Part shown: positions 1 through 64,000 of the stretch, piece after piece
Position numbering within the stretch: position 1 is the first letter of the stretch
How the letters are laid out: every line of letters begins with the position of its first letter
IMG/VR virus record: IMGVR_UViG_3300011977_000007
Location: 46,264-110,263 of that record
DNA length: 64,000 nt
Reading direction: 5' to 3' (one strand)
From: a virus
Taxonomy: Duplodnaviria; Caudoviricetes
Notes under the pieces: generated by a model
What the model was told of the DNA's origin: nothing
Database searches by the model: none
The model's input: the letters and a program-made list of their open reading frames with translations, nothing else
Made by a program: the position numbers and the translations under genes

Positions 1-1
1 A

Positions 2-958
2 GATGATAAAGATAATTGGAATAAAAAAGTAGATCCTTCTGCATTAACTAATTATGATACTCATATTGCCGACGCTACAATTCATGTTACTCAGGCAGAT
101 AAAGATAAATGGAATGGCATGAATAAGAGTTACTTTGTGCAAAATATTTCTGATTTACCAACTACTGATAATGATATTGGTAATATTGGATATGTGCAAA
201 CATCAGCTGCTGGTATTACCCCTATAGCATGTGCTACTTATATTTGGGACGGTACTCAATGGTTACAGTTAGATCAAACTCAAGTATCATTACAGTTTAC
301 TTGGAGTAATATAAGTGGAAGACCTAATGCTACGGCATTAAAGATTGATGAAGCCGTAAATAGCTCTCATAAGCATAATAATAAAGGCGTATTAGATAAG
401 ATTTCTCAATCCGCTAATGGTAATTTTGTATTTAATGATGTTGAGATTGGTATTAAGGTTATCTTTGAAGATACTGAAAAAGATTTACCTGATGCTGGTG
501 CTGAAGATACTTTATATGTAGTATATAGAGATTCTCGTGTAAGAAATTACCCATCTATATCTGTATATAAAGACAAAGCATATCAAGTACTTGGTAGAGG
601 TGCTCAAGATATACCTCAACAAGTAGGAGATATGAATATATTACAGCATGAATATTTTTCTGCTGCTAAGGGTGCACAGGTAATAATTAATGTAAATTCA
701 AATCAATATTTTGCATTTTTACCTGTAGAAATATTAAAGAAAACTGAAGGTTTAAAAGCTCAAGATAAAGTAATACTTACAACTAATGATAGTGATAAAT
801 TTGTATATGATAAAGATCTTATTGCTGTATTAAATAGCGGGATAATTATTTCTCTTCAATCTATCCCATTAAAACTCGATAGTTCATCTGAGGGAACACA
901 TATGCTGTATGAAGATGTAGACTTATCGAAATATAAAGATATAAATTATATTGGATAG
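2..958 (+). CDS. tail fibre-associated structural protein (5'-truncated by window)
   Basis: Frame is open from position 2 into the 119..958 ORF; H..D..IHVTQADKDKWN and W..I.G.P motifs typical of phage tail fibres; first gene of the tail module. Confidence 0.65.
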   Translation, partial: DDKDNWNKKVDPSALTNYDTHIADATIHVTQADKDKWNGMNKSYFVQNISDLPTTDNDIGNIGYVQTSAAGITPIACATYIWDGTQWLQLDQTQVSLQFTWSNISGRPNATALKIDEAVNSSHKHNNKGVLDKISQSANGNFVFNDVEIGIKVIFEDTEKDLPDAGAEDTLYVVYRDSRVRNYPSISVYKDKAYQVLGRGAQDIPQQVGDMNILQHEYFSAAKGAQVIINVNSNQYFAFLPVEILKKTEGLKAQDKVILTTNDSDKFVYDKDLIAVLNSGIIISLQSIPLKLDSSSEGTHMLYEDVDLSKYKDINYIG

Positions 959-972
959 GCGGTGAAATTAAT

Positions 973-2658
973 ATGGGAACAATTTTACAATTTAAATCAT
1001 GCGCATATGGCGGTGAATATACTGGTTATAATACTACCCCTACTAATATATATTATGGATCTATGTATACGCCTGATAAAATAGGCGCATATATTAAAGA
1101 ATGCTATAAAAATGATCCTAATATGGTAAACGTAGAGGGTATTGGATATGGATGGCAAAAATATACCGTTCCATATACATCTAAACTTAAATTTAGTGTT
1201 AGAGGAGCTGCTGGAGGAACCACATCAAGTGGCGCTGCTTCAATAGATCCAGTTACTGGTAAGGTAACTGGTAGCCTTAATAGACCTGGTAGAGGAGCAA
1301 AAATTGAAGGTGCGTGTTTACTTAATAAGGGTTCAATTATATATATCTTAGTTGGTTGTAGAGGTTGGTCATCTAATGGCACTGCTTGGGGTAGTGGTGG
1401 TGGAGGAGCATCTGTAGTATTATTAGATAATCCTTCTGGTGCTTATACATTTACGCCCGTTAATAGAAAAGTTGATGTATTATTTGTTGCTGGCGGTGGT
1501 GCTGGTGCATATGTATGCTCGAGAATAGATTCGAGTAGATATGGAAACGATGCCGATATAAAGAATGGAACCAGTACAGGGGCTGGAAGTTCTAATAAAG
1601 CAAGTGGTGGTGCTGGATTAACTGCTGGAACTGGAGGGGATGAAGGTAATGCATATGCTATATTATCTGGAAATCCAAGTACTACCTCTAGTCCATATTA
1701 TGGAGGATGGGGCGGTGGAGGAGTTTCATGGAATGGTGGTGGAGGAGGCGGTGGCTATAGCGGCGGAAATGCTACCGACTCTGGATTAAGTAATGGTGGA
1801 ACATCATATATTAACCCCACTCTATGTACTGAAATATTTAGAGGATATGCTACACTTGCACAAGATTCAAATAGAAATCTTGAGAATCCTTGGACTGCAT
1901 ATGGATTTGTAGAAATTGAGTTAGGTAGAAGCCCGGAGAAATATATTCTTGCGAAAGACTCTGATGGATATAAATATTTTAATGGTATTACGTTGCTCGA
2001 TAATACCACTAATGATTCCGGTAATGATACTTGGGAATTATTACCAGACCAGTCTTCTGTTCCAACACAAGATATTTATGAAACCTATGGTAAATATATG
2101 ATTACTAGCGCTAATGGATTACAGAACAAAGTAAGATTTCTTGTAAGTTCTAATGAGGAAGATGATACTATTGATATTTCTGGTAAAGTAAATAAAACTA
2201 TAGTAGAAACTAAAGATAATAATACATCTGGTATTGATACTATTAAGTCTATTACTTTTACCGGAAATACTGCTGGAGCTACAATTAAATTTGCCGTTTC
2301 TAAAGATAGCGGCGCTTCATGGCAAACTTATAGTAATGGTGTTTGGAAAGATATAGATGTTACTGATAAAGATAAGTTCTTAAATGATGGATGTTATCTT
2401 GATCAAATAACTACTATTCCTGTAAATGATTGGAAGGATTATCTTTCTAAGACATTAAGGTTTAAGTTCATTATTGATCAGAATGATACTACAGGAAATT
2501 TAATTAACGAAATTAAATTTAACGTAGACTTACTTGGATCATGGATGCATTTTAAAGAATCGCAAGCTCAGTATGAGTATATTTCTGATACTGAATTAAA
2601 GATCACTTTCTTAGAAGCTGGAGATTATAAAGTAAATTATTTGGATAAAATATCATAA
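973..2658 (+). CDS. glycine-rich (ALK/LTK-type Gly-rich domain) tail/adhesin protein
   Basis: GAAGG...GRGAKIEG...IYILVG..G...GGGGAS...VAGGGAG...GGGGGGYSGG...GGTSYI pattern; tail-gene context. Confidence 0.65.
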   Translation: MGTILQFKSCAYGGEYTGYNTTPTNIYYGSMYTPDKIGAYIKECYKNDPNMVNVEGIGYGWQKYTVPYTSKLKFSVRGAAGGTTSSGAASIDPVTGKVTGSLNRPGRGAKIEGACLLNKGSIIYILVGCRGWSSNGTAWGSGGGGASVVLLDNPSGAYTFTPVNRKVDVLFVAGGGAGAYVCSRIDSSRYGNDADIKNGTSTGAGSSNKASGGAGLTAGTGGDEGNAYAILSGNPSTTSSPYYGGWGGGGVSWNGGGGGGGYSGGNATDSGLSNGGTSYINPTLCTEIFRGYATLAQDSNRNLENPWTAYGFVEIELGRSPEKYILAKDSDGYKYFNGITLLDNTTNDSGNDTWELLPDQSSVPTQDIYETYGKYMITSANGLQNKVRFLVSSNEEDDTIDISGKVNKTIVETKDNNTSGIDTIKSITFTGNTAGATIKFAVSKDSGASWQTYSNGVWKDIDVTDKDKFLNDGCYLDQITTIPVNDWKDYLSKTLRFKFIIDQNDTTGNLINEIKFNVDLLGSWMHFKESQAQYEYISDTELKITFLEAGDYKVNYLDKIS

Positions 2659-2677
2659 AATTAAAAACCATTAAATT

Positions 2678-2708
2678 TGCACTATGGGAATCCCATAGTG
2701 CATTTTTG
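2678..2708 (+). terminator. rho-independent terminator
   Basis: TGCACTATGGGA-A-TCCCATAGTGCA-type hairpin followed by T run, just after the stop at 2658. Confidence 0.75.
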
Positions 2709-2716
2709 ATATTAGC

Positions 2717-2728
2717 AACATTTCATTA
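2717..2728 (+). promoter_or_regulatory. putative phage late promoter AACA-N6-TA
   Basis: AACA TTTCAT TA; matches the AR9-type late consensus; recurs upstream of many structural genes here. Confidence 0.55.
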
Positions 2729-2914
2729 ATAGACTGATTAGTCTGCTATCACTAAGAAGCATAACTACAAAGAAAAATATATTGAAATTTTTTATTTTAA
2801 TTATTTATACATTATTTTATTTTTCTCGTAGTATAAATATTGCATTCTGCGTATGATTAAATTCATACACTATATTTTTTGCTTCTTAAATATATAGAAA
2901 GGAAAATGAATATT

Positions 2915-3460
2915 ATGCAAGTAATAAAAACACCCACTGGATTGATTGCTGTTGATGAATTAGCACAATCTATGACTCAAACAGAGTATAATAATTTACC
3001 TGCAGATAAACAGAAGGTTGGTACTTATTATATTATAAGTGGCGATGGTAAACATATAGCTCTTATTATAAAAGATGGTGTTCCACTAGATTCACTTCCT
3101 GCTAATAATGCTGCATTTACACCACCTAGTGGTATGAGTTCAACTACAGTTCAACAAGCTATAACAGAACTTTATAATAATATGAAAAATACACATAAGT
3201 CTATTACTGCAGTGGCTCCATCTACTAATTGGACTGGCAGCGCTGCTCCTTATACTAATAATATTGCTGTTGCTGGAGTAACAGCTAATAATATAGTTGA
3301 AGTTGGGTTAAGTAATAATGCGAATGACGATCAAGTTAAAGCATGTATGAAAGCAAGTATTGCTAAAATAGAACAACAAAACGGAAGATTAATATTATAT
3401 GCTTATGGTACTAAACCTACGGTGGATATACCATTATCATGCGTTATAGTAAATAATTAA
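2915..3460 (+). CDS. short tail fibre/adaptor protein
   Basis: RBS AAGGA upstream; C-terminal ~70 aa (APYT...VEVGL..NANDDQVKACMKASIAKI...LYAYGTKPTVDIPLS) nearly identical to the C-terminus of the 10276..12444 fibre. Confidence 0.7.
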   Translation: MQVIKTPTGLIAVDELAQSMTQTEYNNLPADKQKVGTYYIISGDGKHIALIIKDGVPLDSLPANNAAFTPPSGMSSTTVQQAITELYNNMKNTHKSITAVAPSTNWTGSAAPYTNNIAVAGVTANNIVEVGLSNNANDDQVKACMKASIAKIEQQNGRLILYAYGTKPTVDIPLSCVIVNN

Positions 3461-3476
3461 TAAGGAGGAAAATATT

Positions 3477-4644
3477 ATGCCAATTATTAATAGACTTCCA
3501 ATCGGGGGGGGGGGCATCCTCTGAAGTAGGCATTAGTGACGGTAAAGGAATTGTAAATTTAAATATTTTTACACAAATGGATGAACCTACAAAGAAAGAT
3601 GGAATTTGGATTAAAACTAATCATAAATATCAGAGAATCATAATTAATAAACCTTATGTAGCATCAAATACTGAAACCGAAATATATTATGTACTAAATC
3701 CCGTACCATTTGACATTAGTTTTGCTCAGAAATATTCATGTCTGCTACATGGAAATATGTATGTTGTAGGTTATATATATAATTCTAATAATGATTCGTG
3801 GACTTTTACTAATGAGCCATATGGTGTGTGGTATCATAATGATATATATTATGCAACTTATTTGTCTAATGATGATTGGTACATATGTAGATATAATAAT
3901 GGCAATCCTGTAAAAATATGCAAATTCTTGGAGAGTAGTGATAGTTTCTATGCAGTTTATAATGATGAAATATATATTAGTAATTTTGAGAATAGCACAT
4001 ATTATTCAATGTTTGTAAAATTTAATGGTAGTGCATATACAGAACTTAATCCTAGCGATAGACCATCTGGTATTAGGCAAATAATATCTTATGGCGGATA
4101 TTTAAATATATTTACTTTAAATGAGCATTATATATATAATGCGGCTAATAATACTATAACGTATAAAACCTATCTCCCACGTACATATACAAATGGCTGT
4201 TGCGCAAAAGTTACGGTTCACAATAACGAGTTACATTATTGTGCATATGATTCACATTATAAATTTAATGATTCTTCCAGTTCGTGGGTACAAGTATCTA
4301 AATGCGATGGCTTACCTAGCGATATAGATTATTTGTATAGTGCAATTTCGTATAATGGAATTATTTATTTATTTACAGGTAAATATGATAAAAAGTTTAT
4401 GTGCTTAAAATCTCCATCAGTAGTATATGATCCTAATACTTTAATTTTGCACAAGAAGAATACATATACTGGTACATATCTAACAGCAATTGCTGATACT
4501 TCAGCGATTATCGATGATGGAAATAATAATAATCGCTTTGTTTCCAGTTTCGATGATTGCTATTATTTTGCAGATTCTGCATTTGATTGGACTGCACCGA
4601 TGTATTATGGTAATGGATCGCAATGGATAAAATTTAAAAATTAA
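3477..4644 (+). CDS. poly-G frameshifted receptor-binding/adhesin protein 1 (beta-propeller-like), out of frame as assembled
   Basis: AAGGAGG RBS, ATG 3477, MPIINRLPI then G11 (3504-3514) and TGA at 3522; G10 joins the leader to the 3577..4644 ORF; repeated Kelch-like YNxxIY blades. Confidence 0.8.
3504..3514 (+). repeat. poly-G tract G11 (contingency locus)
   Basis: CCAATC-G11-CATC in a very AT-rich genome. Confidence 0.9.
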
Positions 4645-4689
4645 TATAGAGGATTTATTATCCTCTATAAATTAAAGGAGGGTAATATC

Positions 4690-5890
4690 ATGCCAACAAT
4701 TAATAGACTCCCAATCGGGGGGGGGGGCATCATCTAGTGGTGCTGCCGGATTAAATATCTTTACTCAGATGAATGAACCTGAGAAGAAAGATGGTATTTG
4801 GATACAAACCAATAATCGATATGAAAAAATAATTACTGATGCTAGGATTATGGTTAATACAGATAATGGTGTTATAAGTAACAAAAGATATTTGCACTAT
4901 TCTGGCACTGGTGCCCCCTCTTATTATAATTACAGTATTGATTGTGAATATTATAATGGATCGGTATATGGATTGGTTGACTGCCAAAATGGTAGCGAAA
5001 CCATATGGGTATTGCTTGTACGAATAGATAATAATATAATTACCACTATAAATGAAAATAATGTGAAAATTAAATATATAAATAAATACATGGATAAAAT
5101 ATATCTTACATCCGGAACTGATAAATCTGATGGATACTCCGTCTCTTCATTATATGTATTAAATAGTCAAATGAATCAAGAAAATTTTTTATCAATACCT
5201 ATTAGTGATATATGTGGTGTTATTGAGTATAATAATACATTACTATTTATTGGTGCTTACAATGAGTATTGCCAATTTGATGGTAATTCATTCACAACTA
5301 AGTATACGACTACTGATAATATACATGGTAATTGCGTTGTATATAACGGATATATATACACATCATCGAATGTTGGTTTATATAGATGGGATACTAATAA
5401 TATTACTTTAGTATTATCGTCATTTAGAATGAATGGTCAAATGTGTGTATATAATAATAGTATTTATTATACATATGGTCCTGATTTATATAAATATAAT
5501 GCAATTGATAATTCTTGTACATTAATATCCGGTAATGTACTTGATCGAGAAGGTTCAATATTATTATGCACCGATGGATATAAATTATATATGCAGACAT
5601 TTAATGATAGTTGTGGTCCAGATGATAGTCTTATAAAAAATATAACTGCTAGAGTTGCCGATTATTCTTTAGCTAAACAAAATTTTGATAATAATACCGT
5701 AATATTACAGCGTGGAGAAACCGGAAATGGGAAATATCAAACTGCATTTGCTGATTTAACTAAAAGTGTTTCTGGCGTTAATCGTTTTATTTCTGGATTC
5801 GATGACGCTTGGTTTTATAGTAGTGGAGGATTTGAAAATTGTCCTATGTATTATGGTAATGGATTTCAATGGATAAGATTTAAAAATTAA
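4690..5890 (+). CDS. poly-G frameshifted receptor-binding/adhesin protein 2, out of frame as assembled
   Basis: AAGGAGG RBS, ATG 4690, MPTINRLPI then G11 (4717-4727), TAG at 4735; G10 restores the frame into the 4769..5890 ORF; paralog of protein 1. Confidence 0.8.
4717..4727 (+). repeat. poly-G tract G11
   Basis: CCAATC-G11-CATC. Confidence 0.9.
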
Positions 5891-5914
5891 AGAAGGCATT
5901 TTGCCTTCTTTTTT
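5891..5914 (+). terminator. rho-independent terminator
   Basis: AGAAGGCA-TTT-TGCCTTCT hairpin plus T run. Confidence 0.7.
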
Positions 5915-5939
5915 ATTATTAATTAAAGGAGGCGATAAA

Positions 5940-7250
5940 ATGCCTGTATTAAATAGAATAAATAGGATGCTTAGTTTTCCTATGAATAGTAGTAGTGGGG
6001 TAAGCGGGAAGTATTTTCTCGGTAGTGGACATATTTATAATTTTAATGACAATGGTACAATTACTACTATTAATGCCCCATCCAATATATCTTTTTCATC
6101 AGCAACAAAAAATGGTAGTTATATTTGCGCTTATCGTTATAGTGACAGCAACAGTTACTACATTTATCAATATAATGGTGATTCTATAACACAGACCCAA
6201 GATATTAGTGCTTATTTAAATAACTATAATTATAGTTCTAAAATAAATGATGGCAATACATATACAATTAATAGTATTAGTAGCCCTACATTTGCTAATA
6301 CTGATCAATATATTGTATTTGCAGTATCATTAAAATATGCTTCTACTCCTTACTTACATAAAGTATATATATGTGTATTGGAATTAAATAATGGCAAATA
6401 TGAAATGAGTAAAGTTATAGATTCGAATATGGGTGATCAAAATACTGTATCTACAGGCGTATCGCTACGCGGAGTATCCGACGATTTATCATATTTTTTC
6501 GTTAGTATCGATACCCCATCCGGTAATACATACGATTCTTCTTTATATATGATATATGCTAATTCGCCTAATGCATATACAGCATGGAAAATGGATACTG
6601 AAAGAGGAACACATATTACAGTTGGATATCCTGGCGGTTCTTCTAACTGGGATGAAATTCCTAGCTTTTACCTTGCGGATAATAAATATTTTATTACCGA
6701 TGTAACATCAAGTGATTTTATATACGTATATAAAATAAATGATCATAGCTCTATTACTAGAACATTTACAAGTGATTATTGCCCGCTACATACGTCAATT
6801 TCCATTAAAAATATTGAGTACATTAATAATGATTATATAGCGCATTATACGTATAGTTATAGTAGTGACAGTTACGATCAATATTATAATTGTATATATA
6901 GGTTACAGGATAGTATTTATAATTATCGTTATTCGTCGGAACGAGAAAATGTTAATATTGGATTTTATGATTATTATGTTATACTTATAGATGATTATAG
7001 TAGAAAGACATATTATAAGTCTTCAGACGGTAAATCGTTATACGTTAAAAATAATAAATATTATCTTAATGGTAGCGAAAATAATGTAGTGACCACTGGA
7101 GAATCGGAAGTTTCAACTATGATATATCATACTAATAGTGATAACTATAATGATAGAATTTCCATAGGAAGCTATTATGGATATGATGATAATAACGGAA
7201 ATTATAAATTCTTTAATATGGCAGCAAGCGTATACGGCGGCCCTTATTAA
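5940..7250 (+). CDS. receptor-binding/adhesin-like protein without poly-G (in frame)
   Basis: AAGGAGG RBS, ATG 5940; leader MPVLNR resembles the poly-G gene leaders; Tyr/Asn/Ser-rich. Confidence 0.65.
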   Translation: MPVLNRINRMLSFPMNSSSGVSGKYFLGSGHIYNFNDNGTITTINAPSNISFSSATKNGSYICAYRYSDSNSYYIYQYNGDSITQTQDISAYLNNYNYSSKINDGNTYTINSISSPTFANTDQYIVFAVSLKYASTPYLHKVYICVLELNNGKYEMSKVIDSNMGDQNTVSTGVSLRGVSDDLSYFFVSIDTPSGNTYDSSLYMIYANSPNAYTAWKMDTERGTHITVGYPGGSSNWDEIPSFYLADNKYFITDVTSSDFIYVYKINDHSSITRTFTSDYCPLHTSISIKNIEYINNDYIAHYTYSYSSDSYDQYYNCIYRLQDSIYNYRYSSERENVNIGFYDYYVILIDDYSRKTYYKSSDGKSLYVKNNKYYLNGSENNVVTTGESEVSTMIYHTNSDNYNDRISIGSYYGYDDNNGNYKFFNMAASVYGGPY

Positions 7251-7283
7251 ACATATTTAATTTAATTTTTAGGAGGATTAATA

Positions 7284-8247
7284 ATGTCAATTTTAAATAA
7301 ACTTCCAATTGGGGGGGGGGGCATCTGATAATACTTCCTCTGGAGAATTATTTACTAAAGATGCAATAATATCAAATGCATACTATTATTTTGATCAAAT
7401 GGTACATTGTGCAACTTCAGATACGATTGTATTAGGTTATCATTTTTATTCCGATAATAAATATTGGTTTAGAAGATATACATATAAAAATAAAGTATTT
7501 ACTATGTTACCTTCATTAGACCAGGTATGGAGCTCTGTAGCACGATATATCTTAGTATCAACAGATACTAGGGTATATCTTAATATAGCATCTGGATATA
7601 TATATGAATACGATAATAATGATTTAGAAAATTGGATTAATAGATATAATGATAATAATATATTTAATAGTGGGAATGGATGTGCATGTATGTTTAATAA
7701 TAATATGTATGTGGTTGTTAATGATTATAATTACGTTAATGGGAATTACGAATATAATACTAATATATATTCATATGATTTTACAACCTATACGCTGTTA
7801 TATTCATCTAGCTTTATTTATAATTATGCAGTACATCAGTGTATATATTATAACGGAGATATATATTTAAGATTTGGAAATCATTCTGGGGTAAAAGTAT
7901 TTAATATATTAAATCATAATAATATTACAGATTTAGCTACTCCAATGAAGTATATTGGATCGATATGCGTATATAATCAATGCATATACTTTATTAGCGG
8001 AGCACAGGTAGAAGCGCAGAGGCTTTTTTATAAATATGATGGAACTCAGTTTACATTAATATGTGATTTAACAAATCATATGAAATGTAATTATAGTTCC
8101 GATAGTATTATAATGGAAGTGATAAATAATAAATTATATCTTTTAGGAGATTGTATAGATAAAAGTGATAACCAAAATAGCGTATATATCTATAACTCTA
8201 CGGATGGCGATTCATTTACTAAAGTATCTTGGTTATGTAGTAAGTAA
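7284..8247 (+). CDS. poly-G frameshifted receptor-binding/adhesin protein 3, out of frame as assembled
   Basis: AGGAGG RBS, ATG 7284, MSILNKLPI then G11 (7311-7321), TGA at 7326; G10 restores the frame; Kelch-like blades. Confidence 0.8.
7311..7321 (+). repeat. poly-G tract G11
   Basis: CCAATT-G11-CATC. Confidence 0.9.
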
Positions 8248-8264
8248 TATTTTATAATTTTTAA

Positions 8265-8276
8265 AACAATTTAATA
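8265..8276 (+). promoter_or_regulatory. putative late promoter AACA-N6-TA
   Basis: AACA ATTTAA TA upstream of the 8325 gene. Confidence 0.5.
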
Positions 8277-8324
8277 AATAAATATTTTTATTTACAATCA
8301 AATGGTGAAAGGAGACTATTCAAT

Positions 8325-8615
8325 ATGGCTAAGATTGATAGTGGAAAAACTTTAGACAACAAGAAAATTGAGTATGAGATTCTTGACGATGGATATGATA
8401 TCTATTTAGGTGGAAATCTTTGGATTACTCAGCACGCTCAGTATGGAAAACCGATTGATCCTGAAGGAACTTACGAAGAGAATTGTAAGAAACAGATTGA
8501 ACAGATCACAACGGTTCCGGAACCAACTGTAACTCCACAGGATAAGTTACGTGCAGATGTAGATTATCTTGCACTTATCACCGGTGTTGACTTAAATGAA
8601 AATGTATTAGCTTAA
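8325..8615 (+). CDS. small tail fibre assembly-type protein (partner of XkdX)
   Basis: C-terminal TPQDKLRADVDYLALITGVDL motif typical of genes preceding xkdX. Confidence 0.55.
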   Translation: MAKIDSGKTLDNKKIEYEILDDGYDIYLGGNLWITQHAQYGKPIDPEGTYEENCKKQIEQITTVPEPTVTPQDKLRADVDYLALITGVDLNENVLA

Positions 8616-8629
8616 GGAGGAAATATATT

Positions 8630-8848
8630 ATGGCATTCACAGCAAGAGATTTATCAAAGAAATATTACCCAAGACTTTGGCCAATTTGTCGTTTGGTTGC
8701 TTTGGTAAAAGTAGGAAAATTATCTGAAGCTGATTATAAGGAGATTACTGGATTTACATATCCGGCTACATCAGCACCAACAGAGGAGTCAAAGGATACT
8801 AAGAATGATGCTTCTGAGACTACAGAAGATTCTAATAAGCAGAAATAA
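8630..8848 (+). CDS. XkdX-family protein
   Basis: KKYY..LW...L..LV..GKLSE.DYKEITG signature. Confidence 0.75.
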   Translation: MAFTARDLSKKYYPRLWPICRLVALVKVGKLSEADYKEITGFTYPATSAPTEESKDTKNDASETTEDSNKQK

Positions 8849-8862
8849 TAATTAAGAATAAA

Positions 8863-8894
8863 TATACTGGTGCAATATAATTTGCACCAGTATA
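8863..8894 (+). terminator. rho-independent terminator
   Basis: TATACTGGTGCAA/TTGCACCAGTATA hairpin followed by T-rich run. Confidence 0.65.
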
Positions 8895-8942
8895 CTATTT
8901 ATTTTTTATATAAAATAGGATGATTTTTAAGGAGGAAAGACT

Positions 8943-10134
8943 ATGCCAGTAATAAATCGACTTCCAATCGGGGGGGGGGGGGGCATCTGAATTAGGAATT
9001 TCCAACGGTAAAGGAACTGTTGGATTGAACGTATTCACTCAGATGGATGAACCTCAAAAGAAAGACGGAATATGGATAAAAACAAATCATACCTATCAAA
9101 ATGTGATGGTAAATCAACAGTTTGCTAATTATCAAGATGGTGTTTGGAGTGCAATTTGTCCATTGAATAATATAGGAAGGACTAAATTAGTTACAAATCA
9201 AGGTGCATTATATTTATTTAGCGATAATTATAAGTTATATCGCCTAAATGGATCAGCATTAGAATATATTTGTGATTATAATAGTAGAACTAATGTAATG
9301 GCATCTTATAATAATTCATTATATATTATTACTGCTTCTGTAAGTACCGGATATGTATTTAAATATAATGGTATTAACTGGGAAAGAGTATCTGAATTTT
9401 ATGGTACAACATATTTTGATAATTGTGTTACATTATATAACGATCAATTATGCCTTTTTTATGGTAATAGTAATCAGACAATAAGCAACGATATATATCT
9501 ATTTAATGGATCTACATTTACGCAATTATGTGATGCGACTTTTTACGGTAGTGATAATGATAAAATACTAATAAAGAGCATTATTACTTATAATGGTAAA
9601 CTATATATGTTTGGTAGTGTATCAAGATTTCCAGCAGATGGCTTATTTTACTTTGTTTTAAATGCAGGTAATAATTGGACAAAATCAACAGTGCCAGTGA
9701 CTGCAAATTCATTGTGCGTATGTACTTGCGTTTATAATAATGAATTATATTTGTTCTATGAGGACAGAGACACTACTTATAATGATATATACTATTGTAA
9801 ATATAATGGTGCATCATGGACGCTTATAGGGAAAGTTGGATATTGTGGTCAAGTTTCTTTAAATCAATATATGTACGGTGCTAGATCTTCATTATATAGA
9901 TATACTTTACCGCAAAAAGTATATAATCCAAATACTGTTATTATAAATAAGGGTGATTCTCAAAATGGTGTTTATTTAACCAATATGTTTGATACGTCTT
10001 ACATGGTTGGTAATAATAGCAATAGATTTGTATCTGGATTCGATGATTGTTTTTATTTTGCAGATTCTGCATTTGATTGGGGGGCTCCAATGTATTACGG
10101 CAATGGTTCTCAATGGATTAAGTTCAAGAATTAA
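8943..10134 (+). CDS. poly-G frameshifted receptor-binding/adhesin protein 4, out of frame as assembled
   Basis: AAGGAGG RBS, ATG 8943, MPVINRLPI then G14 (8970-8983), TGA at 8988; G13 restores the frame into the 9025..10134 ORF; paralog of proteins 1 and 2. Confidence 0.8.
8970..8983 (+). repeat. poly-G tract G14
   Basis: CCAATC-G14-CATC. Confidence 0.9.
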
Positions 10135-10275
10135 TTTCTACATATAAGTAATGACTTATACGTAAACAAAAATATATTATACAGTTTATATTATGTGTCA
10201 GATTACGTTGCAGCATATGCTTAGCCATATGCTGCATAAATATTGCAATATTTATGTAAAAGGATGTGATACAAA

Positions 10276-12444
10276 TTGTTTAGAAAAATTACTTATACTG
10301 ATAAAGAAGATATACTTGGCCTTGTTTCTATTGATAATAAAAATAAAGTAACAGCTCAAGATATGAATGATATCAAGAATGCTATTAATGATAATACTAC
10401 AGAATTAGATAAAATAATGGTGCATTTAGCAGGAGATACCATGACTGGTGCTTTAAATTTTAAAGCTAATACTTGGAATAAATATGGTTCTAATGTTGCT
10501 GTTGGAGCTATTAATACTGCCGGTACCCTAGCAGTAAAGGGATTGGATGGAAAAACTACTATTAGATTAGTTCCTAATGGAGCTACTGATAATAATGGTG
10601 TTACATGGGCAGCTAATTCTGCTACAGATTCTACTATTAGTGGCACTCTTAATGGTAGTTTTAAAGGCCCATTAGAAGGAAATGCTGCTACAACCACGAA
10701 GCTTCAAACTGCAAGAACCATTAATGATACTTCATTCAATGGTACTGCTAATATCACTACTGCTAAATGGGGAACTGCTAGAGATATTACATTAGGATTA
10801 ACAAAGAAATCTGTTAATGGTTCTACTAATATGGCATGGACTTTAGCAGAAATGGGCGCTTTACCAGCTGCCGGTGGTAGCATGACTGGCGATATTAAAT
10901 TTTCAAATGTTCAAACTGGAATGCGCGGTATTACGGGAACAGTTGGAGATAATGATAACTGGAGAGTAGTTGGTGTATCTACTGCATCGGATGCTGGATA
11001 TTTAGAAATTGCTACGGCTGATGGGGGAGACGAGCCAATATATGTAAGACAATATTCTTTTAAAGATAGTAATTCATTTGGAACTGTTGCTAGAACTGCT
11101 ACAATATTAGATGCTTCTGGTAATACTACTCTGCCCGGATTATTAACTGTTAATGGTATTCATTCATCTAAAGCTTGTACTTTTGATGATAATTTAACTG
11201 TTAAAAAGAATATTACAGGTAATGGTACCCTGTCAATAGACGGAGTTACAACTCTTAAGAATAATGCAAATATTAACGGTACTTTATCTGTTGATGGAGC
11301 TACAACACTTAAAAATACATTAAGTGTTACTGGAGCGCTTACTGTACATGGTGGTATAACCGGATCTTTAACCGGTAACGCTTCTACTGCAACTAAGTTA
11401 GCTACTGCTAGAACAATTTCTTTAACAGGATCTGTAACTGGTAGTGGTACATTTGATGGTAGTGGTAATTTATCAATAGCCACAACAACGAATCATACAC
11501 ATGCATATTTACCGACTGCCGGTGGTAGCATGACTGGAAATATTAATTTTAATGGTAGAGGTAATAATTATATAGGTGCTGGTCCAAGAGATGGTGCTGG
11601 CGGTGTAGGTGAAGAATTAAATAACCTTGTAATTTCAGCATGGTATGGTGTATCTTTTACAACATTATGCGATGGAAAATATAAAAATAAAAACGCTGTA
11701 AGTATTAATACTAGAACTGGCCATGTGTATGCTAATACTTATCATGGTGCTTTAAGTGGAAATGCTTCTACAGCTACAAAAGCAACGCAAGATTCAGCAG
11801 GACAACAAATTAATACAACTTATATTAAAGGATTATCTGTATCTGGTAGGACTATTACTTATACTAAGGGTAATGGCACTACAGGAACAATTACAACTCA
11901 AGATACCACATACCCTTTTAAAGCTATGACTATTGATGGTAGTTATACTACAAAATATCGTACACAAACAAAAGGTAATACTGCTAGTGGCGATTATATA
12001 ACCACCATAAGAAACGATACAGCTAATGTAAGTAACTCCCCCCAATATGGTTCCGGTTTAGCTTGGGGTAGGGGTGATACACATGGATATATGTATATGA
12101 GTTATAGCTCACCTGAAGCTTATGTTGGTGGTGGCAATGCTGATAAACTTAACTGGGTTAAAAAAATAGGATTTGCTCCGATAACCACTAATGTTATTGC
12201 ATATGCTGGTTGGTGGGGAGGTGGTGCTGCTCCATACACATGCACTATTAATATAGCAAATGTTACAGCAAGTAATGTTGTTGAAGTAGGTTTAGCTTCT
12301 AATGCAAATGATGATCAGGTTAAAGCATGCATGAAAGCAAGTATTGCTAAAATAACCCAAGCAAATGGTTCTATTACATTATATGCTTATGGGACAAAAC
12401 CAACGGTAGATATACCACTTTCTATAGTAATAATGGAAAATTAA
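10276..12444 (+). CDS. long tail fibre protein
   Basis: Repeated GNASTATKL.TAR.I and LP.AGGSMTG.I shaft motifs; C-terminal domain shared with 2915..3460. Confidence 0.85.
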   Translation: MFRKITYTDKEDILGLVSIDNKNKVTAQDMNDIKNAINDNTTELDKIMVHLAGDTMTGALNFKANTWNKYGSNVAVGAINTAGTLAVKGLDGKTTIRLVPNGATDNNGVTWAANSATDSTISGTLNGSFKGPLEGNAATTTKLQTARTINDTSFNGTANITTAKWGTARDITLGLTKKSVNGSTNMAWTLAEMGALPAAGGSMTGDIKFSNVQTGMRGITGTVGDNDNWRVVGVSTASDAGYLEIATADGGDEPIYVRQYSFKDSNSFGTVARTATILDASGNTTLPGLLTVNGIHSSKACTFDDNLTVKKNITGNGTLSIDGVTTLKNNANINGTLSVDGATTLKNTLSVTGALTVHGGITGSLTGNASTATKLATARTISLTGSVTGSGTFDGSGNLSIATTTNHTHAYLPTAGGSMTGNINFNGRGNNYIGAGPRDGAGGVGEELNNLVISAWYGVSFTTLCDGKYKNKNAVSINTRTGHVYANTYHGALSGNASTATKATQDSAGQQINTTYIKGLSVSGRTITYTKGNGTTGTITTQDTTYPFKAMTIDGSYTTKYRTQTKGNTASGDYITTIRNDTANVSNSPQYGSGLAWGRGDTHGYMYMSYSSPEAYVGGGNADKLNWVKKIGFAPITTNVIAYAGWWGGGAAPYTCTINIANVTASNVVEVGLASNANDDQVKACMKASIAKITQANGSITLYAYGTKPTVDIPLSIVIMEN

Positions 12445-12503
12445 AAAATAATGCATTAAAGAAGCTTAATCTGTATAATATAACTTTAATTAACAAAAAA
12501 TAA

Positions 12504-12531
12504 AAACAGTAGGGCTAAGCCCCTACTGTTT
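12504..12531. terminator. bidirectional terminator between convergent genes
   Basis: AAACAGTAGGG/CCCTACTGTTT inverted repeat with A/T runs on both sides. Confidence 0.7.
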
Positions 12532-12981
12532 TACTTCTTCTATTATATCGGGATTCATTATTAATATACTATCGCAATCCCATCCGCATAATGAATAGTA
12601 CAAATCTCGGCATTCGCTAATATTTACTTCAATCGCATCATACTCTTTAGATAATTTTTCAAAATCCAAGAATATGAATATGCTAATACCCCTAAGTAAT
12701 GGTAATTTGTTTTGTGCCATTGGTAATCTAGATAGTATATCAGTATTATTGATATATAATACTTTGGCACCATCTTTTAATTTAAATCTAAATGCATCAT
12801 TCTCATCAATATCTCTAAATTCTTCATCAATGCACCAATCTTTCCACCCAAATTTAGCATCTATTCTAGATGCCCAGAACCCCCCTCTAGGTTTTGTAAA
12901 TAGTTGTATGTTTTCTATAGGCCTACACATTTCCTTACAAAATTTCTTATGCCCGTAATGAACGTATATTGGTTTTTCCAT
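12523..12981 (-). CDS. hypothetical protein (early gene)
   Basis: GGAGG RBS before MEKPIY; KP.GG.W and WDCDS motifs; preceded by the early promoter motif. Confidence 0.6.
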   Translation of the reverse strand: MEKPIYVHYGHKKFCKEMCRPIENIQLFTKPRGGFWASRIDAKFGWKDWCIDEEFRDIDENDAFRFKLKDGAKVLYINNTDILSRLPMAQNKLPLLRGISIFIFLDFEKLSKEYDAIEVNISECRDLYYSLCGWDCDSILIMNPDIIEEVKQ

Positions 12982-13011
12982 ATTAAATTCCTCCATTTCT
13001 TTTATTTATAT

Positions 13012-13029
13012 TATAATATATAATTGAAA
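13012..13029 (-). promoter_or_regulatory. putative phage early promoter TTTCAATTATATATTATA
   Basis: Same 18-mer or close variants ahead of genes at 23596(+), 36553, 42304, 46420, 50466, 50996, 52869, 59725, 60345 (all -); TATATTA core as in phiKZ/AR9-type early promoters. Confidence 0.65.
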
Positions 13030-13079
13030 TTTATTACTATTTTTACATGATGATAAAATAATATAAAGAGGAGTGAAAT

Positions 13080-13613
13080 TTGCATATGATTAGAATAGCT
13101 GTAACTGGCCATAGATATGATAAATTATATGGATACAATTTAAAAGATCCTAGATATATGACATTATATATTATGATTTATAGTCGTATATTTAAAGCTA
13201 TAAAAGAGGATGAAGAACATAAAGTGGAATGTATTACTGGTATGGCTTTGGGAGCTGATACTATATTTGCTATAGCCGCAATAAACTTAAAGCTAAAAGG
13301 TCATAATATACATTTAGTAGCAGCAATACCATTTAAGGGACAAGAATTAAAATGGAATGAGGATTCTATAAAAATATATAATAATATATTAAAATATGCT
13401 GATGAAATAGTTTATGTATGTAATGGTGGATACGCACCATATAAGATGCAAAAAAGAAATGAATATATGATAGATAGATTAACAGGAGTAAATGATATGC
13501 TACTTGCGATATATAATGGTTCTAATAAAGGTGGAACTGCAAATTGCGTTAATTACGCTAAATCTTTAGGTATAAATATTGAATATATAAATCCTTTAGA
13601 GGTACTAGCTTAA
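13080..13613 (+). CDS. SLOG superfamily, YspA/DUF1273-like protein
   Basis: IAVTGHR, ITGMALGAD, MQKRNEYMID, GGTANCV.YA motifs. Confidence 0.8.
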   Translation: MHMIRIAVTGHRYDKLYGYNLKDPRYMTLYIMIYSRIFKAIKEDEEHKVECITGMALGADTIFAIAAINLKLKGHNIHLVAAIPFKGQELKWNEDSIKIYNNILKYADEIVYVCNGGYAPYKMQKRNEYMIDRLTGVNDMLLAIYNGSNKGGTANCVNYAKSLGINIEYINPLEVLA

Positions 13614-13637
13614 TTGCTAGTACCTTTTATTATCTTT

Positions 13638-13649
13638 AACATTTTAATA
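13638..13649 (+). promoter_or_regulatory. putative late promoter AACA-N6-TA
   Basis: AACA TTTTAA TA upstream of the endolysin. Confidence 0.55.
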
Positions 13650-13676
13650 AAATTATAGCAAGGAGGATATATTAAA

Positions 13677-14564
13677 ATGGCAACAGCAAAACAAATTATG
13701 GATAAAGCTATTAGTTATGTAGGTACTAAAGAGAAACCTGCTAATAGTAATAATGTTATTTTTAACACGCATTTTTATGGTAGATCTGTAAGTGGTATCC
13801 AGTATAAATGGTGTGCTGCATTCATATGGGATATTTTTAGAATGTGCGGGGCTTCTAAATTATTTTATGATGGAAAAAAGAGTGCTTATTGCCCTTCTAT
13901 TAAAAATTGGGCTGTTAAAAATAAGCTCACGGTAGATAAATCTAAAGCTAGATATGGGGATATTGTAATTTTTGATTGGGATCATAATAAAATTCCTGAT
14001 CATATAGGATTTATTGAGGACTATAAAAATGGAATCTATTATACTATAGAGGGTAATACTTCTGTTGGCAATGATAGTAATGGTGGTTGTGTAATGCGTA
14101 GAACTAGACTTGCTAATTCTATTTGCTGCGTTATAAGACCAAAGTATTCTAATACTAAATCTAAAGAAGTATCTGCAGATAAAGATACCGGTAATTCTAA
14201 ATCATATATAGGTGATCAGAATTATTATCTTAATAATTCTAGAGTTGGTACATGGCAGGCAGCTATGAATAAAGGTTTTGATACTAAGACTCTTACTGTA
14301 GATAATAAATTTGGTGCTAATTCACAGGCATTTGCATCTACTCATATTCTTTGGTCTGGTCAAGCTCATAACTGTATTACTGCAATCAATTGGCTTAGAA
14401 AGACTCTGCATGACGTATATGGATATAAAGAGCTTCCAGTAACAGGATGCTGGGATGCTACATTAACTAAATATGTAAAGAAATTTCAGAAATCTGTTGG
14501 TGAAAAACAGGATGGAAAAGTTGGTCTTATTACAACATATCATCTTCTTAAGGGTTCTAAGTAA
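13677..14564 (+). CDS. endolysin: CHAP/NlpC-like amidase plus peptidoglycan-binding domain
   Basis: WCAAF, GDIVIFDW, DHIGF, TIEGNT catalytic motifs; C-terminal VKKFQ...DGKVG PG-binding motif. Confidence 0.85.
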   Translation: MATAKQIMDKAISYVGTKEKPANSNNVIFNTHFYGRSVSGIQYKWCAAFIWDIFRMCGASKLFYDGKKSAYCPSIKNWAVKNKLTVDKSKARYGDIVIFDWDHNKIPDHIGFIEDYKNGIYYTIEGNTSVGNDSNGGCVMRRTRLANSICCVIRPKYSNTKSKEVSADKDTGNSKSYIGDQNYYLNNSRVGTWQAAMNKGFDTKTLTVDNKFGANSQAFASTHILWSGQAHNCITAINWLRKTLHDVYGYKELPVTGCWDATLTKYVKKFQKSVGEKQDGKVGLITTYHLLKGSK

Positions 14565-14629
14565 TACATAATAGGGTGGTGTTTTACCACCCTATATATT
14601 TTTAAATTTATGAAGGGAGATGATTTATA

Positions 14630-17600
14630 ATGGGAATTAATGCTCCAAAGCACGTAATACGAAAGCCTAAGCACATTACAAATCCGAAAGACATAGAATA
14701 TATATTGTCCTTAACAGAGGATGAGGCTGCAGCTAAAAATACGATAATGGATTTATTTGCCGATTTTGGAGACGGCCCAAGATTTAATACTTATGATATT
14801 ATAGAAATTCCTAAGGGATCTTATGGTAAAACTAAGAAGAATAAAAATCAATTTACAACTACAGTTGGATTATATGTATTTAATAAAGGCTGCATAGAAG
14901 ATATGTCTGATGTACTGGGATATATTAATGAGCCTATTACTGCTGATAAGTATGATGAAATAAATGAATTAGTATCATATGCTAAATTGGAAGATAAGAT
15001 CACTGTACAGCAGTTGAAAGATTTTATAATACAATCTCAGATTTATATGTCTTGTACTTCAGCATTATCACCATCTCATACAATGGTTCTTCTTTTAATC
15101 TCAGATAAAATTGAGGCTAGAAAGAAACAATTATTAAAAGATAAGTATGGCGAGGCTATAAAGAAGAAAGATATTAAAGCAATGGATGCTCTTGATAAAG
15201 AACTTCTTGATTATGCAAAGGAATTATTAAAAGATGATCCATCTGTTGATATGTTTAATTCTGGTGCTCGTTCATCATGGGGTAAAATTACTCAGCATAT
15301 ATAGTAATATGTGTGTTTCAATGGGGTTAATTGCAGGTAATACCTAAAGGCCTTACGCCAAAACGGAATTTGAAAAAATAAACGGTATGGTACGAAAGTA
15401 GAAAAAACGTAAGGATGCAATAAGCTGAAATAAAATTCTATTATAAATTATAATAGATGCTAAGTTGTAATAACAAGGGTTGTTCATGCAGCGAAATACC
15501 TAAGTCTATATAGATATGGTAAACGTTCAACGACTAGCCGATGACGTCGGCGGCTTTGCCTTAATGTAAAACCACAAGTTAATGGTGGAAGAAAAATCCC
15601 AGCCCTATAAATATAGGGATGACAAATAGTCTCTGCTACTACTTAATCGTAGTGACAACTTGAAATAATATAAGTTGTGTATATAGAGTTGCGTCTATAT
15701 ATAAAGATATAAAAATTATATAATATAAAAATTAAATATAGGTAGATAATTACAATTCTCAAAACACTTCATTAAATCTGTAATGAAAGGTGGTGAGGAT
15801 CGTGAGTAAAATAAATAACAATAAGCAATATTATAAAGGTCATAAATATAAAATATACCCAACTGAGGAACAAAAACAAAAGTTGGATAAATTTATAAAT
15901 CTTTATAGGTACGTTTATAATTGGGCTCTTGCTAAAGAACAAGAGATATATGAATCTTATAAAAATGGTGAAAGTGAAAAATCATTTTATACTTTCTTTG
16001 ATTTGTCAAAAATATTTGTACAATATAGAAATTCGCCTGAAAATAAATGGTTATTAGAATTACCCAACGGTACTGCATGTAATGCGATAAATGAATTGGT
16101 TACTGCATATACAAGGTTTTTTAATAATATTAGTGGGTATCCTAAATTTAAATCTAAGAAAAATTCTAAAAAATCATTTACAACTAGAAATGATAGATTT
16201 TATATAGATAAAAATACTGTAAAAATAGAAGGATTAGATCTAAATGATAGAATTCAATTAGGGTTTGATTCTGAATATAATAAAGATTCTGTTCATCATA
16301 ATACAGTTATATCTAAGGATACTATAGGTGATTATTATGTGTCATTTTGTACTATTGAAGAAAAAATAGAAATTGATAATTCTGATGGTGGGGTAATAGG
16401 TATTGATTTGGGAGTTAGAAATACATTAACAACATCTGTACCTATTGAAGGTGAATATTTTCATCATCAACCATTTAATAAGATTAGTAAATTAAAACGT
16501 AATATATCTAAATTACAAGTTAAAGTATCTCACGATCAATTACGTAGACTTAATGAAGCAAAACGTACGAAAACCAAGTACGAAGACATACCTAAAAGTA
16601 AACGAGAAATTAAGAGAGAAAAAATAATAAATAAGAAATACATTAAGATTCATAATATTAAAAATACATATTATGATACTATTATTAAACGTATTATGGA
16701 TACTAAGCCTAAGGCTGTTGTAATGGAAACTTTTGAATATAATAAAATCATACATTCACAAAAATATATGACTAAATATATGGTTGATACTTCATTTTAT
16801 GATATTACTCAAAAAACAAAGTATCAATGTAATAAAAGAAATATTCCATTTATTCAGGCACCAGTGCAATATGCATCATCCCAAATATGTAGTAATTGTG
16901 GAAATAGGATTAAAATAGGTAATAAAAAGATTTATAGATGCCCTATATGTGGTAATACGTTAGATAGAGATCTTAATGCTGCTTATAATCTCGAAGATTT
17001 TTATTATGACTATACTGGTACTAATAGATTAGTTGCTGTAAGTATAGCGTAATTCGTTTACACATTATTTAGGTTAAATAATGAATTTTAATGTACCGAG
17101 TTTTACTGTTCTCGGGATGTTAAGATCATTGAGAATTGTAAGTATATATCATTTATAAGCCCAACCAGCTTAACGTGTGGTATTCACACGGTTGATATAT
17201 GAATTATGATTTGTTGATATGATAAGTAAATCATAATTATATATTTACCTTTATAGGTTTACATATTATATGATTTTAAATACAGTAACAATTTTAAAAA
17301 CATGTATGTTTCTCGTGGTACTGTTAAATTGACCGATGGATCATTTGATATGGTTACTTCATCATATATATCTGGCCTATCAAAAGAAGATCTTGTTAAA
17401 GCAAATGATGCTGCTGTTGGTGGTCCTTATAGCCGTGCTGTAAAAACTAAAGAGGGTGGATATAATGAAAAGAAAATTCTCTATGGATTACAGCATGTAA
17501 AAGTATTACCTAAAGGATCTGATTGTGGAACTAATAGAACTATAGATGTGACTCTTACTAAAAAGAATATTAAGAATTGGATGTATAGTTTTGTTAAACA

Positions 17601-18264
17601 AGGATCTAATTTAATAGAAATTACATCTGATACTAAAGATAAATTTATTGGAAAAACTGTTAAAATGAGATATTTCTCATTATGTGAATCTAAAAATGGA
17701 ATATGCGAAAAATGTGCCGGAACCTTATTTAATCGTTTGGGAATTTCCAATGTAGGATTAGCAAGTGATATATTTGGTTCTAGACTAAAGAATACTTCGA
17801 TAAACTCTTGTCGCTTCATACTGGTAACAGTGTGTAGAAAATATCTTCTAATTGCTGGAACATGCTAAAGCTCTAATGCCTTAATGGAGAAGAAATTCAG
17901 AAATAAGTTTAGAGATGACTCATGGTGAAATAAAAGCTTATATATCTAATATATAGGTCCTAAAAGTTATTAAAAATGTATAATCAGCAGCGAAGCCTAA
18001 TAATAATTATTAGGAACGTTCAACGACTATCCCGTTTGGTGGTGAAATTCCACAATAGGAGTACGGCCTATATGGTGGGTGAGAATCCCTTAAATGGAAA
18101 TGGAGATATGTCCTCGTATACCTATACGGGGATAGTGATATAGTCTATTATCTAGAGAAATACTAGGTCTATACTAGCGTAAAACGTTAGCTGAGAGGAA
18201 GAGTTTCCATGTGGCTCAAATTAAATTTTCAGATATGGATATAGAAGATGCATTTAATTTATAA
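14630..18264 (+). CDS. phage RNA polymerase beta-prime C-terminal subunit (probably virion RNAP); spliced join(14630..15282,17286..17801,18198..18264), 411 aa
   Basis: Spliced product reads SGARSSWGNNFKNMYVSRG (region F), SRAVKT.EGGY (bridge helix), DCGT, C..C zinc site and NVG...NTSMKSFH (trigger loop); exon sum 1236 nt is a multiple of 3. Confidence 0.85.
15763..15774 (+). promoter_or_regulatory. putative late promoter for intron-encoded tnpB
   Basis: AACA CTTCAT TA, about 28 nt upstream of the tnpB start. Confidence 0.55.
15802..17052 (+). CDS. tnpB: TnpB RNA-guided endonuclease (IS200/IS605/IS607 ORF B)
   Basis: N-terminal KIYPTEEQ...RYVYNWAL; RuvC-I GIDLG, RuvC-II VMET, zinc finger SSQICSNCG...CPICG, RuvC-III DRDLNAA; RBS before GTG 15802 (ORF track starts at 15790). 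Confidence 0.92.
   Translation: MSKINNNKQYYKGHKYKIYPTEEQKQKLDKFINLYRYVYNWALAKEQEIYESYKNGESEKSFYTFFDLSKIFVQYRNSPENKWLLELPNGTACNAINELVTAYTRFFNNISGYPKFKSKKNSKKSFTTRNDRFYIDKNTVKIEGLDLNDRIQLGFDSEYNKDSVHHNTVISKDTIGDYYVSFCTIEEKIEIDNSDGGVIGIDLGVRNTLTTSVPIEGEYFHHQPFNKISKLKRNISKLQVKVSHDQLRRLNEAKRTKTKYEDIPKSKREIKREKIINKKYIKIHNIKNTYYDTIIKRIMDTKPKAVVMETFEYNKIIHSQKYMTKYMVDTSFYDITQKTKYQCNKRNIPFIQAPVQYASSQICSNCGNRIKIGNKKIYRCPICGNTLDRDLNAAYNLEDFYYDYTGTNRLVAVSIA
17053..17285 (+). ncRNA. putative omegaRNA scaffold / intron 3' domain
   Basis: About 230 nt structured non-coding stretch between the tnpB stop and the 3' splice site (hairpins CGTGTG/CACACG and AATTATGATTT/AAATCATAATT); expected position of a TnpB omegaRNA. 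Confidence 0.55.
17802..18197 (+). ncRNA. group I intron (ORF-less) in the trigger-loop Met codon
   Basis: P1 CGAU/GUCG with U.G at the 5' splice site; AATTGCTGG, AATCAGCAG, TTCAACGACTA, GATATAGTC; terminal G; splicing gives AT|G AAG AGT TTC CAT. Confidence 0.88.
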
Positions 18265-18317
18265 ATTAATGTCTAATACTACATTTATGTAATTATAAAT
18301 AAATGGAGGATAATTCT

Positions 18318-18710
18318 ATGGTAAAATCTTATATTAATCTAGCGGAAGAAGTTGGTAATAAAATGATTATGAATCCGACCATTAAAGTACAATATACATA
18401 CCAAATTGGTGACTACGCATATGGTAGAATAGATGTGTTTTATCCTGGCATATGGTATGGTACATTATGGGCAGTTGAATATATGGTCGATACTAATAAA
18501 GTTATAAATGAACGATGTTATGGTGGAGCTATGATTTATACAACAGAGCAAGATAAATATCCAAAGATTCCACATGAAATTATTATAGATTATTTTAATA
18601 ATTTTATGAAGAATCCTGAATCTTCTTTACAAGATACTGAATCTATTGATCTTGAAAAAGAATTATCTATCAGAAATATGCCGATTAGTGTATTATCTGA
18701 AGAAAAATAA
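18318..18710 (+). CDS. hypothetical protein
   Basis: GGAGGA RBS, ORF of about 130 aa. Confidence 0.6.
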   Translation: MVKSYINLAEEVGNKMIMNPTIKVQYTYQIGDYAYGRIDVFYPGIWYGTLWAVEYMVDTNKVINERCYGGAMIYTTEQDKYPKIPHEIIIDYFNNFMKNPESSLQDTESIDLEKELSIRNMPISVLSEEK

Positions 18711-18845
18711 AAAATGAATACTCAGCTATTTCATCAAACTATGTTATTAGAAATTTTATTAGAGAGTGGTTAATTCCACTCTCTTAAATTTTATAATTCT
18801 TAGGACAAGTAATTAAATTAATATTAAGGAGGTACTATAAACACT

Positions 18846-21800
18846 ATGTATGTAATTAAACGTAATGGAAAGCAAGCAGTTTTTGATAAAACAAAAATTG
18901 TAGTGGCAGTCTCAAAAGCCAATAAAGAAGTATTAGAAAATAAATTATCTGATGATCAGATTAATAATATTGCAGATACTATAGAATCAAGAGCAAAACA
19001 ATTTTCTAGAGCCTTAAATATAGAAGAAATTCAAGACATGGTAGAAAATCTAATCATGTATTATAATAAGTATGAGGTTGCCAAAGCATACGTATTATAT
19101 AGATATAAGCAGAAAGAAAATAGAGATAATGGCAATTTATTTAATAAAGTAAATGCAATTGTAAATAATGAGGATGAGGAAACTAAACAGGAAAACTCAA
19201 ATAAAGATTCGGATATTATATCTGTGCAAAGAGATTATATTGCCGGTGAAGTATCAAAGGCAATGGTTAGACAAGAGAAATATCCTAAATACATTATGGA
19301 TGCTCATGATGCTGGATTAATTCATGTTCATGATTGTGATTATAAAATTTGTAAAGAAACTAATTGCTGCTTGGATAATGTTGATGATATGCTTCAAAAT
19401 AGTACGGTTATTAGTAAAACAAAAATTGATACTCCACATACATTCCCTACAGCGTGCAATATTGCAACCCAAGCAATGGCACAAGTTGCATCTTCGCAAT
19501 ATGGCGGCCAATCTGTATCTCTTTACCATTTAGTAAAATTTGTTGAGGTTAGTCGTCGTGCTATTATTAAAGCTGTTGAAGAAGATCATGTACCAGATGA
19601 GTATAAACAAGAAGCTATAAATAGAAGACTAAGAAAAGAAATTAGTAGTGGCATACAGACTATTCAATATCAGATTATTACGCTTGCAACTACTAATGGT
19701 CAAGCTCCATTTGTTACTTTATTTATGTATCTTAATGAAGCAGAAACAGAGCAAGAAAAAGAAGACCTTGCAATGGTAATTGAAGAGGTATTAAAGCAAA
19801 GAATCAAGGGTGTTAAGAATAAAAAAGGCGTTTGGGTAACTCCTGCTTTTCCTAAACTTATATATGTATTAGAGGATGATAATATAACAAAAGATTCTAA
19901 ATATTTTTATCTTACAGAATTAGCAGCAAAATGTACTGCAAAGAGAATGGTTCCAGATTATATTTCTGAGAAGAAATTAATAGAATTAAAGTATCCTACA
20001 GAAAAACTCTTACATATTAAGGATCGTAGAGATCAGTGGGGTGATGAGCGTATTTGGGGGAGAAACGTATTTAAAAATGTCACTGATGAGGAATGCAATA
20101 AGCTTCAAAATATAGTTGATAATAGATTTAATAAGGAATATATTATTCCGGATGAAACTAAAGCTATTATCAAGAAATATGGATTAAAAATGGCTGATAT
20201 TGTGCCTAAAGCATACCCATGCATAAACAAAACCTGTGCCTAATATTAGTGATAATATTAGCAAACCTGTCTAAAAGGAGAAAGTCTTAATATACTGACC
20301 TGATATTAAGATAACTTACCTTACTAAATTTATATACCTATATTATTAGCGCATATATGAAATAATGAAAGGATAAATAATATGTGGGCTGATCTTATAG
20401 GATAAGAAAATATATAGATATATAATAAAAGTCTAACGACTATCGAAAACGCTGGTATTCGAGAAATACGATATCGGGAAGTGAGTAGAGTAGAGCCATA
20501 TATTATGATAGAACCATTTATATGGTAGGGTGATGGGTAGAGTAAACCCCTTTAAATCGAAAAGATAGGATGTCTTATTTTGGTAAAAGAAATAAGCATG
20601 TGATATAGTCTAGTTCAGCGATATAATACTCATTTAACGTTCTATGTTTAAGTATTATAGCGGCTGGGGGTGTAGGTCCTTCTTAACTCCTGATTACATC
20701 CATTATAAAACTTATGGAAGGTTTAATCAGTCAGTATGTACTATTAATTTAGTTGATGTAGCATTATCATCACAAAAAAATATTGATGAATTTTGGAAGA
20801 TATTTGATGAACGATTAGATTTATGCTATGAAGCATTAATGATTGATCATAATTATCTTATGAAAACACCATCTGATATAGCGCCAATGCAATGGCAAGA
20901 TGGAAATTTAGCTAGATTGGAAAAGGGGGAAACTATTGATAAATTATTAGTAAATAATTACAGTACAATTTCCTTAGGATATGCTGGATTATCTGAATGT
21001 GTTAGATATATGACAGGTAAATCCCATACAAATTCAGAAGCTAAGCCATTTGCATTATCCATAATGAGGCATTTAAATGATAAATGCGATGAATGGAGGG
21101 AAAAAACAAATGTATCATTTAGTCTTTATGGTACGCCTATAGAATCGACAACATATACATTTGCTAAAAATCTTCAAAAGAGATTTGGTATCATTAAAGA
21201 TATAACTGATCGTAATTATATTACTAATAGCTATCATATTCCTGTATTTGAAAAGATTGATGCTTTCAGTAAATTAAAATTTGAATCTGAGTTTCAGGAA
21301 TTATCTCCAGGTGGTTAAATGAACTTTTACATAGCCTTAAATAGCCACCTTGAAATTATGTGAACGCTTGATATGCGGTGTAAATAGTTTTATATTATTT
21401 GCTAACGGGGGACACTTAAGTGGAAATCCCGTGCCAAGCCTATAATATTTTATTATAGGAAGGTGTACAGACTAATTTACCCTGGATTTGATCACCAGTG
21501 GGAAGTGCATAGGGTGAGAAGCAGAGGTTACCTGCTACGCTAAGATATAGTCGGAAGGAGATAAAATTATGTATAAATGTGATATTTGTGGAAGAGAGCT
21601 AAAAAAGAAAAATATGCTACATGGATATAATTTATGCAGTAAACATATGCATCAATTATTAAATCATGGAAAATTTTTAGATAACAATCCAAGAACACAA
21701 AATGACTTAAATGGATATAAAATTATTGGTAAAATTGTAATTTTTGATTTATATGATGGAATATTATCAAATAAAATTAGTGAGTTTATTATTGATTTTG

Positions 21801-22635
21801 ATGATATAGAAATTGTAAAATATCATAAATGGAGACTTTCTCATAATCATGTAGTTACTGGATCTGGAGCATTAGGCACACAACGAGAATTAAGTTGGGT
21901 TATTATGCATCTTGATAATAGAGATGAGAAAAATAAAAATATTGTAATCGACTATGTAGATGGAAATCCGTTAAATAATAGAAAATCAAATCTTAGAATA
22001 TGCACTCAAGCTCAAAATGTAATAAATAAGAAATTTATGAGTACTAATACTAATGGATTTATAGGGGTTAGTTATAAGAAAGATAGAAATTGTTATGATC
22101 CAGAGATAAGATTAGGATATGTAAGATGCCATTTAGGTCAGGTAAAATCTATGGAAGAAGCTGTATATAAAAGAATGATAGCTGAAGAGTTAGTTTTTGG
22201 AGAATTTTGCAATGAAGCAGAACATAATAAAAAATTAGAATTTACTAAAAATATTCCATATGAAAGAAAAAAAGAGCTCGAAGAAATCACAAAACAAAAA
22301 TTGATAGCTAAAGGCCTTTGGCAATAAGCTATGTAGAAGTTCCAAATATGCAAAATAATATAGAAGCTGTAATATCAGTTATTCAATTTATATATGATAA
22401 TATTATATATGCTGAACTTAACACTAAGTCTGATTACTGTGAAGTATGTGGATATGATGGTGAGATTAAAATTGTTGAAGATGATAATGGTAAACTTGTA
22501 TGGGAATGCCCTAAGTGCCATAATAGAGATCAGCATAAAATGTGCATTGCGCGAAGAACATGCGGTTATATAGGTACACATTATTGGAATCAAGGTAGAA
22601 CTCAGGAAATAAAAGATAGAGTTCTTCATTTATAA
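18846..22635 (+). CDS. nrdD: anaerobic (class III) ribonucleoside-triphosphate reductase; spliced join(18846..20224,20667..21315,22321..22635), 780 aa
   Basis: ATP cone (VIKRNG), IHVHD, QYGGQS, restored PCMGCRSFL and SPGGAISYVE, C-terminal CxxC...CxxC and RRTCGY glycyl-radical motif. Confidence 0.93.
20225..20666 (+). ncRNA. group I intron (ORF-less), nrdD intron 1
   Basis: P1 GCAU/GUGC; CTAACGACTA and GATATAGTC (P7); terminal G; splicing restores AT|G GGG TGT (MGC). Confidence 0.88.
21316..22320 (+). mobile_element. group I intron with HNH homing endonuclease ORF, nrdD intron 2
   Basis: P1 GGUGGU/GCCACC; AATCCCGTGCCAAG, CAGACTA, AAGATATAGTC; terminal G 22320; splicing restores SPGG|AISY. 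Confidence 0.88.
21569..22327 (+). CDS. intron-encoded HNH-AP2 homing endonuclease (catalytic His appears replaced by Tyr)
   Basis: N-terminal CxxC...CxxH; IDYVDGNPLNNRKSNLR HNH motif; C-terminal GFIGVS...HLG...EEA...FGEF AP2-like domain. Confidence 0.8.
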   Translation: MYKCDICGRELKKKNMLHGYNLCSKHMHQLLNHGKFLDNNPRTQNDLNGYKIIGKIVIFDLYDGILSNKISEFIIDFDDIEIVKYHKWRLSHNHVVTGSGALGTQRELSWVIMHLDNRDEKNKNIVIDYVDGNPLNNRKSNLRICTQAQNVINKKFMSTNTNGFIGVSYKKDRNCYDPEIRLGYVRCHLGQVKSMEEAVYKRMIAEELVFGEFCNEAEHNKKLEFTKNIPYERKKELEEITKQKLIAKGLWQ

Positions 22636-22656
22636 AAATCTAATGGAGTGATTAAT

Positions 22657-23199
22657 ATGAATTATGCTACAATAAAATATTGTGATATTGCAAATGGGGA
22701 GGGAGTTAGAACCTCCCTATTTGTATCTGGTTGTCCACACCATTGTACTGGTTGCTTTAATGAAATAGCTTGGGACTATAATTATGGCGATACATATGAT
22801 GATGAAATTCAGGATAAAATACTAGATTCTTTAAATTATCCTTATATTACTGGATTATCCATATTAGGTGGTGAACCCTTATGCTTTAATAATATTTATA
22901 GAGTTAGTAAATTAATTAAAGAATGTAGAAAAAGATATGGTGATTCGAAAGATATATGGATTTACAGTGGATATACTTTAGAAGAATTAAAGGATCAATA
23001 TGAAAAAGGGCAGAGTATATTTTTTAGAATATGCTATAATATTATTATTAATAATATAGATGTTTTAGTGGATGGAAGATTTGTTGAAGATTTGAAAGAT
23101 ATATCTCTTAAATTCAGAGGATCATCTAACCAAAGAATTATTAATATGAAAGAAACAATAAAGAGCAATAATATTAAATTATATTACACGGAGGATTAA
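22657..23199 (+). CDS. nrdG: anaerobic RNR activating protein (radical SAM)
   Basis: NGEGVRTSLFVSGCPHHCTGCFN, LGGEP, DVLVDGRF, FRGSSNQR. Confidence 0.93.
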   Translation: MNYATIKYCDIANGEGVRTSLFVSGCPHHCTGCFNEIAWDYNYGDTYDDEIQDKILDSLNYPYITGLSILGGEPLCFNNIYRVSKLIKECRKRYGDSKDIWIYSGYTLEELKDQYEKGQSIFFRICYNIIINNIDVLVDGRFVEDLKDISLKFRGSSNQRIINMKETIKSNNIKLYYTED

Positions 23200-23220
23200 G
23201 ATATGGAGGAGGATTGAAAT

Positions 23221-23535
23221 ATGAAATATCCAGTTATTACATTATGTGGCAGCACTAGATTTAAAGATGAATTTATGCAGGCTCAGAAAGAACTTACTTT
23301 AAAAGGAAATATTGTAATTTCTGTTGGATTATTTGGGCATTCTGGCGATAATGAAGTATTTACTAATAAAGAAACTAAAATTATGCTCGATGATATGCAT
23401 AAAAGAAAAATAGATATGGCTGATAGTATATTTATTATTAATAAAAATGGATATATTGGCGATAGCACCAAATCAGAAATAGAATATGCAATTAAGCATA
23501 ATAAGAAAGTTTTATATTTAGAGCCTGTAGATTAA
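23221..23535 (+). CDS. DUF4406/nucleoside 2-deoxyribosyltransferase-like protein
   Basis: ITLCGSTRF, HKRKIDMAD, GYIGDST.SEIEYA. Confidence 0.65.
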   Translation: MKYPVITLCGSTRFKDEFMQAQKELTLKGNIVISVGLFGHSGDNEVFTNKETKIMLDDMHKRKIDMADSIFIINKNGYIGDSTKSEIEYAIKHNKKVLYLEPVD

Positions 23536-23595
23536 ATATGTGCTGAGAGGGTGATACCTCTCAGCATACTTTTATGAATTTCTAAATATTGAAAT

Positions 23596-23613
23596 TTATA
23601 ATTGTATATTATA
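23596..23613 (+). promoter_or_regulatory. putative early promoter
   Basis: TTATAATTGTATATTATA variant upstream of the RBS of the 23636 gene. Confidence 0.55.
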
Positions 23614-23635
23614 ATTGTGGAGGTGAAAGATAAAT

Positions 23636-23956
23636 ATGAAGACTGTTAAATCGGCAATAAAAAATACAGATACATTTACCGGTGAGACTAAACTAAAAGA
23701 TTCAATTGAATATGATAAGAATGGCAATATCGTACGTAATTTATGTGATGGGATAGAGACAAAAAATACATACGATAAATATGGAAACCTTATCAGAATG
23801 GAGCAGTCTAATGGATACTGGGCCATATTTAAATACTATAAAAATGGCTATTTGGAATTTTATAATAATTCCGATGGATATGCGGAAGCATATTTACCTG
23901 ACGGGAAACGTGCATGGATCAATAAGAAAGGAAGGAATACTGATGAAAAAAATTGA
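23636..23956 (+). CDS. small YD-repeat-like protein
   Basis: YDKNGN / YDKYGN / YYKNG repeats. Confidence 0.55.
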
Positions 23957-25022
23957 GAATTATACAACAGAAATGGTACTGGAAGCTGTGAAGAAATATA
24001 TTGAGGATAATAATATCACTGATGATGATATGAAACAAACTTTATATCTCATCGGGCTGGATAAGTTCTTAGAAGCTAGGAATAATGGATATAAGTATTC
24101 ATTTTCCTACTATGTTGCTCATAATAAGGGAGTAGAGAAAATCATAAAAGAGTATGTTAATGAAGAAGAAATTGATATGCTTGATCTCGATAATGTGTAC
24201 TATATACAGAGAATCCCAATGAGCAATGCAAGCGATATTATCTTGCAGTGTATTCACGATTGCCTTAACGCTAGAGAGATTAATGTCTTATATAAAAGGT
24301 TTGTAGAGTTAAAAACCTTGGAAACAACCGGCAAAGAGTTTGGTGTAACAAGAGACCGTATACGTCAAATAGAAGCTAGAGCTTTAAGAAAAATAAGATT
24401 TAATTCATTTTATAGAGCTCAGCTTGCCGATATGCTCAATAGCAACTGCATTAATTACCCAGATTTTATAAACAAATTTGGGGCTATGATTAATGGAACA
24501 TATCAACCTGATTATAAGAAGCCATCGCCACAGCAAGATAACAATATGTCAAAGCCAAGAGAAAAAATGGTATTCTATACAGGCCAGGAAATCAAAGCGA
24601 TGAAAGAAGCTGCGGCAAGAAAGAAAGCTGAACAGGAAAGATTGAAGATTATAGATGAAATAATAGCTCCAATTGATATTAATGATGCTTATTACTTTTA
24701 TTATAATTCAAAGCTTACTGGTCTTGACATGATTACTGAGGCTATCGAGAGATTTAATGTTACTAATTGTATTGCAGGATATGTTCCTACAATAGAATAT
24801 TTAGGAACAACTACTAAAGGTGAGAAGACATTCACGCTTAAGTGCAAGGGTAAGCATTATAAAATTTATTTACGTGAAGAAGTTGATACATTTGTCCTTG
24901 AAGGTGATAGAAATCTTGTATACGATTATAAACGTGTATATGGATTGAAACACAATGTTAATGTGATAGCGAATTATATCGCTGATCATTATGATGAGTT
25001 TGGAGGTAACGAAAATGAATAA
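23943..25022 (+). CDS. protein with a sigma-70 region 4 HTH domain
   Basis: [13 protein letters not shown]...[26 protein letters not shown] closely matches sigma70 region 4.2; GAAGGA RBS before ATG 23943. Confidence 0.75.
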
Positions 25023-25650
25023 AGTATGTGTATTAACACCGATTGATGGCGGCGAAGATTTATACAATAAAATAAAGGATGCTTGCAACAAATTAATAAA
25101 TGCTGGTAAAGACGTAGAATGGAACTCATATATCGTGATGCATTTGGCGGTTCCAGAATTGTTACCGTTTACGTTTCAGCAAAAGCTGTATATTGAGTTA
25201 TTATCCGGTATAGATATTGTATACTTAATGGCTGGATGGGAGGATGTACCAACTAATAAGCTGATATATAAAGCTGCAAAACAACTTGGTATCGAGATAG
25301 TAAGTTTGCAGGAAAAGTGTAGCAATATCAATGCACAGGATACTATTTTTATTAGTGGTCCTATTAGCAATGTACCTAATTATCGTGAGAATTTTAAAAG
25401 AGCACAAAAGTATCTTAAATCCCTTGGATACAAAAACATAATCAATCCAGCAAAAATAGTAAAATTGATACCGGACTCTATTAGTTATGATAATGCTCTT
25501 GATATTGATTTGCATTTTCTCTCATTATGTAATAAAATATATGTACTTAATAATTGGGAGAAATCTACCGGCTCTAGCACGGAGGTTAGATATGCTGAAA
25601 AGCATGGTATTGAAATAATCTTTGAAGATTATAAACCAATTGAGGTTTAA
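25015..25650 (+). CDS. DUF4406-like protein (tandem domains)
   Basis: [21 protein letters not shown]...E..YA; degenerate N-terminal copy. Confidence 0.7.
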
Positions 25651-25740
25651 TAAAGTGGAGGGGTAATTCCCTCCACTTTTATTTTTTACTTAATATTATT
25701 TATAATTATGAAATAAACATATTTAAAGGATGAAATTAAT

Positions 25741-26156
25741 ATGAGCAGCATTATTGTACGGAACGGTGAATTGGGAATGATTGTAGAGGATCATGTAGAT
25801 TCAAAAAAGAAAAGATTTTTACCATGTGGTCATGGTGCATATAACATGTCAAATTTGGAAGAAAATGATGATATTAAATGAGCAACGCCGGATGAAAAAA
25901 TGGATTTTATTAAACGAGAATATCATAATAAAGATAGAATTATAAATACGTATGAAGTTGGTGATTATCAAATCATCGAATATACTACATGTAATCCTCA
26001 TGGGAAGTTAGTATATCGCCCATATATTGATTATAGTGATATTCATAGAATATATAACTCATTAGATGCAGCCTTGCTTGGGGTTATGGCATATAAATAT
26101 GAAGGTTGCAATTAGCAGATGAATATATATGCAAATTACTTGGTATTAAATGGTAA
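25741..26156 (+). pseudogene. disrupted hypothetical gene
   Basis: ATG 25741 is in frame with the 25900 ORF but has TGA at 25879; possible further frameshift near 26113. Confidence 0.45.
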
Positions 26157-26190
26157 AAAATATAGGTAGGGATTTACTCCCTACCTAAAA

Positions 26191-26631
26191 TTAATTTTTT
26201 GGTCGTTCTTCACTATTTACATTAAATTCCAATACGTAATTCATAACCGCCATATATACACGTTTACCAATTAGGTCGCCAATATGGTCTGAATTACATA
26301 TAAATTCAAGTTTCTTCATTAAGAGTACTGGTAAACGTTCAGTAATTTCATTTACTATATATTCACGCATCTCAGCTTCTATATTATTAGTGATATAGTA
26401 TATGTTTTTAGGCTTTAACTCAAATATAACATATTCTTCAATTACATCTTTAATTAGCATATCTAAATTTTCAATAATAGTATTATCAATTTGCGTATCT
26501 TTAATTAACTTATCTGACTCTATTTTATTTTTTTGGTATGCAATATCTAATGCCCTAGATATACTTCTCCATGCTAATAAAATAACCAAATAAATTGCAA
26601 TGATAATAGAAATAATAATAAATTTGTCCAT
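26191..26631 (-). CDS. hypothetical protein with N-terminal transmembrane helix
   Basis: FIIISIIIAIYLVILLAW; GGAGG RBS. Confidence 0.65.
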   Translation of the reverse strand: MDKFIIISIIIAIYLVILLAWRSISRALDIAYQKNKIESDKLIKDTQIDNTIIENLDMLIKDVIEEYVIFELKPKNIYYITNNIEAEMREYIVNEITERLPVLLMKKLEFICNSDHIGDLIGKRVYMAVMNYVLEFNVNSEERPKN

Positions 26632-26676
26632 AATAGTCCCTCCATAATATAATATATTAATATTATGTGTAGCTAA

Positions 26677-27306
26677 TTAATAATTATTATTATACATTTG
26701 CCATGATAATATTTGATCTCTAGCTTTAACTTCACTAGGACTAAATGATCCATTATATTGTTCTTCTTGCTTTAATTGTAATAATAATTTAAAACTAATA
26801 TCGAGAGTCATACCATCTATGTATTTACTTATAAAATCAAATGGGAATCCAAAGCATTGTCTGATACTTATAAACTCTGATGGATCAGAATGATATTTTT
26901 GATGCTCAGTTTCATCTAAGATAATAATACATACTTGGTTATTTCTATGAGCCTCTTCTAGTTCTTGTAATACTTCAAATGTAGTAACGCATCCTTTATA
27001 ATTTAGTATATGCTCGGTTATCATAATTGTCATATATTCAAGACTAATCATATTATGATGCGCCTCTAGATTAACCATTTCGCTTGTAATTGAAGCATGT
27101 CTTTGATCTCTGTATAATCCTAAATCATAAAGATGCTGCTTATAATCCCTCCAAAATTGAGATCTTCTAAATTTATTATCAATATTATATATAAATCTTT
27201 TATATATCTCGGTATCCATTAATGTATCTCTGGTTTGTGCAAAGCATATGCCAAATTCATTACTTGGATCATAAATAATTGGATTATTATTCATTGTGAT
27301 ATCCAT
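26677..27306 (-). CDS. conserved hypothetical protein, paralog of 61169..61915
   Basis: Shared R.S..(W/Y)R, E.HH...L and H..(Y/V)H pattern; late promoter at 27330-27341. Confidence 0.6.
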   Translation of the reverse strand: MDITMNNNPIIYDPSNEFGICFAQTRDTLMDTEIYKRFIYNIDNKFRRSQFWRDYKQHLYDLGLYRDQRHASITSEMVNLEAHHNMISLEYMTIMITEHILNYKGCVTTFEVLQELEEAHRNNQVCIIILDETEHQKYHSDPSEFISIRQCFGFPFDFISKYIDGMTLDISFKLLLQLKQEEQYNGSFSPSEVKARDQILSWQMYNNNY

Positions 27307-27391
27307 ATTAATACCTCCATTAACATTATTAATGTAATGTTTTAGACTAAAGAGAGAATGATTATTTGGAAATTATAAGGGGGAATTTTTA

Positions 27392-27559
27392 ATGGTTACA
27401 GCATTAGAAAAGGATAAGGATGGTAATGTGATATACGAAGCACATGATGACGGATTCTATGAAATAAGTACATATGAGCAAGGACAATTAGTAAGACAAG
27501 AAACACATTATTCAAATGGTATAGTTGATGTAGATCATTATAACATAAGTAGAGGTTAA
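27392..27559 (+). CDS. small hypothetical protein (55 aa)
   Basis: AAGGGGG RBS, MVTALEKDKDGNVIYE...; below the ORF-track length cutoff. Confidence 0.45.
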   Translation: MVTALEKDKDGNVIYEAHDDGFYEISTYEQGQLVRQETHYSNGIVDVDHYNISRG

Positions 27560-27613
27560 TTCCTCTACTTATTTTTTTTGCTTTTGCACATAGTATTAAT
27601 TTAAAGAAGGAGG

Positions 27614-30600
27614 TTGGGTAAATTGATAAATGTAGAAAAAACCATAACCGATAATCCGTTTGTTGACAATCTAATTTATTATTCAAAATACCTTGCATTG
27701 AATTGCATCATTAAAGATGAAGATGATGCATTATCTCATGAAACTCCAGAATCATATAAAGCTGGTGAAACATATATAGCATGTATTGAAGGCAAAGCTA
27801 AATATGAAATGTTTGATGCAATTCCAGAAGAAATATTGGAAAAGTATATTACAAAATCGACAAATTTAGACGTTTTTGCTAATAATATGAGCGCATTTTC
27901 TGCGTACTTAAATTCATTAGGTCTGCATGAAAGAACAGTTAAGTTAAATAATATATCTAAAGTTGCGCAAACTGTATATATTGATCATTATGATATAATG
28001 ACTGATTATGTGAAGAACCTTCCAGAAACATGGTTAGATGATAATAAAGAATTATATGAAAAATGTAAAGATAGTCAAGCTAAATATTATGATTTATTTG
28101 ATGCTTTACCTACATATACCAGAAAAAGAATATTGATTCAATATTTAAATAATTATGAAGACACAAATATTGACGATATAAATTCTTCTTTAGATAAATT
28201 TCAAGAATATATTGATGCCCGTATTGATGACGTTATTAAAATTGAATTGGATAATATTAGTAAAGCAATGAATAATGTATTCTTAAGTCATTATGAAATA
28301 ATGCAAGAAAGAGGATACATTACTAAAGTAAGCCAAAATAATTGGTATGATTATATAACCTATGATTCAGTTAATAAATCCTGTGAAGCTGGATTAGCAA
28401 CTTATAAGGATTTATATAATCTTTTCCCAGAAGATGATTTAAGAGATTCATTATCTTTAATTATGGATGAATCTACAATAAATAATATTATAAATGCAGG
28501 ATTACAGGCATTAACAGAGTTCTTTGCAGTTAATGATACTAATAGAACATTGCAATCAATTCTTAATAAAGATATGATGGAGAAGTATTCTGCTAATTAT
28601 CATCAATATGCTAATACAGATATTTATAATAAATGTAAAAATAATACTATTGGATACTATGAATTATATAAATATCTTCCAACTGAAACTCAAAAAATGG
28701 TAATAAATACGGAAATTGAAGAATATACAAATACAAAAGTATATTCTGAAAATAAGCAGTTGTTAAATTCATACTTGAATGGATTACCTATAGATGAGGC
28801 TAATGAAATTAGAAAAAATATAACTAATGATATGATGACTTGGTACGTAGATAATTTTAACGAAACTAATAATTATTATAGAACCCTTATAGGATTATCG
28901 CCAATTATTGGTGGTGCCAGCTATGAATATGAAGACACATTATTACAAAGCCAGATAGATCCTATAAATTATCATAAATTTGGAAAGCAATTAATAAATA
29001 TGATTCCTGAGGGTATATATCCAGAATCCCATTGGTATGCACCAATTAGTTCATATGATAATTATGATATTGGTATACTGGAAGAATTTGGTGTATTAGA
29101 TGCATATGTTCAATTATGCAAATCAACTATGTATTCTGAAAGATATTCATATTTTAGATTTTTAGGAGATAATAAGATTAATTTATACAGAGCAAGAAAA
29201 GCTGGTAATTTTGAATTATTGGCATTACCGACTATTGATAATAATGATATGAAAGATAAATTTGTAGATGCATATGTTGTAAATAGAGATTATGTCATAA
29301 AAACTGTATACTCTGATGCATATAAATTTCAGTCAGATTATTATAATAAATTCATTATTATTTTTATCTTAGTAAATACTATAATGGATATATTATCTGG
29401 TATTTCAGATATGCTTATAAATAGAAAAGTATTTGATGCAAGATGTATTAAATATTTATTTGAATCTTATGGTATTCCATATTATTCAGAAATACCAATA
29501 AAATATCAGCAAGCAATGCTAAAAAATCTTAATATATTACTTAAATATAAATCTAGTACTAGAAATATGGTAGATATTTGTAGTTTATTTGGATTTTCAG
29601 ATATTAAAGTATTTGGATATTACATGCTTAAAGAGCATGTTGTTGATGGTTATTATGGCGAATATGTTTACAAAGAGCATAACGATATTAGTTATGATTT
29701 AGATGAATTATATGTAATAGATGATTCTAACGGTAAATATAAAGACGCTAACGGAGTAAGATATACTAAATTATTAGAGTATCGTAATTATAGAGAAGAT
29801 AAGTATCTTAAAGAAATATCTATTGTAAATGATGATGGTGAAATATCTAAAAAGAAAATTATTAATAATGCTGAAGATGTATATATAATGGATAAATGGA
29901 ATAATGCAGTAACAGTCGCTAAAAATAATAAGACTGGATTATATGAAGAAATTGGAAAAGCGGAAAATATTTATCATTTCATTCCATTATTAGAAACAGA
30001 TTATTTTTATAAGATAAAAGACTATGATCCTAACCATTGCTGCTATAACGATCACACTCAAGAGTATTTTAGTAAAATAGGAGCAAATACAAGTGAAGCA
30101 GCCCTTAAATTTGTTAAAGTTCCTGTAAATGAATCATTAACAGATTATAAGAGTGATCCTGAATATATTTCTACATATGATGAAATAACTCTTAATGATG
30201 AGGGTAATACTTGGGATGGTGGATTAGTTCATGAAGATTTAAAAGAGAAAATTGGTAATTATGAATTCAACGCTGTTCTTTCTAAATATGTATCTGTAGA
30301 AACAGTTACTGAAATGACAAATATGGCATTCCAAGTATCATATTTCTATAATATGATATTTGATAATTATTATAGTGAAGATAAACTTACTGTAGAAATT
30401 CCATATCTTAAAGTAGGCCATAAATTTAAATTTATGGATATTGTATGCTATTTATTCGCATTAATGTATTATTATAATGGAATAAAAGATAATATAATGT
30501 ATTCTCCAACTCAAATATTGTATGTAAAGGGCTATAACTTTAATGGTGATTTGAATAAAGTTATGGAAGATACATTAGCTTTTACTACAAAAGATGAAGA

Positions 30601-33600
30601 TGGTAATATATTAAAATTAGCAGATAGAGAAAATATTTTTGATATTAATGAAAATATAAAAAAGAGAAATTACGATTATATTAAAGAATTTACTGATAAT
30701 GGTATGAAGATTAAATCATTTAATCTTAAGGCGGATATAGATGCCTTAGATAAATGGTTATCACAATTCCAAATGTCATTAGATGATTTTATTGTATATG
30801 ATGAGGAAGAAGCAAAGAAGCATGGATTTGATCAAGTGATTACTTTAAGGAATTTTTATTCTTTAAATAACTCATTCTATCAAAAAGATATATTTAAGCC
30901 AAACTTAATCCCATCAGCATACAATAATATTATTAAATATGCATTTGATTATGCACTATATGAAAAACAATTCATAAACGATATTAATGATTGTACTCAT
31001 GAATATATTATTATTAAAATAATTACTATAGTAAATAAGAATGATAAAAAAGACGATACTAAGAAAGATAATAATGCGGATAAAGATACATCAGATAATA
31101 TAAACACAACAACAATAACAGCTACAGATGATGTATTTGATTATTATTATAGAGCATTACAATTTACTTTAGGTAAATATAAATATCAGCCAGATGATAC
31201 AAGAGGTGATTACAAACCAGGATCTAATCCAGAACCGGAAGATCCGGAAATACAAATTACTGAAAAATATATGGAAGTATTAGATGGTAGAGATGAATTT
31301 GTATATATAATGGATTATAATGAATATATTACTCGTAGTAATCAACCATATGTAATATATAAAAAATACCATAAAGTGGGAAATGATTATATTACTTATT
31401 CTCCAGAATATTATACTTATGATGGAACAAACTATTCACCATTAGTAAGTGGTAATATTTTTATTAAAGATTTGGATGGTAAATTTATATTTGCTGCAGA
31501 TCATTATTATTCTTATGATAGTAAAACTTATACAGAAATTACTGATAATAAATACTTTTATACTGATAATAATAATTATAAGATTCTTAAATTTGGTGAT
31601 TATTATATATTAATAAATGGTAAATATGATCTTGATCCTAATAACTGTTATGTAGTTGTAGAGCAAGATGGTGTAAAACAATATGTATTGGTTAAAGATT
31701 TACCTAACTACGAAAATCATGAAGTACAGCCAGAAGATTGCTATATATTGCATTCAGATGGTCATTTTATTAATCTTGTGGATACAGATTTTTATAGAAA
31801 GCAAGATGACGGTACTTATAAATATGATAAAGAAATTTGCTATATAAGAACTGATAAGGTGACTAATTACTATGATCCCACAGATAATCCTGTTATATAT
31901 TATGAAAAGCTTACGGACTATTATGATAGAACAAATTACGTTATCCATACAGATATTAGATATGTAAAAAATAGCGACGGGGTTTATATTCCAGAAAGTG
32001 ATCTTATAGATCCTAATAATTGTTATTATAAATCTGGCAATAAATATTATCTTGTAGTAGAAAATTTATGTAAATTTGCTAAATATAAACACCCATTAGG
32101 AATTGAATATAATATTATAATGAATGATAAATATGATTATAATAGGTATGCATTATCAGATAATAGATATGTATACGCTCCCGATAGCACAGTACGTTAT
32201 ACAATTGATAGCGATACTAATTATATAATTGCTTTATCAACTACAGCTAAATATGAAGATACTAAGAGTATGATTGTTACCCTTAATCAGAAAGTTAATG
32301 CTGGATACAAATTTACTGAAGATCAAGATAAATATAATCCTGAAAAGACAGATAAGATATGGGATGAAAATGATTGGTTCTATAATGATCCGTCTTATCA
32401 AGATACTAATATAGGTATGAATGGTGAGAATACTTGGTATTATAAAAAACCAGAACCTAATCCAGTAGCAGAAGATGAAGAAGAGCCTAATACTGTTGGT
32501 TCCGGGTATTATCTTTCTGCAGAAACATATATTGGTGATACTAAGCTTGAAAAGGGTATTAAATATTATATGGCTATGGATGTTGAAACTAATTTTTCTG
32601 GTCAATTACAAATATCTTGTGATGCTGATGATTCATGCATCGATGCTACTTGCAGAATATATGATGTGAAAGAAGGAGTTAAATTCCATGTAGATCAAGT
32701 ATTCACAGCTAATGGAAATGAAAGCTCTAGGGTTAAATTTTTAGTATATAATTTCAAAGATTATCCGATAGATATAGGGGATTATATTATCATTAGTAAT
32801 ATGAGATTTATGAAATCATTTAATAAAGATTATATTCCTCAGGATATACCATCATATGATAAATTACAAGAGATTTATAAAACTAATGAGGCTATATATA
32901 AATATTTAATCACAATGATGCAAAACTGTTCTGATTATGATACTTATCAAATCTATAAAAAATTATATGATTCATTGATGGTATCTGAATACAATAAAGA
33001 AGCATTTAAATTAGAAGATGGTACTTATGCTAAAACATATACTGACTTCTTACAAACTAGAGATTCAGTATTATATGAAAGGCTAATGTATTTCTTATCT
33101 TTAGATGAAGACTCTATGCATAAAGAAATTGCAGATAATATTATTGAGATTACTTACGCTATTGATGACTGTGTTGATACTTATAGTTATGGATATTTAT
33201 ATTCATACTTCCCTGCAGTATCTGCAAATTATATTCAGCAGTATATTAGTAAAATTATTAATTTCTTTAAATCATGGAAAACTCATTTATTAGGAATTAA
33301 TACTATTTATAAATTTGATGATCCTATAGAAAATGCAGTGAAGATATTGGAAGATCAACAATATCGAAATAAGGATTTCCATCCAGATCATGTTTATATA
33401 TCACATTCAGCATTTGTAAATCCAATGGATGCTACAGATTGTGCTGGACATAAATATAGTGATAAATATCCTGATCTAGTACAAATTTCTAATAGATATA
33501 GTGATAAAGTAAATATAGATGATAGGGTTAGAATTATTGTTAGAGATGCTAATATGATTAAATATACTGATAATTATGAAAATATTCATTTAATCCTTAA

Positions 33601-33793
33601 CAATGATGAAATTGAAGCATCTGTAGATGAAAACGGAAACCTTATTGTAAATGATGAATCTGGATTAAGCATAAGCATTCCTAACGATCTTGTTCTTACT
33701 ACAGATGAAAATGATAATGATGTATTTGGATCTCAGGATATTGAAGATCTTACAGAATCTAGTGATATATTAGGAGGTAATAAAAATGAATAA
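27614..33793 (+). CDS. large virion structural protein, probably baseplate wedge-like
   Basis: 2059 aa; FESYGIPY...LKNLNILLKYKSS...FG resembles baseplate wedge (KGT-type) motif; late-type motif CACA-N6-TA at 27587. Confidence 0.55.
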   Translation: MGKLINVEKTITDNPFVDNLIYYSKYLALNCIIKDEDDALSHETPESYKAGETYIACIEGKAKYEMFDAIPEEILEKYITKSTNLDVFANNMSAFSAYLNSLGLHERTVKLNNISKVAQTVYIDHYDIMTDYVKNLPETWLDDNKELYEKCKDSQAKYYDLFDALPTYTRKRILIQYLNNYEDTNIDDINSSLDKFQEYIDARIDDVIKIELDNISKAMNNVFLSHYEIMQERGYITKVSQNNWYDYITYDSVNKSCEAGLATYKDLYNLFPEDDLRDSLSLIMDESTINNIINAGLQALTEFFAVNDTNRTLQSILNKDMMEKYSANYHQYANTDIYNKCKNNTIGYYELYKYLPTETQKMVINTEIEEYTNTKVYSENKQLLNSYLNGLPIDEANEIRKNITNDMMTWYVDNFNETNNYYRTLIGLSPIIGGASYEYEDTLLQSQIDPINYHKFGKQLINMIPEGIYPESHWYAPISSYDNYDIGILEEFGVLDAYVQLCKSTMYSERYSYFRFLGDNKINLYRARKAGNFELLALPTIDNNDMKDKFVDAYVVNRDYVIKTVYSDAYKFQSDYYNKFIIIFILVNTIMDILSGISDMLINRKVFDARCIKYLFESYGIPYYSEIPIKYQQAMLKNLNILLKYKSSTRNMVDICSLFGFSDIKVFGYYMLKEHVVDGYYGEYVYKEHNDISYDLDELYVIDDSNGKYKDANGVRYTKLLEYRNYREDKYLKEISIVNDDGEISKKKIINNAEDVYIMDKWNNAVTVAKNNKTGLYEEIGKAENIYHFIPLLETDYFYKIKDYDPNHCCYNDHTQEYFSKIGANTSEAALKFVKVPVNESLTDYKSDPEYISTYDEITLNDEGNTWDGGLVHEDLKEKIGNYEFNAVLSKYVSVETVTEMTNMAFQVSYFYNMIFDNYYSEDKLTVEIPYLKVGHKFKFMDIVCYLFALMYYYNGIKDNIMYSPTQILYVKGYNFNGDLNKVMEDTLAFTTKDEDGNILKLADRENIFDINENIKKRNYDYIKEFTDNGMKIKSFNLKADIDALDKWLSQFQMSLDDFIVYDEEEAKKHGFDQVITLRNFYSLNNSFYQKDIFKPNLIPSAYNNIIKYAFDYALYEKQFINDINDCTHEYIIIKIITIVNKNDKKDDTKKDNNADKDTSDNINTTTITATDDVFDYYYRALQFTLGKYKYQPDDTRGDYKPGSNPEPEDPEIQITEKYMEVLDGRDEFVYIMDYNEYITRSNQPYVIYKKYHKVGNDYITYSPEYYTYDGTNYSPLVSGNIFIKDLDGKFIFAADHYYSYDSKTYTEITDNKYFYTDNNNYKILKFGDYYILINGKYDLDPNNCYVVVEQDGVKQYVLVKDLPNYENHEVQPEDCYILHSDGHFINLVDTDFYRKQDDGTYKYDKEICYIRTDKVTNYYDPTDNPVIYYEKLTDYYDRTNYVIHTDIRYVKNSDGVYIPESDLIDPNNCYYKSGNKYYLVVENLCKFAKYKHPLGIEYNIIMNDKYDYNRYALSDNRYVYAPDSTVRYTIDSDTNYIIALSTTAKYEDTKSMIVTLNQKVNAGYKFTEDQDKYNPEKTDKIWDENDWFYNDPSYQDTNIGMNGENTWYYKKPEPNPVAEDEEEPNTVGSGYYLSAETYIGDTKLEKGIKYYMAMDVETNFSGQLQISCDADDSCIDATCRIYDVKEGVKFHVDQVFTANGNESSRVKFLVYNFKDYPIDIGDYIIISNMRFMKSFNKDYIPQDIPSYDKLQEIYKTNEAIYKYLITMMQNCSDYDTYQIYKKLYDSLMVSEYNKEAFKLEDGTYAKTYTDFLQTRDSVLYERLMYFLSLDEDSMHKEIADNIIEITYAIDDCVDTYSYGYLYSYFPAVSANYIQQYISKIINFFKSWKTHLLGINTIYKFDDPIENAVKILEDQQYRNKDFHPDHVYISHSAFVNPMDATDCAGHKYSDKYPDLVQISNRYSDKVNIDDRVRIIVRDANMIKYTDNYENIHLILNNDEIEASVDENGNLIVNDESGLSISIPNDLVLTTDENDNDVFGSQDIEDLTESSDILGGNKNE

Positions 33794-34763
33794 AATTAAA
33801 TATTTGAGTGACCATTATCGCCCAAATGATAAATATAAAATTATAGATCCTCAACGGGTTACTTCTAAAGTAGAATTTTTTAATGATGCTACTGGAGAAC
33901 GTATCTGGGAGCCATTACATAATAAAACAGTAATTGCAGGGTCAGCATTAACAGCTATGAAGTTATTTGATTTAGACAGAAATGTGTTAGAATCAACCCC
34001 TACATATGATAAAGAATTAAATAACAACGATGCAATTCCATATGGATCTAGTGTTAGAGTAATTGAAGGAGCAGATGGTACTACATATCCTACAGTGGCA
34101 ATTAAAAATGCTAATGGGGATGTAATAGGATCTGTTCATGATGAAACACAAAGAATTATACGTGGATTTTGTGTTGGTCAGGGTGGTGCAGGATTAGACA
34201 TTTCGGATGTATTTGAAGTACAATACTGTAGCTGGATAACTCCTGATAATTTAGTACCATTTAGATATCCATTAATAAGTGCAGATAATGTTGACGAATC
34301 TATGTATAAAGGTAAAACTGAACTTACTTTAAATAATGGCCAGATAAGACACGCATATTATTTTAAAGAATTTTCTAACAGTCCTAGACTTGAACAAAAT
34401 TATATGTCAACTGTTGGTACTTTTACTGATAGTATTAGTTCAAGTACAGTATATAAAAATACTGCATCTGCTGATGCGGCTAGAAGTTATGTAGAATGCC
34501 ATTTAAAAATTACTAGAGATGATTGTAGAGAATTCTTTATTGCTCATAAAGGATTAGAGAATGCTAAGGTTAACCAAATTTCTTTAGTATCGGCATGGAA
34601 GAAAACTGTTGAAGTTACTAAAATGAATAGTGATGGAAACTCAGTAACAAATAAATATGAATATTTACAAGACATTAGACCATTCTCATTACTTAATATT
34701 CCAAATGAAATATTAAGTGATATGGAAAAATCTATTAGTATTATTTATACTTTATATTTTTAA
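33786..34763 (+). CDS. baseplate/tail structural protein
   Basis: Translationally coupled to the 2059-aa gene; HNKTVIAG, FCVGQGG, LVPFRY, ends IIYTLYF. Confidence 0.5.
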   Translation: MNKIKYLSDHYRPNDKYKIIDPQRVTSKVEFFNDATGERIWEPLHNKTVIAGSALTAMKLFDLDRNVLESTPTYDKELNNNDAIPYGSSVRVIEGADGTTYPTVAIKNANGDVIGSVHDETQRIIRGFCVGQGGAGLDISDVFEVQYCSWITPDNLVPFRYPLISADNVDESMYKGKTELTLNNGQIRHAYYFKEFSNSPRLEQNYMSTVGTFTDSISSSTVYKNTASADAARSYVECHLKITRDDCREFFIAHKGLENAKVNQISLVSAWKKTVEVTKMNSDGNSVTNKYEYLQDIRPFSLLNIPNEILSDMEKSISIIYTLYF

Positions 34764-34842
34764 AAATACTTGTACGCTAGTAGTACAATGCTACTAGCGT
34801 ACTTTATTTGAAGAAAGATTATAAAAAGAAGGTGAAATAATT

Positions 34843-36018
34843 ATGAGAAGGATGACAATGATAGAATATATTAATTCTAGATTTAAACGTATAGAAGATT
34901 CTATAAATAATTATGCTAATGGAAAAGATGTAGATCAAATAAAATTATTAGAAGATGATATTAAAGTATCAGAAGCAAATAAGCAAGTAAGAAATATTAT
35001 CCCTAATAATGACATTAGAAACATGGTTAATCCTGAAGATATCATCCAAGATTCTACACATAGATTCATTACAGATGTGGAAAAAGAAGAAATTAAAGAA
35101 AAAATGATATCTAAAACCACTCTTGCTGCAGTGGAAAATGATATCGTTAATAATTTAAAAATTACAATTAATCAGCAAATTGATAATATTATTAATAATA
35201 AAGGTGCTACAGATGCAATTAATAAAATAATTAAAATTACGAGTGAGAATAAGGACGCTATTGATTTATTTAAAAACCTTATTGATAAAGATGAATTAAA
35301 ATCTCATGAACAAAATGGATTGCATATTACAGAAAAAGATCGTATTGCATTAAATCTTTTATTGAAATTTATAGATAAAGGATGCGCCGATTGGAATGCT
35401 TCTGAAGGAGAACCTAATTATATTAGAAACAAGCCAGAATCTCTTAAAGCTAATGGTGGTAATAGTGATACGGTTGGTGGCTGTAGAGCAGAAGATTTAT
35501 TTACAAAACAAATTGCAAAAAATATTATAGGCATTTATAATAATCCTACTAAATATTCTGCTAATGATGTAAATATATATCTTAATGAAGAAAATAAAGA
35601 TTCAATATCTAAATATTTAAATAGCAATTGCTTAACATATTTTCGTGAGGGCTATTATAGAATTAATGAATTTAAAATTCCAATTAATAGTAATATTAGT
35701 GGAGTTGGTATAGGAACACAAATCGATCATTGTGGCGTAAGTATTGATAATAATTGTAAGGTTAGTGATATATATTTTTCTAATAGTTTAGTTAATATAA
35801 TTTGTAACGAATCAGAGATTGTAGATGCGGTATTTAAAAATTGCCATATTTGGATAACGGCTTCTAGATGTATTATTAAAAATTGTAGATTTATTAATTG
35901 CCCGATACATACAGATGGTATTAATAATAGTATTATTACTGATAATATTTGTAGTGGATCAACAAATCAAATTATTTATTATGGCGGAAATAATATTATA
36001 AAGAATCTATATGTATAA
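34843..36018 (+). CDS. tail fibre-like protein with beta-helix-like C-terminus
   Basis: QDSTHRFITD.EK and DWN......YIRNKP fibre motifs; I/N/C-rich C-terminus. Confidence 0.55.
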   Translation: MRRMTMIEYINSRFKRIEDSINNYANGKDVDQIKLLEDDIKVSEANKQVRNIIPNNDIRNMVNPEDIIQDSTHRFITDVEKEEIKEKMISKTTLAAVENDIVNNLKITINQQIDNIINNKGATDAINKIIKITSENKDAIDLFKNLIDKDELKSHEQNGLHITEKDRIALNLLLKFIDKGCADWNASEGEPNYIRNKPESLKANGGNSDTVGGCRAEDLFTKQIAKNIIGIYNNPTKYSANDVNIYLNEENKDSISKYLNSNCLTYFREGYYRINEFKIPINSNISGVGIGTQIDHCGVSIDNNCKVSDIYFSNSLVNIICNESEIVDAVFKNCHIWITASRCIIKNCRFINCPIHTDGINNSIITDNICSGSTNQIIYYGGNNIIKNLYV

Positions 36019-36027
36019 AAAAATAAT

Positions 36028-36057
36028 CCGGTAGGCGTTTTGCCTACCGGTATTTTT
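36028..36057. terminator. bidirectional terminator
   Basis: CCGGTAGGC/GCCTACCGG hairpin between convergent genes. Confidence 0.75.
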
Positions 36058-36058
36058 A

Positions 36059-36523
36059 TTAACTACAATATTCATACACATAATCTACTTTCCGAACTAT
36101 ATATAAATCTGGAGCAATTAAATTTTGATTATCGTCATACCATACTCCATTGATATATGCTAATATATGTTTCGCTCCAGCTATTGCATACCTGCCTTCT
36201 TTATGCTCATACATAAATTGTGCTATAGATTGATGAGTTGTCACCATTGGTATTCTTTTATATCCATACGATATAAGAATATCTCTCGTAATGTAATCAT
36301 AATTAGGATGTAACATACCATAATCATATGCGATCTTAAATTGCAATTTTAATACATCATCATATGACATATTCAAAAGTCTAGAAATTGTTCTTGTGGA
36401 ACAATCCATTCTTCTCTTAGGCAATTTTGTTTTATAATCAAAATTATTATGCCTAAGTTTAATCCCTAATGCATCTACAATAAACCTATTTTCTTTTAAA
36501 ATTTTGTCATTCTTCTTTTTCAT
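36059..36523 (-). CDS. hypothetical protein (possible papain-like Cys-His-Asp fold)
   Basis: DCS.R.IS ... HILAYINGVWYD; early promoter at 36553-36570. Confidence 0.5.
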   Translation of the reverse strand: MKKKNDKILKENRFIVDALGIKLRHNNFDYKTKLPKRRMDCSTRTISRLLNMSYDDVLKLQFKIAYDYGMLHPNYDYITRDILISYGYKRIPMVTTHQSIAQFMYEHKEGRYAIAGAKHILAYINGVWYDDNQNLIAPDLYIVRKVDYVYEYCS

Positions 36524-36575
36524 TATAATTATCCTCCTTTATATATTATAAATATAATATATAATTGAAAATAAT

Positions 36576-37892
36576 TTAATGTATTCTGCTAGAAGTAAGA
36601 TCTTTTAATTGTGCTAATGTATTATTTACATAATCCATATCTAAATATATTCCTATTACTGTAGTTACATTTTCACATGATAATTTCATATGGCATATTA
36701 ATGAACTCCAATCCATATGATATTCTCTTTCTAATCCATCGTTAAATAATTTAATATTTATAAATAATGATGGATTTATATGAATATAATTAGCATGAGT
36801 AATCAATTGCTCAATATCGGAGCCTTTAAACAAATCTGTGAAATCAATATCAATACATTTACCAATATCTGATTCATCAACCATATATTCAGTTGTAGAC
36901 GCAAGTTTCCAATTATGCTCATCTAATTCTGGAACTTGAGTTTTTATAGCTCTCATAACACTTATCATTCCATCACTATTAGTAGGTTTACTATTAATAT
37001 ATTTTTGCTCACATTGAGAATAATAAGTATAGCAATATGGCGCTGTCATTTCAATTTCTACATTAAAATTTATAGTATAATTTGTTAAGATAGTATTTTG
37101 TCTTTCACCATCATCCATGTCTGGCATTTCTGATTTAATATGAGCAACACAATTCGGTACTTTGATAAAGAATTCTTTATTACCGTTTGCACATCTTAAT
37201 TTATATACGAATGGTATATATGAATGAGCATTTAAATATCTTAATAATTCTAATGGCTTATCTACATTTAATTGCTCATCTACAGTGAATCCATGATTAC
37301 ATGCAATTTCTGCAATTATTTCTTTAGGAACGTGAATATCGAGCGTTAAATTTTGTGTCTCTGTATATCCTGCACGATGCATTATTTTTATGAATTCAAA
37401 CAAATCAAGTTCCTCAGCTCTCGTATTTACGCGCATTTTGAACGTAAAATTCATCAGAATTGTCTTAAACATAATTTGCAAATATTTTGTATTGCAAGTA
37501 GAAGTATCAAAAAAGAATGTTCCTTCAAATCTAGAACGTCTTAATAGCATTGGTATTTCTGGTGATGAATCTATCCATCCTCTATTATTAGTCATATCTA
37601 TTGATGGGATAATTGCTAATATTGGATTGACTCTTCTAAGCTTTTCATCTATATCGCTATATTTTCTAAACTCATCAAACGAATGTTTACCATCTACATA
37701 TATTGAATTAAAATAATGATGAGCAAACTTATTTAAAAACCATTCTTTTGCAAATTCTACACATACTGCATACGCTTGATATTGACTTGGGATTGTAACA
37801 CTAGACATTAATAATCTAGGTTGTCTGTTATCTATATCATGTGGTTTTATTTCCCTCATATTTCCCGAAAATACATGAGTAGGTTTTTCCAT
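36576..37892 (-). CDS. putative virion structural protein
   Basis: 438 aa, beta-rich; late-type motif GACA-N6-TA at 37915-37926. Confidence 0.5.
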   Translation of the reverse strand: MEKPTHVFSGNMREIKPHDIDNRQPRLLMSSVTIPSQYQAYAVCVEFAKEWFLNKFAHHYFNSIYVDGKHSFDEFRKYSDIDEKLRRVNPILAIIPSIDMTNNRGWIDSSPEIPMLLRRSRFEGTFFFDTSTCNTKYLQIMFKTILMNFTFKMRVNTRAEELDLFEFIKIMHRAGYTETQNLTLDIHVPKEIIAEIACNHGFTVDEQLNVDKPLELLRYLNAHSYIPFVYKLRCANGNKEFFIKVPNCVAHIKSEMPDMDDGERQNTILTNYTINFNVEIEMTAPYCYTYYSQCEQKYINSKPTNSDGMISVMRAIKTQVPELDEHNWKLASTTEYMVDESDIGKCIDIDFTDLFKGSDIEQLITHANYIHINPSLFINIKLFNDGLEREYHMDWSSLICHMKLSCENVTTVIGIYLDMDYVNNTLAQLKDLTSSRIH

Positions 37893-37969
37893 ATCTATAG
37901 CCTCCTTTACAAATTATAAATATGTCCAACGAGAAAAAAAGAACGAGGGAGTTAACCCTCGTTCTATTT

Positions 37970-38209
37970 CTATAGATTGTCTTTATCTATAACTACTGCA
38001 GCAATAATATTTTTATTATAGTCGGAGATTAATTTATCTAAGGTATCTGTTATTTTTTCATCTAATGTATCATAATCAGTACCATAGATAATTGCAGGAT
38101 TATCTGAATCCTGCTTTTCATCATTCTCAATATTAATATTATGCTCTTCTAAAAAGTCTTCTACAATATCAATAATGCATGCAGAATACTGTCTTAATTT
38201 AAACGTCAT
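37970..38209 (-). CDS. hypothetical protein
   Basis: ORF in tightly packed minus-strand operon. Confidence 0.55.
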   Translation of the reverse strand: MTFKLRQYSACIIDIVEDFLEEHNINIENDEKQDSDNPAIIYGTDYDTLDEKITDTLDKLISDYNKNIIAAVVIDKDNL

Positions 38210-38211
38210 TA

Positions 38212-38475
38212 TTAATTTTCGCTACCTTTAATATTTAATTTATATGCCGATAAGTCAGTACCACGGATGACTGTGCTTCCAAACCATATGTTGAAAGGAT
38301 CATCATGTATAAATGATCTTCTTGCTATTTCATTAATAGAATCAATAGTATCTTGAGCTTCGTCATAATTATCCTTTCCAGCTTCAAATGTAATACTATC
38401 TTCTATTACGGCACCGTTTTTAAGCCAGAATGTACCTTCAACCACTATGTCTTTTTGTAATTTGAGTTTATTCAT
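38212..38475 (-). CDS. hypothetical protein
   Basis: AGGAGG RBS. Confidence 0.6.
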   Translation of the reverse strand: MNKLKLQKDIVVEGTFWLKNGAVIEDSITFEAGKDNYDEAQDTIDSINEIARRSFIHDDPFNIWFGSTVIRGTDLSAYKLNIKGSEN

Positions 38476-38492
38476 AATTATACCTCCTTAGA

Positions 38493-38837
38493 TTAATCTT
38501 CCCATAGTTTTCTTTCATCTATAATAGTACGACCAGCTTGATCTACAATTTTGATAGGATCAGTTTCCCATTCACATCCACAATTTGGGCATTTGAATTT
38601 ATAAATATGGTATATTTCACTAGTAATACCTAAGTTGCTAAACATACGTTTTAGTAGCCCATCGTTTTTATCATGAAATACATATTGATATGAAAATGGA
38701 ACAAGATTAAATCTCTTAACGCCATTTCCAAAATCAATCTCTTCATGATCGCATCCACATTTAGGACATACTCTACATCTTCTTGCTTCTTCAAGATTTT
38801 CGGAATCAATTGCATCTGGATCAAATGTTATTTGCAT
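38493..38837 (-). CDS. zinc-ribbon protein
   Basis: CPKCG ... CPNCG. Confidence 0.6.
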   Translation of the reverse strand: MQITFDPDAIDSENLEEARRCRVCPKCGCDHEEIDFGNGVKRFNLVPFSYQYVFHDKNDGLLKRMFSNLGITSEIYHIYKFKCPNCGCEWETDPIKIVDQAGRTIIDERKLWED

Positions 38838-39112
38838 ACTCTTACCCCCTTAAAATTATCAATCCAGCTCATATTAATAAGCTGAATATTATTCTTTACT
38901 TTTTCTGCATCTTCTTCTTTAAGAAAGTACAATGTATTATAATACATTGTAATCATTTTTTGATTGTATTTATTTACTTGCACCTCCTCAATACTTCCTA
39001 AATACACGGTAAATACTTTTGTCCCTATAGGAATAAGCATACTATTTGGTATTAAAGCTCTTTTCTTATAAGGGAGATATGCAGTGCTCATGTTAAAATC
39101 AAACTCTTTCAT
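38828..39112 (-). CDS. hypothetical protein
   Basis: AGGAGG RBS before MKEFDF. Confidence 0.55.
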   Translation of the reverse strand: MKEFDFNMSTAYLPYKKRALIPNSMLIPIGTKVFTVYLGSIEEVQVNKYNQKMITMYYNTLYFLKEEDAEKVKNNIQLINMSWIDNFKGVRVCK

Positions 39113-39128
39113 TTTAAACCTCCTTGTA

Positions 39129-39389
39129 TTAAAAGAATCCCTGATCCGATAACCTACCAGTTTTAACCTCCTCAGAAAACTCTGAAGTTCTGATCTTTGC
39201 CATATATGCATATTCTTTACAAGTCTGCAAACGACTATCTATACTTGTAGCATAGTAAGAATTAACACCGCAATTATTAATTATATTTTGTGATTCTTCT
39301 ATTAATTTAATAGCCTCATCAAGCTTAGCTAAAAGGTTAGTGTTAGTTTCTGCTAAGTTTTTCTTTTGCTCCTCATTGATTTCTATCAT
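39129..39389 (-). CDS. hypothetical protein
   Basis: GGAGG RBS. Confidence 0.6.
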   Translation of the reverse strand: MIEINEEQKKNLAETNTNLLAKLDEAIKLIEESQNIINNCGVNSYYATSIDSRLQTCKEYAYMAKIRTSEFSEEVKTGRLSDQGFF

Positions 39390-39400
39390 AATAATCCTCC

Positions 39401-40045
39401 TTAATAATTATAACCATTATTTGGTAAGCTATATGAAGTTTGGTTCATACATTGATAATATGACATAATATCGCTATTTAGCATAGCATATGAGATAGAA
39501 TCATTATTATCATGGCTACATATATTATCAAGATCATACCCACATTTAATAATAAAATCATGAAGACCACGATGTTTACTTGCAAAAAGATCGATATCAC
39601 GCATTAAGTTTTCAATAATATGATCTGTGGAGAATACGTATTCTCCATTTTTATCATAACAACCTTCATTTTGTACGAATATCATGAAAAACATATCTAT
39701 GTTATTAGGGTTATTATGGAAGAACTCCAGTAACCAACTATCATTGCGCACGATATTATAAGCAATTGATTTGAATTGCTCCGTATCAATAGTACTATTT
39801 AGCTTCAATTGTTTATTGAATCCTTTATAAAATAGTATATATGCTCTAACCAATTGTTGATCTTGGTCTAATAATGATAGATCGAATTGATCCTTTTTCA
39901 AGTATTCAATTTCATGATTAATTGCATTTTCCTTTGTATAGTGCTGCTCACCATCCGACGTATGATATTTATTATCATAATACTTTACGTTATGAGCAGC
40001 CATTTCCTCTAAGCTATAGTTTTTAATCATCTGATAATTATTCAT
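39401..40045 (-). CDS. hypothetical protein
   Basis: AGGAGG RBS, 214 aa. Confidence 0.6.
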   Translation of the reverse strand: MNNYQMIKNYSLEEMAAHNVKYYDNKYHTSDGEQHYTKENAINHEIEYLKKDQFDLSLLDQDQQLVRAYILFYKGFNKQLKLNSTIDTEQFKSIAYNIVRNDSWLLEFFHNNPNNIDMFFMIFVQNEGCYDKNGEYVFSTDHIIENLMRDIDLFASKHRGLHDFIIKCGYDLDNICSHDNNDSISYAMLNSDIMSYYQCMNQTSYSLPNNGYNY

Positions 40046-40054
40046 AATTTCCTC

Positions 40055-40684
40055 CTATATTTCACATTTTTTCCATGCTATAATATCCTCTGCTAAATGG
40101 TCTATACAATCAGAATCCTCATAGCAATATCCACAATCGTAAAAACTGCTAATGGTTCTCATTGCTTTATAAGTTTCTCCATTTTTAGATAATATAATAA
40201 TATGCTCACCTAATGCTGGTAATTCGCTTTTTGTTTCTATGAATCCTTCAGGAATTTTCAATTCATTACTTTTTCTATAAAGATAGAGATGGTATTCATT
40301 AGTTTTAGCTACTAAATATCCGGGTGCAATCAATTTATTTTTTCTTAAAAGCTCTAAAGATTTTAATTGAGCTTCATTTGACCCTTTAGATGAAGATAAA
40401 ATTGACTCATACCATACTGATATTAAATCATATTTATCTACTATAAAATGGACTGGTGAAAATTCTCTAGGAATATATTCCTCAATATTCTCCATTTTTA
40501 TATTTTCTTTATCGCAATAATATTGCAATAAGCACATTTGATGAGATGGGCGGGCAAGTATTACTTGCCCATCATTATCGATGATTATCTCACAATAATG
40601 ATTCCATTCATCAGGATTCTTTTTAGTTAATTCTATAAATTCTTCTATAGAATATTTTTTATTGCTAATACCATAGTTATACAT
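40055..40684 (-). CDS. hypothetical protein with DUF551-like C-terminus
   Basis: C-terminal ..ELP......IIAW pattern. Confidence 0.55.
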   Translation of the reverse strand: MYNYGISNKKYSIEEFIELTKKNPDEWNHYCEIIIDNDGQVILARPSHQMCLLQYYCDKENIKMENIEEYIPREFSPVHFIVDKYDLISVWYESILSSSKGSNEAQLKSLELLRKNKLIAPGYLVAKTNEYHLYLYRKSNELKIPEGFIETKSELPALGEHIIILSKNGETYKAMRTISSFYDCGYCYEDSDCIDHLAEDIIAWKKCEI

Positions 40685-40701
40685 ATAACACCGCCTTAGT
40701 T

Positions 40702-41280
40702 TTATTTATCATTAGAGCCTGTTTCGTATTTTGTCCCTTTCCAATCTAATCCATCTATTACATATCGAGATAATTCTCTCAAAATACTATCTGGAACTTG
40801 TTTAATAAATCTATCCATACAAACAGTTTTTCTATTGGTTTTATAACTATCAATAAGCTGCATTATTTCTTCAAGAGTGATATCTTTATTGTCAATCTCT
40901 ATAAATTTAGGATACCATCTATCTGAAAATACGCCATTATAATAATCAGTTGCGCTCATTCCAGTTTCCATAGGAACCATATAACCTCGATCATATAAGA
41001 TTTCACCGACAGGTTTTTCTTTATCATTACCTTTAAAAATATCTTCAGTAATTGTTCTACTATCGTATGGCGAAAAATCCGAGCAATACATTACATATAC
41101 ATCTTTCCCTGGATTTTCCATATCCGGTTCTATATCTGCGCCAATAATATTTGCAGCTCCACAACCTGCGCAGATTAAGAGGAAATCTTTATTGTCTTTC
41201 AAGCATTTATTAATTTTTTCATTTGGAATAGCATGAATTCTCCCACATTTACAAATTCTAATATTGTACTTTTTACTCAT
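40702..41280 (-). CDS. zinc-binding hypothetical protein
   Basis: CKCGRIH ... CAGCG. Confidence 0.6.
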   Translation of the reverse strand: MSKKYNIRICKCGRIHAIPNEKINKCLKDNKDFLLICAGCGAANIIGADIEPDMENPGKDVYVMYCSDFSPYDSRTITEDIFKGNDKEKPVGEILYDRGYMVPMETGMSATDYYNGVFSDRWYPKFIEIDNKDITLEEIMQLIDSYKTNRKTVCMDRFIKQVPDSILRELSRYVIDGLDWKGTKYETGSNDK

Positions 41281-41310
41281 AATATATACTTCCTTTCTTA
41301 TATGAATTTA

Positions 41311-41706
41311 TTAATAATCTTGCTCGTCAATTATTTTATTGCCTAAAAATGAAATATTATTAGTATTACATTCTCCTTGACATCCGTTAGTAGCCCATAC
41401 TAATACATTTGCCATATTTAAAACTTCTGCACAACTAAATACCATAAATAATTGATTATCTTCATAATCAATATCGGTATTATCTGTAGTCCACATAATA
41501 CTATGGATATCTTCATTTAATGATGTGATATCTGAAATATTATATGGCTCCGGGCAAAGTAATAATTCGCCATTCCATGATGCTTTATCATCATAAGGTC
41601 CGCCTGTTTTTATATGCAAATCTTCATCTGCATAATGTGGTTATCATGTAGTAAATACTGTGCCTATTGGCATCTTACCTAAAGTTTCTTTAGTTACAAT
41701 CTTCAT
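41311..41706 (-). pseudogene. hypothetical gene with in-frame TGA TAA
   Basis: AGGAGG RBS and ATG 41706 (MKIVTKETLGKMPIGTVF) in frame with the 41311..41619 ORF, interrupted by tandem stops at 41641-41646. Confidence 0.5.
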
Positions 41707-41739
41707 TTTACTTACCTCCTAATATATATTTGGATGTAT

Positions 41740-42261
41740 TTAGATTAATCCTTTTTCGATTAATTCTCCTAAGTAATAATATCTACATAAGCAATTCCAA
41801 TTAATTAGGTACTCTTTACCAAGAATGTATTTAACACAATTTTCTACTTTATCTAATTCATCAATCCATTTATCCCAATTGTCTGCAATGAACTGACAGT
41901 ACTTTTCACCGCTTCCACGTAAAAAGCATCTACCAACCCATTCAGCTTTCATCTTTTTATCAGGATAAACTAATGTGAAATGAATCCCATTCTTGATCAA
42001 AGCATCTATAACTTCTTTATGGCTACTTATAAAGATATAATCAACTTTCCCAATATTCTCTTTAATGTGCTGAATATAATTCTTTGGAAATTCAGGATTG
42101 CGGTACTTTTCAAATTTATCTGAATTTACTGGATTATGATAATAACACCAATTAAACTGACTACTATCACTATCTAGAATTTTATAGCCTTTCTCATTTA
42201 ATTTTTTAAAAGTATATGTTTTCCCACAAGCATGAAATGCACTAATAATTTTTGTCTTCAT
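41740..42261 (-). CDS. P-loop NTPase/kinase-like protein
   Basis: IISAFHACGKT Walker-A-like, LDSDSS; early promoter at 42304-42321. Confidence 0.6.
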   Translation of the reverse strand: MKTKIISAFHACGKTYTFKKLNEKGYKILDSDSSQFNWCYYHNPVNSDKFEKYRNPEFPKNYIQHIKENIGKVDYIFISSHKEVIDALIKNGIHFTLVYPDKKMKAEWVGRCFLRGSGEKYCQFIADNWDKWIDELDKVENCVKYILGKEYLINWNCLCRYYYLGELIEKGLI

Positions 42262-42399
42262 ATTGTTTATCCTCCATAATTATATTTTTATTCTATATAC
42301 ATATATAATATATAATTGAAAATATTTTAAAATAGAAAAAATATAATAGTAGTTATTTTAATCTTTTTTGAATAAGGGGATTTCTCCCCTTATTCATAT

Positions 42400-42888
42400 T
42401 TAATCACTATATAATGCTTTATAAAATGATATTTTCAACTTACTGTATTCTTCATACAGCTTAATAAACCGCTTTGTAGATGAATATCTAGGAACATAGT
42501 TATCTATCCCACTACCATCATTGAATCTACCATGCAGAATCATATTATTAATCCATCTATTAAAATGATTCATAATAATACCATCTGTATGAGCATCCCA
42601 TTTATAAAACGCAATTATCATGAATCCATTAGGATTATCGATTCTATACCCATAACACCCGTTATTCATTTTTCCGGGAGCTAAAATAGTATCAGTAGAT
42701 TCATCATACAGTGCAGGCTCATTATATTTTAATACTTCTACAAATTGTTCTCTAGTCCATCTTTCTTTAATAATTGAGCATTTGCTTCTATCATAATTAA
42801 AAGCTACAATAGTCGCAAAATAATTTAAATTTGCACGACAATCATTCTTTTTGCACTTTGTGCATTTTCTTTCTTTAATATTATCCAT
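42400..42888 (-). CDS. hypothetical protein
   Basis: AGGAG RBS, 162 aa. Confidence 0.55.
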   Translation of the reverse strand: MDNIKERKCTKCKKNDCRANLNYFATIVAFNYDRSKCSIIKERWTREQFVEVLKYNEPALYDESTDTILAPGKMNNGCYGYRIDNPNGFMIIAFYKWDAHTDGIIMNHFNRWINNMILHGRFNDGSGIDNYVPRYSSTKRFIKLYEEYSKLKISFYKALYSD

Positions 42889-42900
42889 GATAATTATCTC

Positions 42901-43176
42901 CTAGACAAATCTATACTCCTGTTTAACATCAGGGTATTTTTCCTTATCAACTTTAGATAAGAACATTTCTTTAGGTCTAACATATACCTGACCATCACCA
43001 TATAATGCCTGATAGCATACAAACTTTTCTCCAGTCTCAGTATGCTGTGCATCCATAGAAATAATTCTATAAAGATACATTGTTGGAAAATTCCTCAATA
43101 CTTCATCAGATAATGTCTCTCTCTTGAAATGCCTTACAATATCTCCTGCTTTTAAATTTCTAACTTCATTACTCAT
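42901..43176 (-). CDS. DUF1653 family protein
   Basis: RHFK...Y..I..A.HTETGE..V.YQALYG...VRP..MFLS.VD..KYP..KQ.YRF. Confidence 0.8.
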   Translation of the reverse strand: MSNEVRNLKAGDIVRHFKRETLSDEVLRNFPTMYLYRIISMDAQHTETGEKFVCYQALYGDGQVYVRPKEMFLSKVDKEKYPDVKQEYRFV

Positions 43177-43930
43177 TTTCTTTTTCCTCCTCATTTTCTT
43201 CACATTTTTCATCTACTACTAATCCACCATCTTTTTTAGATTCATTAATTCTGGTGATATTAGCATCTATACCAAATTTATCTTTAAGAAAATTAATGTA
43301 ATACATTCTTTCATCGCGATATGTGTATTTATCCGCCACAAGTTCTAATAATGCAGTAATTAAATGACTACATGGTGTACATTCACCGCAAAAATCTCCT
43401 CCATCAATATTTTCGCATGATGTACTATTTTCTAATAAGAATTTATCCTTTTGATATAAGAAGTGTATAATATCTTTCTTATAATAATATCTAAGAGGAA
43501 ATCTCACACCAATATCGGTATGCTGAAAATGAGCTGCTGCTGTAATAACCTTAATAAGATCATCCATGTGAGTCAATGCCTGATCACCACAAATATAACT
43601 CAAATCTATTTCATCACAATCGCTAGTTAATAAGCACATATATGGTAACCACATTAATGGTTGAGCTAAACCACGATTACTATTAGGCCAATAGCTGCAT
43701 TCAGTATCAATACCAATATTAGCATTAATAACATTAAGTTTGCAGTTATAATATTTAGCCTTAAGATAATCAATGATTTTCTTTCTAGCTTCAGTCTCCC
43801 TATTTACTTTTTCTTTACCAAGTAAATTAGATTCAATACATACAATTGTAACTTCACTTTCCTCTTGCATTAATTCATTGAGTAAGTATGTTGAATCAAA
43901 TCCACCGCTGAATAACATTGCTTTTTTCAT
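43169..43930 (-). CDS. QueC-like PP-loop ATPase (7-cyano-7-deazaguanine synthase family)
   Basis: LFSGGFDST PP-loop, FPL...K..I, SC...CGECTPC zinc site. Confidence 0.75.
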   Translation of the reverse strand: MKKAMLFSGGFDSTYLLNELMQEESEVTIVCIESNLLGKEKVNRETEARKKIIDYLKAKYYNCKLNVINANIGIDTECSYWPNSNRGLAQPLMWLPYMCLLTSDCDEIDLSYICGDQALTHMDDLIKVITAAAHFQHTDIGVRFPLRYYYKKDIIHFLYQKDKFLLENSTSCENIDGGDFCGECTPCSHLITALLELVADKYTYRDERMYYINFLKDKFGIDANITRINESKKDGGLVVDEKCEENEEEKENE

Positions 43931-44757
43931 GATAATAATACCTCCTTAGAATCACTACAATATTTTACAAATTCTACACCGTTAGGCGCAAACATATTAA
44001 GCATTGCGCATACTAAATTATAGCTTAATCCTGAATGGTCTTGTCCATTAAATATGCTTTTTGCTTCTGCAAAATGATTATTCGAATCTGTAGCTTTATT
44101 AAGCTCTTTAATAATTTCAAGAGTTGCATCCAATTCCATACCATGGTATATATCCCTTAATCTTATAGGTACAATTGCATACCACTGATCTAATTTATCA
44201 TCTGCAATAACACCTTTAGCTAAAGCATTATACTTTTTAGTTAAAGTAGAAATTTTCTTTTGAAATTCCTTTTCTGCCTTTTCATAATCTAATTCTACTT
44301 CTTTCTGCTTATTACCATTTGCGCATACTCTAGAGTAGATTTCATCTACATTTAAATTATCAGAATAAATAGGATGACCATTAAACAATGCATATACTAA
44401 ATTAGTACCGACAATATTAGGGTTTACTGTTCTTATATATTCAATAGCCTGATTAAGATAACGTAATGGTGGAAGCTGAATTTCTTTATACTGTTTCTTC
44501 AAATTCTCAATAGCATTAATAGCGGCAAATTCACCATTAAATCTATCATAAACTCCGGAAGAAAGTTTATCTCTACCAATATCACATTTGATATTTTTAC
44601 CATTGATGACATTAATTTTTCTATCTTTATTTACAAAGTAAGCAATATCATTAAGAGTAATTACTTTATTCATATCTGTTTTTTCTGTTGGTATTGCAGC
44701 ATCATATAATGCTTTTACCAACTTAACTTTATTTAATCCTTCGATATCAATTTTCAT
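43927..44757 (-). CDS. hypothetical protein
   Basis: GGAGG RBS, 276 aa; stop overlaps the next start. Confidence 0.6.
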   Translation of the reverse strand: MKIDIEGLNKVKLVKALYDAAIPTEKTDMNKVITLNDIAYFVNKDRKINVINGKNIKCDIGRDKLSSGVYDRFNGEFAAINAIENLKKQYKEIQLPPLRYLNQAIEYIRTVNPNIVGTNLVYALFNGHPIYSDNLNVDEIYSRVCANGNKQKEVELDYEKAEKEFQKKISTLTKKYNALAKGVIADDKLDQWYAIVPIRLRDIYHGMELDATLEIIKELNKATDSNNHFAEAKSIFNGQDHSGLSYNLVCAMLNMFAPNGVEFVKYCSDSKEVLLS

Positions 44758-44780
44758 TTTATATACCTCCGTATTTATTT

Positions 44781-45014
44781 TTATAATGTAGCCGGACTAA
44801 TGTTAATTATTCGTTCATCATTAGTCCTTACAATAGTCCAATAACTCCCAATTCTCGGATCATTTTGTATATTTAATGATTCGTCATTGGCTCTTACATA
44901 TAAATACCGTAGCTCAGGAATTTCATCATCTGGCTCTATCATTTTAATAGTGCCTTTATAAGTTACTGTATAATCTACAAGATCTAATACTTCAATTATA
45001 TCGCCAACTTTCAT
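44781..45014 (-). CDS. hypothetical protein (SH3/KOW-like)
   Basis: MKVGDIIEV start; RBS. Confidence 0.55.
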   Translation of the reverse strand: MKVGDIIEVLDLVDYTVTYKGTIKMIEPDDEIPELRYLYVRANDESLNIQNDPRIGSYWTIVRTNDERIINISPATL

Positions 45015-45015
45015 A

Positions 45016-45513
45016 TTAAGCCTCCATTACCTGTAACCAAAACTCTTTTGTATCACATGCATTAAATTTATTACCATTACTATCGGTTGCTTTATCTTTA
45101 ATAGTAGCATCATATTTTGATATATACTCATTATAAATTTCAGGATCTTTTAAAATAGGCCATCTAAGTGGAAATGCACCTACTACATCCGATGGTGTAA
45201 TTTCATACCCTCTAGGTATTGGAGATCCCTTTTTATCTTTAATGCTTTGCAAAAGATCCATTAATATAGCCTGAACCAATCCTGGATTTTCTCCGCTAAA
45301 AAGTCCTAATAATAATAATAACTCATCTGGAAGCTCTATACCAACATCAAAGGCTTCAAATTTTTTAGTTAAAATTTTTGCCGTAAATGAATTTTTCATA
45401 ATTATATCATGTGCTTCTTCATCATGTTGTGTTCCTAATTTATGCCATTTATTATAGACCATATCACATAAATTTTCAATTTCTTTTACTTCCTTATTAT
45501 CCATATTAATCAC
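45016..45513 (-). CDS. hypothetical protein
   Basis: GAGGTG RBS, 165 aa. Confidence 0.55.
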   Translation of the reverse strand: MINMDNKEVKEIENLCDMVYNKWHKLGTQHDEEAHDIIMKNSFTAKILTKKFEAFDVGIELPDELLLLLGLFSGENPGLVQAILMDLLQSIKDKKGSPIPRGYEITPSDVVGAFPLRWPILKDPEIYNEYISKYDATIKDKATDSNGNKFNACDTKEFWLQVMEA

Positions 45514-45559
45514 CTCATAAAATTATTAGGAGGTATCACTAAGGATACCTCCTTTATTA

Positions 45560-45823
45560 TTAATTCATAACAAACCAATCTTCTGCTAAACAGTCATTTA
45601 CACTTGGAACCCATGTTGATACTGTTCCATTAACATTTTTAATTGCAAAATAAGGATTGTAATTAACTTTACCATCCTCGTCGGCAATATCTATTGCTGC
45701 TTTAGTATAAGCTGAGAATCTTCCTGCTGGTACAAGAAATACAAACATACCTTTACCGTTCCAGCCATCCCTTGATACTTTAGCGCCTTTCTTTATTTCT
45801 TCTAAAGCTTCACCAAAATTCAT
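45560..45823 (-). CDS. DUF2829 / Tad2-like nucleotide-signal sponge protein
   Basis: MNFGEALE.IK.G.KV.R.GWNGKGMFVFL...WVPS..D.LAEDW signature. Confidence 0.8.
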   Translation of the reverse strand: MNFGEALEEIKKGAKVSRDGWNGKGMFVFLVPAGRFSAYTKAAIDIADEDGKVNYNPYFAIKNVNGTVSTWVPSVNDCLAEDWFVMN

Positions 45824-45824
45824 T

Positions 45825-46364
45825 TTAAAACTCCACTCCCTGATTATGTTTATTAACAACTCTTGCTACTTCTACCTTAGTTCTATCATTTTTTACATTC
45901 TGATAATCGCATAAATTATCAAATATACGATCAAAATGATTATTGATGGCATTATTAATTTCGTTCTGCATACTGGAGACGCATGCAGATAAGTACATTG
46001 CAAAATCTGTATCCATATTAGCAGTATCTTTATTAAAATCACCGGTGTCATACAAGGCAAGCGCTGCTGGATCATGATCTCCGTATGTTACCTGAGATTT
46101 GTCTACAGGTTCTGATGGTTCTGTGCAATCATCGCAATATGCAACTTCTAAGTTTGCAATATCTTCATCAGAAGCAGCAATTGAAAAATGTCCATCACCA
46201 ACTGTATAAACAGGTGTATCTGGATCTAATGTACTGAAAAAGTGAGCGAGATTACCAGCTTTCATTTCTACATTACCCATTGTATCCTCACAATGATTTC
46301 CGCATTTGCACATATGTTCTACCTCCTTAGCTGTTTGTAAATCTTTCTGTTTTTTGTTTCTCAT
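45825..46364 (-). CDS. hypothetical protein
   Basis: GGAGG RBS; early promoter at 46420-46437. Confidence 0.55.
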   Translation of the reverse strand: MRNKKQKDLQTAKEVEHMCKCGNHCEDTMGNVEMKAGNLAHFFSTLDPDTPVYTVGDGHFSIAASDEDIANLEVAYCDDCTEPSEPVDKSQVTYGDHDPAALALYDTGDFNKDTANMDTDFAMYLSACVSSMQNEINNAINNHFDRIFDNLCDYQNVKNDRTKVEVARVVNKHNQGVEF

Positions 46365-46452
46365 TTTTATTTCCTCCATTTTCTTTTATTATATAGAAGT
46401 TTATACCTCTATATATTTATATAATATATAATTATAAATTCCTTTATTTAGA

Positions 46453-46731
46453 TTAAATAAACAGGCATTTAAGCACATATGCTATAATTGTCCATATAGT
46501 ATATCTAGTACAATTCCTAAGAAATGATACAGATATACTTTCATCATCATTAGCAATATGATTAGCTTTATCAACTAATATGAAATCTATAATAAGTACG
46601 ATTCCTAAACTTTGAGTATTATTTAATACAGGGAATCCATTGAATAATTCTGGAATATACCAATTATATATTGCTTTAAAGCATGCTACTCGTATTATAA
46701 ATTGAACTATCATATAGATAAATTCTACCAT
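46453..46731 (-). CDS. small membrane protein
   Basis: Hydrophobic segments; GGAGG RBS. Confidence 0.55.
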   Translation of the reverse strand: MVEFIYMIVQFIIRVACFKAIYNWYIPELFNGFPVLNNTQSLGIVLIIDFILVDKANHIANDDESISVSFLRNCTRYTIWTIIAYVLKCLFI

Positions 46732-46783
46732 TTTTATCCCTCCATCAAAAAATAAAGAGGGAGCTATAAACTCCCTCAATATT

Positions 46784-49700
46784 TTATCTCATTGCTTGTA
46801 ATCTTTTAATTTTAGCAATTTCATCTTCTGTATATTCACATAATGATTTCATAGAATTAGCATTAATAATTGTATCTCTAGAATGCATCATATCCATATT
46901 ACAACGTCCATCATTTTTTGAAATAAACATTTGTCTTGGAGATATGATATTCTCTGCTGCTTCTATAAATGCTCTTGAATATAACAGAAGGATATTTAAT
47001 GTGTCCAGTATCTTCACACTAGTCGTTAATTAGTGCAGTTCTCTTACGAACTTCTATGGTTTTTCTCCATATGTTGAGACTATATCATCATCTCTATGAG
47101 ATGCTTCTCCACTTCGATTTAAAGGGTTCTCACCTACCTACTTAGGCCCTACTCCTGTTGACGAATTTCACGTCCCTTCCGGGGATAGTCGTTGAACTAT
47201 ATTAAAAATATAGCTGCTGATTATACATTGTTAATACTACTTAGCACTCTATACAGTATAGAGTTTTTTCTCAGCTTATAGCATCTTAGAACTTGTTTCT
47301 GTCTTTCGACTCCTAATTATAGGCATCTAAGCTTTAGCATTTCCCAGCAATTCAAAGAAGATACTTAATATATTACTATATTAAGCGGCAATACATAATT
47401 TACCATCGACCGTAAAACGTAAGCTAAGAGCATACGTTTTAAATAGACTATATCTTCATCCATTATATGGATGCTTTGCTTTTTGATTTAAATGGCCTTA
47501 TTGCTGCTTTGCCATACCTATATAATGGGCTCTACTCTAATAACTTGATAGTCGTTGAACTTTCTATAATAATAACTATTATAGTTTAGCTGCTGATTGT
47601 ACATTATTAATGAACTTTAGCATTTACATAATTCGACACAGCATTACATAAACTTTTTCTCAGCATAGTTCATCTTTAGAATTTTTTCTATCTTTCGATA
47701 ACATTCACGCTTATTATTACTAATTACGTTGTAGTTTCTAAAGCATTAATACCTCCCAGCAATTTACAAAGATTTAACCTATATATTACTATATAAGTGA
47801 CCCCGATGATTTGTTGAGTCTGCAGCAAGTAATTTTAATATTAACAGTGAAATACTCATGGTGTAATCCATATTAATTCCTACAACACGACAAAATAATA
47901 TTCCTCCGTAGCTAATTGTAGGGTTTCTGTTACAATATCTTCACACTAGTCGTTAATTAGCGCAGTTCTCTTATGAACTTCCTAGGTATTTCTCCTAGAG
48001 TTGAGACTATATCATTACCCATATATATATATGGGTATGCTTCCACTTCGATTTAAGAGATTCTCACTCACCTACTTAGGTCCTACTCCAATTGACGATT
48101 TTCACGTCCCGTATAGGGGATAGTCGTTGAACGTTCCTAATAAAATATATTAGGCTTCGCTGCTGATTATACATTGCATAATACCTTAGGACGTATCTAT
48201 TTTATAAATACGCTTTTATTTCACCATAGTACATCTCTTCTACTTGTTTCTATCTTTCGATACCTTATATATTATATAGGCTAGAGAGCTTTAGCATTTC
48301 CCAGCAATTCAAAAGCATTCGTACACCATATTACTATGATATACGGACTAACGTTAATCAGTACAGGTAATCCGCCATCTGAATCTTTAATTAAACCATC
48401 TATAATATCATAGACAATCTGATCAAATCCAATCTGTGCTTTATACCATTTCTTATATGCATCTGCATATGAAAAATTATAAGTCCTTACAAGTATATTA
48501 ATTATTACCTGTTGTAATAATTCACATAAGCCATGATATGGTAATTTTACCTGATCTGGCATTAAATGTACATCTTGTCTAATAACCGAACGGCTACTAA
48601 ACGAGTCGGCGGGTTCACATAGGTCGTTAATCTATGCAGTTTTCTTATGAACTTCTCTAGGTGTTACCTAGAAGCCCAGACTATATCACATACCTTATCT
48701 TATAAGGCATCTTTCTTTTTCGATTTAAGGGGTTCTCACCCACCACTTGGCCCTACTCCTGTTGGCATTTTATTAAGGGCTGCCCAATGGGATAGTCGTT
48801 GAACGTTCCTAATAAAATATATTAGGCTTCGCTGCTGATTATACATTGCATAATACCTTAGGACGTATATCAATATATACGCTTTTATTTCACCATAGTA
48901 CATCTCACTAATTATTTCTATCTTTCGATGCCCTATATAGAAGAGGGATAGTGAGCTTTAGCATTTCCCAGCAATTTAAAAAGATTCACGCACTATATTG
49001 CTATAATACGTGGGCTGATGATAGTTAACCTACCCATTTTGTTCACATAGGTCGTTAATCTATGCAGTTCTCTTATGAACTTCTCTAGTTTTTCTCTAGA
49101 TGATCAGATTATATCATTATACTTTATTCAAGTATTCTTCCACTTTGATTTAAGGGATTCTCACCCACCACTTGGCCCTACTCCTATTGCTGAATTTCAC
49201 AGCCCTTCCGGGGATAGTCGTTGAACGTTCCTAATAAGATATTAGGCTTCGCTGCTGATTATACATTATACGTTATTTAGGACGTATATAATATATACGC
49301 TTTTATTTCACCATGTAACATCTCTCTACTTGTTTCTGAATTTCTTCACCTTATTATAGGCTAGAGAGCTTTAGCATTTCCCAGCAATTCAAAAGATTAT
49401 TCGACACTGTGTTACCACAATGAAGCGGCTTAGATACAAACCGATCGAAGATCTTAAATCTCCTTTTTTACCTTCAAGAATTTCTTTAAGCTCAGTATAT
49501 AAAGCATTAAATTCAACCTGAATATCGTATAATACTTCATATTTATTTTTCTTTTGTCTATCTGGTACTAATTTATCATTATTAGCCTGATATACTAAAT
49601 GAGCTAAAAGATTATAATTCTCATTAGTTTTTTCATATTTAAGACTACCAGCATTATCCAATTTGGTAGGTCTTAATAATGTAGTAAATACAGGAATGGA

Positions 49701-50357
49701 TTGAGTAAATACAATATCTTTATGACGCATTATATCATCATAATAATTTTTCTTTTGAGGATATATAGATAAATAAAAATCCATAATTTCATCAAAATGC
49801 TCTTTAAAATATGGTATTCCTTTTCCCCTAAATGGTTCATCTTTCTTTTTAGGGTCAGGTCCAATTTCAATCTCAATTCCATCCGAATTCACCTGAATAT
49901 CTGGTTCAATTATTCTATTCATACGTTGAGTTCCAATGAAAGCCTCAAGAGAACGATATAAATTAGGATGGATAATATAGAACTTCTTTAATACAATCCA
50001 TCCAAAGATAGACATATCGTCATCTTTATATTTAACCATAGTTCCGCACGATGGGCAAATTTCACCATGGTTAATAGACCCTCTTGTTAAGCCGCAATCA
50101 CAACGATAACGATCAGCAAACGAATCATCATCTTGTAATGTAGAACCATATCTATTAGAGAAAATACCTCCCTGAAGCTTAATATCCTTCTTAATAGATT
50201 TAGGTTGATCGATGATAAATCCTTTACCATTGTGAATATCATTTTCTCTCTCTTTATCTAAGTTTAACCTTACTAACTCCGTAGTATAATCAAACTTATC
50301 ATTGTGGGGATATTGTAATGATATCCGTACATTTGTTTCTCTTTGTTTCTTTACCAA
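46784..50357 (-). CDS. phage RNA polymerase beta-prime N-terminal (catalytic) subunit, probably non-virion RNAP; exons 50357-49440, 49034-49028, 48606-48357, 47932-47817, 47409-47402, 47005-46784; 506 aa
   Basis: Zinc finger C.CG...CPSC; spliced GKKGDLRSSIGGRYSFSSRSVI, LINRNPTI and catalytic AADFDGDTLN; exon sum 1521 nt; early promoter at 50466-50483. Confidence 0.9.
47006..47401 (-). ncRNA. group I intron E (ORF-less), between G and D of DFDGD
   Basis: P1 UGGU/GCCG; core motifs; terminal G followed by GAC ACA TTA. Confidence 0.87.
47410..47816 (-). ncRNA. group I intron D (ORF-less), in the DFDGD Phe codon
   Basis: P1 GACU/GGUC; AATTGCTGGG, AATCAGCAG, TTCAACGACTA, AAGATATAGTC; terminal G. 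Confidence 0.87.
47933..48356 (-). ncRNA. group I intron C (ORF-less)
   Basis: P1 CUGAU/GUUAG; core motifs; splicing restores AT|T AAC AGA (INR). Confidence 0.87.
48607..49027 (-). ncRNA. group I intron B (ORF-less)
   Basis: Same core motifs, GATATAGTC; terminal G; follows the 7-nt micro-exon. Confidence 0.87.
49035..49439 (-). ncRNA. group I intron A (ORF-less)
   Basis: P1 CGGU/GCCG; GAATTGCTGGGAA, AATCAGCAG, TTCAACGACTA; terminal G. Confidence 0.87.
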
Positions 50358-50537
50358 TTTAATTCCTCCTTATATACTCTTTTAGTGTAGCGCTCCTTTC
50401 GTCGTTACTATATTATAATGTAAACGAGCCTATAAAAACTTACCTCAGCTCTCATTATACGTATATATAATATATAATTAAATAAAATTTTATAAAAAAA
50501 ATAAAAAGGGAGTAATTAGACTACTCCCTTTCTGTAG

Positions 50538-50926
50538 CTAGATGAAATCAAAATAGATTTCGCTACCACCACTTACATTATTCCAACCATAGCAACGATA
50601 TACTTCATAATCCTTATTAATAAAGTAATCGCCTGCAGCTACTAAGAAGAAACTGCTATCTACAGACATGTTTGTAACTTCAACATCATGGGGAATTTCT
50701 ACTTCACCATAAGTTGTATCAACAATTTTATGCCCGTAATTATAATTGCAATGAATGAATCCTGAAATTTCATTCCAGAAATCTAAATCACAGATTTTCT
50801 TACAGAGGTACCTTTCAGGAATTTCATTTACAATAATAATACGTGTCTTAAGACGCTGTCTTAAATTATTAGGGAATGGTTTAAACTAACATCTTCAGTT
50901 GCTGCTTTTAAAATAGTTTCAATCAT
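50538..50926 (-). pseudogene. frameshifted hypothetical gene (or programmed -1 frameshift)
   Basis: GGAGG RBS and ATG 50926; frame 0 stops after 21 codons, the -1 frame is open to TAG 50538; early promoter at 50996-51013. Confidence 0.5.
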
Positions 50927-51063
50927 TTATTTTTCCTCCTGCCTTTATTCGGCTTTTAAGTTATTATATATAGGCTTGTTCCCTTATTATACTATTATAT
51001 TATATAATTGAAATATAGAACTTTTATAAAAAATAAAAGGAGGGAATTTATCCCTCCATTTTA

Positions 51064-51477
51064 TTATTTTAATTTAGTATAATCTGGTATTGGTAAATCT
51101 TCAGGAATATCCTTCCAACTTAAACCTTCTGGCGGAAAATCATCTTCATGGTGCCCAAAATTCATCATACATATTGCTGCATGGAATACATCTAATGATT
51201 TATCATATTCATATGGTTTTCTTAATACATTAATAAGCATATTTATTTCCGAATCTGATAATTTATAATTTCCATTTTCAGCATAAATGTAATATGGTCC
51301 AAAGAATGATATCCTAGCCATATTATTTCCAAAATATACTTTCATGTATCCTTGTGGGTAATCTTTAGGCTTAATATAATTATATGGTACATCTATTATA
51401 ATATTATCATCATAATAAATATTATCATAATTTATTGGGTATTCTCCTAAAGATTTAGACATTAAATCATTTTTCAT
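51064..51477 (-). CDS. PDYTKL-family protein B, copy 2
   Basis: Highly similar to 51946..52359. Confidence 0.7.
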   Translation of the reverse strand: MKNDLMSKSLGEYPINYDNIYYDDNIIIDVPYNYIKPKDYPQGYMKVYFGNNMARISFFGPYYIYAENGNYKLSDSEINMLINVLRKPYEYDKSLDVFHAAICMMNFGHHEDDFPPEGLSWKDIPEDLPIPDYTKLK

Positions 51478-51487
51478 TATATACTCC

Positions 51488-51889
51488 TTATATAATTATT
51501 TTAGTGTAATCTGGAATTGGTAATTCCAATGGTAATTTATCTTGTGGTTTTACTACACGATTAAATACAGTTATTAATGCTTCCCAAGTAGTATTATACA
51601 TGCTATACTCAGCACTTGTTGGGTGGGAAATTAGTAACCTCATTAATTCTTCTTTATCTTTTTTCTTCATTTTAAATAATGGTTTACCTTTATGAGCTTC
51701 ATATCCAGCATCATAGAAATGTAATCTTATAACTTCTGTTGCTGCTTTTGGGCTTGAATTATTATAGACTTTAAAATATGCAATTTTGCCATAATTCTCA
51801 TTAGGGCTTGGATCTATAGAGACACACATGTTGCTCTTACGTATTAAGCTAACTTCGTTTATAGATTCAATATCTTTTAAAAATATCAT
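51488..51889 (-). CDS. PDYTKL-family protein A, copy 2
   Basis: Similar to 52375..52797. Confidence 0.7.
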   Translation of the reverse strand: MIFLKDIESINEVSLIRKSNMCVSIDPSPNENYGKIAYFKVYNNSSPKAATEVIRLHFYDAGYEAHKGKPLFKMKKKDKEELMRLLISHPTSAEYSMYNTTWEALITVFNRVVKPQDKLPLELPIPDYTKIII

Positions 51890-51945
51890 ATATTTTATTT
51901 CTCCTTTTCTTTAGTTTTGTTTTTTATTTAAAATAAATCCTCCTA

Positions 51946-52359
51946 TTATTTTAATTTAGTGTAATCTGGAATTGGTAAATCTTCAGGAATATCTTTCCAG
52001 CTTAAACCTTCTGGTGGAAAATCATTATCATCATGACAAAAATTTGTCTCACGTATTGCAGCATGAAATATATCTAATGATTTATTATACTCATACGGTT
52101 TTCTTAATGTATCCATTAATATAGCTATTTCTGAATCCGATAATTTATAATTACCATTTTCAGCATAAATATAATATGGCCCAAAGAATGATATTCTCGC
52201 CATATTATTATTAATATACACTTTCATGTATCCTTGTGGATGATCTTTAGGCTTAATATAATTATATGAAGCATCAATTGTAATATTACTATCACAATAA
52301 ATATTATCGCAATTTGGAACTAATTCACCTAAAGATTTAGAAATAACATATTTATTCAT
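51946..52359 (-). CDS. PDYTKL-family protein B, copy 1
   Basis: Paralog of 51064..51477. Confidence 0.7.
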   Translation of the reverse strand: MNKYVISKSLGELVPNCDNIYCDSNITIDASYNYIKPKDHPQGYMKVYINNNMARISFFGPYYIYAENGNYKLSDSEIAILMDTLRKPYEYNKSLDIFHAAIRETNFCHDDNDFPPEGLSWKDIPEDLPIPDYTKLK

Positions 52360-52374
52360 TTGACTACCTCCTTA

Positions 52375-52797
52375 TTATTTTTTGATAAGCTTAGTATAAT
52401 CTGGTATCGGTAAATCTAATGGTAGTATAAATTGTGGTCTAACTACACTATTAAATATACCTATTAATGCTTCCCAAGTAGTATTATACATCATTTTATA
52501 TGCATCATTTGTTGGTGGCATTATTAATAATTGCATTAGTTTTTCTTTCTGTTTTTTGTTCATTTCAAAGAATTTTTTACCCCTATGCTCTTCACATTTA
52601 TTATCATAAAAATGCACTCGTACAACTTCAGTTGCTGATGAGGGGTCTGTACTATTATACACTTTAAAATATGCAGCGTTGCCATAATTTTCATTAGGGC
52701 TTGGATCTACAGAAATACACATTCTATTCATTTTTAATACATTAATCTCATTTATTGGCACTAATCCGGTAGATTTATAAATTTCTTCAAATATCAT
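52375..52797 (-). CDS. PDYTKL-family protein A, copy 1
   Basis: Paralog of 51488..51889; early promoter at 52869-52886. Confidence 0.7.
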   Translation of the reverse strand: MIFEEIYKSTGLVPINEINVLKMNRMCISVDPSPNENYGNAAYFKVYNSTDPSSATEVVRVHFYDNKCEEHRGKKFFEMNKKQKEKLMQLLIMPPTNDAYKMMYNTTWEALIGIFNSVVRPQFILPLDLPIPDYTKLIKK

Positions 52798-52930
52798 AAA
52801 ATTTATTTCTCCTTTTCTTTAATTTTATTTTTATTTAAAATAAATCCTCCTATCATTTATTTCATAATTATAATATATAATTATAAATAATAATAAATGG
52901 AAAAAAATATAGGTAGGGAAATTTCCCTAC

Positions 52931-53731
52931 CTATTGGTGTTTTGTAAAATATATAGATGCCAATATTTTTTGTAGATCCATTAATACTGAAATATTATAG
53001 CTTATGTCTAATACTTGAAGCTGACCTTCGGGACATATTACCGTATCATATCCAGCACCAGATATAGTTTTCAATTTATAATGAAATGCCGAATCTGCAC
53101 TAAATTTTCTATAATACTCAATTGGTAATTCAAGCTTAATATATTGAAGATAAAAATCTCGTAGCATTCTCATAGCCATTTCCACATTAACAGTTTGGAT
53201 AGTATAAAATATATCCTTTAATAGTTGTAGCATATAATCCTTATGCAATGCTAATTTATCATCAGATATTCCTTTTACTTCTATTACTTCATTTTTACTA
53301 AATGAATCATAAAAATAATATGCTTCCAAATTATTAAATTTATAAAATGACGTATACTTATTTTTACACTTAAAATTAATAAGTCCAAATTGAGTATTTT
53401 GCAGCTGTCTATTTATAATAAACACTGCATCATTTTTTATACTTAAGACTTCATAGTCTTGAATATTATTAGCTTCAAATAAACATTTCTTTGCTTCTAT
53501 AATTCCAGCTTTAAGAATATTAACAATTTCTTTATTTTCTTTTTGAAGTTTACCTATATATACTTGACGAATATCTCTATTTGCCGTATAGAGATAATCG
53601 TAAGTATTTTTATCTATAGCACCCTTGGAATATAAAACATTAATATTGGCTTTAGATATATCATACTCGTATATAAATACATTATTTAAATACGATATAT
53701 CTGAACTATAATTAACTTCATTCCATAGCAT
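52931..53731 (-). CDS. short DNA polymerase (family B palm-like) protein
   Basis: YEYDISKAN (motif A-like), SIKNDAVF (motif C-like), EVKG; GGAGG RBS before MLWNEV. Confidence 0.55.
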   Translation of the reverse strand: MLWNEVNYSSDISYLNNVFIYEYDISKANINVLYSKGAIDKNTYDYLYTANRDIRQVYIGKLQKENKEIVNILKAGIIEAKKCLFEANNIQDYEVLSIKNDAVFIINRQLQNTQFGLINFKCKNKYTSFYKFNNLEAYYFYDSFSKNEVIEVKGISDDKLALHKDYMLQLLKDIFYTIQTVNVEMAMRMLRDFYLQYIKLELPIEYYRKFSADSAFHYKLKTISGAGYDTVICPEGQLQVLDISYNISVLMDLQKILASIYFTKHQ

Positions 53732-53732
53732 A

Positions 53733-54440
53733 CTAAGCCTCCAATTGCTGCATGTAATTATATGCATCTTCTAGATTTGTAAAATAAGCATTTTTTGTTT
53801 TAGTATTAATTAAAATATGTTCTGTTCTTGGGAAATTTTCACATTTTAATATATACCAATCTGATGTAATATATTGGTATTCAATACCATCAACAACTTG
53901 TTTAGCTGGAAGATTCATATACTTCCAATCTAATTTGCCAGCATTATATGCATCTTTAAGATCTTTTCCTTTAAGTTCTCCAAACTCTAATTCATTAGTA
54001 TAAACTTCTTTTACCGGAGATGGCTCGTTCATAACTTTTAATACATCTCCATCTTCATTTACAACTTTACGTAAATATCCATATATGATAGATGGCATTC
54101 TTGGGTTAATATCTTTAGTTATTGGAGTTTTAGAATTTGGCACTGCATAATAATGAATATATTTTGTTTTTGTATCATAATATTCTTCTTCAGTTTCTAC
54201 ATGATAATTCTCTCCATTTATTCCTCCGGCTTTAAGAAATTTTAAATATTCAAAATATGCATTTTCAATTTCATTAATCTTAATTTTAATAATTTTAAAT
54301 TTAGAAATTGATTTATATTGTTCAGCATCTATTATTCCCTCACGACATTCGACATAATGTGCAACGAAATAAATTTCTGGTAAACTTTTTCCTTTCTGAA
54401 TCTGCATCTCCATATTGTCTATTTCTAATTGTGTAAGCAT
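53733..54440 (-). CDS. hypothetical protein
   Basis: AGGAGG RBS, 235 aa. Confidence 0.6.
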   Translation of the reverse strand: MLTQLEIDNMEMQIQKGKSLPEIYFVAHYVECREGIIDAEQYKSISKFKIIKIKINEIENAYFEYLKFLKAGGINGENYHVETEEEYYDTKTKYIHYYAVPNSKTPITKDINPRMPSIIYGYLRKVVNEDGDVLKVMNEPSPVKEVYTNELEFGELKGKDLKDAYNAGKLDWKYMNLPAKQVVDGIEYQYITSDWYILKCENFPRTEHILINTKTKNAYFTNLEDAYNYMQQLEA

Positions 54441-54475
54441 AATAATTTCCTCCTTTAAGAATTTATTATCATGTC

Positions 54476-54742
54476 CTACTTTGCATCATCTTCTAATTGC
54501 TCAGTAAGAGAATTTACTAATTTATCTACAGATTCATCATCTGCATTTTGGGCAAGTACAGCTGTAATACTTGTAAGCATTTGATTATAACTGTATAATG
54601 TATTTACAATAGATTCCATAGGATTATCTGATTCTCTAATCCCATCAATAATTTCATGAAATAATGGATTAACTAAATATTCCTTCCAATATTCACTATT
54701 TTTAGTTACTTCATTCATAAATAATTCATTTACTTCCTGCAT
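54476..54742 (-). CDS. hypothetical protein
   Basis: ORF in operon; start uncertain. Confidence 0.5.
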   Translation of the reverse strand: MQEVNELFMNEVTKNSEYWKEYLVNPLFHEIIDGIRESDNPMESIVNTLYSYNQMLTSITAVLAQNADDESVDKLVNSLTEQLEDDAK

Positions 54743-55047
54743 AATTCAATCTTCTCCTCAATATTAAAATTTAATGCTTTTGCATATACACATTGTAATC
54801 CTGTATCATTAGGATATGCAACATCTTTCATTTGATTTAATAAATATAATGCCATTGTTTTATCTAATTCTTTGCAAATATCAAGATTAGAAATAATTTC
54901 ATAATCTTTAAATATAATACTTGGCATTATATTATCAGCTAATTCTATTACCGTATTATTATCATTTGATGCCAATACTTTATATTTTATTATACGAAGC
55001 CAACTATATTGTCTAACCATTTTGTAAATTATTTCACCTTGTTTCAT
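54730..55047 (-). CDS. hypothetical protein
   Basis: GGAGG RBS before MKQGEI. Confidence 0.55.
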   Translation of the reverse strand: MKQGEIIYKMVRQYSWLRIIKYKVLASNDNNTVIELADNIMPSIIFKDYEIISNLDICKELDKTMALYLLNQMKDVAYPNDTGLQCVYAKALNFNIEEKIELCRK

Positions 55048-55094
55048 ATTTACCTCCATAAAAAATTAGGGTAGGAAATTAATCCTACCCTTGT

Positions 55095-55634
55095 TTAGCT
55101 TTTAAATTTTGCATGCCTATTTACCGCTACTTCTGTATCCATAAGATTATTTACAGGAGCAGCCATTCCAGCACTATATAATTCATTAAATCTCTTTTTA
55201 TCTTGATCCAATGCCAGTATGCCATATGGTGTGAAGAATGATTCTTTTACACATTCAAGATCTTCAATACTTTCTACTTGCCAGCAGTTATATCCATATC
55301 TAACCTGTATAAGCTTAATGATAGATTCCATTATTGCATCTCTATAATCATCATGAGATACCAATACTATTACATTAAACTCTAATGAATTAATCATAAT
55401 TTTAATGAAATCATAAAATAATTCATTACTTTGTAATACACTATTAGCATATATATTATCAAACTCTGGTAAAGTAATAAATTGATTTGCCGGTAATGGC
55501 GTTGGATTAAATACACGAATTTTTGTAATTAATCCTGTTATATCGCCATATCCACTATAATATGACGATAAATTATATACTACAGCATTACCAACATGCT
55601 GTAGTATATTAATATTACTTGTAAATATAATCAT
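55095..55634 (-). CDS. conserved hypothetical protein
   Basis: 179 aa in operon with the kinase-like gene. Confidence 0.6.
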   Translation of the reverse strand: MIIFTSNINILQHVGNAVVYNLSSYYSGYGDITGLITKIRVFNPTPLPANQFITLPEFDNIYANSVLQSNELFYDFIKIMINSLEFNVIVLVSHDDYRDAIMESIIKLIQVRYGYNCWQVESIEDLECVKESFFTPYGILALDQDKKRFNELYSAGMAAPVNNLMDTEVAVNRHAKFKS

Positions 55635-55636
55635 AA

Positions 55637-56281
55637 TTATACCCTCTTGATTACTTGCTGAGTTTCACTTACATTTTGAGCTACTAACTTATTAAAGTAT
55701 TCAGCATACTGCTCAAACGTAGCACCATTCGGAAATGGATGTAAATCTATTGCAAGTTTATTGATTACAAATGGGAATAATAATAAATTTCTCGGATACG
55801 ATCTAATGAAATCCATAGGTTCCATCAAATCCATCATATAGAATTTACTAAGCAATAATGGCAATTTAGATTCATTAAATGAAAATTTTGTAGTTGGCGT
55901 ATTCATAGTAATTCCATATGTGAAATAAATATGCTGCAACAGCATAGGACCGAAAATATTATATTCATCATAAGGAATGAATAAAATAATATTTTTCTTT
56001 GTTAATGCTGTTAATAATGCAACAATCATATCATCTGCATCCTTATTACTAGCTAAGTATTTAGGATATTCATTTTGCAAAATGAACGGATCTCCATCAG
56101 CCCATCTCATTAAAATTTCTGTTGGCGGCTGAAGAATACTTGCATCATAAAAATTAGGATATCTAGTAAATTCATCAGATGAACTTACATAAGCAACAGT
56201 TACAAAATCACTGTTATTAATTTCTGGTCCAAATAATCTTGGGTCATTAATCATTGTCATTGAATGGTTACCAAAAATCAT
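55637..56281 (-). CDS. conserved hypothetical protein
   Basis: AGGAGG RBS, 214 aa. Confidence 0.6.
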   Translation of the reverse strand: MIFGNHSMTMINDPRLFGPEINNSDFVTVAYVSSSDEFTRYPNFYDASILQPPTEILMRWADGDPFILQNEYPKYLASNKDADDMIVALLTALTKKNIILFIPYDEYNIFGPMLLQHIYFTYGITMNTPTTKFSFNESKLPLLLSKFYMMDLMEPMDFIRSYPRNLLLFPFVINKLAIDLHPFPNGATFEQYAEYFNKLVAQNVSETQQVIKRV

Positions 56282-56295
56282 AATAATTACCTCCT

Positions 56296-57972
56296 TTAAT
56301 ATTCTTCCATATCTTTACTGAATTTATGTTGTTTATGCTTTTCTTTTCTAATTCTCTTTACATACTCACTATAGTCTGCCTCATAATCATCAGAATGTTC
56401 TTCTGACTCTTCTGGCGACTCTTCAGCTTCGTAATTAGAATAATCTGGCTCTTTCACTTCAGCATTCTGACCAATTGAAAAGCCACTTAAGTCTATATTA
56501 TTTTCTTCTAAAGTTTCCTCTGAATCTTCACCACCTACAGTATATTTCACTACTGTATCTATGGCTTTATTAATCTCGTCAGATTCTTTATTTACATCAT
56601 CTGCAGTTTCAGTTTCAGGTGCTTCCGGAATATTTTCTATTGCATCACTAGATTCATGAGAATCATCTGTATTAATAGCCTTATTAATTGCAGTTGCTAA
56701 ATTTTGTTTTAAAGTATCTCCAGCTTCAATAACTCTATCTCCGAATTTAGTTACTTTTTCTTCTAATGTATCATGTACCTCTTGTATTTTATCCTGCGTA
56801 GATTTATCTTCTACTTTACATGATTCATTATTATCAGCATCATCTGTTTTAGTTACAACTGGAACTTCTTGTTTACCATTAGTAATAGTTCCTCCTACTT
56901 TAACTCTAGAGGTTTTTCCTAAAGCTTCACTTAATGGAACAGATAATGGTGCTGTTTTACTAAAGCTTTCCAATACAAGATTTGTATAGTAGCTATTTCT
57001 CATTTCTTCTTTAGATTTTCTTTTATTAGTGCGTGTCCCTCCAACTTTTTCTACTGGAGTAAATTCTCCGGAATGGCTAAGATAAGCTTTATACTTTTCT
57101 TTGCTAATATAATTCCGTGTTGATGTACAATCATCAATAATAACTTTACGTGATTTTGGATCTATGATTCTTACTCTTGACATAATATCTTCCCTTCCCT
57201 CACTATTGAGTATTAAAATATCTTTTGTTTCATTTGCCAAATCTCTGGCTTGATAGGTTCTACCACATTTTGTACAGACTAAATAATTAAAGCCTGCATC
57301 ATAATCAATCTCCCCACCACATGGAACTTGTCCGAATGGTGTTTTATTCATTTTATTGCATCTGAGCTTTCTGCCATCTAACTCATATGCATATGGAAAG
57401 TCGATAATAACAGGACCAAATCCATTCATTCTTAATCCAAAATTCATGAATTTAGTTGTTCCTATATCATCAACTACATATTTACCAACTATCTTTGTGA
57501 TTATCATATTATATATATCATCAGATACTGATAAAAATTCTTCTAATGAAGTAATTGGATTTACTCTTTCAACGAACCCTATAACTCCAGATTCATCTAC
57601 TTCAAATATTTTGCAACAGAATGGAGCAAAGAATTTTTGATTCTTAAACTCACTTGGAGTATCTTTCATACCAACTCTATCAATCGCAATTTTAGCTACA
57701 AATCTAGGATCTTCAAGAAAGTTATAAACCACTCTATTAGTTCCAGCATGTGCTTTTCTAAATCCTCTCTTGTTCATTACTTTATCTATAAGCTTATATT
57801 TTAAATCAATATTACCATTGTATTTTAATGAAGTGGCAATACGAATTAATTCATTAATATCTTCTTGAGGTATTAATGCTCTTATAGGTGGTGCCCATAG
57901 ATTATCATAATTAAATTCTAGAGCACTCTTTTTCTTAGAATACAAAGATTCTAATACAGAAACTCTAGACAT
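56296..57972 (-). CDS. protein kinase-like domain plus zinc ribbon plus acidic tail
   Basis: AGTNRVVY, VAKIA, conserved E, DIG...NFG, VIIDF motifs; C...CGG...CTKCG; E/D-rich C-terminus. Confidence 0.65.
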   Translation of the reverse strand: MSRVSVLESLYSKKKSALEFNYDNLWAPPIRALIPQEDINELIRIATSLKYNGNIDLKYKLIDKVMNKRGFRKAHAGTNRVVYNFLEDPRFVAKIAIDRVGMKDTPSEFKNQKFFAPFCCKIFEVDESGVIGFVERVNPITSLEEFLSVSDDIYNMIITKIVGKYVVDDIGTTKFMNFGLRMNGFGPVIIDFPYAYELDGRKLRCNKMNKTPFGQVPCGGEIDYDAGFNYLVCTKCGRTYQARDLANETKDILILNSEGREDIMSRVRIIDPKSRKVIIDDCTSTRNYISKEKYKAYLSHSGEFTPVEKVGGTRTNKRKSKEEMRNSYYTNLVLESFSKTAPLSVPLSEALGKTSRVKVGGTITNGKQEVPVVTKTDDADNNESCKVEDKSTQDKIQEVHDTLEEKVTKFGDRVIEAGDTLKQNLATAINKAINTDDSHESSDAIENIPEAPETETADDVNKESDEINKAIDTVVKYTVGGEDSEETLEENNIDLSGFSIGQNAEVKEPDYSNYEAEESPEESEEHSDDYEADYSEYVKRIRKEKHKQHKFSKDMEEY

Positions 57973-59039
57973 TATCGGTTACCTCCTTTATTATATATTT
58001 GATTTAAGACTTGAGATGTAAATTCATGTCTTCGTCTTTGTGATTCTTCCGAACTAATGAAGGTTGGCACTTTTCCTTCATAAATTTGTTGTCGTCGTCT
58101 TCTCGCATCTAAAATCTCAGGTAATCCTACTTCCATATCATCTAGATTATTATCATATCTAGACGTATCCAATAGCTGATCGATATATGGGTTACTTGAA
58201 CGGTGCATATTTAAGAGTTCATTATAGCTATCGCTTGAGTATGTTCTTGATAAATCCCTTCCTCTTGATTTAATATTTTCAGCAATCCAAAATTCTCTAT
58301 TTAATTTCCATAAATCATCTGATAAGAACTCTCTTAATGAATGATTATCAAATTCTTTATGATAATTATACTGCATATCTTGAATGCATCTTGCAGTTCT
58401 CATTGCTTGTGTTTCTAATGGTGGTTGCTGAATTAAACTTGCATAATATGCCATTTGTTTTCCTTCTGCTACTACACTCCTTTCTTCATCTGACATTCTC
58501 TGCATTCTATATTGCGGATTAACAATATTCTCTAATTCTTGATTAGTATATTGCCTACCAAAACATGCACCTGCAATTTGATATTTCATTTTCATAAGAG
58601 TTTGTTGATCTCTTGCTTGTTTTTGATATAATTGAGGATTTGCATATCCTCCATAATAGTTATTATAATAACTATTTTGATATCCATAGCTATAGCCATT
58701 TTGATAATTAATTCCATATCCATATGGCTGTTGCTGATTATATCCTTTAAATCCATAAGGATCATAATAATCATACTGTGGATTAGCATAATTAGGTTGT
58801 ACAGGAGCAAAGATATAATTATTTTCCGGTCTCTGCTGCTGATTGTATATATTGCTATTATATCCAACCTGTCCAATTGGAATGATATTATTATACGAAT
58901 TATCAATAAATTGAGGCTGTGGCTCCATATATGGATTATACGTATAATTATTATTTAGAGGGTTTTGCGTTCCAAACTGCCCTGTATTTATCATATTCTG
59001 TATGATAGGCGAATCATAATTAACCATCATATCATACAT
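57972..59039 (-). CDS. protein with Q/N/Y/P/G-rich low-complexity N-terminus
   Basis: First ~140 aa dominated by N, Q, Y, P, G; GGAGG RBS. Confidence 0.7.
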   Translation of the reverse strand: MYDMMVNYDSPIIQNMINTGQFGTQNPLNNNYTYNPYMEPQPQFIDNSYNNIIPIGQVGYNSNIYNQQQRPENNYIFAPVQPNYANPQYDYYDPYGFKGYNQQQPYGYGINYQNGYSYGYQNSYYNNYYGGYANPQLYQKQARDQQTLMKMKYQIAGACFGRQYTNQELENIVNPQYRMQRMSDEERSVVAEGKQMAYYASLIQQPPLETQAMRTARCIQDMQYNYHKEFDNHSLREFLSDDLWKLNREFWIAENIKSRGRDLSRTYSSDSYNELLNMHRSSNPYIDQLLDTSRYDNNLDDMEVGLPEILDARRRRQQIYEGKVPTFISSEESQRRRHEFTSQVLNQIYNKGGNR

Positions 59040-59044
59040 CCTCC

Positions 59045-59701
59045 TTATAATACATAATCTTTATAATTGCATGGTATAACGTATCTACATACATTTTCTA
59101 ATCCATCTGATTGCTGAATAGCAGGATAATCATTTGGATTAGTTGTTTTTAATACCTGCTTTGTATCATAATCAATTTTATTATTATAATACGATATTCT
59201 ACTAAGAGTTTCACGATCTAATGAATAGCCATTAGATCTAGTAAATACTCTTTGTGCTACCCCCATACTGCCTTCAGAAAGAACTTTTACATGTCCTTTC
59301 TGATGACGAATTTTCAATCTAAGATTATTGGTTGCCATATAACTAATAATCATAGCAAATAAGTCCTGGTTTTTTACAGGTTCATTATTTGAATTATACA
59401 TGATTCCATTCCTGTCCATTGAACGTAACCATGAATCCATCCAAACTTTTAAACCATATACTACAAATTTAGAATCTGCATATATAGTTATATCATAATT
59501 ATCAATAGCTCGCATTTCTTCTGCGAGCTTGACTGCTGTATACATTGCCATTAATTCGGCAATATTATTTGTTGTATCCGGAACAATAATTGTCCTTTCA
59601 ATATTTAATCCTATTGCGATGGCACCAGCGCATCCAAACGTTCTACCGTTTGGATATGTAGTTATACTTGCATCGCAACAAATTTCTAATTTCTTCTTCA
59701 T
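59045..59701 (-). CDS. rnhA: ribonuclease H (type 1)
   Basis: CDAS, TNNIAEL, YADSKFVV, W..W, VKNQDL, KGH, N..D catalytic motifs. Confidence 0.85.
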   Translation of the reverse strand: MKKKLEICCDASITTYPNGRTFGCAGAIAIGLNIERTIIVPDTTNNIAELMAMYTAVKLAEEMRAIDNYDITIYADSKFVVYGLKVWMDSWLRSMDRNGIMYNSNNEPVKNQDLFAMIISYMATNNLRLKIRHQKGHVKVLSEGSMGVAQRVFTRSNGYSLDRETLSRISYYNNKIDYDTKQVLKTTNPNDYPAIQQSDGLENVCRYVIPCNYKDYVL

Positions 59702-59736
59702 ATTATTTTCACTCCTTTCAAATATATAATATATAA

Positions 59737-60024
59737 TTATTCTTCGATTTTGCCATTATTAATATTAATACTATTCTCGTCATTACAAATCTTGCTTAAT
59801 TCTTTTGCAATTTCTATATCTGTTAAATTATCAATATAATGAAGCATAAAATCTTGAGCATGGTATGCTACCAGTTTGCATATTTCTTTGATTAATTGTG
59901 CTTCATTTTCATCTACATCTCTTTTAAATATATTTTCAACAATAGAATTGTATCCTTTTTCGATACAATGATTTTTCATATTATTTGCAGTTTGTATTAA
60001 GTTTTCTAATTCCGATTTTGTCAT
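59737..60024 (-). CDS. hypothetical protein
   Basis: AGGAG RBS. Confidence 0.55.
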   Translation of the reverse strand: MTKSELENLIQTANNMKNHCIEKGYNSIVENIFKRDVDENEAQLIKEICKLVAYHAQDFMLHYIDNLTDIEIAKELSKICNDENSININNGKIEE

Positions 60025-60080
60025 AAAATCACTCCTTATATTAATCTTAATTTAAAGTTTATGCTAGTTTAAAAACATAT

Positions 60081-60317
60081 CTAGACATATGGTCTAGTAT
60101 CATGGGACATATCGAACTCCATTTCTGAAATCCTTTTCTCCCAATTTTTCACTTGTTCTCCGGATAGATAACCTTGATTGACGCATTTTCCATCAACAAA
60201 TAACCCCCTTCCGAATCTAAATATTTTATTGTACTTAATATGATTTTCTAAATCTTCATCTCGAACAATATTGTATTTGTATTGCCCATTCATATAAACA
60301 CCTACAGTTACATGCAT
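60081..60317 (-). CDS. hypothetical protein
   Basis: AGGAGG RBS; early promoter at 60345-60362. Confidence 0.6.
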   Translation of the reverse strand: MHVTVGVYMNGQYKYNIVRDEDLENHIKYNKIFRFGRGLFVDGKCVNQGYLSGEQVKNWEKRISEMEFDMSHDTRPYV

Positions 60318-60405
60318 TGTTTATTCCTCCTTTCTAATCTAATATATAATATATAATTGAAACAAAAGTTACGAGCTATGGGAATTAACCCATAGCTCAT
60401 AGATT

Positions 60406-61125
60406 TTATAATAAATCAAAATTAAAAATCGAAGATTCGTTTTTCTTACATGATTCTGTAGCGTTTCCATCTGGCTCATCATTATCAGTATTAGTATTTG
60501 TTGGTGCAGAGCTTGCACTACCGGCGTTACTATTTGATGCTGATGCATCTTCTTTCTTAGGGGAGGTTTTACACTTACCCTTACATTCTGGATCATCATC
60601 TTTATTTTCATTTATAGATGCGCCATCTCCACATCCTTTATCGCCGCACTCATCTTTAGCAGATCCCTTAGATTTCTTTTTCTTTACAGGAAATCCTTCT
60701 TTCTTAAGCTTAGCAGGAATTTTAGTAGCTTTCTTAATCTTATCTATAGCTTTTTCTTTAGCTTTGCCGCCTTTTTTAGCAGCAGCTTCAATTAAGCTCT
60801 TAGTTTTATCATCAGATTCAATTAATAATCCAACTGATTTTTCCTGCAATCCGTTTACTTTTGCAACATTATTTAATGCTTCTGCTACAGAAGTAATTTT
60901 ATTTGATTGCATATATGGATATAGCGCATTCATTTCTACAAGATAGTCTCCTTCAACTTGAACTACGGATACCATCTCTGCTGTATAAACTACGTCTTCA
61001 TTTACTTCGTCGAAGCTTTCCATTATGGTATTTACCTGACTTTCTGTAAGGGCTACAGATGTATTTACACTCAGGTCCATACTAGCAGCTTCGGCTAATA
61101 GACTATATGGGTCTTTAATAAACAT
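60406..61125 (-). CDS. putative virion (head) protein
   Basis: Late promoter AACA-N6-TA at 61150-61161; K-rich then low-complexity C-terminus. Confidence 0.5.
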   Translation of the reverse strand: MFIKDPYSLLAEAASMDLSVNTSVALTESQVNTIMESFDEVNEDVVYTAEMVSVVQVEGDYLVEMNALYPYMQSNKITSVAEALNNVAKVNGLQEKSVGLLIESDDKTKSLIEAAAKKGGKAKEKAIDKIKKATKIPAKLKKEGFPVKKKKSKGSAKDECGDKGCGDGASINENKDDDPECKGKCKTSPKKEDASASNSNAGSASSAPTNTNTDNDEPDGNATESCKKNESSIFNFDLL

Positions 61126-61168
61126 AGCTTTTTCCTCCTTAATAAATTTTACTTCTATGTTTTTATAG

Positions 61169-61915
61169 TTATTTCTTTACTACTTTTGCTACAAGTGTAT
61201 TACCAGATTTTATTTCTGTTATTCTATCTTTTAATAAAGTTTGAATTTCATCTCTTCTTGGTAATCCATAAGAACCATTTACATTTAAATATATCTTATG
61301 ATTATTGAATAATTCCATTTGCTTATTATTATATTCTTTAGTAGCATCTTCTGCAGCATCTAAAGAATCCAAAGTATCAGGGTCTATAAAATTGTAATAA
61401 TTATCAACAAATGCTTTATAATTTCCTCTAACTTTATCTGTAGGTACAAATAAATATTGATTATGAACCATATCATGAATCATTGAAGATAATGGTATTA
61501 ATCCAACCCATCCAATGTAATGTAAATACATTACTTCTTGAGCTACTGCTTCAATATTAGTTGATTCTTTTCGTTGTTGACGTTTTCTGAATACTGCTAA
61601 ACAGATATCATAAAGCGTTAGTGGTGAATGGTGTATTTCTATTTTAACCCTAGAGTTATCTCTAGAAGTTACATTATCTAAGAAACTACAAACATCCATA
61701 CCTTCAGTATTTTTTAAATAAGAAATTAATTCTCTATATTCAAATGAATTTCTTACAGATCTTTCCAAATCTGTCATATATTTTTTGAATGATTTTTCTT
61801 CAAGTAAATCATAAGGCATTTTATCAAAATATGGTGGATTTTGTATTTCTAATATAGTTTGTCCACCATCATTATAAATATCATTTACTTTATTTATTAA
61901 TTCAGGATTTACCAT
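61169..61915 (-). CDS. conserved hypothetical protein (HNH-like His pattern)
   Basis: C..L...EIHHSPLTLYD...H..VH; late promoter at 61934-61945. Confidence 0.6.
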   Translation of the reverse strand: MVNPELINKVNDIYNDGGQTILEIQNPPYFDKMPYDLLEEKSFKKYMTDLERSVRNSFEYRELISYLKNTEGMDVCSFLDNVTSRDNSRVKIEIHHSPLTLYDICLAVFRKRQQRKESTNIEAVAQEVMYLHYIGWVGLIPLSSMIHDMVHNQYLFVPTDKVRGNYKAFVDNYYNFIDPDTLDSLDAAEDATKEYNNKQMELFNNHKIYLNVNGSYGLPRRDEIQTLLKDRITEIKSGNTLVAKVVKK

Positions 61916-62005
61916 TTATATTCACCTCCCGTTTATATAAATGTTAAACCCCTATTTTGCATAAGTTTAGCGTTACGGAATTAACCGTAACGCTATTATT
62001 ATGAT

Positions 62006-62461
62006 TTATTTACTACCAGTTGTGCCGAATCCGCCTCTATCTTCATTTCCTAAATGATTTACTTCCTGTAATTCAACTTTAGGCATAATAGGCACAATTT
62101 CAAATTGTGCAATCTTATCGCCTTTATGTATAATAGTGCAATTTCTACCGTTAACAAAATCTCTTGCTTTTAAGCAAAATACTGCTAATTTCCATTCATC
62201 CGTATCTCCACAATATGAATGATCAATCATACCTACACTATTAGTAACAATAATTCCCCATTTCTTAAATGTAGAACTTCTTGGTAATAAACTAGCTCTA
62301 AATCCTTCAGGAAGTTCCATTGCTACTCCTAATGGAATCATAGCTTCGTCCATTTCATTAATTGTAACATCTTCTGCAGCATATAAATCAATTAAATCAC
62401 CCTTAGGGTTAATTGTAAGTTTTGGTGTATCGTCTGAAAAATATTTAACTTTAATATTCAT
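62006..62461 (-). CDS. dut: trimeric dUTPase
   Basis: DLYA, PRSS, GMIDHSYCG, GDKIAQ, RGGFGTTG (motifs I-V). Confidence 0.92.
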   Translation of the reverse strand: MNIKVKYFSDDTPKLTINPKGDLIDLYAAEDVTINEMDEAMIPLGVAMELPEGFRASLLPRSSTFKKWGIIVTNSVGMIDHSYCGDTDEWKLAVFCLKARDFVNGRNCTIIHKGDKIAQFEIVPIMPKVELQEVNHLGNEDRGGFGTTGSK

Positions 62462-62479
62462 TTATAATCAATCCTCCAT

Positions 62480-62677
62480 TTATCTATATTTTTTACTCCT
62501 ACTTTTCTTATGCGATCTTTTAAGCCATTTGTCTCTATCACATTGTTTCCTCGTCATTTTAATTTGGTTTGATATATTGTCAAGTGCATCTCTTAATCCG
62601 ATTACCTTTTCAGTTGATATTCCTGCACTAAGGGCGCTATTGATATTAGATACAAGACTATTTGTATTATAAGTCAT
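62480..62677 (-). CDS. small basic hypothetical protein
   Basis: GGGAGG RBS. Confidence 0.5.
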   Translation of the reverse strand: MTYNTNSLVSNINSALSAGISTEKVIGLRDALDNISNQIKMTRKQCDRDKWLKRSHKKSRSKKYR

Positions 62678-62687
62678 AATTCCCTCC

Positions 62688-63599
62688 CTAATAATTTTCT
62701 ATATCATTTGATTGTAGATTATTATATTCAGGATCATCTTGAGATAATGCTTCATCTATATCCATATATGTTGTATTATCGGCTACAATAGCATTGAATT
62801 TATCATATTCTTGCTTGAATATTTCATCTATATCGTGAGATGATAAATTACCATGAGATATTTCTTCATCTTCAAAATCAATTTTATATAACGGTTGAAT
62901 TAATTTTTGTAATCCATCTCTAGTTGGATTTTTCATAATACCATTATACACATGGGAAATTTCATCGTCTGTTAATGCAGCACAATGCTTATATACTTGA
63001 TTTTGGAGATAGTATGTTTTACCATCAACAAAATATTCAAATAATTTAAGTAAATGATAACCATTAAATTCTGATGGTAGTAATTTTAATATAGCCGGTA
63101 TATCGCTATAGATTAAGTGATTATACTGAATTAGATTTTTAGGCTCTATATTTTTATTAGCGTATAATGATTCATTTAATACGCCATCATTTATAAAATC
63201 TTTAAAGTAATCGGCTTTAATATCATTATCATACATTATTTTGATGAGTTCAGATACAAATGGATTCGATATATCTATATTTGATAAAATATGGAAAATA
63301 TCTCTACAGTTTACTTTAATAAGTAAATAATTTTTAGGAGTTGAAATAATGATTTCGTTTCCATCTTCATCCAATTCATCAGTATATTCATCATCAGAAG
63401 ATGCAATAAAAATACTATTTATAAATGTAGAAGATAAAAATTCTGTAGCCAATTTACAATATAAATCTGTAAATGTAAATAATATAAATGCGTTCACATT
63501 CATATCTGCATGTATAAATGTAGATTTAATATAATCGTCATCTGAATATTTCTTTTTCTTTTTGAGATTTTTAAACCACTTTAATATTCCCATCTTCAT
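62688..63599 (-). CDS. hypothetical protein
   Basis: 303 aa, GGGAGG RBS. Confidence 0.6.
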   Translation of the reverse strand: MKMGILKWFKNLKKKKKYSDDDYIKSTFIHADMNVNAFILFTFTDLYCKLATEFLSSTFINSIFIASSDDEYTDELDEDGNEIIISTPKNYLLIKVNCRDIFHILSNIDISNPFVSELIKIMYDNDIKADYFKDFINDGVLNESLYANKNIEPKNLIQYNHLIYSDIPAILKLLPSEFNGYHLLKLFEYFVDGKTYYLQNQVYKHCAALTDDEISHVYNGIMKNPTRDGLQKLIQPLYKIDFEDEEISHGNLSSHDIDEIFKQEYDKFNAIVADNTTYMDIDEALSQDDPEYNNLQSNDIENY

Positions 63600-63999
63600 C
63601 CTCCCTTATTAATCCTTTATCAATAAGTGTATTTTTAAGATCATTATACTTCTTTAATTCTGCTAAGTATAAATTACGAAAATGATTAGCCCTGCTCATA
63701 TAACCATCCAATTTCATTAATACTTCTGTACTATTTAATTTGAAGTATAATTTCTTACCATCAAATACATTATCTACATATTTTGTAGTATAAATATGCC
63801 TACTACTATCTTTATTACTAAATAAATTTAATAATATATCCATACTTATATCGCTATAAAACTCGCTATTTAGATATGGGTAACTTGAACTTGGTTTTAC
63901 TATAGTTTTAGTTTGCCCCTTACCCCTAACAAATACAATTTCTTTATTAGATTCATATACTATGGGGTATCTTTCTCTAACAATTTCTGCATTTGCTTG
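63571..63999 (-). CDS. hypothetical protein (5'-truncated by window)
   Basis: Frame is open from the window end through the 63571..63843 ORF. Confidence 0.55.
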   Translation of the reverse strand, partial: QANAEIVRERYPIVYESNKEIVFVRGKGQTKTIVKPSSSYPYLNSEFYSDISMDILLNLFSNKDSSRHIYTTKYVDNVFDGKKLYFKLNSTEVLMKLDGYMSRANHFRNLYLAELKKYNDLKNTLIDKGLIREDEDGNIKVV

Positions 64000-64000
64000 T

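What the first reader, a model, noticed from the sequence alone, without database searches (positions are those of the whole stretch)
3477..10134. Array of poly-G-switched receptor-binding genes plus one constitutive member
Seen: four genes each have a strong RBS, a 9-codon leader, then G11 (3504), G11 (4717), G11 (7311) or G14 (8970) followed at once by a stop; removing one G fuses each leader to a 310-370 aa Kelch/propeller-like ORF. The fifth gene (5940) has a related leader but no G tract and is intact. Such G runs occur nowhere else in this AT-rich window. Known: Campylobacter Fletchervirus phages phase-vary receptor-binding proteins by poly-G slippage. Inference: a host-range contingency system (up to 16 on/off states) in a phiKZ/AR9-like jumbo phage. 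Standard gene callers would miss it by starting at internal Met/Leu codons.
Basis: partly seen in the sequence, partly recalled or inferred. Interest (0 to 1): 0.88.

Follow-up and report, generated by a model that had tools for sequence, protein, structure and literature searches.

The report
Poly-G switched tail-tip genes, gut jumbo phage
An uncultivated gut jumbo phage carries four paralogous tail-tip (probable receptor-binding) genes, each switched by a run of 11-14 G after codon 9. Near-identical phage genomes from other assemblies differ almost only in these run lengths, so this is a phage contingency (phase-variation) system of a known kind in a new setting.

Summary
Each follows AAGGAGG, ATG and a 9-codon leader. 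Each is one G too long, so translation stops 2-3 codons later, while a 311-390-codon frame continues.

These are the only G runs of 9 or more in the 110-kb contig.

A 170-kb contig matches the window over 20,134 nt with 0 mismatches and one gap, the g5 tract (G10, in frame, against G14). Relatives carry the same genes with G8 to G13 in all three registers.

Distant relatives (a siphophage, Clostridia genomes) encode the same N-terminal Gly linker with mixed Gly codons. GGG is only 4.3% of Gly codons here, so the homopolymer is derived.

The proteins fold as six-bladed Kelch-like propellers and sit in the tail-fibre module. In the siphophage the homologue follows Dit, Tal and a fibre gene. The phage is AR9/phiR1-37-like and the host is probably Clostridia.

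Not shown: within-sample tract heterogeneity (no raw reads), expression, or receptor binding. The "one G too many" register is over-represented and unexplained.

Poly-G phase-variable receptor-binding proteins are already known in Campylobacter phages. This scan noted the same stretch before on this same DNA.

The parts
2915..3460 (+). 181-aa protein just upstream of g1. Its last ~85 aa (3194-3457) form a domain shared with the end of the 722-aa tail fibre.
   Evidence: BLASTP gives 75% identity over 76 aa with the fibre C-terminus. The same domain ends the 402-aa protein directly upstream of the propeller gene in siphophage L033.
3462..3524 (+). g1 switch cassette: RBS 3462-3468, ATG 3477, 9-codon leader, tract, stop at 3522-3524 in the present register.
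3504..3514 (+). g1 poly-G tract, G11. It is in frame at G10.
   Evidence: Orthologues carry G11, G8 and a G9/G8 form in a variant context, including an in-frame state.
3505..4644 (+). g1 body frame (379 codons from the tract), a beta-propeller protein.
   Evidence: The in-frame orthologue P0103 is 391 aa.
4675..4737 (+). g2 switch cassette: RBS, ATG 4690, leader, tract, stop at 4735-4737.
4717..4727 (+). g2 poly-G tract, G11. It is in frame at G10 or G13.
   Evidence: It is G12 in run X1, whose laid contigs are otherwise identical to the window, and in X3. It is G13 (in frame) in the diverged counterpart in L029 (a separate orthogroup).
4718..5890 (+). g2 body frame (390 codons), followed by a terminator-like hairpin at 5889-5911.
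5940..7250 (+). g3, 436 aa, with no tract, always intact. It shares only the MPVLNR start with the others.
7270..7328 (+). g4 switch cassette: RBS, ATG 7284, leader, tract, stop at 7326-7328.
7311..7321 (+). g4 poly-G tract, G11. It is in frame at G10.
   Evidence: It is G9 in X3. It is G10 (in frame) in the diverged L029 counterpart.
7312..8247 (+). g4 body frame (311 codons). The propeller is related to the family, but it lacks the shared N- and C-terminal motifs.
   Evidence: hhalign gives probability 97%.
8325..8848 (+). Two small genes between g4 and g5: a 96-aa gene and a 72-aa XkdX-like gene. A terminator-like hairpin follows at 8863-8894.
   Evidence: PF09693 E 5e-6
8929..8990 (+). g5 switch cassette: RBS, ATG 8943, leader, tract, stop at 8988-8990.
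8970..8983 (+). g5 poly-G tract, G14. It is in frame at G10 or G13.
   Evidence: It is G10 (in frame) in L028, which is otherwise identical over 20 kb. It is G12 in L029 and X3.
8971..10134 (+). g5 body frame (387 codons), a six-bladed Kelch-like propeller.
   Evidence: AlphaFold2 model of the in-frame orthologue P0058 has pLDDT 74.
10276..12444 (+). 722-aa tail fibre protein ending in the shared ~76-aa domain (12214-12441).
   Evidence: PHROG tail-fibre hits; tblastn to T4-like gp36/gp37 fibres
12523..12996 (-). 157-aa gene of unknown function whose sense strand has only G6 here (12880-12885). Relatives carry a G9 tract at this site.
   Evidence: phrog_8582

Best explanation
The array is a set of contingency loci in the tail-fibre module of an AR9-like gut jumbo phage.

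Each of four paralogous genes encodes a beta-propeller tail-tip protein. Its conserved N-terminus is a 9-residue leader followed by a Gly linker, and here the linker is written entirely in GGG codons. Slipped-strand mispairing during phage DNA replication adds or removes G residues. A genome therefore either makes the full protein (G10 or G13) or a 14-15-residue dead-end peptide.

Different progeny thus carry different subsets of tip proteins, up to 16 combinations here and more in relatives with 7-8 tracts. The unswitched tail proteins, such as g3, are always made.

Shown: the tracts, the frames, coding constraint on both sides of the tract, length polymorphism between near-identical genomes including in-frame alleles, the propeller fold, and the tail-module position.

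Inferred: that the change arises by replication slippage at high rate within a population, that the proteins sit on the fibre tip and bind host receptors, and that switching changes host range.
For: 1. Tracts and frames are as described, and G runs occur nowhere else.

2. Both sides of the tract are coding.
- The leader peptide is conserved.
- The 20 codons after the tract differ mainly at third positions in the body frame: 235 synonymous against 117 non-synonymous codon differences. The other two frames give 41/328 and 10/346.
- The internal Met is not conserved (M, P, L, I or S) and has no Shine-Dalgarno sequence. This argues against internal initiation.

3. Tract length is polymorphic at the DNA level.
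- Window against L028: 20,134 nt, 0 mismatches, one gap. The gap is g5 G14 against G10, which is in frame.
- G001 against a 267-kb human-gut contig: 11,184 nt, 2 mismatches, one gap. The gap is a tract, G8 against G9.
- L029 has three of four genes in frame, at G8, G13 and G10.
- L031 has two of seven in frame. Its sister contig shows the opposite gene lengths at two loci.
- Logan contigs of other runs give g2 G12, g4 G9 and g5 G12.
- Databases hold full-leader forms of the same 90% clusters, for example P0058, P0103, P0117 and P0118.

4. The homopolymer is derived.
- Siphophage homologues encode the same linker as GGA GGT GGA GGA or GGC GGC GGT GGT.
- Clostridia genomes also use mixed Gly codons.
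- GGG is 4.3% of Gly codons in the window.
- Some relatives carry interrupted, in-frame tracts.

5. In the 98%-complete relative G001, all G runs of 7 or more lie in about 11.2 kb that spans the two ends of the linear record. These join into one fibre module only if the genome is circularly permuted.

6. Support for a tail-tip role.
- The model is a six-bladed propeller.
- The neighbours are tail fibres, an XkdX-like gene and an endolysin.
- In siphophage L033 the gene order is Dit, Tal, a 402-aa fibre, then the homologue.
- N- and C-termini are conserved while the middle is variable.

7. Precedent: Fletchervirus phages carry G7-11 tracts in receptor-binding protein genes, as cited in bioRxiv 10.1101/2025.10.21.683753 and PMC10579305.
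Against: - No raw reads were available, so heterogeneity within one population and the switching rate are not shown. Length calls at G11-G14 in assemblies can be wrong.
- The window, L028 and run X1 may come from one sample. Their differences could then be assembler choices among mixed reads. That would still mean the reads differ in tract length at that site, whether by real polymorphism or by sequencing error.
- In-frame states are under-represented and the 'one G too many' register is over-represented. Distinct orthogroup-by-length states are OFF+1 17, ON 9 (three of which are interrupted or N-gapped), and OFF-1 5. All four tracts in the window are OFF+1.
- No experimental or homology evidence ties the proteins to receptor binding. 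PHROGs gave nothing and Pfam gave only sub-threshold Kelch hits.
Confidence: 0.72

Rival explanations
1. Programmed recoding. The genomic register 'one G too many' is the designed state. The full protein is made from it by transcriptional slippage of the phage's own multisubunit RNA polymerase on the C-run template, or by +1 ribosomal slippage on rare GGG codons. DNA length changes would then be secondary noise.
For: All four window tracts, and 17 of 31 distinct states in relatives, are in the +1 register at lengths from G8 to G14. Runs of 11-14 exceed the length of an RNA-DNA hybrid (established knowledge of transcriptional slippage). GGG is a rare codon here. The phage encodes its own RNA polymerase.
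Against: The register is not conserved. In-frame and -1 registers occur at the same loci in identical or near-identical genomes, and interrupted in-frame alleles exist. The stop codon is not adjacent to the slippery run, and no stimulatory element was seen. No RNA data were available to test this.
Confidence: 0.12
2. Sequencing or assembly artefact. The true tracts are in frame and invariant, and homopolymer miscalling produces the apparent frameshifts.
For: Long G homopolymers are error-prone. Several contigs and scaffolds break or carry Ns exactly at tracts. Raw reads were not available.
Against: Independent assemblies from different studies agree on G11 for g1 and g4. The same kinds of assemblies also report in-frame G8, G10 and G13, so there is no uniform +1 bias. 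A 4-nt difference (G10 against G14) is not a simple miscall. In distant relatives the linker is written in mixed codons. A 3-4-fold run of the rarest Gly codon in every paralogue therefore needs an explanation even if individual length calls are wrong.
Confidence: 0.05
3. The switch is real, but the proteins are not receptor-binding proteins. They could be fibre assembly factors, decoration proteins or glycan-degrading enzymes. Switching would then tune something other than host range.
For: The function is inferred only. The propeller fold is generic and also matches sialidases and endosialidases. There are no family annotations.
Against: The position after Dit, Tal and a fibre gene in a siphophage. 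The modular pattern of conserved ends and a variable centre. The adjacency to fibre genes carrying a shared C-terminal domain in both phage types.
Confidence: 0.15
4. The four genes are decaying pseudogenes in this phage.
For: All four are out of frame in the window.
Against: The frames stay open for 311-390 codons in a 29% GC genome. The only lesion is at the tract. Substitutions are mostly synonymous. In-frame alleles of the same genes exist in identical backgrounds.
Confidence: 0.02

Closest known systems
Poly-G phase-variable receptor-binding proteins of Campylobacter Fletchervirus phages (Sorensen et al. 2021, Cell Rep 35:109214; cited in bioRxiv 10.1101/2025.10.21.683753 and PMC10579305; the paper itself was not held)
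   Same: G tracts of about 7-11 inside phage tail or receptor-binding genes, giving on/off expression and mixed phage populations.
   Different: There is no sequence similarity (tblastn of P0058 against 50,697 phage records found nothing). Here 4-8 paralogous genes each carry a repeated RBS-leader-tract cassette at codon 10. The tracts reach G14. The phage is an AR9-like jumbo phage and the host is probably a Gram-positive anaerobe. No experiment exists.
Contingency loci of coliphages T2 and T4 (Gomez, Barrick and Waters 2025, bioRxiv 10.1101/2025.10.21.683753)
   Same: Short repeats in phage genes that mutate reversibly by polymerase slippage, read as bet-hedging.
   Different: Those repeats are shorter, scattered over all gene classes, and reported as under-represented in tail fibre genes. 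Here long tracts are confined to the fibre module.
Bacterial contingency loci (poly-G tracts of Campylobacter, Neisseria and Haemophilus surface genes; own knowledge, and PMC10877375)
   Same: A homopolymer near the 5' end of a surface-structure gene, with three registers of which one is in frame.
   Different: These tracts are carried by a virus with its own replication genes. In Clostridia, phase variation is better known through invertible DNA (own knowledge).
Other phage tropism switches: Mu Gin / P1 Cin invertible fibre segments and Bordetella BPP-1 diversity-generating retroelement (cited in PMC10579305)
   Same: One phage genome yields progeny with alternative receptor-binding ends.
   Different: Those use a recombinase or a reverse transcriptase. 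This one needs no dedicated enzyme, only slippage.
T-even gp38-type tip adhesins (own knowledge; Dunne et al. 2018 cited in PMC10579305)
   Same: A separate small protein encoded next to the distal fibre gene, thought to cap the fibre tip and set host range.
   Different: The fold is different (propeller against polyglycine sandwich). Binding to the fibre is not shown here.

Membership tests
Phage poly-G contingency (phase-variable) loci | Homopolymeric G tract of 7 or more inside the coding region, far beyond chance | tested here: met
   G11 three times and G14 once; 0.15 G8 matches expected from shuffles. They are the only G runs of 9 or more in 110 kb.
Phage poly-G contingency (phase-variable) loci | A tract length change of 1 nt switches between a full-length product and early termination | tested here: met
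   Frame analysis. Coding constraint in the leader frame before the tract and in the body frame after it.
Phage poly-G contingency (phase-variable) loci | Tract length is polymorphic among otherwise near-identical genomes, including in-frame alleles | tested here: met
   Window against L028: 0 mismatches in 20,134 nt, with G14 against G10. L011 against L027: G8 against G9.
Phage poly-G contingency (phase-variable) loci | High-rate reversible switching within one population (read-level length spectrum, mutation rate) | not testable with these tools
   Only Logan contigs were served, with no raw reads.
Phage poly-G contingency (phase-variable) loci | The switched product is a receptor-binding protein that changes adsorption or host range | not testable with these tools
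   Only context and fold are available.
Fletchervirus receptor-binding protein family (sequence homology) | Detectable sequence similarity to known phage receptor-binding proteins | tested here: not met
   No tblastn match in 50,697 phage records. No PHROG hit.
Kelch-type beta-propeller | Pfam Kelch models above the gathering score | tested here: not met
   PF24681 scored 32 bits against a cut-off of 50. Kelch_2 scored 21.0 against 21.3.
Kelch-type beta-propeller | Six-bladed all-beta propeller fold | tested here: met
   AlphaFold2 core pLDDT is about 70-94, mostly above 80. Foldseek probability is 1.0 to Kelch domains and sialidase propellers, with target-normalised TM-score up to 0.67.
Programmed transcriptional or ribosomal slippage genes (dnaX / IS type) | The out-of-frame genomic register is fixed across relatives | tested here: not met
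   All three registers occur at orthologous tracts.
Programmed transcriptional or ribosomal slippage genes (dnaX / IS type) | mRNA or protein heterogeneity from one DNA length | not testable with these tools
   No RNA holder was listed.
AR9 / PBS1 / phiR1-37-like jumbo phages | Split multisubunit RNA polymerase genes and a genome above 200 kb | tested here: met
   The beta-prime fragment matches phiR1-37 (31% identity, E 4e-20), AR9 and PBS1 and phrog_2987. The relative G001 is 265,692 bp and 98% complete.

The most novel reading that the evidence does not exclude
The excess of the 'one G too many' register is selected. From that register the phage's own RNA polymerase, or ribosomes stalled on rare GGG codons, would slip often enough to give a low, tunable level of each tip protein. 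DNA slippage (coarse on/off) and RNA or ribosome slippage (fine dosage) would then act on the same tract, and virions would carry graded mixtures of tips rather than binary sets.
Probability: 0.12. Interest if true: 0.8.

Novelty: new variant of a known kind. Interest (0 to 1): 0.62.

Why it matters
- It extends poly-G phase variation of phage host-recognition genes from Campylobacter phages to uncultivated AR9-like jumbo phages. These phages occur in human and livestock guts (pig, bovine) and probably infect Clostridia.
- It shows a multi-gene, cassette-like form: 4-8 switchable paralogues that share one RBS-leader-tract module.
- It explains why gene callers truncate these genes and why assemblies break there.
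- It gives a concrete, testable example of bet-hedging on host range in the gut virome.
- The register bias offers a way to ask whether DNA-level and RNA-level slippage cooperate.

Tried and rejected
**Searches that found nothing useful**
- Megablast of the region against phage records: no match.
- Protein-guided scan of viral contigs with P0005: no relative.
- The single metagenome-contig scan with the leader-tract pattern returned only chance G6-G7 hits in unrelated DNA.
- PHROGs gave no family for any of the five proteins.
- The Sorensen 2021 paper is not held. Its content is cited second-hand.
- Literature searches found no report of this system in gut jumbo phages.

**Reads**
- No RNA holder was listed.
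- All runs are kept as Logan contigs, so no tract-length histograms could be made.
- Contig breaks at the g4 and g5 tracts in X1 are confounded by a second strain in that run (half depth over g4, two alleles at 8444-8560). I did not use them as evidence.

**Complex prediction**
- I tested the shared fibre C-terminal domain against the first 64 residues of the in-frame g5 orthologue. The result was 'no answer'.

**Explanations rejected**
- Internal initiation at the Met near codon 30. That Met is not conserved and has no Shine-Dalgarno sequence.
- A fixed 3n+2 register as proof of programmed slippage. The register varies in relatives.
- g3 as a homologous 'member' of the family. hhalign probability is 6%.
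- Poly-G in the siphophage lineage. P0082 looked like an out-of-frame call, but its DNA has mixed Gly codons and was simply called from an internal ATG.
Full report
**1. Observation**

The window is bases 46264-110263 of a 110,263-bp IMG/VR viral contig. CheckV estimates it as 35% complete. The window has about 29% GC.

| Gene | Tract | Length | ATG |
|---|---|---|---|
| g1 | 3504-3514 | G11 | 3477 |
| g2 | 4717-4727 | G11 | 4690 |
| g4 | 7311-7321 | G11 | 7284 |
| g5 | 8970-8983 | G14 | 8943 |

- G8 matches numbered 19 (overlapping) against 0.15 expected from shuffles.
- The window's next longest G or C run is 6, and A/T runs stop at 8.
- The whole contig has no other G run of 9 or more.
- Each tract follows AAGGAGG, an ATG and nine codons. 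In that frame a stop follows 2-3 codons after the tract.
- The long frame is reached by removing one G.
- RBS, leader and tract form a 61-nt direct repeat in four copies.
- The fifth gene, 5940-7250, is intact and has no tract.

**2. Both sides of the tract are translated**

- The leader peptide is conserved in 26 genes from seven loci.
- The 20 codons after the tract, upstream of the internal Met, differ mostly at third positions in the body frame. There are 235 synonymous against 117 non-synonymous codon differences. The other two frames give 41/328 and 10/346.
- The internal Met that gene callers use is M, P, L, I or S in relatives and has no Shine-Dalgarno sequence. Internal initiation is therefore not the conserved route.
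- Database entries confirm the miscalling. The window's own g5 is stored as a 363-aa product starting at that Met. Some relatives were called through the shifted leader frame.

**3. Is the tract length really variable?**

The leader-tract pattern led to a 265,692-bp, 98%-complete relative, G001. Protein look-ups led to further contigs from pig, human and other gut assemblies.

- **L028** (170-kb scaffold) matches the window over 20,134 nt with no mismatch and one gap. The gap is the g5 tract, G10 and in frame, against G14 in the window.
- **G001 and a 267-kb human-gut contig** differ over 11,184 nt by two substitutions and one gap. The gap is again a tract, G8 against G9.
- **L029** has G8, G13 and G10, all in frame, and G12.
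- **L031** has seven gated genes, two of them in frame. Its sister contig has the opposite gene lengths at two loci.
- **Logan contigs.** Those of the best-holding run, which are identical to the window over what was laid, give g2 as G12. A 95% relative gives g2 G12, g4 G9 and g5 G12.
- **Protein clusters at 90% identity** contain both short calls and full-leader forms of the same gene.
- Contigs and scaffolds often end, or carry Ns, exactly at tracts.

Length therefore varies at the DNA level among near-identical genomes, in all three registers.

Two limits apply. I had no raw reads, so heterogeneity within one population is not shown. The window, L028 and the best run may also be one sample assembled three times.

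**4. The homopolymer is derived**

- A 35-kb siphophage contig and its relatives encode the same N-terminus (leader, four Gly) with GGA GGT GGA GGA or GGC GGC GGT GGT.
- Clostridia genomes and MAGs carry the N-terminal motif with mixed Gly codons.
- In the window, GGG is 4.3% of 555 Gly codons.
- Some jumbo-phage alleles have interrupted, in-frame tracts.
- In G001 every G run of 7 or more lies in about 11.2 kb that spans the two ends of the linear record. These form one fibre module only if the genome is circularly permuted.
- Two of those runs are in other small genes. One is the orthologue of window gene 12523-12996, where the window has only G6.

**5. What the proteins are**

- Pfam gives only sub-threshold Kelch hits and PHROGs gives nothing.
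- An AlphaFold2 model of the in-frame g5 orthologue is an all-beta six-bladed propeller, with core pLDDT about 70-94, mostly above 80.
- The model matches Kelch domains, bacterial sialidases and phage endosialidase propellers. It also matches Kelch-like structural proteins of other jumbo phages.
- g1, g2 and g5 share about 50 N-terminal and 60 C-terminal residues around a divergent centre.
- g4 shares only the leader and the propeller. g3 shares only six residues.
- Neighbours are tail-fibre proteins, a glycine-rich-domain protein, an XkdX-like gene and a CHAP endolysin.
- In the siphophage the homologue follows Dit, Tal and a 402-aa protein.
- That 402-aa protein ends in the same roughly 85-aa domain that ends the 181-aa protein upstream of g1 and the 722-aa fibre downstream of g5.
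- This conserved pairing suggests the propellers attach to fibre ends. A complex prediction gave no answer.

**6. Phage and host**

- A beta-prime fragment matches phiR1-37, AR9, PBS1 and Fusobacterium jumbo phages.
- The endolysin type, the XkdX-like gene, NrdD and the relatives in Clostridia genomes point to an anaerobic Firmicute host.
- Holders are animal and human gut samples.

**7. Mechanism and rivals**

The best reading is replication slippage giving on/off expression of alternative tail-tip proteins, that is, bet-hedging on host recognition.

The main rival is programmed slippage from a fixed +1 register. I saw this register pattern, and other first-stage notes on this same DNA raised it as well. 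The fixed register does not hold in relatives. A bias does remain: distinct states are OFF+1 17, ON 9 (three interrupted or N-gapped) and OFF-1 5, plus three or four more OFF-1 states from Logan contigs. Possible causes are mutational bias, selection against expression, or leaky RNA-level slippage. I could not separate these.

A pure artefact is unlikely. Independent assemblies agree on many lengths, and they also report in-frame lengths.

**8. Novelty**

Poly-G phase-variable receptor-binding proteins are known in Campylobacter Fletchervirus phages. Phage contingency loci were recently described in T-even phages. I found no report of this family or of such an array in gut jumbo phages. There is no sequence similarity to cultured phages. 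I rate it a new variant of a known kind.

Noticed in passing
window 12523-12996 (-), G6 at 12880-12885: A 157-aa gene of unknown function (phrog_8582). It carries a G9 tract at codon ~36 in relatives G001, L027 and L029, out of frame in G001 and L027. In the window and L028 it has only an interrupted G6. It is a second, unrelated gene family under the same kind of switch.
   Followed up: partly
L012:7260-7607 (G001, just upstream of its first gated gene): A small gene with a 21-codon leader, a G11 tract (7324-7334) and a 91-codon continuation in another register. It has no counterpart in the window.
   Followed up: partly
window 3194-3457 and 12214-12441; L033:9729-9983: The same ~76-88-aa C-terminal domain ends the 181-aa protein upstream of g1, the 722-aa tail fibre, and the 402-aa protein just upstream of the propeller gene in a siphophage. 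It is a candidate docking partner for the propeller proteins.
   Followed up: partly
window 973-2658: A 561-aa protein with an ALK/LTK-type glycine-rich domain (PF12810, E 2e-10) in the fibre module. It may be a further adhesin-like tail protein.
   Followed up: no
window 15790-17052: A TnpB-like gene (OrfB_IS605 HTH and Cas12f1-like TNB domains; phrog_506 transposase). It lies between the region just downstream of the endolysin gene and the NrdD gene.
   Followed up: no
window 18846-20243: The NrdD-like ORF covers only about the first half of the family profile (positions 4-380 of 718). The gene may be split or interrupted.
   Followed up: no
window 4518-4645 / 10008-10135 and 3470-3652 / 8936-9118; run X5 joints: The 5' and 3' ends of the propeller genes are 75-92% identical between paralogues. 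A related phage in run X5 has the cassettes in a different order and number. This suggests recombination between the conserved ends.
   Followed up: partly
G001 and L027 contig ends; L024:13057-13066: Two independent ~265-kb assemblies begin or end inside poly-G tracts, and a pig-gut scaffold has a run of N at a tract. The tracts are assembly breakpoints.
   Followed up: partly

Follow-up and report, generated by a model that had tools for sequence, protein, structure and literature searches.

A gene of an uncultured AR9/PBS1-like jumbo (giant) phage, whose closest named homologue is AR9 g264 and which encodes the C-terminal part of the beta-prime subunit of the virion RNA polymerase, is interrupted by an insert of 2003 nt. 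Judged from its sequence, this insert is an IStron, that is, a phage branch of an element of known kind and a variant rather than a new principle. Specifically, it occupies positions 15283-17285 of the window (the whole 64,000-nt stretch of DNA analysed here) and would join an IA2-type group I ribozyme to TnpB and a putative omega-RNA in an element devoid of a transposase. With moderate confidence, we consider that the element acts through the scheme of splicing, guide production and homing set out below, and RNA-guided homing or interference can reasonably be inferred by analogy with a bacterial IStron. Two further phages are central to the argument: one, L009, has an empty allele at the same site, and the other, L038, carries a sister element in a different polymerase gene.

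Architecture of the interrupted polymerase gene

The features on which the analysis is based, and the evidence for each of them, are the following.

14630-15282, + strand: exon 1 of the virion-RNA-polymerase beta-prime C-terminal gene, AR9 g264 homologue (phrog_2962 positions 70-237; contiguity in 29 relatives; AR9 g264 annotation); it ends in ...TGGGG, the last 4-5 nt being the candidate TAM and the 5′ strand of P1
15283-17285, + strand: IStron-type insert (intron-less alleles, including that of L009 at 93-95% nt identity)
15283-15665, + strand: IA2-type group I ribozyme (RF00028, IStron identity, compensatory pairs, ribozyme tree), with a proposed internal guide sequence CUC at 15291-15293 pairing with GGG at 15280-15282, a P2 hairpin at about 15297-15318, and P7 strands near 15525-15535 and 15625-15632
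15712-15726, + strand: 5′ strand of a long-range helix (inverted repeat I6), with its partner at 17263-17277
15743-15774, + strand: conserved block 5′ of tnpB (inverted repeats I3 and I4; L038 equivalents I12 and I13)
15802-17052, + strand: tnpB, 416 aa, starting with GTG behind a strong Shine-Dalgarno sequence (Pfam, PHROG, NCBIfam, alignments)
17053-17285, + strand: structured 3′ tail of 233 nt, putative omega-RNA scaffold (fold z-score; partial conservation in L038)
17286-17301, + strand: first 16 nt of exon 2, predicted guide and target (position by the right end; analogy with CboIStron, PMC10690162)
17286-17797, + strand: exon 2 of the beta-prime C-terminal gene (phrog_2962 positions 242-407; rpoC_TIGR positions 701-796)
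17798-18200 (ends approximate), + strand: second group I intron of the same gene, ORF-less (RF00028, 48.1 bits; nhmmer match)
after the second intron: exon 3, with its end near 18270

The interrupted gene is an essential one, and its reading frame is restored when the insert is removed, the protein then reading SGARSSWG/NNFKN across the joint (marked by the slash). The ORFs on either side of the insert correspond to adjoining stretches of phrog_2962, and both of them also match rpoC_TIGR. Moreover, exon 1 and exon 2 are uninterrupted in all 29 IMG/VR relatives, in which a single Gly codon spans the joint and fixes it at GG/T, so that the ends of the element, a T at the left and ACAG at the right, fall on the predicted splice sites. 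The boundaries follow from the contiguity of the intron-less alleles, that of L009 included, across this joint. A 2-kb insert within a conserved motif of a jumbo-phage RNA polymerase gene, as described by the first-pass annotation, is thereby confirmed; the end originally given for it, 17305, falls 20 nt inside exon 2 and is replaced by 17285. An alternative joint after U15288, which would place the customary U ahead of the 5′ splice site and add Lys-Ile to the protein, was rejected, as none of the 29 homologues has the extra residues and because group B IStrons splice after G, at AGGG, TGGG or GAGG sites, and not after U (PMC4227781).

The close intron-less relatives that had been anticipated for this locus do exist. 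Specifically, L009 is a 98%-complete genome with 93-95% nt identity that has no insert and no tnpB anywhere, and the site is polymorphic for presence and absence of the insert between near-identical phages. The second, ORF-less intron is missing from L009 as well. When the flanks were inspected for co-conversion, exon divergence from L009 was found to reach a peak of 12% in the 140 nt that open exon 2, compared with about 3% in the vicinity. The comparison involves this one genome, and in it the same or a higher divergence is seen in 5% of all 140-nt windows. The position of the peak by the joint fits acquisition of the element through recombination.

Ribozyme, TnpB and RNA structures of the insert

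The ribozyme is a divergent one. Rfam at gathering threshold gave no match inside the insert, and neither did a 7-kb scan by E-value; an RF00028 match of 29.7 bits (E 1e-5), under the gathering score of 50, came only from the search of the phage's own genome and from a 551-nt scan. The group I assignment, already proposed in the first-pass annotation, is upheld despite this sub-threshold score because the sequence is 66-72% identical over 310-357 nt to IStron ribozymes (72% to that of L038, and 66% over 310 nt to that of CbISt3 from phage c-st) and because compensatory changes occur in 29 of 54 predicted ribozyme pairs. The resemblance of P2 and core to the phage's own introns, reported at the same time, stands in part. 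An 11-mer of the P2 loop has three exact occurrences in the window, each at the P2 position of an intron (two resident introns and the insert), but the complete ribozyme is closest to those of IStrons. Accordingly, in the phylogeny run on this point, the insert falls together with L038 (support 96/96) and the CbISt3 clade of c-st (100/99), and the ORF-less introns of the phage form a separate clade (99/100), which contradicts a derivation of the ribozyme from them.

The start of tnpB was moved from 15790 to the GTG at 15802. The encoded protein matches both HTH_OrfB_IS605 and Cas12f1-like_TNB of Pfam, and scores 203.9 bits against the NCBIfam profile NF040570 (guided_TnpB), for which the cut-off is 100. 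Its RuvC triad consists of D202, E309 and D388, and a CxxC..CxxC zinc finger is formed by C363, C366, C380 and C383 (416-aa numbering). All seven positions are invariant in an alignment with relatives of 45-98% identity and with TnpBs from the PDB; the description of a full TnpB, with three RuvC acidic residues and a zinc finger, is therefore accurate. The protein belongs to a 90%-identity cluster of 28 members from many samples, on contigs of up to 262 kb, and among the 15 members listed most are full length (416 aa). The closest TnpBs, at 98% identity, lie on contigs of 262 kb and 170 kb, followed by two of 71% and 69% on contigs of about 250 kb; overall, the contigs with the closest TnpBs span 155-313 kb. 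A related TnpB occurs in shortened form (copies of 77 and 342 aa) on one contig of 253,819 nt. Among 185,579 species genomes no bacterial TnpB exceeds about 31% identity, the closest being at about 30%, and a metagenome scan returned no TnpB closer than 43%. As for the transposase, the insert has no ORF longer than 71 aa apart from tnpB and no room for a tnpA, and neither Resolvase nor Y1_Tnp domains were found in the 110-kb record, which represents about 35% of the complete genome, so that a tnpA may lie elsewhere in this phage or in its host. Within the insert and this record, the claim that tnpA is missing holds.

The sister element interrupts the RNA polymerase beta gene of L038, a complete 313-kb IMG/VR phage genome, at the GDK motif. 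The two elements have in common a 5′ exon ending in G, a 3′ end in CAG, conserved long-range helices and the lack of tnpA, no TnpA domain being found in the complete L038 genome; their TnpBs are 43-45% identical. They differ in the polymerase subunit gene that is occupied, in the target sequence and in the phage lineage. In addition, the internal guide CUC pairs with GAG in L038 and with GGG in the window, the exon ends are GGAG/A and TGGGG/T, and the elements end in GCAG and ACAG, respectively. Exact-pattern scans of IMG/VR with a block of the tail and one of the ribozyme matched the L038 contig only. Of all IMG/VR sequences, those closest to the TnpB and to the ribozyme of the insert both belong to this element, which shows that the unit was inherited whole.

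Downstream of tnpB, the stretch 17030-17301 folds with a minimum free energy of -67.6 kcal/mol (z = -4.9), and none of 200 shuffled sequences is as stable, in line with the tail of about 230 nt up to the 3′ splice site that had been noticed at the outset. The omega-RNA scaffold may begin inside the 3′ end of tnpB. The tail elements kept in L038 are one hairpin at about 17095-17117 and one GAGAATTGTA block, the rest being not conserved. The putative scaffold matches no Rfam family; in particular, RAGATH-18 gave no match in 16950-17320 at E <= 10, with controls scoring 50-67 bits. The predicted 16-nt guide is unique in the window. Its assignment to the start of exon 2, with the G-rich end of exon 1 as TAM, was part of the original interpretation and would correspond to the wiring that experiments have demonstrated for CboIStron (PMC10690162). 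A perfect match to the guide is absent from all 29 empty alleles, and no matching empty target was found. The empty allele of L009, the closest relative, has three mismatches to it, at positions 1, 7 and 10.

Two sets of long-range pairings could connect the region 5′ of tnpB with the tail. The 3′ strand of the first helix stops 8 nt short of the 3′ splice site, so that the helix closes a loop containing tnpB, and its 5′ strand overlaps a 13/14 match (15714-15727) to the early-promoter-type motif of the phage. L038 has a helix in the same place (2950-2957 with 4431-4438) with a wholly different, GC-rich sequence. The conserved block at 15743-15774 has two possible partners, the tail at 17129-17148 and the ribosome-binding site of tnpB at 15781-15808. 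The same block contains, at 15763-15774 and 39 nt 5′ of the start codon, a match to AACA-N6-TA, the AR9 late consensus (PMC5312081), which is conserved in L038; upstream of genes this motif occurs seven times against 1.9 expected. The phage-type late promoter proposed earlier is, as a motif match only, to be read as a candidate. The AACA block may be conserved as the arm of an anti-Shine-Dalgarno hairpin and not as a promoter. Sigma-70-type promoters are not enriched (24 found, 30 expected). A recurrent AT-rich motif 5′ of tnpB was also considered as a late promoter and rejected, as it fits the AR9 early consensus with one mismatch (PMC5312081).

Proposed mode of action and competing explanations

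In the scheme that we favour, transcripts from the host-gene promoter would carry the ribozyme and the long-range helix, the latter bringing the 3′ splice site to the core, and splicing after G15282 and G17285 would restore the polymerase mRNA. Transcripts starting at the internal late-type promoter (about 15763-15774), or left unspliced, would provide a scaffold still joined to exon 2, those from the internal promoter being without the ribozyme. Such transcripts would yield TnpB and the omega-RNA, with the first 16 nt or so of exon 2 as the guide. TnpB would then cut only intron-less alleles, in which a G-rich TAM (TGGG or GGGG) directly adjoins the exon-2 sequence. Finally, recombination with intron-bearing genomes would copy the element into the cut allele (homing), or the cut would disable a co-infecting competitor. 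More tentatively, it is conceivable that jumbo phages hold a TnpB lineage of their own, which has abandoned transposition and serves group I introns in essential polymerase genes as a programmable nuclease for homing or interference. Its scaffold would be unlike RAGATH-18, and an RNA switch made of the internal late promoter, the anti-Shine-Dalgarno hairpin and the alternative long-range helices would sort spliced mRNA from TnpB mRNA and guide RNA.

The element could instead have arrived by ordinary IStron transposition, through the action at a GG site of an IS607-type TnpA that the bacterial host provided in trans, and persist only by splicing, with no role of TnpB in phage-to-phage spread. 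A GG-containing site is indeed what group B IStrons typically occupy (PMC4227781). Many IStrons have ORF A deleted or lack it altogether, and their mobilisation is assumed to occur in trans (PMC10690162, PMC4227781). In addition, a direct repeat of 3-4 nt spans both junctions (GTAA in the window, AGA in L038), as expected of a recombinase core. The right end, however, is ACAG and not the CGG/GG needed for matching of the TnpA core, left and right dinucleotides differ (GG and AG), and both the absence of a close bacterial TnpB and the size of the contigs with the closest homologues speak against such an origin. Moreover, the two known members sit in the most conserved RNA polymerase motifs, a pattern expected of homing and not of GG-site transposition. 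We therefore regard transposition as unlikely. An equally unlikely explanation is that of a tolerated relic, which splices while TnpB and omega-RNA are inactive as a nuclease and are either decaying or kept as an RNA chaperone for splicing or as a regulator. The 29 non-matching alleles, the scaffold devoid of the RAGATH-18 module of related elements and the shortened TnpBs on one contig would agree with it; the invariant catalytic and zinc-binding residues, the many full-length members of the cluster, and a strongly structured tail with helices kept in L038 would not.

A further explanation, implied by the earlier remark on the resemblance of P2 and core, is that TnpB was secondarily inserted in a resident ORF-less intron and the chimera formed de novo in the phage lineage. 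It would account for the 11-mer found in the window only at the P2 of three introns, in a phage unusually rich in IA2-like introns. We consider it very improbable, given the separate clade of these introns in the ribozyme tree and the common provenance, from L038, of the nearest TnpB and the nearest ribozyme.

The phages described here offer a natural test system for RNA-guided intron homing: a transposase-less element in an essential gene of one phage, and a near-identical phage without it. The sister element in a different polymerase gene implies that the guide must have been re-set by the new flank. In addition, the promoter-like motif inside the element and the conserved long-range helices point to a way in which the conflict between splicing and guide-RNA production might be settled in a phage element. 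An active nuclease would be the RNA-guided equivalent of those protein homing endonucleases by which competition between co-infecting jumbo phages is decided. IStron biology has so far been worked out on one clostridial element expressed in E. coli, and a 2026 review raises TnpB-driven intron homing between genomes in nature, but only as a possibility.

Comparison with known systems

IStrons were described in 2014, with phage copies (c-st, D-1873) and a copy with ORF B only (PMC4227781), and homing of TnpA-less IStrons into co-infecting phages has already been proposed (PMC13565253); the insert represents no new principle. The group B (IS607-type) IStrons comprise BcISt1, CbISt1-4 and CsISt1, the latter with ORF B only (Tourasse et al. 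2014, PMC4227781), and CbISt3 and CbISt4 reside on the C. botulinum phages c-st and D-1873 (PMC4227781). Like the insert, they have a 5′ IA2-type ribozyme followed by tnpB and a structured 3′ end, their boundaries are the splice sites, and they occupy a GG-containing site at which the last base of the 5′ exon is a G that pairs with a C of the intron. Group B IStrons end in CGG (TCGG in the c-st CbISt3 control), whereas the insert ends in ACAG. RAGATH-18 directly after tnpB, an operational criterion of our own derived from c-st and five other phage loci, is found in those six loci and not in the insert. A serine-recombinase TnpA, or a remnant of it, would be expected in group B and is lacking in the insert, yet the ORF-B-only CsISt1 is accepted as a member (PMC4227781). 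The TnpB of the insert is only 26% identical to OrfB of c-st. Unlike the group B elements described so far, the insert is located in an essential polymerase gene of a lytic-type jumbo phage and has a promoter-like motif 5′ of tnpB.

The working model for the insert is CboIStron of Clostridium botulinum, an IS607-type element whose TnpB cuts donor joints composed of a TGGG TAM and the guide sequence, the guide lying just 3′ of the right end (PMC10690162; Zedaveinyte et al., bioRxiv 10.1101/2023.11.20.567912), and in which splicing competes with omega-RNA production, the two being mutually exclusive (PMC10690162, PMC13521648). By analogy, the insert would have its TAM at the end of the 5′ exon and its guide 3′ of the right end, and the empty joint would be cut. 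CboIStron differs in that TnpA is present, the element is carried by a bacterial chromosome, the scaffold ends in UCGG and activity was shown in E. coli.

Finally, homing introns are familiar in the RNA polymerase genes of jumbo phages. PhiPA3 gp210 belongs to a homing-endonuclease intron in such a gene (Birkholz et al. 2024, PMC11620839), and AR9 g190, with its own early promoter, lies inside an intron of the late gene g189 (PMC5312081). As in the insert, a group I intron in a conserved part of the polymerase has a nuclease gene inside, and co-infecting relatives are the expected target. The PhiPA3 and AR9 nucleases are protein-only HNH enzymes with a fixed target, whereas that of the insert would be RNA-guided, with its target read from the flanking exon.

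The interrupted polymerase gene and its insert

The reading frames at 14630-15304 and 17302-17868 match neighbouring stretches of a single phage RNA polymerase (RNAP) profile (phrog_2962, positions 70-237 and 242-407). In addition, exon 2 matches the bacterial rpoC profile TIGR02386 at positions 701-796, and among named genes the closest to the interrupted one is AR9 g264, whose annotation reads virion RNAP beta-prime C-terminal subunit. A scan of IMG/VR, whose record containing the window is 110 kb long with an estimated completeness of 35%, was carried out with exon 2 and retrieved 29 related loci, most of them on contigs of 80-265 kb. In all 29 the two exons are contiguous, with one Gly codon spanning the joint. 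Since every homologue is uninterrupted there, the insert is delimited as 15283-17285 (2003 nt) and the protein reads SGARSSWG/NNFKN (slashes mark junctions), in keeping with the group I intron that the first-pass annotation had placed in this conserved motif. Exon 1 ends in G, while the insert begins with T and ends with ACAG. A splice joint after U15288 was rejected, its two extra residues occurring in 0/29 homologues.

Features of the insert and its gene in window coordinates, with counterparts in L038, a sister TnpB element of a 313-kb IMG/VR phage
15283 to ~15665, + strand: group I ribozyme (RF00028 and IStron ribozyme homology)
15712-15726 with 17263-17277: pairing A (L038 2950-2957 with 4431-4438)
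15743-15762 with 17129-17148: pairing B, joining the tail with the block ahead of tnpB (L038 2966-2978 with 4315-4327)
15747-15774 with 15781-15808: pairing C, local hairpin over the tnpB ribosome-binding site (L038 2975-2987 with 3008-3020)
15802-17052, + strand: tnpB, GTG start behind a strong ribosome-binding site, 416 aa
17053-17285, + strand: structured 3' tail (low-energy fold)
within 17798-18270: second, ORF-less group I intron of the beta-prime C-terminal gene (RF00028, 48.1 bits)

The universal GDK motif is the exact point at which the L038 element interrupts the RNAP beta gene; the junctions are GGAG/A and GCAG/ATAAAC. Short direct repeats lie across both junctions of each element, namely GTAA in the window (15279-15286 and 17282-17289) and AGA in L038 (2527-2529 and 4444-4446), and the DNA boundary of each is accordingly ambiguous by a few bases. 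These repeats could have arisen by chance, the DNA being AT-rich, or represent a recombination core.

TnpB has the same length, 416 aa, as its 98% identical relative P0001 and matches Pfam HTH_OrfB_IS605 and Cas12f1-like_TNB, NCBIfam guided_TnpB (204 bits, cut-off 100) and TnpBs of the PDB. The RuvC Asp/Glu/Asp and the four zinc-finger cysteines are unchanged across relatives of 45-98% identity, which upholds the earlier description of a full TnpB with all three acidic residues and the zinc finger. The reported lack of tnpA was likewise confirmed: besides tnpB no ORF longer than 71 aa was found in the insert, and searches of the 110-kb record and of the complete 313-kb genome bearing L038 gave neither Resolvase nor Y1 transposase domains.

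The second beta-prime intron is followed by a short third exon ending near 18270. The nrdD gene (18846-22632) has three exons (Pfam NRDD positions 1-250, 262-470 and 471-562); its first intron (~20244-20643) is without ORF, and its second (21316-22320), missing from the closest phage genome, L009/G001, holds an HNH_3 endonuclease ORF (21569-22327). One phage thus combines an intron carrying TnpB, another carrying an HNH endonuclease, and several that are ORF-less. On the minus strand, 47076-49392 contains five intron-like ribozyme matches in 2.4 kb (nhmmer, IStron ribozyme profile), three of them above the Rfam gathering score.

Ribozyme ancestry, RNA pairings and promoter-like motifs

The insert ribozyme scores 29.7 bits with RF00028 (E 1e-5), under the gathering score. 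It shares 72% identity over 357 nt with the 5' part of L038 and 66% over 310 nt with the Clostridium phage c-st stretch that directly precedes OrfA/OrfB, published as IStron CbISt3 (PMC4227781). For five IStron-type ribozyme sequences, RNAalifold predicted 54 pairs, with compensatory changes in 29. The proposed P1 joins GGG 15280-15282 with CUC 15291-15293, the L038 counterpart being GAG with CUC; the middle pair is thus G-U in the window and A-U in L038. In a tree of 27 ribozymes, target and L038 group together (support 96/96) inside a clade with CbISt3 (100/99), and the ORF-less introns of the phage form a separate clade (99/100). Because the tree sets these resident introns apart, the ribozyme arrived together with TnpB and is not a resident intron that gained a nuclease. 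Of the resemblance to the phage's own introns put forward earlier, one detail holds, an exact P2-loop 11-mer common to them (three copies in the window, each in the P2 of an intron); as a whole the ribozyme is not closest to them. IStron-type ribozymes were also detected by nhmmer upstream of many other phage-borne TnpB loci.

The structured tail up to the 3' splice site, also noted at first pass, is substantiated by the fold of 17030-17301 (MFE -67.6 kcal/mol, z = -4.9), which none of 200 shuffles equalled in stability. Pairings A, B and C keep their position between window and L038. In particular, the 3' strand of A stops 8 nt short of the splice site in the window, and in L038 A is a perfect GC-rich 8-bp helix 7 nt from its splice site; its sequence is entirely different at the aligned position, an en-bloc compensation. 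Helix A would close a loop holding tnpB and bring core and 3' splice site together, and the conserved pairings suggest regulation. In the minimum-energy fold, 17032-17040, in the last part of the tnpB ORF, pairs with 17281-17289, 9 nt across the 3' splice site (ACAG/UAAC). Such a predicted pairing, whose counterpart is not clear in L038, would mask either the splice site or the junction of scaffold and guide.

A match to the AR9 late-promoter consensus AACA-N6-TA (PMC5312081) lies at 15763-15774, within the 5' arm of pairing C and 39 nt upstream of the tnpB start codon. Across 56 upstream windows it was counted 7 times where 1.9 would be expected; most copies sit 30-39 nt ahead of the start, and one precedes the CHAP lysin gene. 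This match would correspond to the phage-type late promoter previously proposed, but pairing, and not promoter function, may be what has conserved the block. An internal transcript from this motif would include neither the ribozyme nor the 5' strand of helix A; lacking them, it would be unable to splice, and the scaffold would stay joined to exon 2.

An AT-rich motif, AATTATATATTATA, has eight exact minus-strand copies, each in an intergenic region ahead of a minus-strand gene.

Exact copies of AATTATATATTATA, minus strand
13012, 36553, 42304, 46420, 50466, 52869, 59725, 60345

With at most one mismatch there are 11 matches against 3.0 expected. Since the motif equals the AR9 early (virion RNAP) promoter consensus save one position, the eight copies are probably early promoters of the phage. 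A 13/14 copy lies at 15714-15727, within the 5' strand of helix A. At 3577-10134, several plus-strand genes have runs of 11-14 G directly ahead of their 5' ends or within them.

Distribution and possible traces of homing

The genome of L009/G001 (265,692 bp, 98% complete), 93-97% identical in nucleotides to the window across the region, has no insert, no second intron of the beta-prime gene and no tnpB anywhere. Together with the other uninterrupted loci, 29 in all, it supplies the intron-less relatives that had been called for. The 90%-identity cluster of TnpB has 28 members, the contigs reaching 262 kb; of the 15 members listed, most are full length. Remoter relatives (71% and 69% identity) are on ~250-kb contigs. 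An ordinary IStron insertion would show as near-identical tnpA-bearing copies in host genomes; none were found, and the best bacterial or archaeal TnpB among 185,579 species genomes is ~30% identical.

Exon 2 differs from L009 by 17 mismatches in the first 140 nt (12%) and 13 in the next 380 nt (3.4%), nearly all at third codon positions. In sliding windows the one adjacent to the joint is the divergence maximum within ~1.7 kb upstream and 0.5 kb downstream, and equally divergent windows make up 5% of the whole 3.6-kb comparison. In this one comparator genome, the pattern would fit a co-conversion tract from a diverged donor. The predicted 16-nt guide, the start of exon 2, occurs once in the window and has a perfect match in 0/29 empty alleles: the L009 allele has mismatches at positions 1, 7 and 10, and each of the other alleles has three or more. 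As no empty allele matches, no present-day target was found among these 29; the L009 differences could reflect co-conversion, drift or escape.

Comparison with known IStrons

The element is very probably of IStron type, a class described in 2014 that counts two copies on C. botulinum phages and, separately, a copy with ORF B only (PMC4227781). Group B (IS607-type) IStrons are marked by a G-ending 5' exon at a GG-containing site, and RT-PCR of BcISt1 showed splicing after G (PMC4227781, PMC13565253). The insert shares this G-ending exon and GG-containing site, whereas it ends in CAG, as does L038, and c-st in TCGG. Moreover, RAGATH-18 RNA, present after tnpB in c-st and at five other phage loci, is missing from the insert, and the TnpB of the insert shares only 26% identity with c-st OrfB. 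Literature searches found no published description of IStrons in jumbo-phage polymerase genes.

In a 349-kb IMG/VR phage (L047/G005), a canonical group B IStron, with a GAGG target and RAGATH-18 behind tnpB, is accompanied by another tnpB that has two TGA codons in frame and lies beside a Y1 transposase fragment, so jumbo phages can carry several TnpB element types. The same phage has two ORFs of ~580-600 aa with a serine-recombinase domain.

Competition between phages is mediated by protein homing endonucleases of jumbo-phage RNAP introns (PMC11620839), and a 2026 review raises the possibility of extending the IStron mechanism to TnpA-less IStrons and co-infecting phages (PMC13565253). On balance, we lean slightly towards TnpB of the insert acting as an RNA-guided homing or interference nuclease. 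CboIStron, a TnpA-bearing Clostridium botulinum element, uses in E. coli a TAM at the exon-1 end and a guide at the exon-2 start, only empty alleles being cut (PMC10690162, PMC13521648); the wiring proposed for the insert by the first-pass annotation is the same as this demonstrated mechanism.

Follow-up and report, generated by a model that had tools for sequence, protein, structure and literature searches.

An AR9-like jumbo phage carries a TnpB-only IStron whose inverted-repeat stem adjoins a candidate late promoter

Results

A TnpB-only IStron splits a virion RNA-polymerase gene

The window, which is the whole 64,000-nucleotide stretch of DNA analysed here, belongs to an uncultured AR9-like jumbo phage from the pig gut and contains an essential RNA-polymerase gene that is split by an insertion. 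The interrupted gene encodes a virion RNA-polymerase β´-like subunit homologous to AR9 gp264. Exon 1 (14630–15282; this and all features below lie on the plus strand) was identified by tblastn to the AR9 and PBS1 RNA-polymerase subunit genes and has the 3´ end TGGGG, and exon 2 was aligned to AR9 gp264. The intervening region, 15283–17285, is a TnpB-only IStron of 2003 nt, which comprises a group I ribozyme, tnpB and an omegaRNA scaffold. An IStron is a self-splicing intron that carries the RNA-guided nuclease TnpB. The element resembles group B (IS607-type) IStrons, and its self-splicing and TnpB/omegaRNA activity are predicted from its sequence.

The intron boundaries were placed by alignment with AR9 gp264, in which the exon junction falls between SGARSSWG and NNFKN, and they are confirmed by an intron-less metagenome allele that joins 15282 to 17287. 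The junction is in frame in the intron-less alleles, which are DNA contigs. The boundary is ambiguous by one T, and the alternative (15284–17286) gives an identical mRNA. The tail AAATACAG (17278–17285) ends in the terminal G, and the 3´ splice site follows position 17285. The presumed omegaRNA guide consists of the first bases of exon 2 (17286–17305), its length being taken from TnpB biology (10.1101/2023.11.20.567912). All relatives have GG at the 5´ exon end and (A/G)CAG at the intron end, the terminus being ACAG in the window and GCAG or ACAG in the relatives. In the window element, a GG target like that of group B occurs together with a CAG end like that of group A; the group-specific 3´ termini described are TCAG in group A (PMC4227781) and, in CboIStron, the scaffold end UCGG (10.1101/2023.11.20.567912).

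The relatives are inserted in genes for RNA-polymerase β´-like and β-like subunits, DNA polymerase B and other proteins, a transposon-like spread over many GG-ending targets that is typical of IStrons. No tnpA (ORF A) was found in 15283–17285, where tnpB is the sole ORF. This does not exclude the element from the IStrons, since many described copies also lack ORF A (PMC4227781).

Ribozyme, tnpB and omegaRNA scaffold

The group I ribozyme occupies the 5´ part of the element, as in IStrons, and extends from P1 to P9.2 (15283–15701). The P7 strands are GACUA (15532–15536) and UAGUC (15627–15631), and the P9.2 hairpin (15680–15701) bears the conserved loop GUUGCG. The fold obtained by RNAalifold with six relatives contains 87 pairs with compensatory changes in 48, and this covariation supports the structure from P3 to P9.2. 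For P1 and the internal guide sequence, no convincing pairing was found for a 5´ exon ending in G. An Rfam search of 14900–17700 returned no group I and no omegaRNA family even at E<=10. As Rfam missed both the ribozyme and the omegaRNA of the window, our assignment is based on homologues and on covariation; the L006 homologue of the ribozyme passes the Rfam model Intron_gpI (RF00028) with 59.8 bits.

The tnpB gene (15802–17052, 416 aa) sits after P9.2 inside the intron, the position expected in an IStron. Its product matches Pfam Cas12f1-like_TNB and HTH_OrfB_IS605 and the PDB TnpB structures 8iaz and 8h1j. The RuvC-type motifs IGIDLG, VMET and DRDLNAA and a CxxC...CxxC zinc finger were read off the PDB TnpB alignment, and the gene is intact. 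Translation most likely starts at GTG 15802 rather than at the first in-frame GTG 15790, since the gene of a 98% identical relative is called with the former start. An exact look-up of the 420-aa ORF product gave no entry in the protein collection. In scans of IMG/VR and JGI, the closest relative has just 43% TnpB identity; closer relatives came from a protein search, which listed more than 100 related elements. One metagenome contig has tnpB deleted between short repeats, and the deletion ends exactly at the inner inverted-repeat arm (arm C, see below).

Downstream of tnpB, a nexus-like omegaRNA hairpin (17093–17118) is conserved in all relatives. It is followed by a predicted three-way junction (17143–17200) and a terminal hairpin (17201–17237). 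By our own reading of the sequences, the stem of the terminal hairpin covaries in L170, L174 and L171. The nexus loop CUGU (17106–17109) is complementary to the terminal ACAG, and in L005 a loop CUGC(U) faces the tail (A)GCAG, a compensatory change. The RAGATH-18 family (Rfam RF03064) matches L151, L135, L133, L088, L006 and L014, and its covariance model found no match in the window, even at E<=10, or in L005. By eye, the window omegaRNA shows a GGAG...UGAA resemblance to RAGATH-18.

Three long-range pairings form the IStron inverted-repeat stem

The initial annotation listed three nested long-range complementarities that bracket tnpB, all of which can be read directly from the sequence. The outer helix, arm A, pairs AAAATTATATAATAT (15712–15726) with ATATTATATGATTTT (17263–17277) over 15 bp with one G.U. 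The middle helix, arm B, pairs AGGTAGATA (15740–15748, extending to 15736–15748) with TATTTACCT (17242–17250) over 9 bp, again with one G.U. The inner helix, arm C, pairs TTACAATTCTCAA (15750–15762) with TTGAGAATTGTAA (17129–17141) in a perfect 13-bp duplex, which closes a loop that holds the promoter discussed below, tnpB and the nexus hairpin. In relatives, the RAGATH-18-like omegaRNA core opens with a conserved (U/G)GAG motif, and the 3´ strand of arm C overlaps this motif. Taken together, the arms enclose the ORF region with an inverted-repeat stem, as is characteristic of IStrons.

The nested set of arms is not a product of chance. The plain duplex energy of 15690–15789 against 17053–17290 is not significant (z -1.0). 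Since this measure cannot bridge the omegaRNA domains, it was replaced by the co-fold gain, which amounts to -26.5 kcal/mol for 15700–15765 with 17053–17290. Natural 66-nt segments of the window gain -5.7 +/- 2.8 kcal/mol (minimum -16.0) and shuffled sequences -6.0 +/- 2.4, and -26.5 is reached by 0/385 and 0/300 of them, respectively. The minimum-energy co-fold consists of exactly the three arms plus a 5-bp helix (AAATT with GGTTT), with arm B growing to 12 bp. Single perfect 13-mer inverted repeats at 500–2500 nt spacing are common in this window of 29% G+C, with 19 overlapping matches (about 14 distinct) against about 15 expected by our own estimate, which is the chance level.

Each of the eleven related lineages, which span 43–98% TnpB identity, has arms A and C, with differing sequences and compensatory changes. 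Arm A is AU-only in the window compared with TGGCTCCCGTTTT/AAGGCGGGAGCCA in L005, and its sequence is wholly different in L005, L175, L176, L178 and L179. Among six close relatives, 100% of the arm A cells are paired, with two compensatory pairs. Arm C shows paired insertions and substitutions in L171, L175, L176, L178, L179 and L005. Cognate strands pair far better than strands swapped between lineages, both for the whole region (-20.2 versus -9.8 kcal/mol) and for arm A (-18.1 versus -11.1) and arm C (-17.2 versus -11.2) separately. In alignment A5, 92% of cells pair, compared with 41–49% after sliding the partners. Arm B occurs in the window and in L173, where the G.U becomes A-U, and as a 7-bp remnant in L170. 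The expectation that the arms would be conserved and covary in homologous introns is thus borne out for A and C, whereas B is lineage-specific. Arm A always ends 0–8 nt before (A/G)CAG. The earlier proposal that the arms loop out tnpB agrees with these findings: they form helices at the RNA level, covary across relatives and end 3–8 nt before the terminal G.

The three complementarities are therefore the loop-closing inverted-repeat stem of an IStron, with two conserved nested helices (A and C) and one lineage-specific helix (B). Element anatomy, boundaries, arm significance, covariation and the motif conservation described below were all established computationally.

The arms resemble a clamp rather than a two-state switch

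The initial annotation presented the arms as an RNA switch that sequesters the omegaRNA. They are not a new switch but the AU-rich inverted-repeat stem-loop already described for IStrons (PMC4227781). Sequestration is supported in part only: the arms pair with the 3´ tail of the omegaRNA and with the linkers between its stems, and not with the stems themselves. The predicted nexus hairpin, three-way junction and terminal hairpin keep their folds when the arms are present. In the ensemble of the omegaRNA alone, the 3´ arm strands have no dominant alternative partner. Candidate omegaRNA-internal partners of the 3´ strands of arms C and A (GUAAGUAU/AUAUUUAC, and the two 3´ strands with each other) gave results for the window no different from those of shuffles, and the ensemble showed no dominant partner; for this reason they were dropped as evidence for a two-state switch. 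In these folding models, the arms look like a clamp and not like a two-state switch. The background given in the annotation, a competition of splicing with guide-RNA formation over one 3´ sequence, is published (10.1101/2023.11.20.567912; PMC13521648). From the sequences compared here, the putative pseudoknot between the nexus loop and the terminal ACAG is a better-supported competitor of splicing than sequestering of the omegaRNA by the arms.

A candidate late promoter and a start-site hairpin follow arm C

Directly adjoining arm C, the AACA-N6-TA motif AACACTTCATTA (15763–15774) is a candidate AR9-type late promoter with a predicted start at A15774. The late-type promoter that had been proposed immediately after the last upstream arm is, on this basis, plausible, conserved and, in our judgement, fairly probable. 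The motif is an exact match to the AR9 late consensus AACA-N6-TA/G (PMC5312081), which was drawn from that publication since the AR9 record annotates early promoters only. It lies 28 nt before GTG 15802, and this spacing agrees with the other motif-bearing genes of the window, which start 19–31 nt downstream of the motif. Of the 65 matches in the window, 10 lie within 80 nt upstream of a same-strand start, compared with about 3 expected. With only six fixed bases the motif is short, and it is modestly enriched in the window. Arm C is directly followed by it in 8/10 lineages, compared with 4/98 distant TnpB loci. In those 8/10 lineages, the neighbouring arms and hairpin diverge, and AACA and TA remain invariant at a fixed distance; conservation of this kind between homologous elements might have a different cause. 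L174 and L171 keep the arms and have no AACA motif. Near-consensus sigma-70 promoters (11/12) occupy the same position in L088 and L014.

A hairpin formed by TTCATTA and TAATGAA (15768–15787) straddles the predicted start and adjoins the Shine-Dalgarno sequence. The Shine-Dalgarno core GGTGG (about 15789–15793, within AAAGGTGGTGA) is abutted by this hairpin rather than covered. The hairpin is weak in the window (-7.4 kcal/mol, z -0.6) and covaries in relatives, with CTTTCATA/TATGAAAG in L175, L176 and L178 and CTTTCGTA/TACGAAAG in L179. The geometry of motif and covarying hairpin fits an ORF control of the T4 type, with a start that is predicted and a Shine-Dalgarno core that is merely abutted.

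Discussion

A model for two transcripts

The reading that we favour, with somewhat better than even confidence, is that of an inverted-repeat-stem IStron in an essential RNA-polymerase gene, in which the pre-mRNA splices and a late promoter gives transcripts that yield tnpB mRNA and omegaRNA. The inverted-repeat stem and the pseudoknot of the nexus loop with the terminal ACAG are already known: the stem was described by Tourasse et al. 2014 (PMC4227781), and its conflict with the guide-RNA 3´ end by Zedaveinyte et al. 2023 (10.1101/2023.11.20.567912) and Mortman and Sternberg 2026 (PMC13521648). What is newer is the likely phage late promoter at the downstream edge of the last upstream arm, through which guide-RNA production could be uncoupled from splicing.

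In the RNA-polymerase pre-mRNA, which starts upstream, the 5´ arms would directly follow the ribozyme helix P9.2 and would pair with the linker after the nexus hairpin (arm C) and with the 3´ tail region (arms B and A). About 1.5 kb would thereby be looped out and the terminal ACAG brought within a few bases of the ribozyme core, so that the intron can splice. The same pairing may also prevent the tail from joining the nexus loop in the omegaRNA pseudoknot. Transcripts from the internal promoter would carry neither the ribozyme nor any 5´ arm and would miss the 5´ half of the small hairpin at the ribosome-binding site; they could therefore serve only as tnpB mRNA and guide-bearing omegaRNA precursor. 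This two-transcript logic would be that known for the T4 intron endonucleases. It is our inference that splicing requires the helices, that the promoter is active and that the fates of the two transcript classes differ.

A stronger proposal, which we put forward tentatively and at less than even likelihood, is that a phage promoter placed between the 5´ half of the stem and tnpB solves the conflict by physical partition into two RNA classes. The strong nested clamp helices would commit the pre-mRNA to splicing, and its start-site hairpin would dampen tnpB translation. Short transcripts could form neither structure and would be committed to the production of TnpB and omegaRNA, so that the T4 I-TevI strategy would be combined with the IStron stem. 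The virion RNA-polymerase gene is probably itself a late gene; if it is, both promoters would fire together, which would mean a fixed partition and not a regulated choice. TnpB might also bind the pre-mRNA, as the predicted omegaRNA stems stay folded in the presence of the arms and the 3´ strands show no dominant alternative partner.

Alternative explanations

It is rather unlikely, though a serious alternative, that the arms are an ordinary inverted-repeat stem which only brings the 3´ splice site to the core, with no promoter-based partition and a motif kept for other reasons. In that case, unspliced pre-mRNA would be the source of tnpB mRNA and omegaRNA, and competition between folds together with TnpB binding would decide the fate of each RNA, as in CboIStron. 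The family-wide occurrence of the stem (PMC4227781), a published mechanism that needs no second promoter, the lack of the motif in L174 and L171 and the shortness of AACA-N6-TA all agree with this account. It does not readily explain why AACA and TA stay invariant at a fixed distance in 8/10 lineages between diverging arms and hairpin, why near-consensus sigma-70 promoters stand at the same position in L088 and L014, or why covariation maintains a hairpin that only read-through RNA can form.

It is very improbable that the repeats function in the DNA, be it as sites for recombination or a transposase or as cruciform remnants of the IS part, instead of forming RNA helices. IS elements do have terminal or subterminal repeats, excision of the BcISt1 ORF at IR/DR motifs has been observed (PMC4227781), and the tnpB deletion that ends exactly at arm C would suit such a role. 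However, the repeats are nested inside the element rather than at its ends, and there is no transposase gene. The G.U positions (for example T opposite G in arms A and B) pair in sense-strand RNA only, compensatory and G.U-to-Watson-Crick changes preserve RNA pairing, and the arms keep a constant distance to the terminal G. Chance matches in AT-rich DNA, which would account for single 13-mer repeats at the expected rate and for the unexceptional duplex energy, have a negligible probability: none of the 685 co-fold controls reaches the observed gain, and the same architecture is built from different sequences in all relatives. The co-fold controls, the comparison of cognate with swapped pairs and the slid-partner alignment test led us to reject them.

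Comparison with known systems

The group B IStrons include BcISt1, CbISt1-4 (with copies on the C. botulinum phages c-st and D-1873) and CsISt1 (PMC4227781). Like them, the window element has the ribozyme at the 5´ end, the IS part after P9.2 and the ORF region within a long, extremely AU-rich inverted-repeat stem (15–34 bp in group B). Further shared features are insertion at sites ending in GG, the existence of copies that have ORF B alone, derivatives without an ORF that retain the stem and, close to the 3´ end, a partial direct repeat able to pair with the 3´ inverted repeat (PMC4227781). In contrast to group B, the stem of the window element consists of two or three nested helices set apart by omegaRNA domains, the nexus lying within C and the three-way junction and the hairpin lying between C and A. 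Its 3´ terminus reads (A/G)CAG where group B has CGG, and the element resides in an AR9-like jumbo phage, where it interrupts an RNA-polymerase gene.

As in CboIStron and CseIStron-1 (10.1101/2023.11.20.567912; PMC13521648), the intron and the guide-RNA scaffold share one 3´ sequence, a pseudoknot of the nexus loop would overlap with the nucleotides of the 3´ splice site, the intron structure would be completed by the last ~18 nt of the right end, and splicing and guide RNA would exclude each other in a given RNA. The window element differs from both in having no tnpA. In those systems, which were studied with one transcript and synthetic promoters, the balance is set by the stability of the last omegaRNA hairpin (10.1101/2023.11.20.567912; PMC13521648); the papers describe no internal phage promoter directly after the 5´ inverted repeat and no start-straddling hairpin.

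A parallel to the promoter arrangement is found in T4, where I-TevI, I-TevII as well as I-TevIII have an intron-internal late (for some, middle) promoter just upstream of the intron ORF (PMC2988022). There, a hairpin near the ribosome-binding site forms in the read-through pre-mRNA only, because late transcripts start inside it, and the rationale given is that ribosomes are kept out of the intron so that splicing can proceed (PMC2988022). Compared with T4, the ORF of the window encodes TnpB, accompanied by a guide RNA, and not a protein-only homing endonuclease; the promoter is of the AR9-like type (AACA-N6-TA) and a candidate from sequence alone, and the hairpin lies next to the Shine-Dalgarno core, which it does not fully cover. 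AR9 g190 is an intron-borne gene with its own promoter inside the late gene g189 (Lavysh et al. 2017, PMC5312081). As in the window, where the promoter is a candidate, this is a group I intron gene with its own phage promoter in an AR9-type jumbo phage; unlike the tnpB of the window, g190 has an early promoter and is no tnpB.

Implications for IStron biology

IStrons are the model for how one sequence can serve as transposon end, ribozyme and guide RNA together. The present lineage provides graded natural variants, at 43–98% TnpB identity, on which the clamp helices and the pseudoknot can be studied. Should the promoter prove not to be real, the element is a clean further example of a known design. 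If a native promoter does stand at the edge of the inverted-repeat stem, transcript architecture, and not the folding equilibrium alone, would set the ratio of splicing to guide RNA, and this would explain how a TnpB element is tolerated in the essential late genes of jumbo phages.

A tnpB-bearing group I intron in the virion RNA polymerase gene

The window belongs to a 110 kb IMG/VR viral record. A homologue of gp264, the virion RNA-polymerase subunit of AR9/PBS1, is encoded in two pieces, ORFs 14630-15304 and 17302-17868. When it is aligned with AR9, the exons meet between SGARSSWG and NNFKN, and the intron therefore spans 15283-17285, with G as its final base and a one-T ambiguity. This boundary was confirmed by pig-gut metagenome DNA contigs: in one, 15282 is joined to 17287 via a single G (TGG GGG AAC); a second, more divergent one reads TGGGGTAACTTC. 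In one intron-less allele, G replaces T at the base opposite the first guide position (TGGGG-G-AACAAT), which may represent a polymorphism or escape from TnpB targeting. At 14571-14629, only ~30 nt 5´ of the exon 1 start, a hairpin and T run (GGGTGGT...ACCACCC, TATATATTTTT) resemble a terminator, and no AACA-type motif was observed between this hairpin and exon 1.

The exons are separated by a structured RNA of ~420 nt in the 5´ part of the element, tnpB and a 233 nt non-coding tail. The tnpB product matches Pfam Cas12f1-like_TNB and HTH_OrfB_IS605, as well as TnpB structures in the PDB with RuvC-type and zinc-finger motifs. The ribozyme copy of the window was not recognised in the Rfam search; many viral and metagenomic loci carry sequences with 65-80% identity to it directly 5´ of tnpB, and one of these homologues (L006) is recognised by the Rfam group I model. 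In the RNAalifold consensus of six ribozyme homologues, 48 of the 87 pairs show compensatory changes; the fold includes P7 (GACUA/UAGUC) and a P9.2 hairpin whose loop is GUUGCG. The covariation, the L006 match and tnpB thus identify the element as a tnpB-bearing group I intron, an IStron without tnpA. The usual last base of the 5´ exon of group I introns is U. The 5´ exon ends with G (GG) in all copies examined (at 15278-15283 in the window and at the corresponding junctions of its relatives), and the search for P1/internal guide pairing at these junctions gave nothing convincing.

Other apparent group I introns were observed in the window. A second, ORF-less intron apparently interrupts the RNAP gene at ~17808-18188, with exon 3 starting at ~18189: homology to AR9 gp264 ends at ...NTSINS (17807) and returns weakly at 18190-18246 (AERKSFHVAQIKFSDMDIE), 17892-18032 is ribozyme-like with 67% similarity to the tnpB intron, and the P7-like CAACGACUA / AUAGUC is also found in the gap. 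On the minus strand, 47054-49353 contains three Rfam group I introns (47054-47411, 47982-48378 and 48657-49037) and further blastn matches to the tnpB-intron ribozyme at 47549-47795 and 49212-49353, so that related introns cluster in this one region.

The arms form the IR stem of IStrons

The three long-range complementarities reported to bracket tnpB were confirmed exactly by reading the sequence: arm A (15712-15726 with 17263-17277), arm B (15740-15748 with 17242-17250) and arm C (15750-15762 with 17129-17141). A single 13-bp inverted repeat is at chance level in this AT-rich window. For the nested set, chance is excluded. Co-folding 15700-15765 with 17053-17290 gains -26.5 kcal/mol, which is reached by none of the natural control segments (-5.7 +/- 2.8, n=385) or shuffles (-6.0 +/- 2.4, n=300). 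At minimum energy, the co-fold is made up of the three arms and a few extra pairs, with the hairpins within the 3´ region still folded between the arms.

Relatives were collected by IMG/VR and JGI scans (TnpB identity down to 24%), and a graded series was obtained by protein search and contig look-ups: L173 (98% TnpB identity to the window), L166 (71%), L170 (69%), L174 (61%), L171 (59%), L175 (54%), L176 and L179 (52%), L178 (48%), L180 (45%) and L005 (43%). The host genes of these elements differ: besides the identical RNAP site, they include, among others, an RNAP beta-like gene and a gene for DNA polymerase B. In every element the 5´ exon ends with GG and the element with (A/G)CAG. Every one also retains outer helix A, ending 0-8 nt 5´ of the terminal CAG, and inner helix C, with its 3´ strand placed after the conserved nexus-like hairpin. 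The arm sequences diverge widely (arm A of L005 is TGGCTCCCGTTTT/AAGGCGGGAGCCA; helices of 17-33 bp are found in L176, L178 and L179). In L171, L175 and L176, both strands of arm C have changed together, by insertion and substitution, and cognate 5´ and 3´ strands pair far more stably than strands swapped between elements. When the six closest elements are aligned, 92% of cells are paired, versus 41-49% with slid partners; arm A is paired in 100% of cells and has two compensatory columns. Covariation in homologous introns holds for arms A and C; arm B is limited to the window and L173, where its G.U becomes A-U, as the arm A G.U becomes G-C. Cognate helices also bracket tnpB in distant subfamilies (L088, L133, L135, L138, L151, L021, L026, L071 and L082).

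These arms match a described structure exactly. In all IStrons, the IS part is placed after P9.2, and inverted repeats enclose the ORF region to form an IR stem-loop, which in group B comprises 15-34 bp with >80% AU; the 3´ IR can also be paired by a partial direct repeat close to the 3´ end. ORF-less derivatives keep the stem, and IStron copies are found on C. botulinum phages (Tourasse et al. 2014, PMC4227781). Splicing excludes omegaRNA maturation and vice versa, and a nexus-loop pseudoknot overlaps 3´ splice-site nucleotides (Zedaveinyte et al., 10.1101/2023.11.20.567912). Splicing requires no more of the right end than its last 18 nt, and how stable the last omegaRNA hairpin is decides the RNA fate (Mortman and Sternberg 2026, PMC13521648). 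The helices are therefore a known IStron feature, and the competition for one 3´ sequence invoked by the initial annotation is already published in the latter two studies.

A low-depth pig-gut metagenome contig joins 15793 to 17130 across the 4-nt repeat TGAG. It lacks tnpB and the nexus hairpin and retains the ribozyme, all 5´ arms and the 3´ strand of arm C; this deletion form would be a mini-IStron, comparable to the ORF-less BcISt1 copies.

The arms resemble a clamp rather than a switch

The arms were proposed to sequester the omegaRNA, which is supported only in part. They pair with the post-nexus linker and the 3´ tail and not with the omegaRNA stems. Of the 78 minimum-energy pairs in the omegaRNA-only fold, 44 are kept when the arms are added. 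None of the three 3´ arm strands has a dominant partner in the omegaRNA-only ensemble, and candidate omegaRNA-internal alternative pairings in the window were no better than shuffles. The better-supported competitor of splicing is a predicted pseudoknot between the nexus loop CUGU (17106-17109) and the terminal ACAG (17282-17285), with a compensatory change in L005 (loop CUGC(U), tail (A)GCAG). The arms therefore look like a clamp and not a two-state switch; such a clamp would draw the tail toward the ribozyme and away from the nexus pseudoknot.

RAGATH-18 (RF03064, Rfam) matches just 3´ of tnpB in L088 (2586-2647), L151 (3783-3844), L135, L133, L006 and L014, and seems to be the omegaRNA core of these phage IStron relatives; the window and L005 have diverged beyond this model. 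In L175, the P9.2 loop GUUGCG (~1402-1407) is complementary to CAACGC (~2913-2918), just 5´ of the terminal CAG. This pairing, absent in the window, may be chance or a lineage-specific contact.

A candidate late promoter at the edge of the IR stem

The motif AACACTTCATTA (15763-15774), directly 3´ of the 5´ strand of arm C, fits the AR9 late consensus AACA-N6-TA/G, the last base of which is the transcript start (PMC5312081). Among 65 motif matches in the window, 10 lie within 80 nt 5´ of a same-strand start versus ~3 expected (Poisson estimate ~0.002), and several gene-upstream motifs share the context and spacing (19-31 nt) of the tnpB motif, which is 28 nt from GTG 15802. The motif adjoins arm C in eight of ten subfamily lineages, with AACA and TA invariant while the arms and the nearby hairpin diverge; it occurs within 70 nt in only 4/98 distant TnpB loci. 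In L166, AACACTTAAGTA precedes the host RNAP gene itself. L088 and L014 carry 11/12 sigma-70 promoters at the equivalent place, between the 5´ arms and the tnpB ribosome-binding site. L014 also has a small divergent minus-strand ORF (2230-2495) between the 5´ arm and tnpB, which by eye looks like a ribbon-helix-helix regulator, and back-to-back 11/12 sigma-70 promoters separate it from tnpB.

A small hairpin (15768-15787) spans the predicted start, adjoins the Shine-Dalgarno sequence and is possible only in read-through RNA. It covaries, from TTCATTA/TAATGAA in the window to CTTTCATA/TATGAAAG in L175, L176 and L178 and CTTTCGTA/TACGAAAG in L179. Evidence against the promoter is that the motif is missing at arm C in L174 and L171, that the window hairpin is weak and that the host RNAP gene is probably also late. 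On balance, the internal promoter is probably real, while the full partition proposed initially, with read-through transcripts spliced and internal transcripts yielding omegaRNA, is less likely than not.

Overall, the three pairings are confirmed and their earlier interpretation is partly supported. The T4 I-TevI intron has a comparable late promoter and hairpin; there the hairpin bars ribosomes from the intron in pre-mRNA and permits translation from late transcripts (PMC2988022). The possible new part of the present element is a conserved candidate phage promoter with a start-site hairpin bordering the IR stem, a combination that would unite two known designs.

Follow-up and report, generated by a model that had tools for sequence, protein, structure and literature searches.

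Five paralogous group I introns and two micro-exons of 7 and 8 nt in an RNA polymerase gene of an uncultured giant gut phage

The locus described here raises the question of how one gene coding for an RNA polymerase subunit came to be split by five introns, and whether the two exons of 7 and 8 nt that lie between paired introns are a regulatory device or a by-product of intron accumulation. The gene belongs to an uncultured giant phage from animal guts and is located on the minus strand at positions 50357-46784 of the window, that is, the whole 64,000-nt stretch of viral DNA that was analysed. The initial annotation had divided the gene into six exons and five group I introns; when recomputed, all its coordinates and lengths were recovered, and five out of five introns matched the RF00028 model. 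The exons, of 918, 7, 250, 116, 8 and 222 nt, join into an open frame of 1521 nt coding for 506 amino acids. Together with the flanking signals they are as follows.

50365-50370, minus strand: ribosome-binding site AGGAGG, as read from the sequence, 7 nt before the TTG start codon (50357-50355)
49440-50357, minus strand: exon 1, 918 nt, 306 aa; ends TCG ATC GGT; contains a Cys-rich CDCG...CPSCG segment and GKKGDLRSSIG
49028-49034, minus strand: micro-exon 1, GGTAGGT; Gly, Arg and base 1 of the Tyr codon in SSIG-GR-YSFSSR
48357-48606, minus strand: exon 3, 250 nt; (Y)SFSSRSVIRQD...GGLPVLI; matches phrog_2987 and is colinear with homologues
47817-47932, minus strand: exon 4, 116 nt; (I)NRNPTISYGG...LLAAD and the first base of Phe; colinear with uninterrupted homologues
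47402-47409, minus strand: micro-exon 2, TCGATGGT; bases 2 and 3 of the Phe codon, followed by Asp and Gly of DFDGD
46784-47005, minus strand: exon 6, 222 nt including TAA; DTLNILLLYSRAF...LQAMR, then stop; colinear with homologues
46747-46777, minus strand: terminator-like hairpin with a T run, directly after the stop codon

The TTG start is also used by the nearest relative, a 265-kb genome (L003). A second terminator-like hairpin was found upstream of the gene at 50533-50503, and with such hairpins on both sides the gene looks like a separate transcription unit.

By sequence homology, the joined product is the predicted β'-N, the N-terminal half of the β'-like catalytic subunit of a phage non-virion multisubunit RNA polymerase (nvRNAP), and the gene is the predicted orthologue of AR9 g270 and phiR1-37 g274. 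Both of these genes were tblastn matches of exon 1, and AR9 g270 could be aligned over residues 119-439 at 32% identity (E 1e-42). Colinearity of the joined protein extends to the uninterrupted phiR1-37 g274, with four junctions gap-free and one 1-aa indel near the first junction, and to seven uninterrupted metagenomic homologues of 502-534 aa; 356 homologues were found at E<=1e-10. Exon 1 (E 2.5e-25, profile positions 41-288) and exon 3 (E 2.3e-12, positions 295-375) matched phrog_2987, 'RNA polymerase beta subunit'. PF00623 is present in uninterrupted homologues, and a Pfam search of the single exons gave zero significant families, the family match having come from PHROGs. The catalytic AADFDGD loop, with its three aspartates, and the NRNPT motif are found in the joined frame only, and both are invariant in the 14 sequences of alignment A3. 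The joined coding sequence of L003 is also 1521 nt long and its product differs at 4 of 506 residues; with a dN/dS of 0.023, the joined coding sequence is under purifying selection.

The five introns, named A to E in the direction of the gene, exhibited the following features.

49035-49439, minus strand: intron A, 405 nt, no ORF; RF00028 44.2 bits, E 3.4e-9; internal guide sequence (IGS) GCCG (49429-49426) pairs with exon CGGU
48607-49027, minus strand: intron B, 421 nt, no ORF; RF00028 53.3 bits, the model placing U.G at the predicted splice site
47933-48356, minus strand: intron C, 424 nt, no ORF; RF00028 58.4 bits; IGS GUUAGU (48352-48347) pairs with exon ACUGAU
47410-47816, minus strand: intron D, 407 nt, no ORF, diverging most among the copies; RF00028 35.6 bits, E 1.3e-6
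47006-47401, minus strand: intron E, 396 nt, no ORF; RF00028 51.4 bits, U.G at the predicted site

Introns C, B and E score above the RF00028 gathering score of 50 bits and introns A and D below it; the matches of all five are full-length, those of A and D covering 1-253, and these two introns are paralogues of the other three. T is the last base of each of the five 5' exons and G that of each intron, in line with the U.G-containing P1 and terminal G that had been proposed for each intron. For introns A, C, D and E the MFE P1 has its U.G pair at the splice site, and for B and E the covariance-model alignment places it there. With 3-6 pairs on the exon side the P1 helices are short, and that of intron B is weak, its unconstrained MFE favouring a shifted register. 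Pairwise identity between the introns is 57-78% (76% for A and B, and 67-76% among A, B and E), and RNAalifold on the five copies gave 89 consensus pairs, of which 41 showed changes on both sides. The five introns are thus paralogues that keep the group I fold via compensatory changes; their type is IA, and a P7.1/P7.2-like insert is present. None of them contains an ORF of more than 55 aa. Since the counterpart of intron A in a related locus (L086), which has the identical insertion site, carries a 275-aa ORF, named 'HNH endonuclease' from PHROGs only (phrog_2081, E 8.7e-32; Pfam and PDB sequence searches gave zero matches), the introns of the window look like ORF-less derivatives of mobile introns, whose current mobility is putative. 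A paralogue of the L086 HNH protein, 40% identical, is present elsewhere in the genome of this phage, at contig position 8509-9321.

As the initial annotation had read them, the 7-nt micro-exon completes GGRYSFSSR and the 8-nt micro-exon leaves DFDGD on three exons, its codons being split GAC T / TC GAT GGT / GAC; intron-free alleles agree with both readings. Other arrangements were considered. A twintron was rejected, because the paired introns are separated by 7 and 8 coding bases, without which the frame and the residues GR(Y) and (F)DG would be lost. At site A, the registers 919+6 or 920+5 nt keep the frame, with GCR or GFR as the product; both were discarded, since U49440 alone forms the U.G pair and intron-free alleles read GGR. 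A register at site C giving LINVNPT was rejected since NRNPT is invariant.

The junctions are confirmed by natural alleles that lack introns and whose proteins match the joined product letter by letter at every junction, and by uninterrupted homologues of 500-513 aa. L003 is without introns A and E: its coding sequence is continuous at site A, and the absence of intron E is seen from the 8 nt of micro-exon 2 running straight into GAC ACC. The same genome has introns orthologous to B and D at the same sites and, instead of C, an intron C' located 13 nt downstream, after AAT CCT, which makes three introns in total. Introns A and B are both lacking in L088/P0001 and a pig-gut contig, and also in a contig from run X3; an allele of 99% identity without A and B is among those that confirm the junctions. 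In intron-free alleles, the sequence across micro-exon 1, IGGRYSFSSRSVI, is contiguous.

One could suppose that the arrangement is an artefact, repeated intron copies having been mis-assembled, or that the gene is a decaying pseudogene whose introns do not splice. The sequence is indeed a metagenomic viral contig with an estimated completeness of 35%, and the introns are repeats. However, micro-exon 1 is bridged by a contig of run X4 (48902-49070) and micro-exon 2 by contigs of runs X3 (47327-47560) and X20 (47365-47514), which are independent assemblies from other gut or wastewater runs; the introns are merely 57-78% identical to one another, and the exons contain no stops or frameshifts and evolve at the dN/dS given above. 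We regard artefact or decay as next to impossible. Contigs from runs X19 and X20, possibly RNA by their label, were unspliced or fragmentary, with no exon-exon joint, and an exact-pattern scan of viral_contigs for both micro-exon junctions gave zero matches. An 18-mer across micro-exon 1 matched six metagenome contigs, which are chance matches in unrelated DNA with no intron-family signal. We infer that all five introns would self-splice in vivo, for which the dN/dS of the joined frame is indirect support.

The micro-exons lie almost wholly inside the helices that their neighbouring introns would form. For micro-exon 1, the P1 loop UAUC of intron A (49436-49433) can form P10 with GGUA, and the IGS GCCCAC of intron B (49015-49010) faces GUAGGU, so that 6 of the 7 bases lie in the P1 of intron B, with 5 of 6 pairs formed. 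For micro-exon 2, the P10 segment CAUCGG of intron D (47808-47803) adjoins its P1 IGS GGUC (47802-47799), the two together aligning with GACU / UCGAUG, and the IGS GCCG of intron E (47389-47386) pairs with UGGU. The overlap of the upstream P10 and the downstream P1, which had been predicted from the size of the exons, is therefore present at both places, over 3 nt (A/B) and 2 nt (D/E), and the sharing of these bases excludes simultaneous docking of both introns. The initial annotation had concluded from it that splicing must be ordered. This does not follow, since P1 of B or E and P10 of A or D are independent of the prior removal of the neighbour, and either removal order gives the same product. 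In line with the statement that exon skipping would give a dead enzyme, computed skipping of micro-exon 1 or 2 leads to a frameshift, and the protein is cut short at codon 321 or 431.

Comparison with relatives showed where such introns are found. In a survey seeded with intact NRNPTI or ADFDGD peptides, which under-samples alleles broken at these motifs, 27 of 81 related viral loci were interrupted, and every break fell at homologue positions of about 301-310, 399-411 or 421-438. The introns of the window sit likewise at three highly conserved motifs, GGR/Y-FSSR, NRNPT and DFDGD. Site E (DFDG/D) is the exact insertion point, between DxDG and D, of the intron of the orthologous AR9 g270, which carries the HNH gene g271; this upholds the statement in the initial annotation that AR9-like RNA polymerase genes carry group I introns. 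The locus L072 is broken at the same position (P0026 residues 437/438), Vibrio phage vB_pir03 has an intron of the same family at site D (NAD/FDGD), and L082 has an intron at the codon position of intron B. Intron content thus ranges from five here and three in L003 to none at sites A and B in L088. Between the coding sequence of the window and that of the intron-free L088, 24 of 56 differences are located in 60 nt around sites A and B, and these 24 are all synonymous, including Ser and Arg codon-family switches. It is plausible that the introns, by splitting the target sites of homing endonucleases, would protect them. Such protection would agree with the existence of hot spots, the presence of an HNH gene and the recoding of the intron-free allele.

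We consider it probable, at about 0.85, that selfish homing introns have piled up at the three hot spots and that the micro-exons are a by-product and not a conserved regulatory device. The nvRNAP β'-N gene would have been colonised by five paralogous group I introns without ORFs, each recognising its 5' exon by a short P1 with a U.G wobble and ending in G, and self-splicing of all five would be required for the 506-aa protein. The introns would be selfish mobile elements gained by homing, driven by HNH endonucleases that may have been intron-encoded, as still in L086, or have acted in trans, and whose genes would have been lost afterwards; we infer both this route of acquisition and the loss. 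The micro-exons may have come from superinvasion at adjacent hot spots: where two neighbouring insertion sites, 7 nt apart in one pair and 8 nt in the other, are both occupied, such exons are left behind.

A rival mechanism is reverse splicing, by which an intron with a GCC(G) guide would have moved as RNA into sites that have GGU at their end and given rise to A, B and E, with the micro-exons reflecting the chance spacing of GGU. Introns A, B and E do all follow GGT (TCGGT/, TAGGT/, ATGGT/), their guides are GCCG, GCCCAC and GCCG, their mutual identity is that given above, and none has an endonuclease gene. Yet the mature coding sequence contains 21 GGT triplets, while the occupied sites in this phage and in the 27 relatives lie in three conserved motifs only; moreover, the HNH gene in the L086 counterpart of intron A, the sharing of site E with the HNH-bearing AR9 intron and the clustered synonymous recoding at A/B, which fits targeting or co-conversion at the DNA level, all speak against it. 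We hold this route to be unlikely. The overlap of P10 and P1 invites a functional reading as well, namely that five obligatory splicing events with shared micro-exon bases form a selected timer or a GTP/Mg sensor gating the late RNA polymerase, as the initial annotation had suggested. Both introns of a pair cannot dock together, and group I splicing efficiency is described as responsive to conditions (PMC10914365). This idea is nevertheless unsupported, because intron content varies between phages whose joined proteins differ at so few residues; many homologues have no intron at all, and base pairing demands no removal order. Such a timer or sensor seems very doubtful. A variant, in which rivalry for the 2-3 shared nucleotides could couple the ribozymes into a sequential, mutually gated unit that would slow or proof-read production of the late RNA polymerase while depriving rival endonucleases of any intact target, the crowding being kept by selection, appears improbable to us.

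Frequent skipping across A/B or D/E might instead yield truncated N-terminal fragments with a role of their own. Skipping is reported for the 23-nt exon of Twort orf142, between two similar IA2 introns, and for a 34-nt exon of Coxiella 23S rRNA (PMC10136302); 47% of transcripts were skipped in phage SIOphi (PMC11878797), and introns A and B are 76% identical. Against this, the skipped products are frameshifted and end without the metal-binding aspartates, the guides of A and B are distinct, as favours exon inclusion in engineered tandem introns (PMC10136302), and a use of the fragments is without support. We judge this alternative very unlikely.

The selfish accumulation that we prefer has several known counterparts. 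The orthologous AR9 g270 has one intron with an endonuclease gene, whereas here five introns are ORF-less and two pairs of them are 7 and 8 nt apart. For Twort orf142 (Landthaler & Shub 1999, as described in PMC10136302 and PMC11878797), three group I introns are reported, with a 23-nt exon between two similar IA2 introns and with exon skipping. Our locus resembles it in that several paralogous group I introns stand next to one another in a phage protein gene and leave very little coding sequence between two of them. Its 23-nt exon leaves room for a separate P10 and P1, whereas exons of 7 and 8 nt make P10 and P1 share nucleotides here; it has three introns in place of five, and in our case the host gene is an RNA polymerase gene, with splicing predicted from sequence. 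In placozoan mitochondrial cox1, a 1-nt micro-exon stands between two group IB introns and both intermediates were seen; its authors explained the exon by insertion of a second intron beside the first (PMC5436844). The two cases share a micro-exon shorter than P1 flanked by two independent group I introns. The placozoan case is organellar, of IB type, fixed phylum-wide and confirmed by RNA-seq, whereas ours concerns a phage gene whose introns are of IA type and differ between close relatives, and it is known from DNA sequence.

A further likeness is found in PhiPA3, where gp210 is an HNH homing endonuclease in an intron of a jumbo-phage RNA polymerase gene (PMC11620839); there too, a mobile intron is located in a multisubunit RNA polymerase gene beside conserved aspartate codons. 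In the PhiPA3/PhiKZ system, the intron HNH enzyme was prevented from recognising its target by 17 silent changes introduced close to it (PMC11620839), and the intron-free allele here has a natural silent cluster at the insertion sites. PhiPA3, a nucleus-forming phage, has a single intron in a vRNAP β-like gene and a demonstrated endonuclease activity, whereas the introns here encode no endonuclease. In Bastillevirinae, core genes are split by two or three group I introns, with a small extra exon in phiNIT1 and skipping in SIOphi (PMC11878797); the host genes are those of DNA polymerase, terminase and ribonucleotide reductase, none with more than three introns, and the searched text of that paper gave no exon shorter than 10 nt. 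Selfish introns are known to pile up in this way, and the locus is a genuine, very crowded example.

The locus shows the density that such introns can reach, five in 1.5 kb of coding sequence of an essential phage gene, with a metal-binding loop assembled from three exons. Exons of 7-8 nt almost wholly inside P1/P10 helices offer a natural test of two ribozymes acting on one substrate and of the frequency of skipping. Among the compared loci, alleles differ in which introns they carry, one copy bears an HNH gene, and one allele free of introns has a silent patch at the target; as a set they depict a conflict of homing endonucleases with their targets that is still going on in gut jumbo phages. 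Gene callers cut the subunit at its introns, which shows in databases as classes of different length (about 320, 405 and 505 aa), and with such truncation at each intron the polymerase genes of these phages are systematically mis-annotated.

The nvRNAP beta'-N subunit gene starts with a TTG at 50357 on the minus strand, 7 nt after an AGGAGG site. The 918-nt frame opened there encodes the beginning of a subunit of the beta'-like RNA polymerase type (phrog_2987, E 2.5e-25), with AR9 g270, annotated as non-virion RNAP beta' N-terminus, and phiR1-37 g274 as tblastn matches, and is interrupted at 49440. The six exons proposed in the initial annotation, once joined, gave a CDS of 1521 nt and a 506-aa protein containing GKKGDLRSSIGGRYSFSSRSVI, LINRNPTISYGG and LLAADFDGDTLNI.

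Exons of the polymerase gene, each with the P1 pairing of the intron that follows it
50357-49440 (-), exon 1; intron A, exon CGGU with guide GCCG
49034-49028 (-), micro-exon 1; intron B, exon GUAGGU with guide GCCCAC
48606-48357 (-), exon 3; intron C, exon ACUGAU with guide GUUAGU
47932-47817 (-), exon 4; intron D, exon GACU with guide GGUC
47409-47402 (-), micro-exon 2; intron E, exon UGGU with guide GCCG
47005-46784 (-), last exon

Terminator-like hairpins were found just 5' of the gene and immediately after its stop codon. Further 5', three paralogous ORFs of 137, 133 and 137 aa lie in tandem (51064-52359, minus strand) and have a C-terminal LPIPDYTK motif in common.

The five introns had been assigned to group I, and Rfam model RF00028 indeed matches each of them across its whole length, introns C, B and E above the gathering threshold and introns A and D below it (E-values of 3.4e-9 and 1.3e-6, respectively). 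They are paralogues, with pairwise identities of 67-78% among A, B, C and E and of 57-60% between these and D. Their consensus fold recovered P2-P9, with compensatory changes in 41 of 89 pairs, and an insert of about 70 nt that separates the 5' strand of P7 from the 3' strand of P3 in the RF00028 alignments suggests the IA type, which is frequent in phages. As annotated, all five 5' exons end in T and all five introns in G, and every splice site has a U.G pair, set by a short P1 helix; for intron B, a shifted P1 register is favoured by the free MFE. No ORF longer than 55 aa was found inside any of introns A-E. In introns B and C, the P2 hairpin (49012-48987 and 48345-48320, respectively, minus strand) and the U-rich P3 strand after it score as predicted intrinsic-terminator-like sites.

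The joined protein is colinear with the uninterrupted phiR1-37 g274 and with seven uninterrupted metagenomic homologues of 502-534 aa, in which RSSIGGRYSFSSRSVI, INRNPTI and AADFDGD are each unbroken. A 265-kb relative of about 90% DNA identity (L003) has only three introns: B and D, positioned as in the window, and an A-like intron (C') 13 nt downstream of site C. Where it lacks intron A, ATC GGG GGG CGG T continues directly from exon 1, and where it lacks intron E, TCGATGGT continues directly into GAC ACC. Introns A and B are both absent from a pig-gut contig and from the L088 allele, whose exon 1 is 99% identical to that of the window (protein P0001, from a cluster of 127 sequences); both read IGGRYSFSSRSVIRQDVH. 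At the sequence level, the predicted junctions are thus verified by natural intron-free alleles. The joined CDS of the window and L003 are equal in length and differ in 4 of 506 residues with a dN/dS of 0.023; judged from this comparison, the CDS is under purifying selection. Mis-assembly was excluded, because both micro-exons, together with intron sequence to their left and right, are spanned by contigs of other runs. Before its C'-type intron, L088 reads AAT ACT (1195-1215) versus AAT CCT in L003, so that the invariant NRNP-T becomes NRN-T and P1 of that intron is weakened; the explanation may be a defective allele, a shift of the splice site or simply an error.

The pairings of the upstream P10 and downstream P1 overlap on the micro-exons, as first proposed. 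Read from the sequence, the UAUC of the intron A P1 loop can pair with GGUA of micro-exon 1, of which the intron B guide pairs with GUAGGU; on micro-exon 2, CAUCGG of intron D, directly 5' of its own P1 guide GGUC, pairs with UCGAUG and the intron E guide with UGGU. Because both pairings use overlapping bases, one micro-exon cannot serve two ribozymes simultaneously. The ordered splicing deduced from this does not follow, since neither helix requires the prior removal of the neighbour and either order gives an identical product; for a placozoan 1-nt exon, both splicing intermediates were seen (PMC5436844). Most likely, each intron would splice independently of the others, and the micro-exons would be the remainder between two adjacent insertion points. 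If micro-exon 1 is skipped, the frame changes and a stop follows at codon 321; for micro-exon 2, the stop is at codon 431. There is precedent for such skipping in Twort orf142, at its 23-nt exon, and in further phages (PMC10136302, PMC11878797), so that some product is likely to be lost in this way.

Among 81 related viral loci, a survey biased against alleles broken at NRNPTI or ADFDGD because intact copies of these peptides served as seeds, 27 were interrupted, with every break around residues 301-310, 399-411 or 421-438 in the homologous protein P0026, the same three motifs as the intron sites of the window. At least three distinct insertion points are in use in DFDGD among different phages: the AR9 intron carrying HNH g271 interrupts DYDG|D, exactly at site E, and a same-family intron of Vibrio phage vB_pir03 (L004 3160-3539) divides the beta' gene within NAD|FDGD, adjoining site D. 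Another locus (L082) has four introns; its second intron is at the codon position of intron B, and two of the four are separated by an exon of 25 nt. The two halves of the vB_pir03 gene are annotated as separate genes in its record. Two jumbo phages with distant hosts, vB_pir03 and Listeria phage LPJP1, have the intron family of 47980-49120 as well, at 78-88% identity over those parts of the intron that align (4-7% of the query).

A role of the introns as a selected timer or GTP/Mg sensor has no support: intron-free homologues are numerous and intron sets differ between phages with near-identical proteins. Spread of introns A, B and E by reverse splicing into GGU sites is possible, as each follows GGT and they have a GCC guide in common, yet the CDS holds 21 GGT triplets and the occupied sites are the hot spots only.

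At site A, the L086 counterpart of intron A carries within its P6 region a 275-aa ORF (L086 4288-5115) matching 'HNH endonuclease' PHROGs (E 8.7e-32). A paralogue, 40% identical, lies outside the window in the genome from which the window comes (contig position 8509-9321; open frame of 345 aa), near another group I match at contig 6012-6367. Between the window CDS and the intron-free L088 allele, 24 of 56 differences lie in a 60-nt stretch surrounding sites A and B; each of the 24 is silent and several change the Ser or Arg codon family. Such a patch would be the expected trace of co-conversion or of escape from a DNA-level endonuclease; it is a natural parallel to the 17 engineered silent changes that protected PhiKZ gp178 from the PhiPA3 intron endonuclease (PMC11620839).

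A second split RNA polymerase subunit gene (phrog_2962) lies within 14630-18166 on the plus strand.

Features of the phrog_2962 region
14630-15304 (+), exon, profile match E 9.6e-19
about 15433-15654, group I intron match, in the roughly 2 kb between the exons
15790-17052, 420-aa TnpB/IS605 OrfB-like gene, also between the exons (PF07282 E 8.9e-18, PF12323 E 2.7e-14, phrog_506 E 2e-72)
17302-17790 (+), exon, profile match E 8.4e-32
about 17792-18166, further group I match

A 465-aa NrdD-like anaerobic ribonucleotide reductase ORF (18846-20243, plus strand) covers only positions 4-380 of the 718-position phrog_487 profile (E 1.9e-83), and interruption or splitting is possible for this gene too.

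Published precedents exist for group I introns of AR9-type RNAP genes, for several introns within a single phage gene, for short internal exons subject to skipping and for micro-exons between mitochondrial group I introns; the phiKZ introns were predicted, with splicing not observed (PMC10914365). The novelty lies in degree and setting: one 1.5-kb phage gene with five introns, two exons of less than P1-helix length, of which one lies outside the DFDGD loop, and, in this AR9-like lineage of gut phages, a rich natural set of intron-plus and intron-minus alleles.
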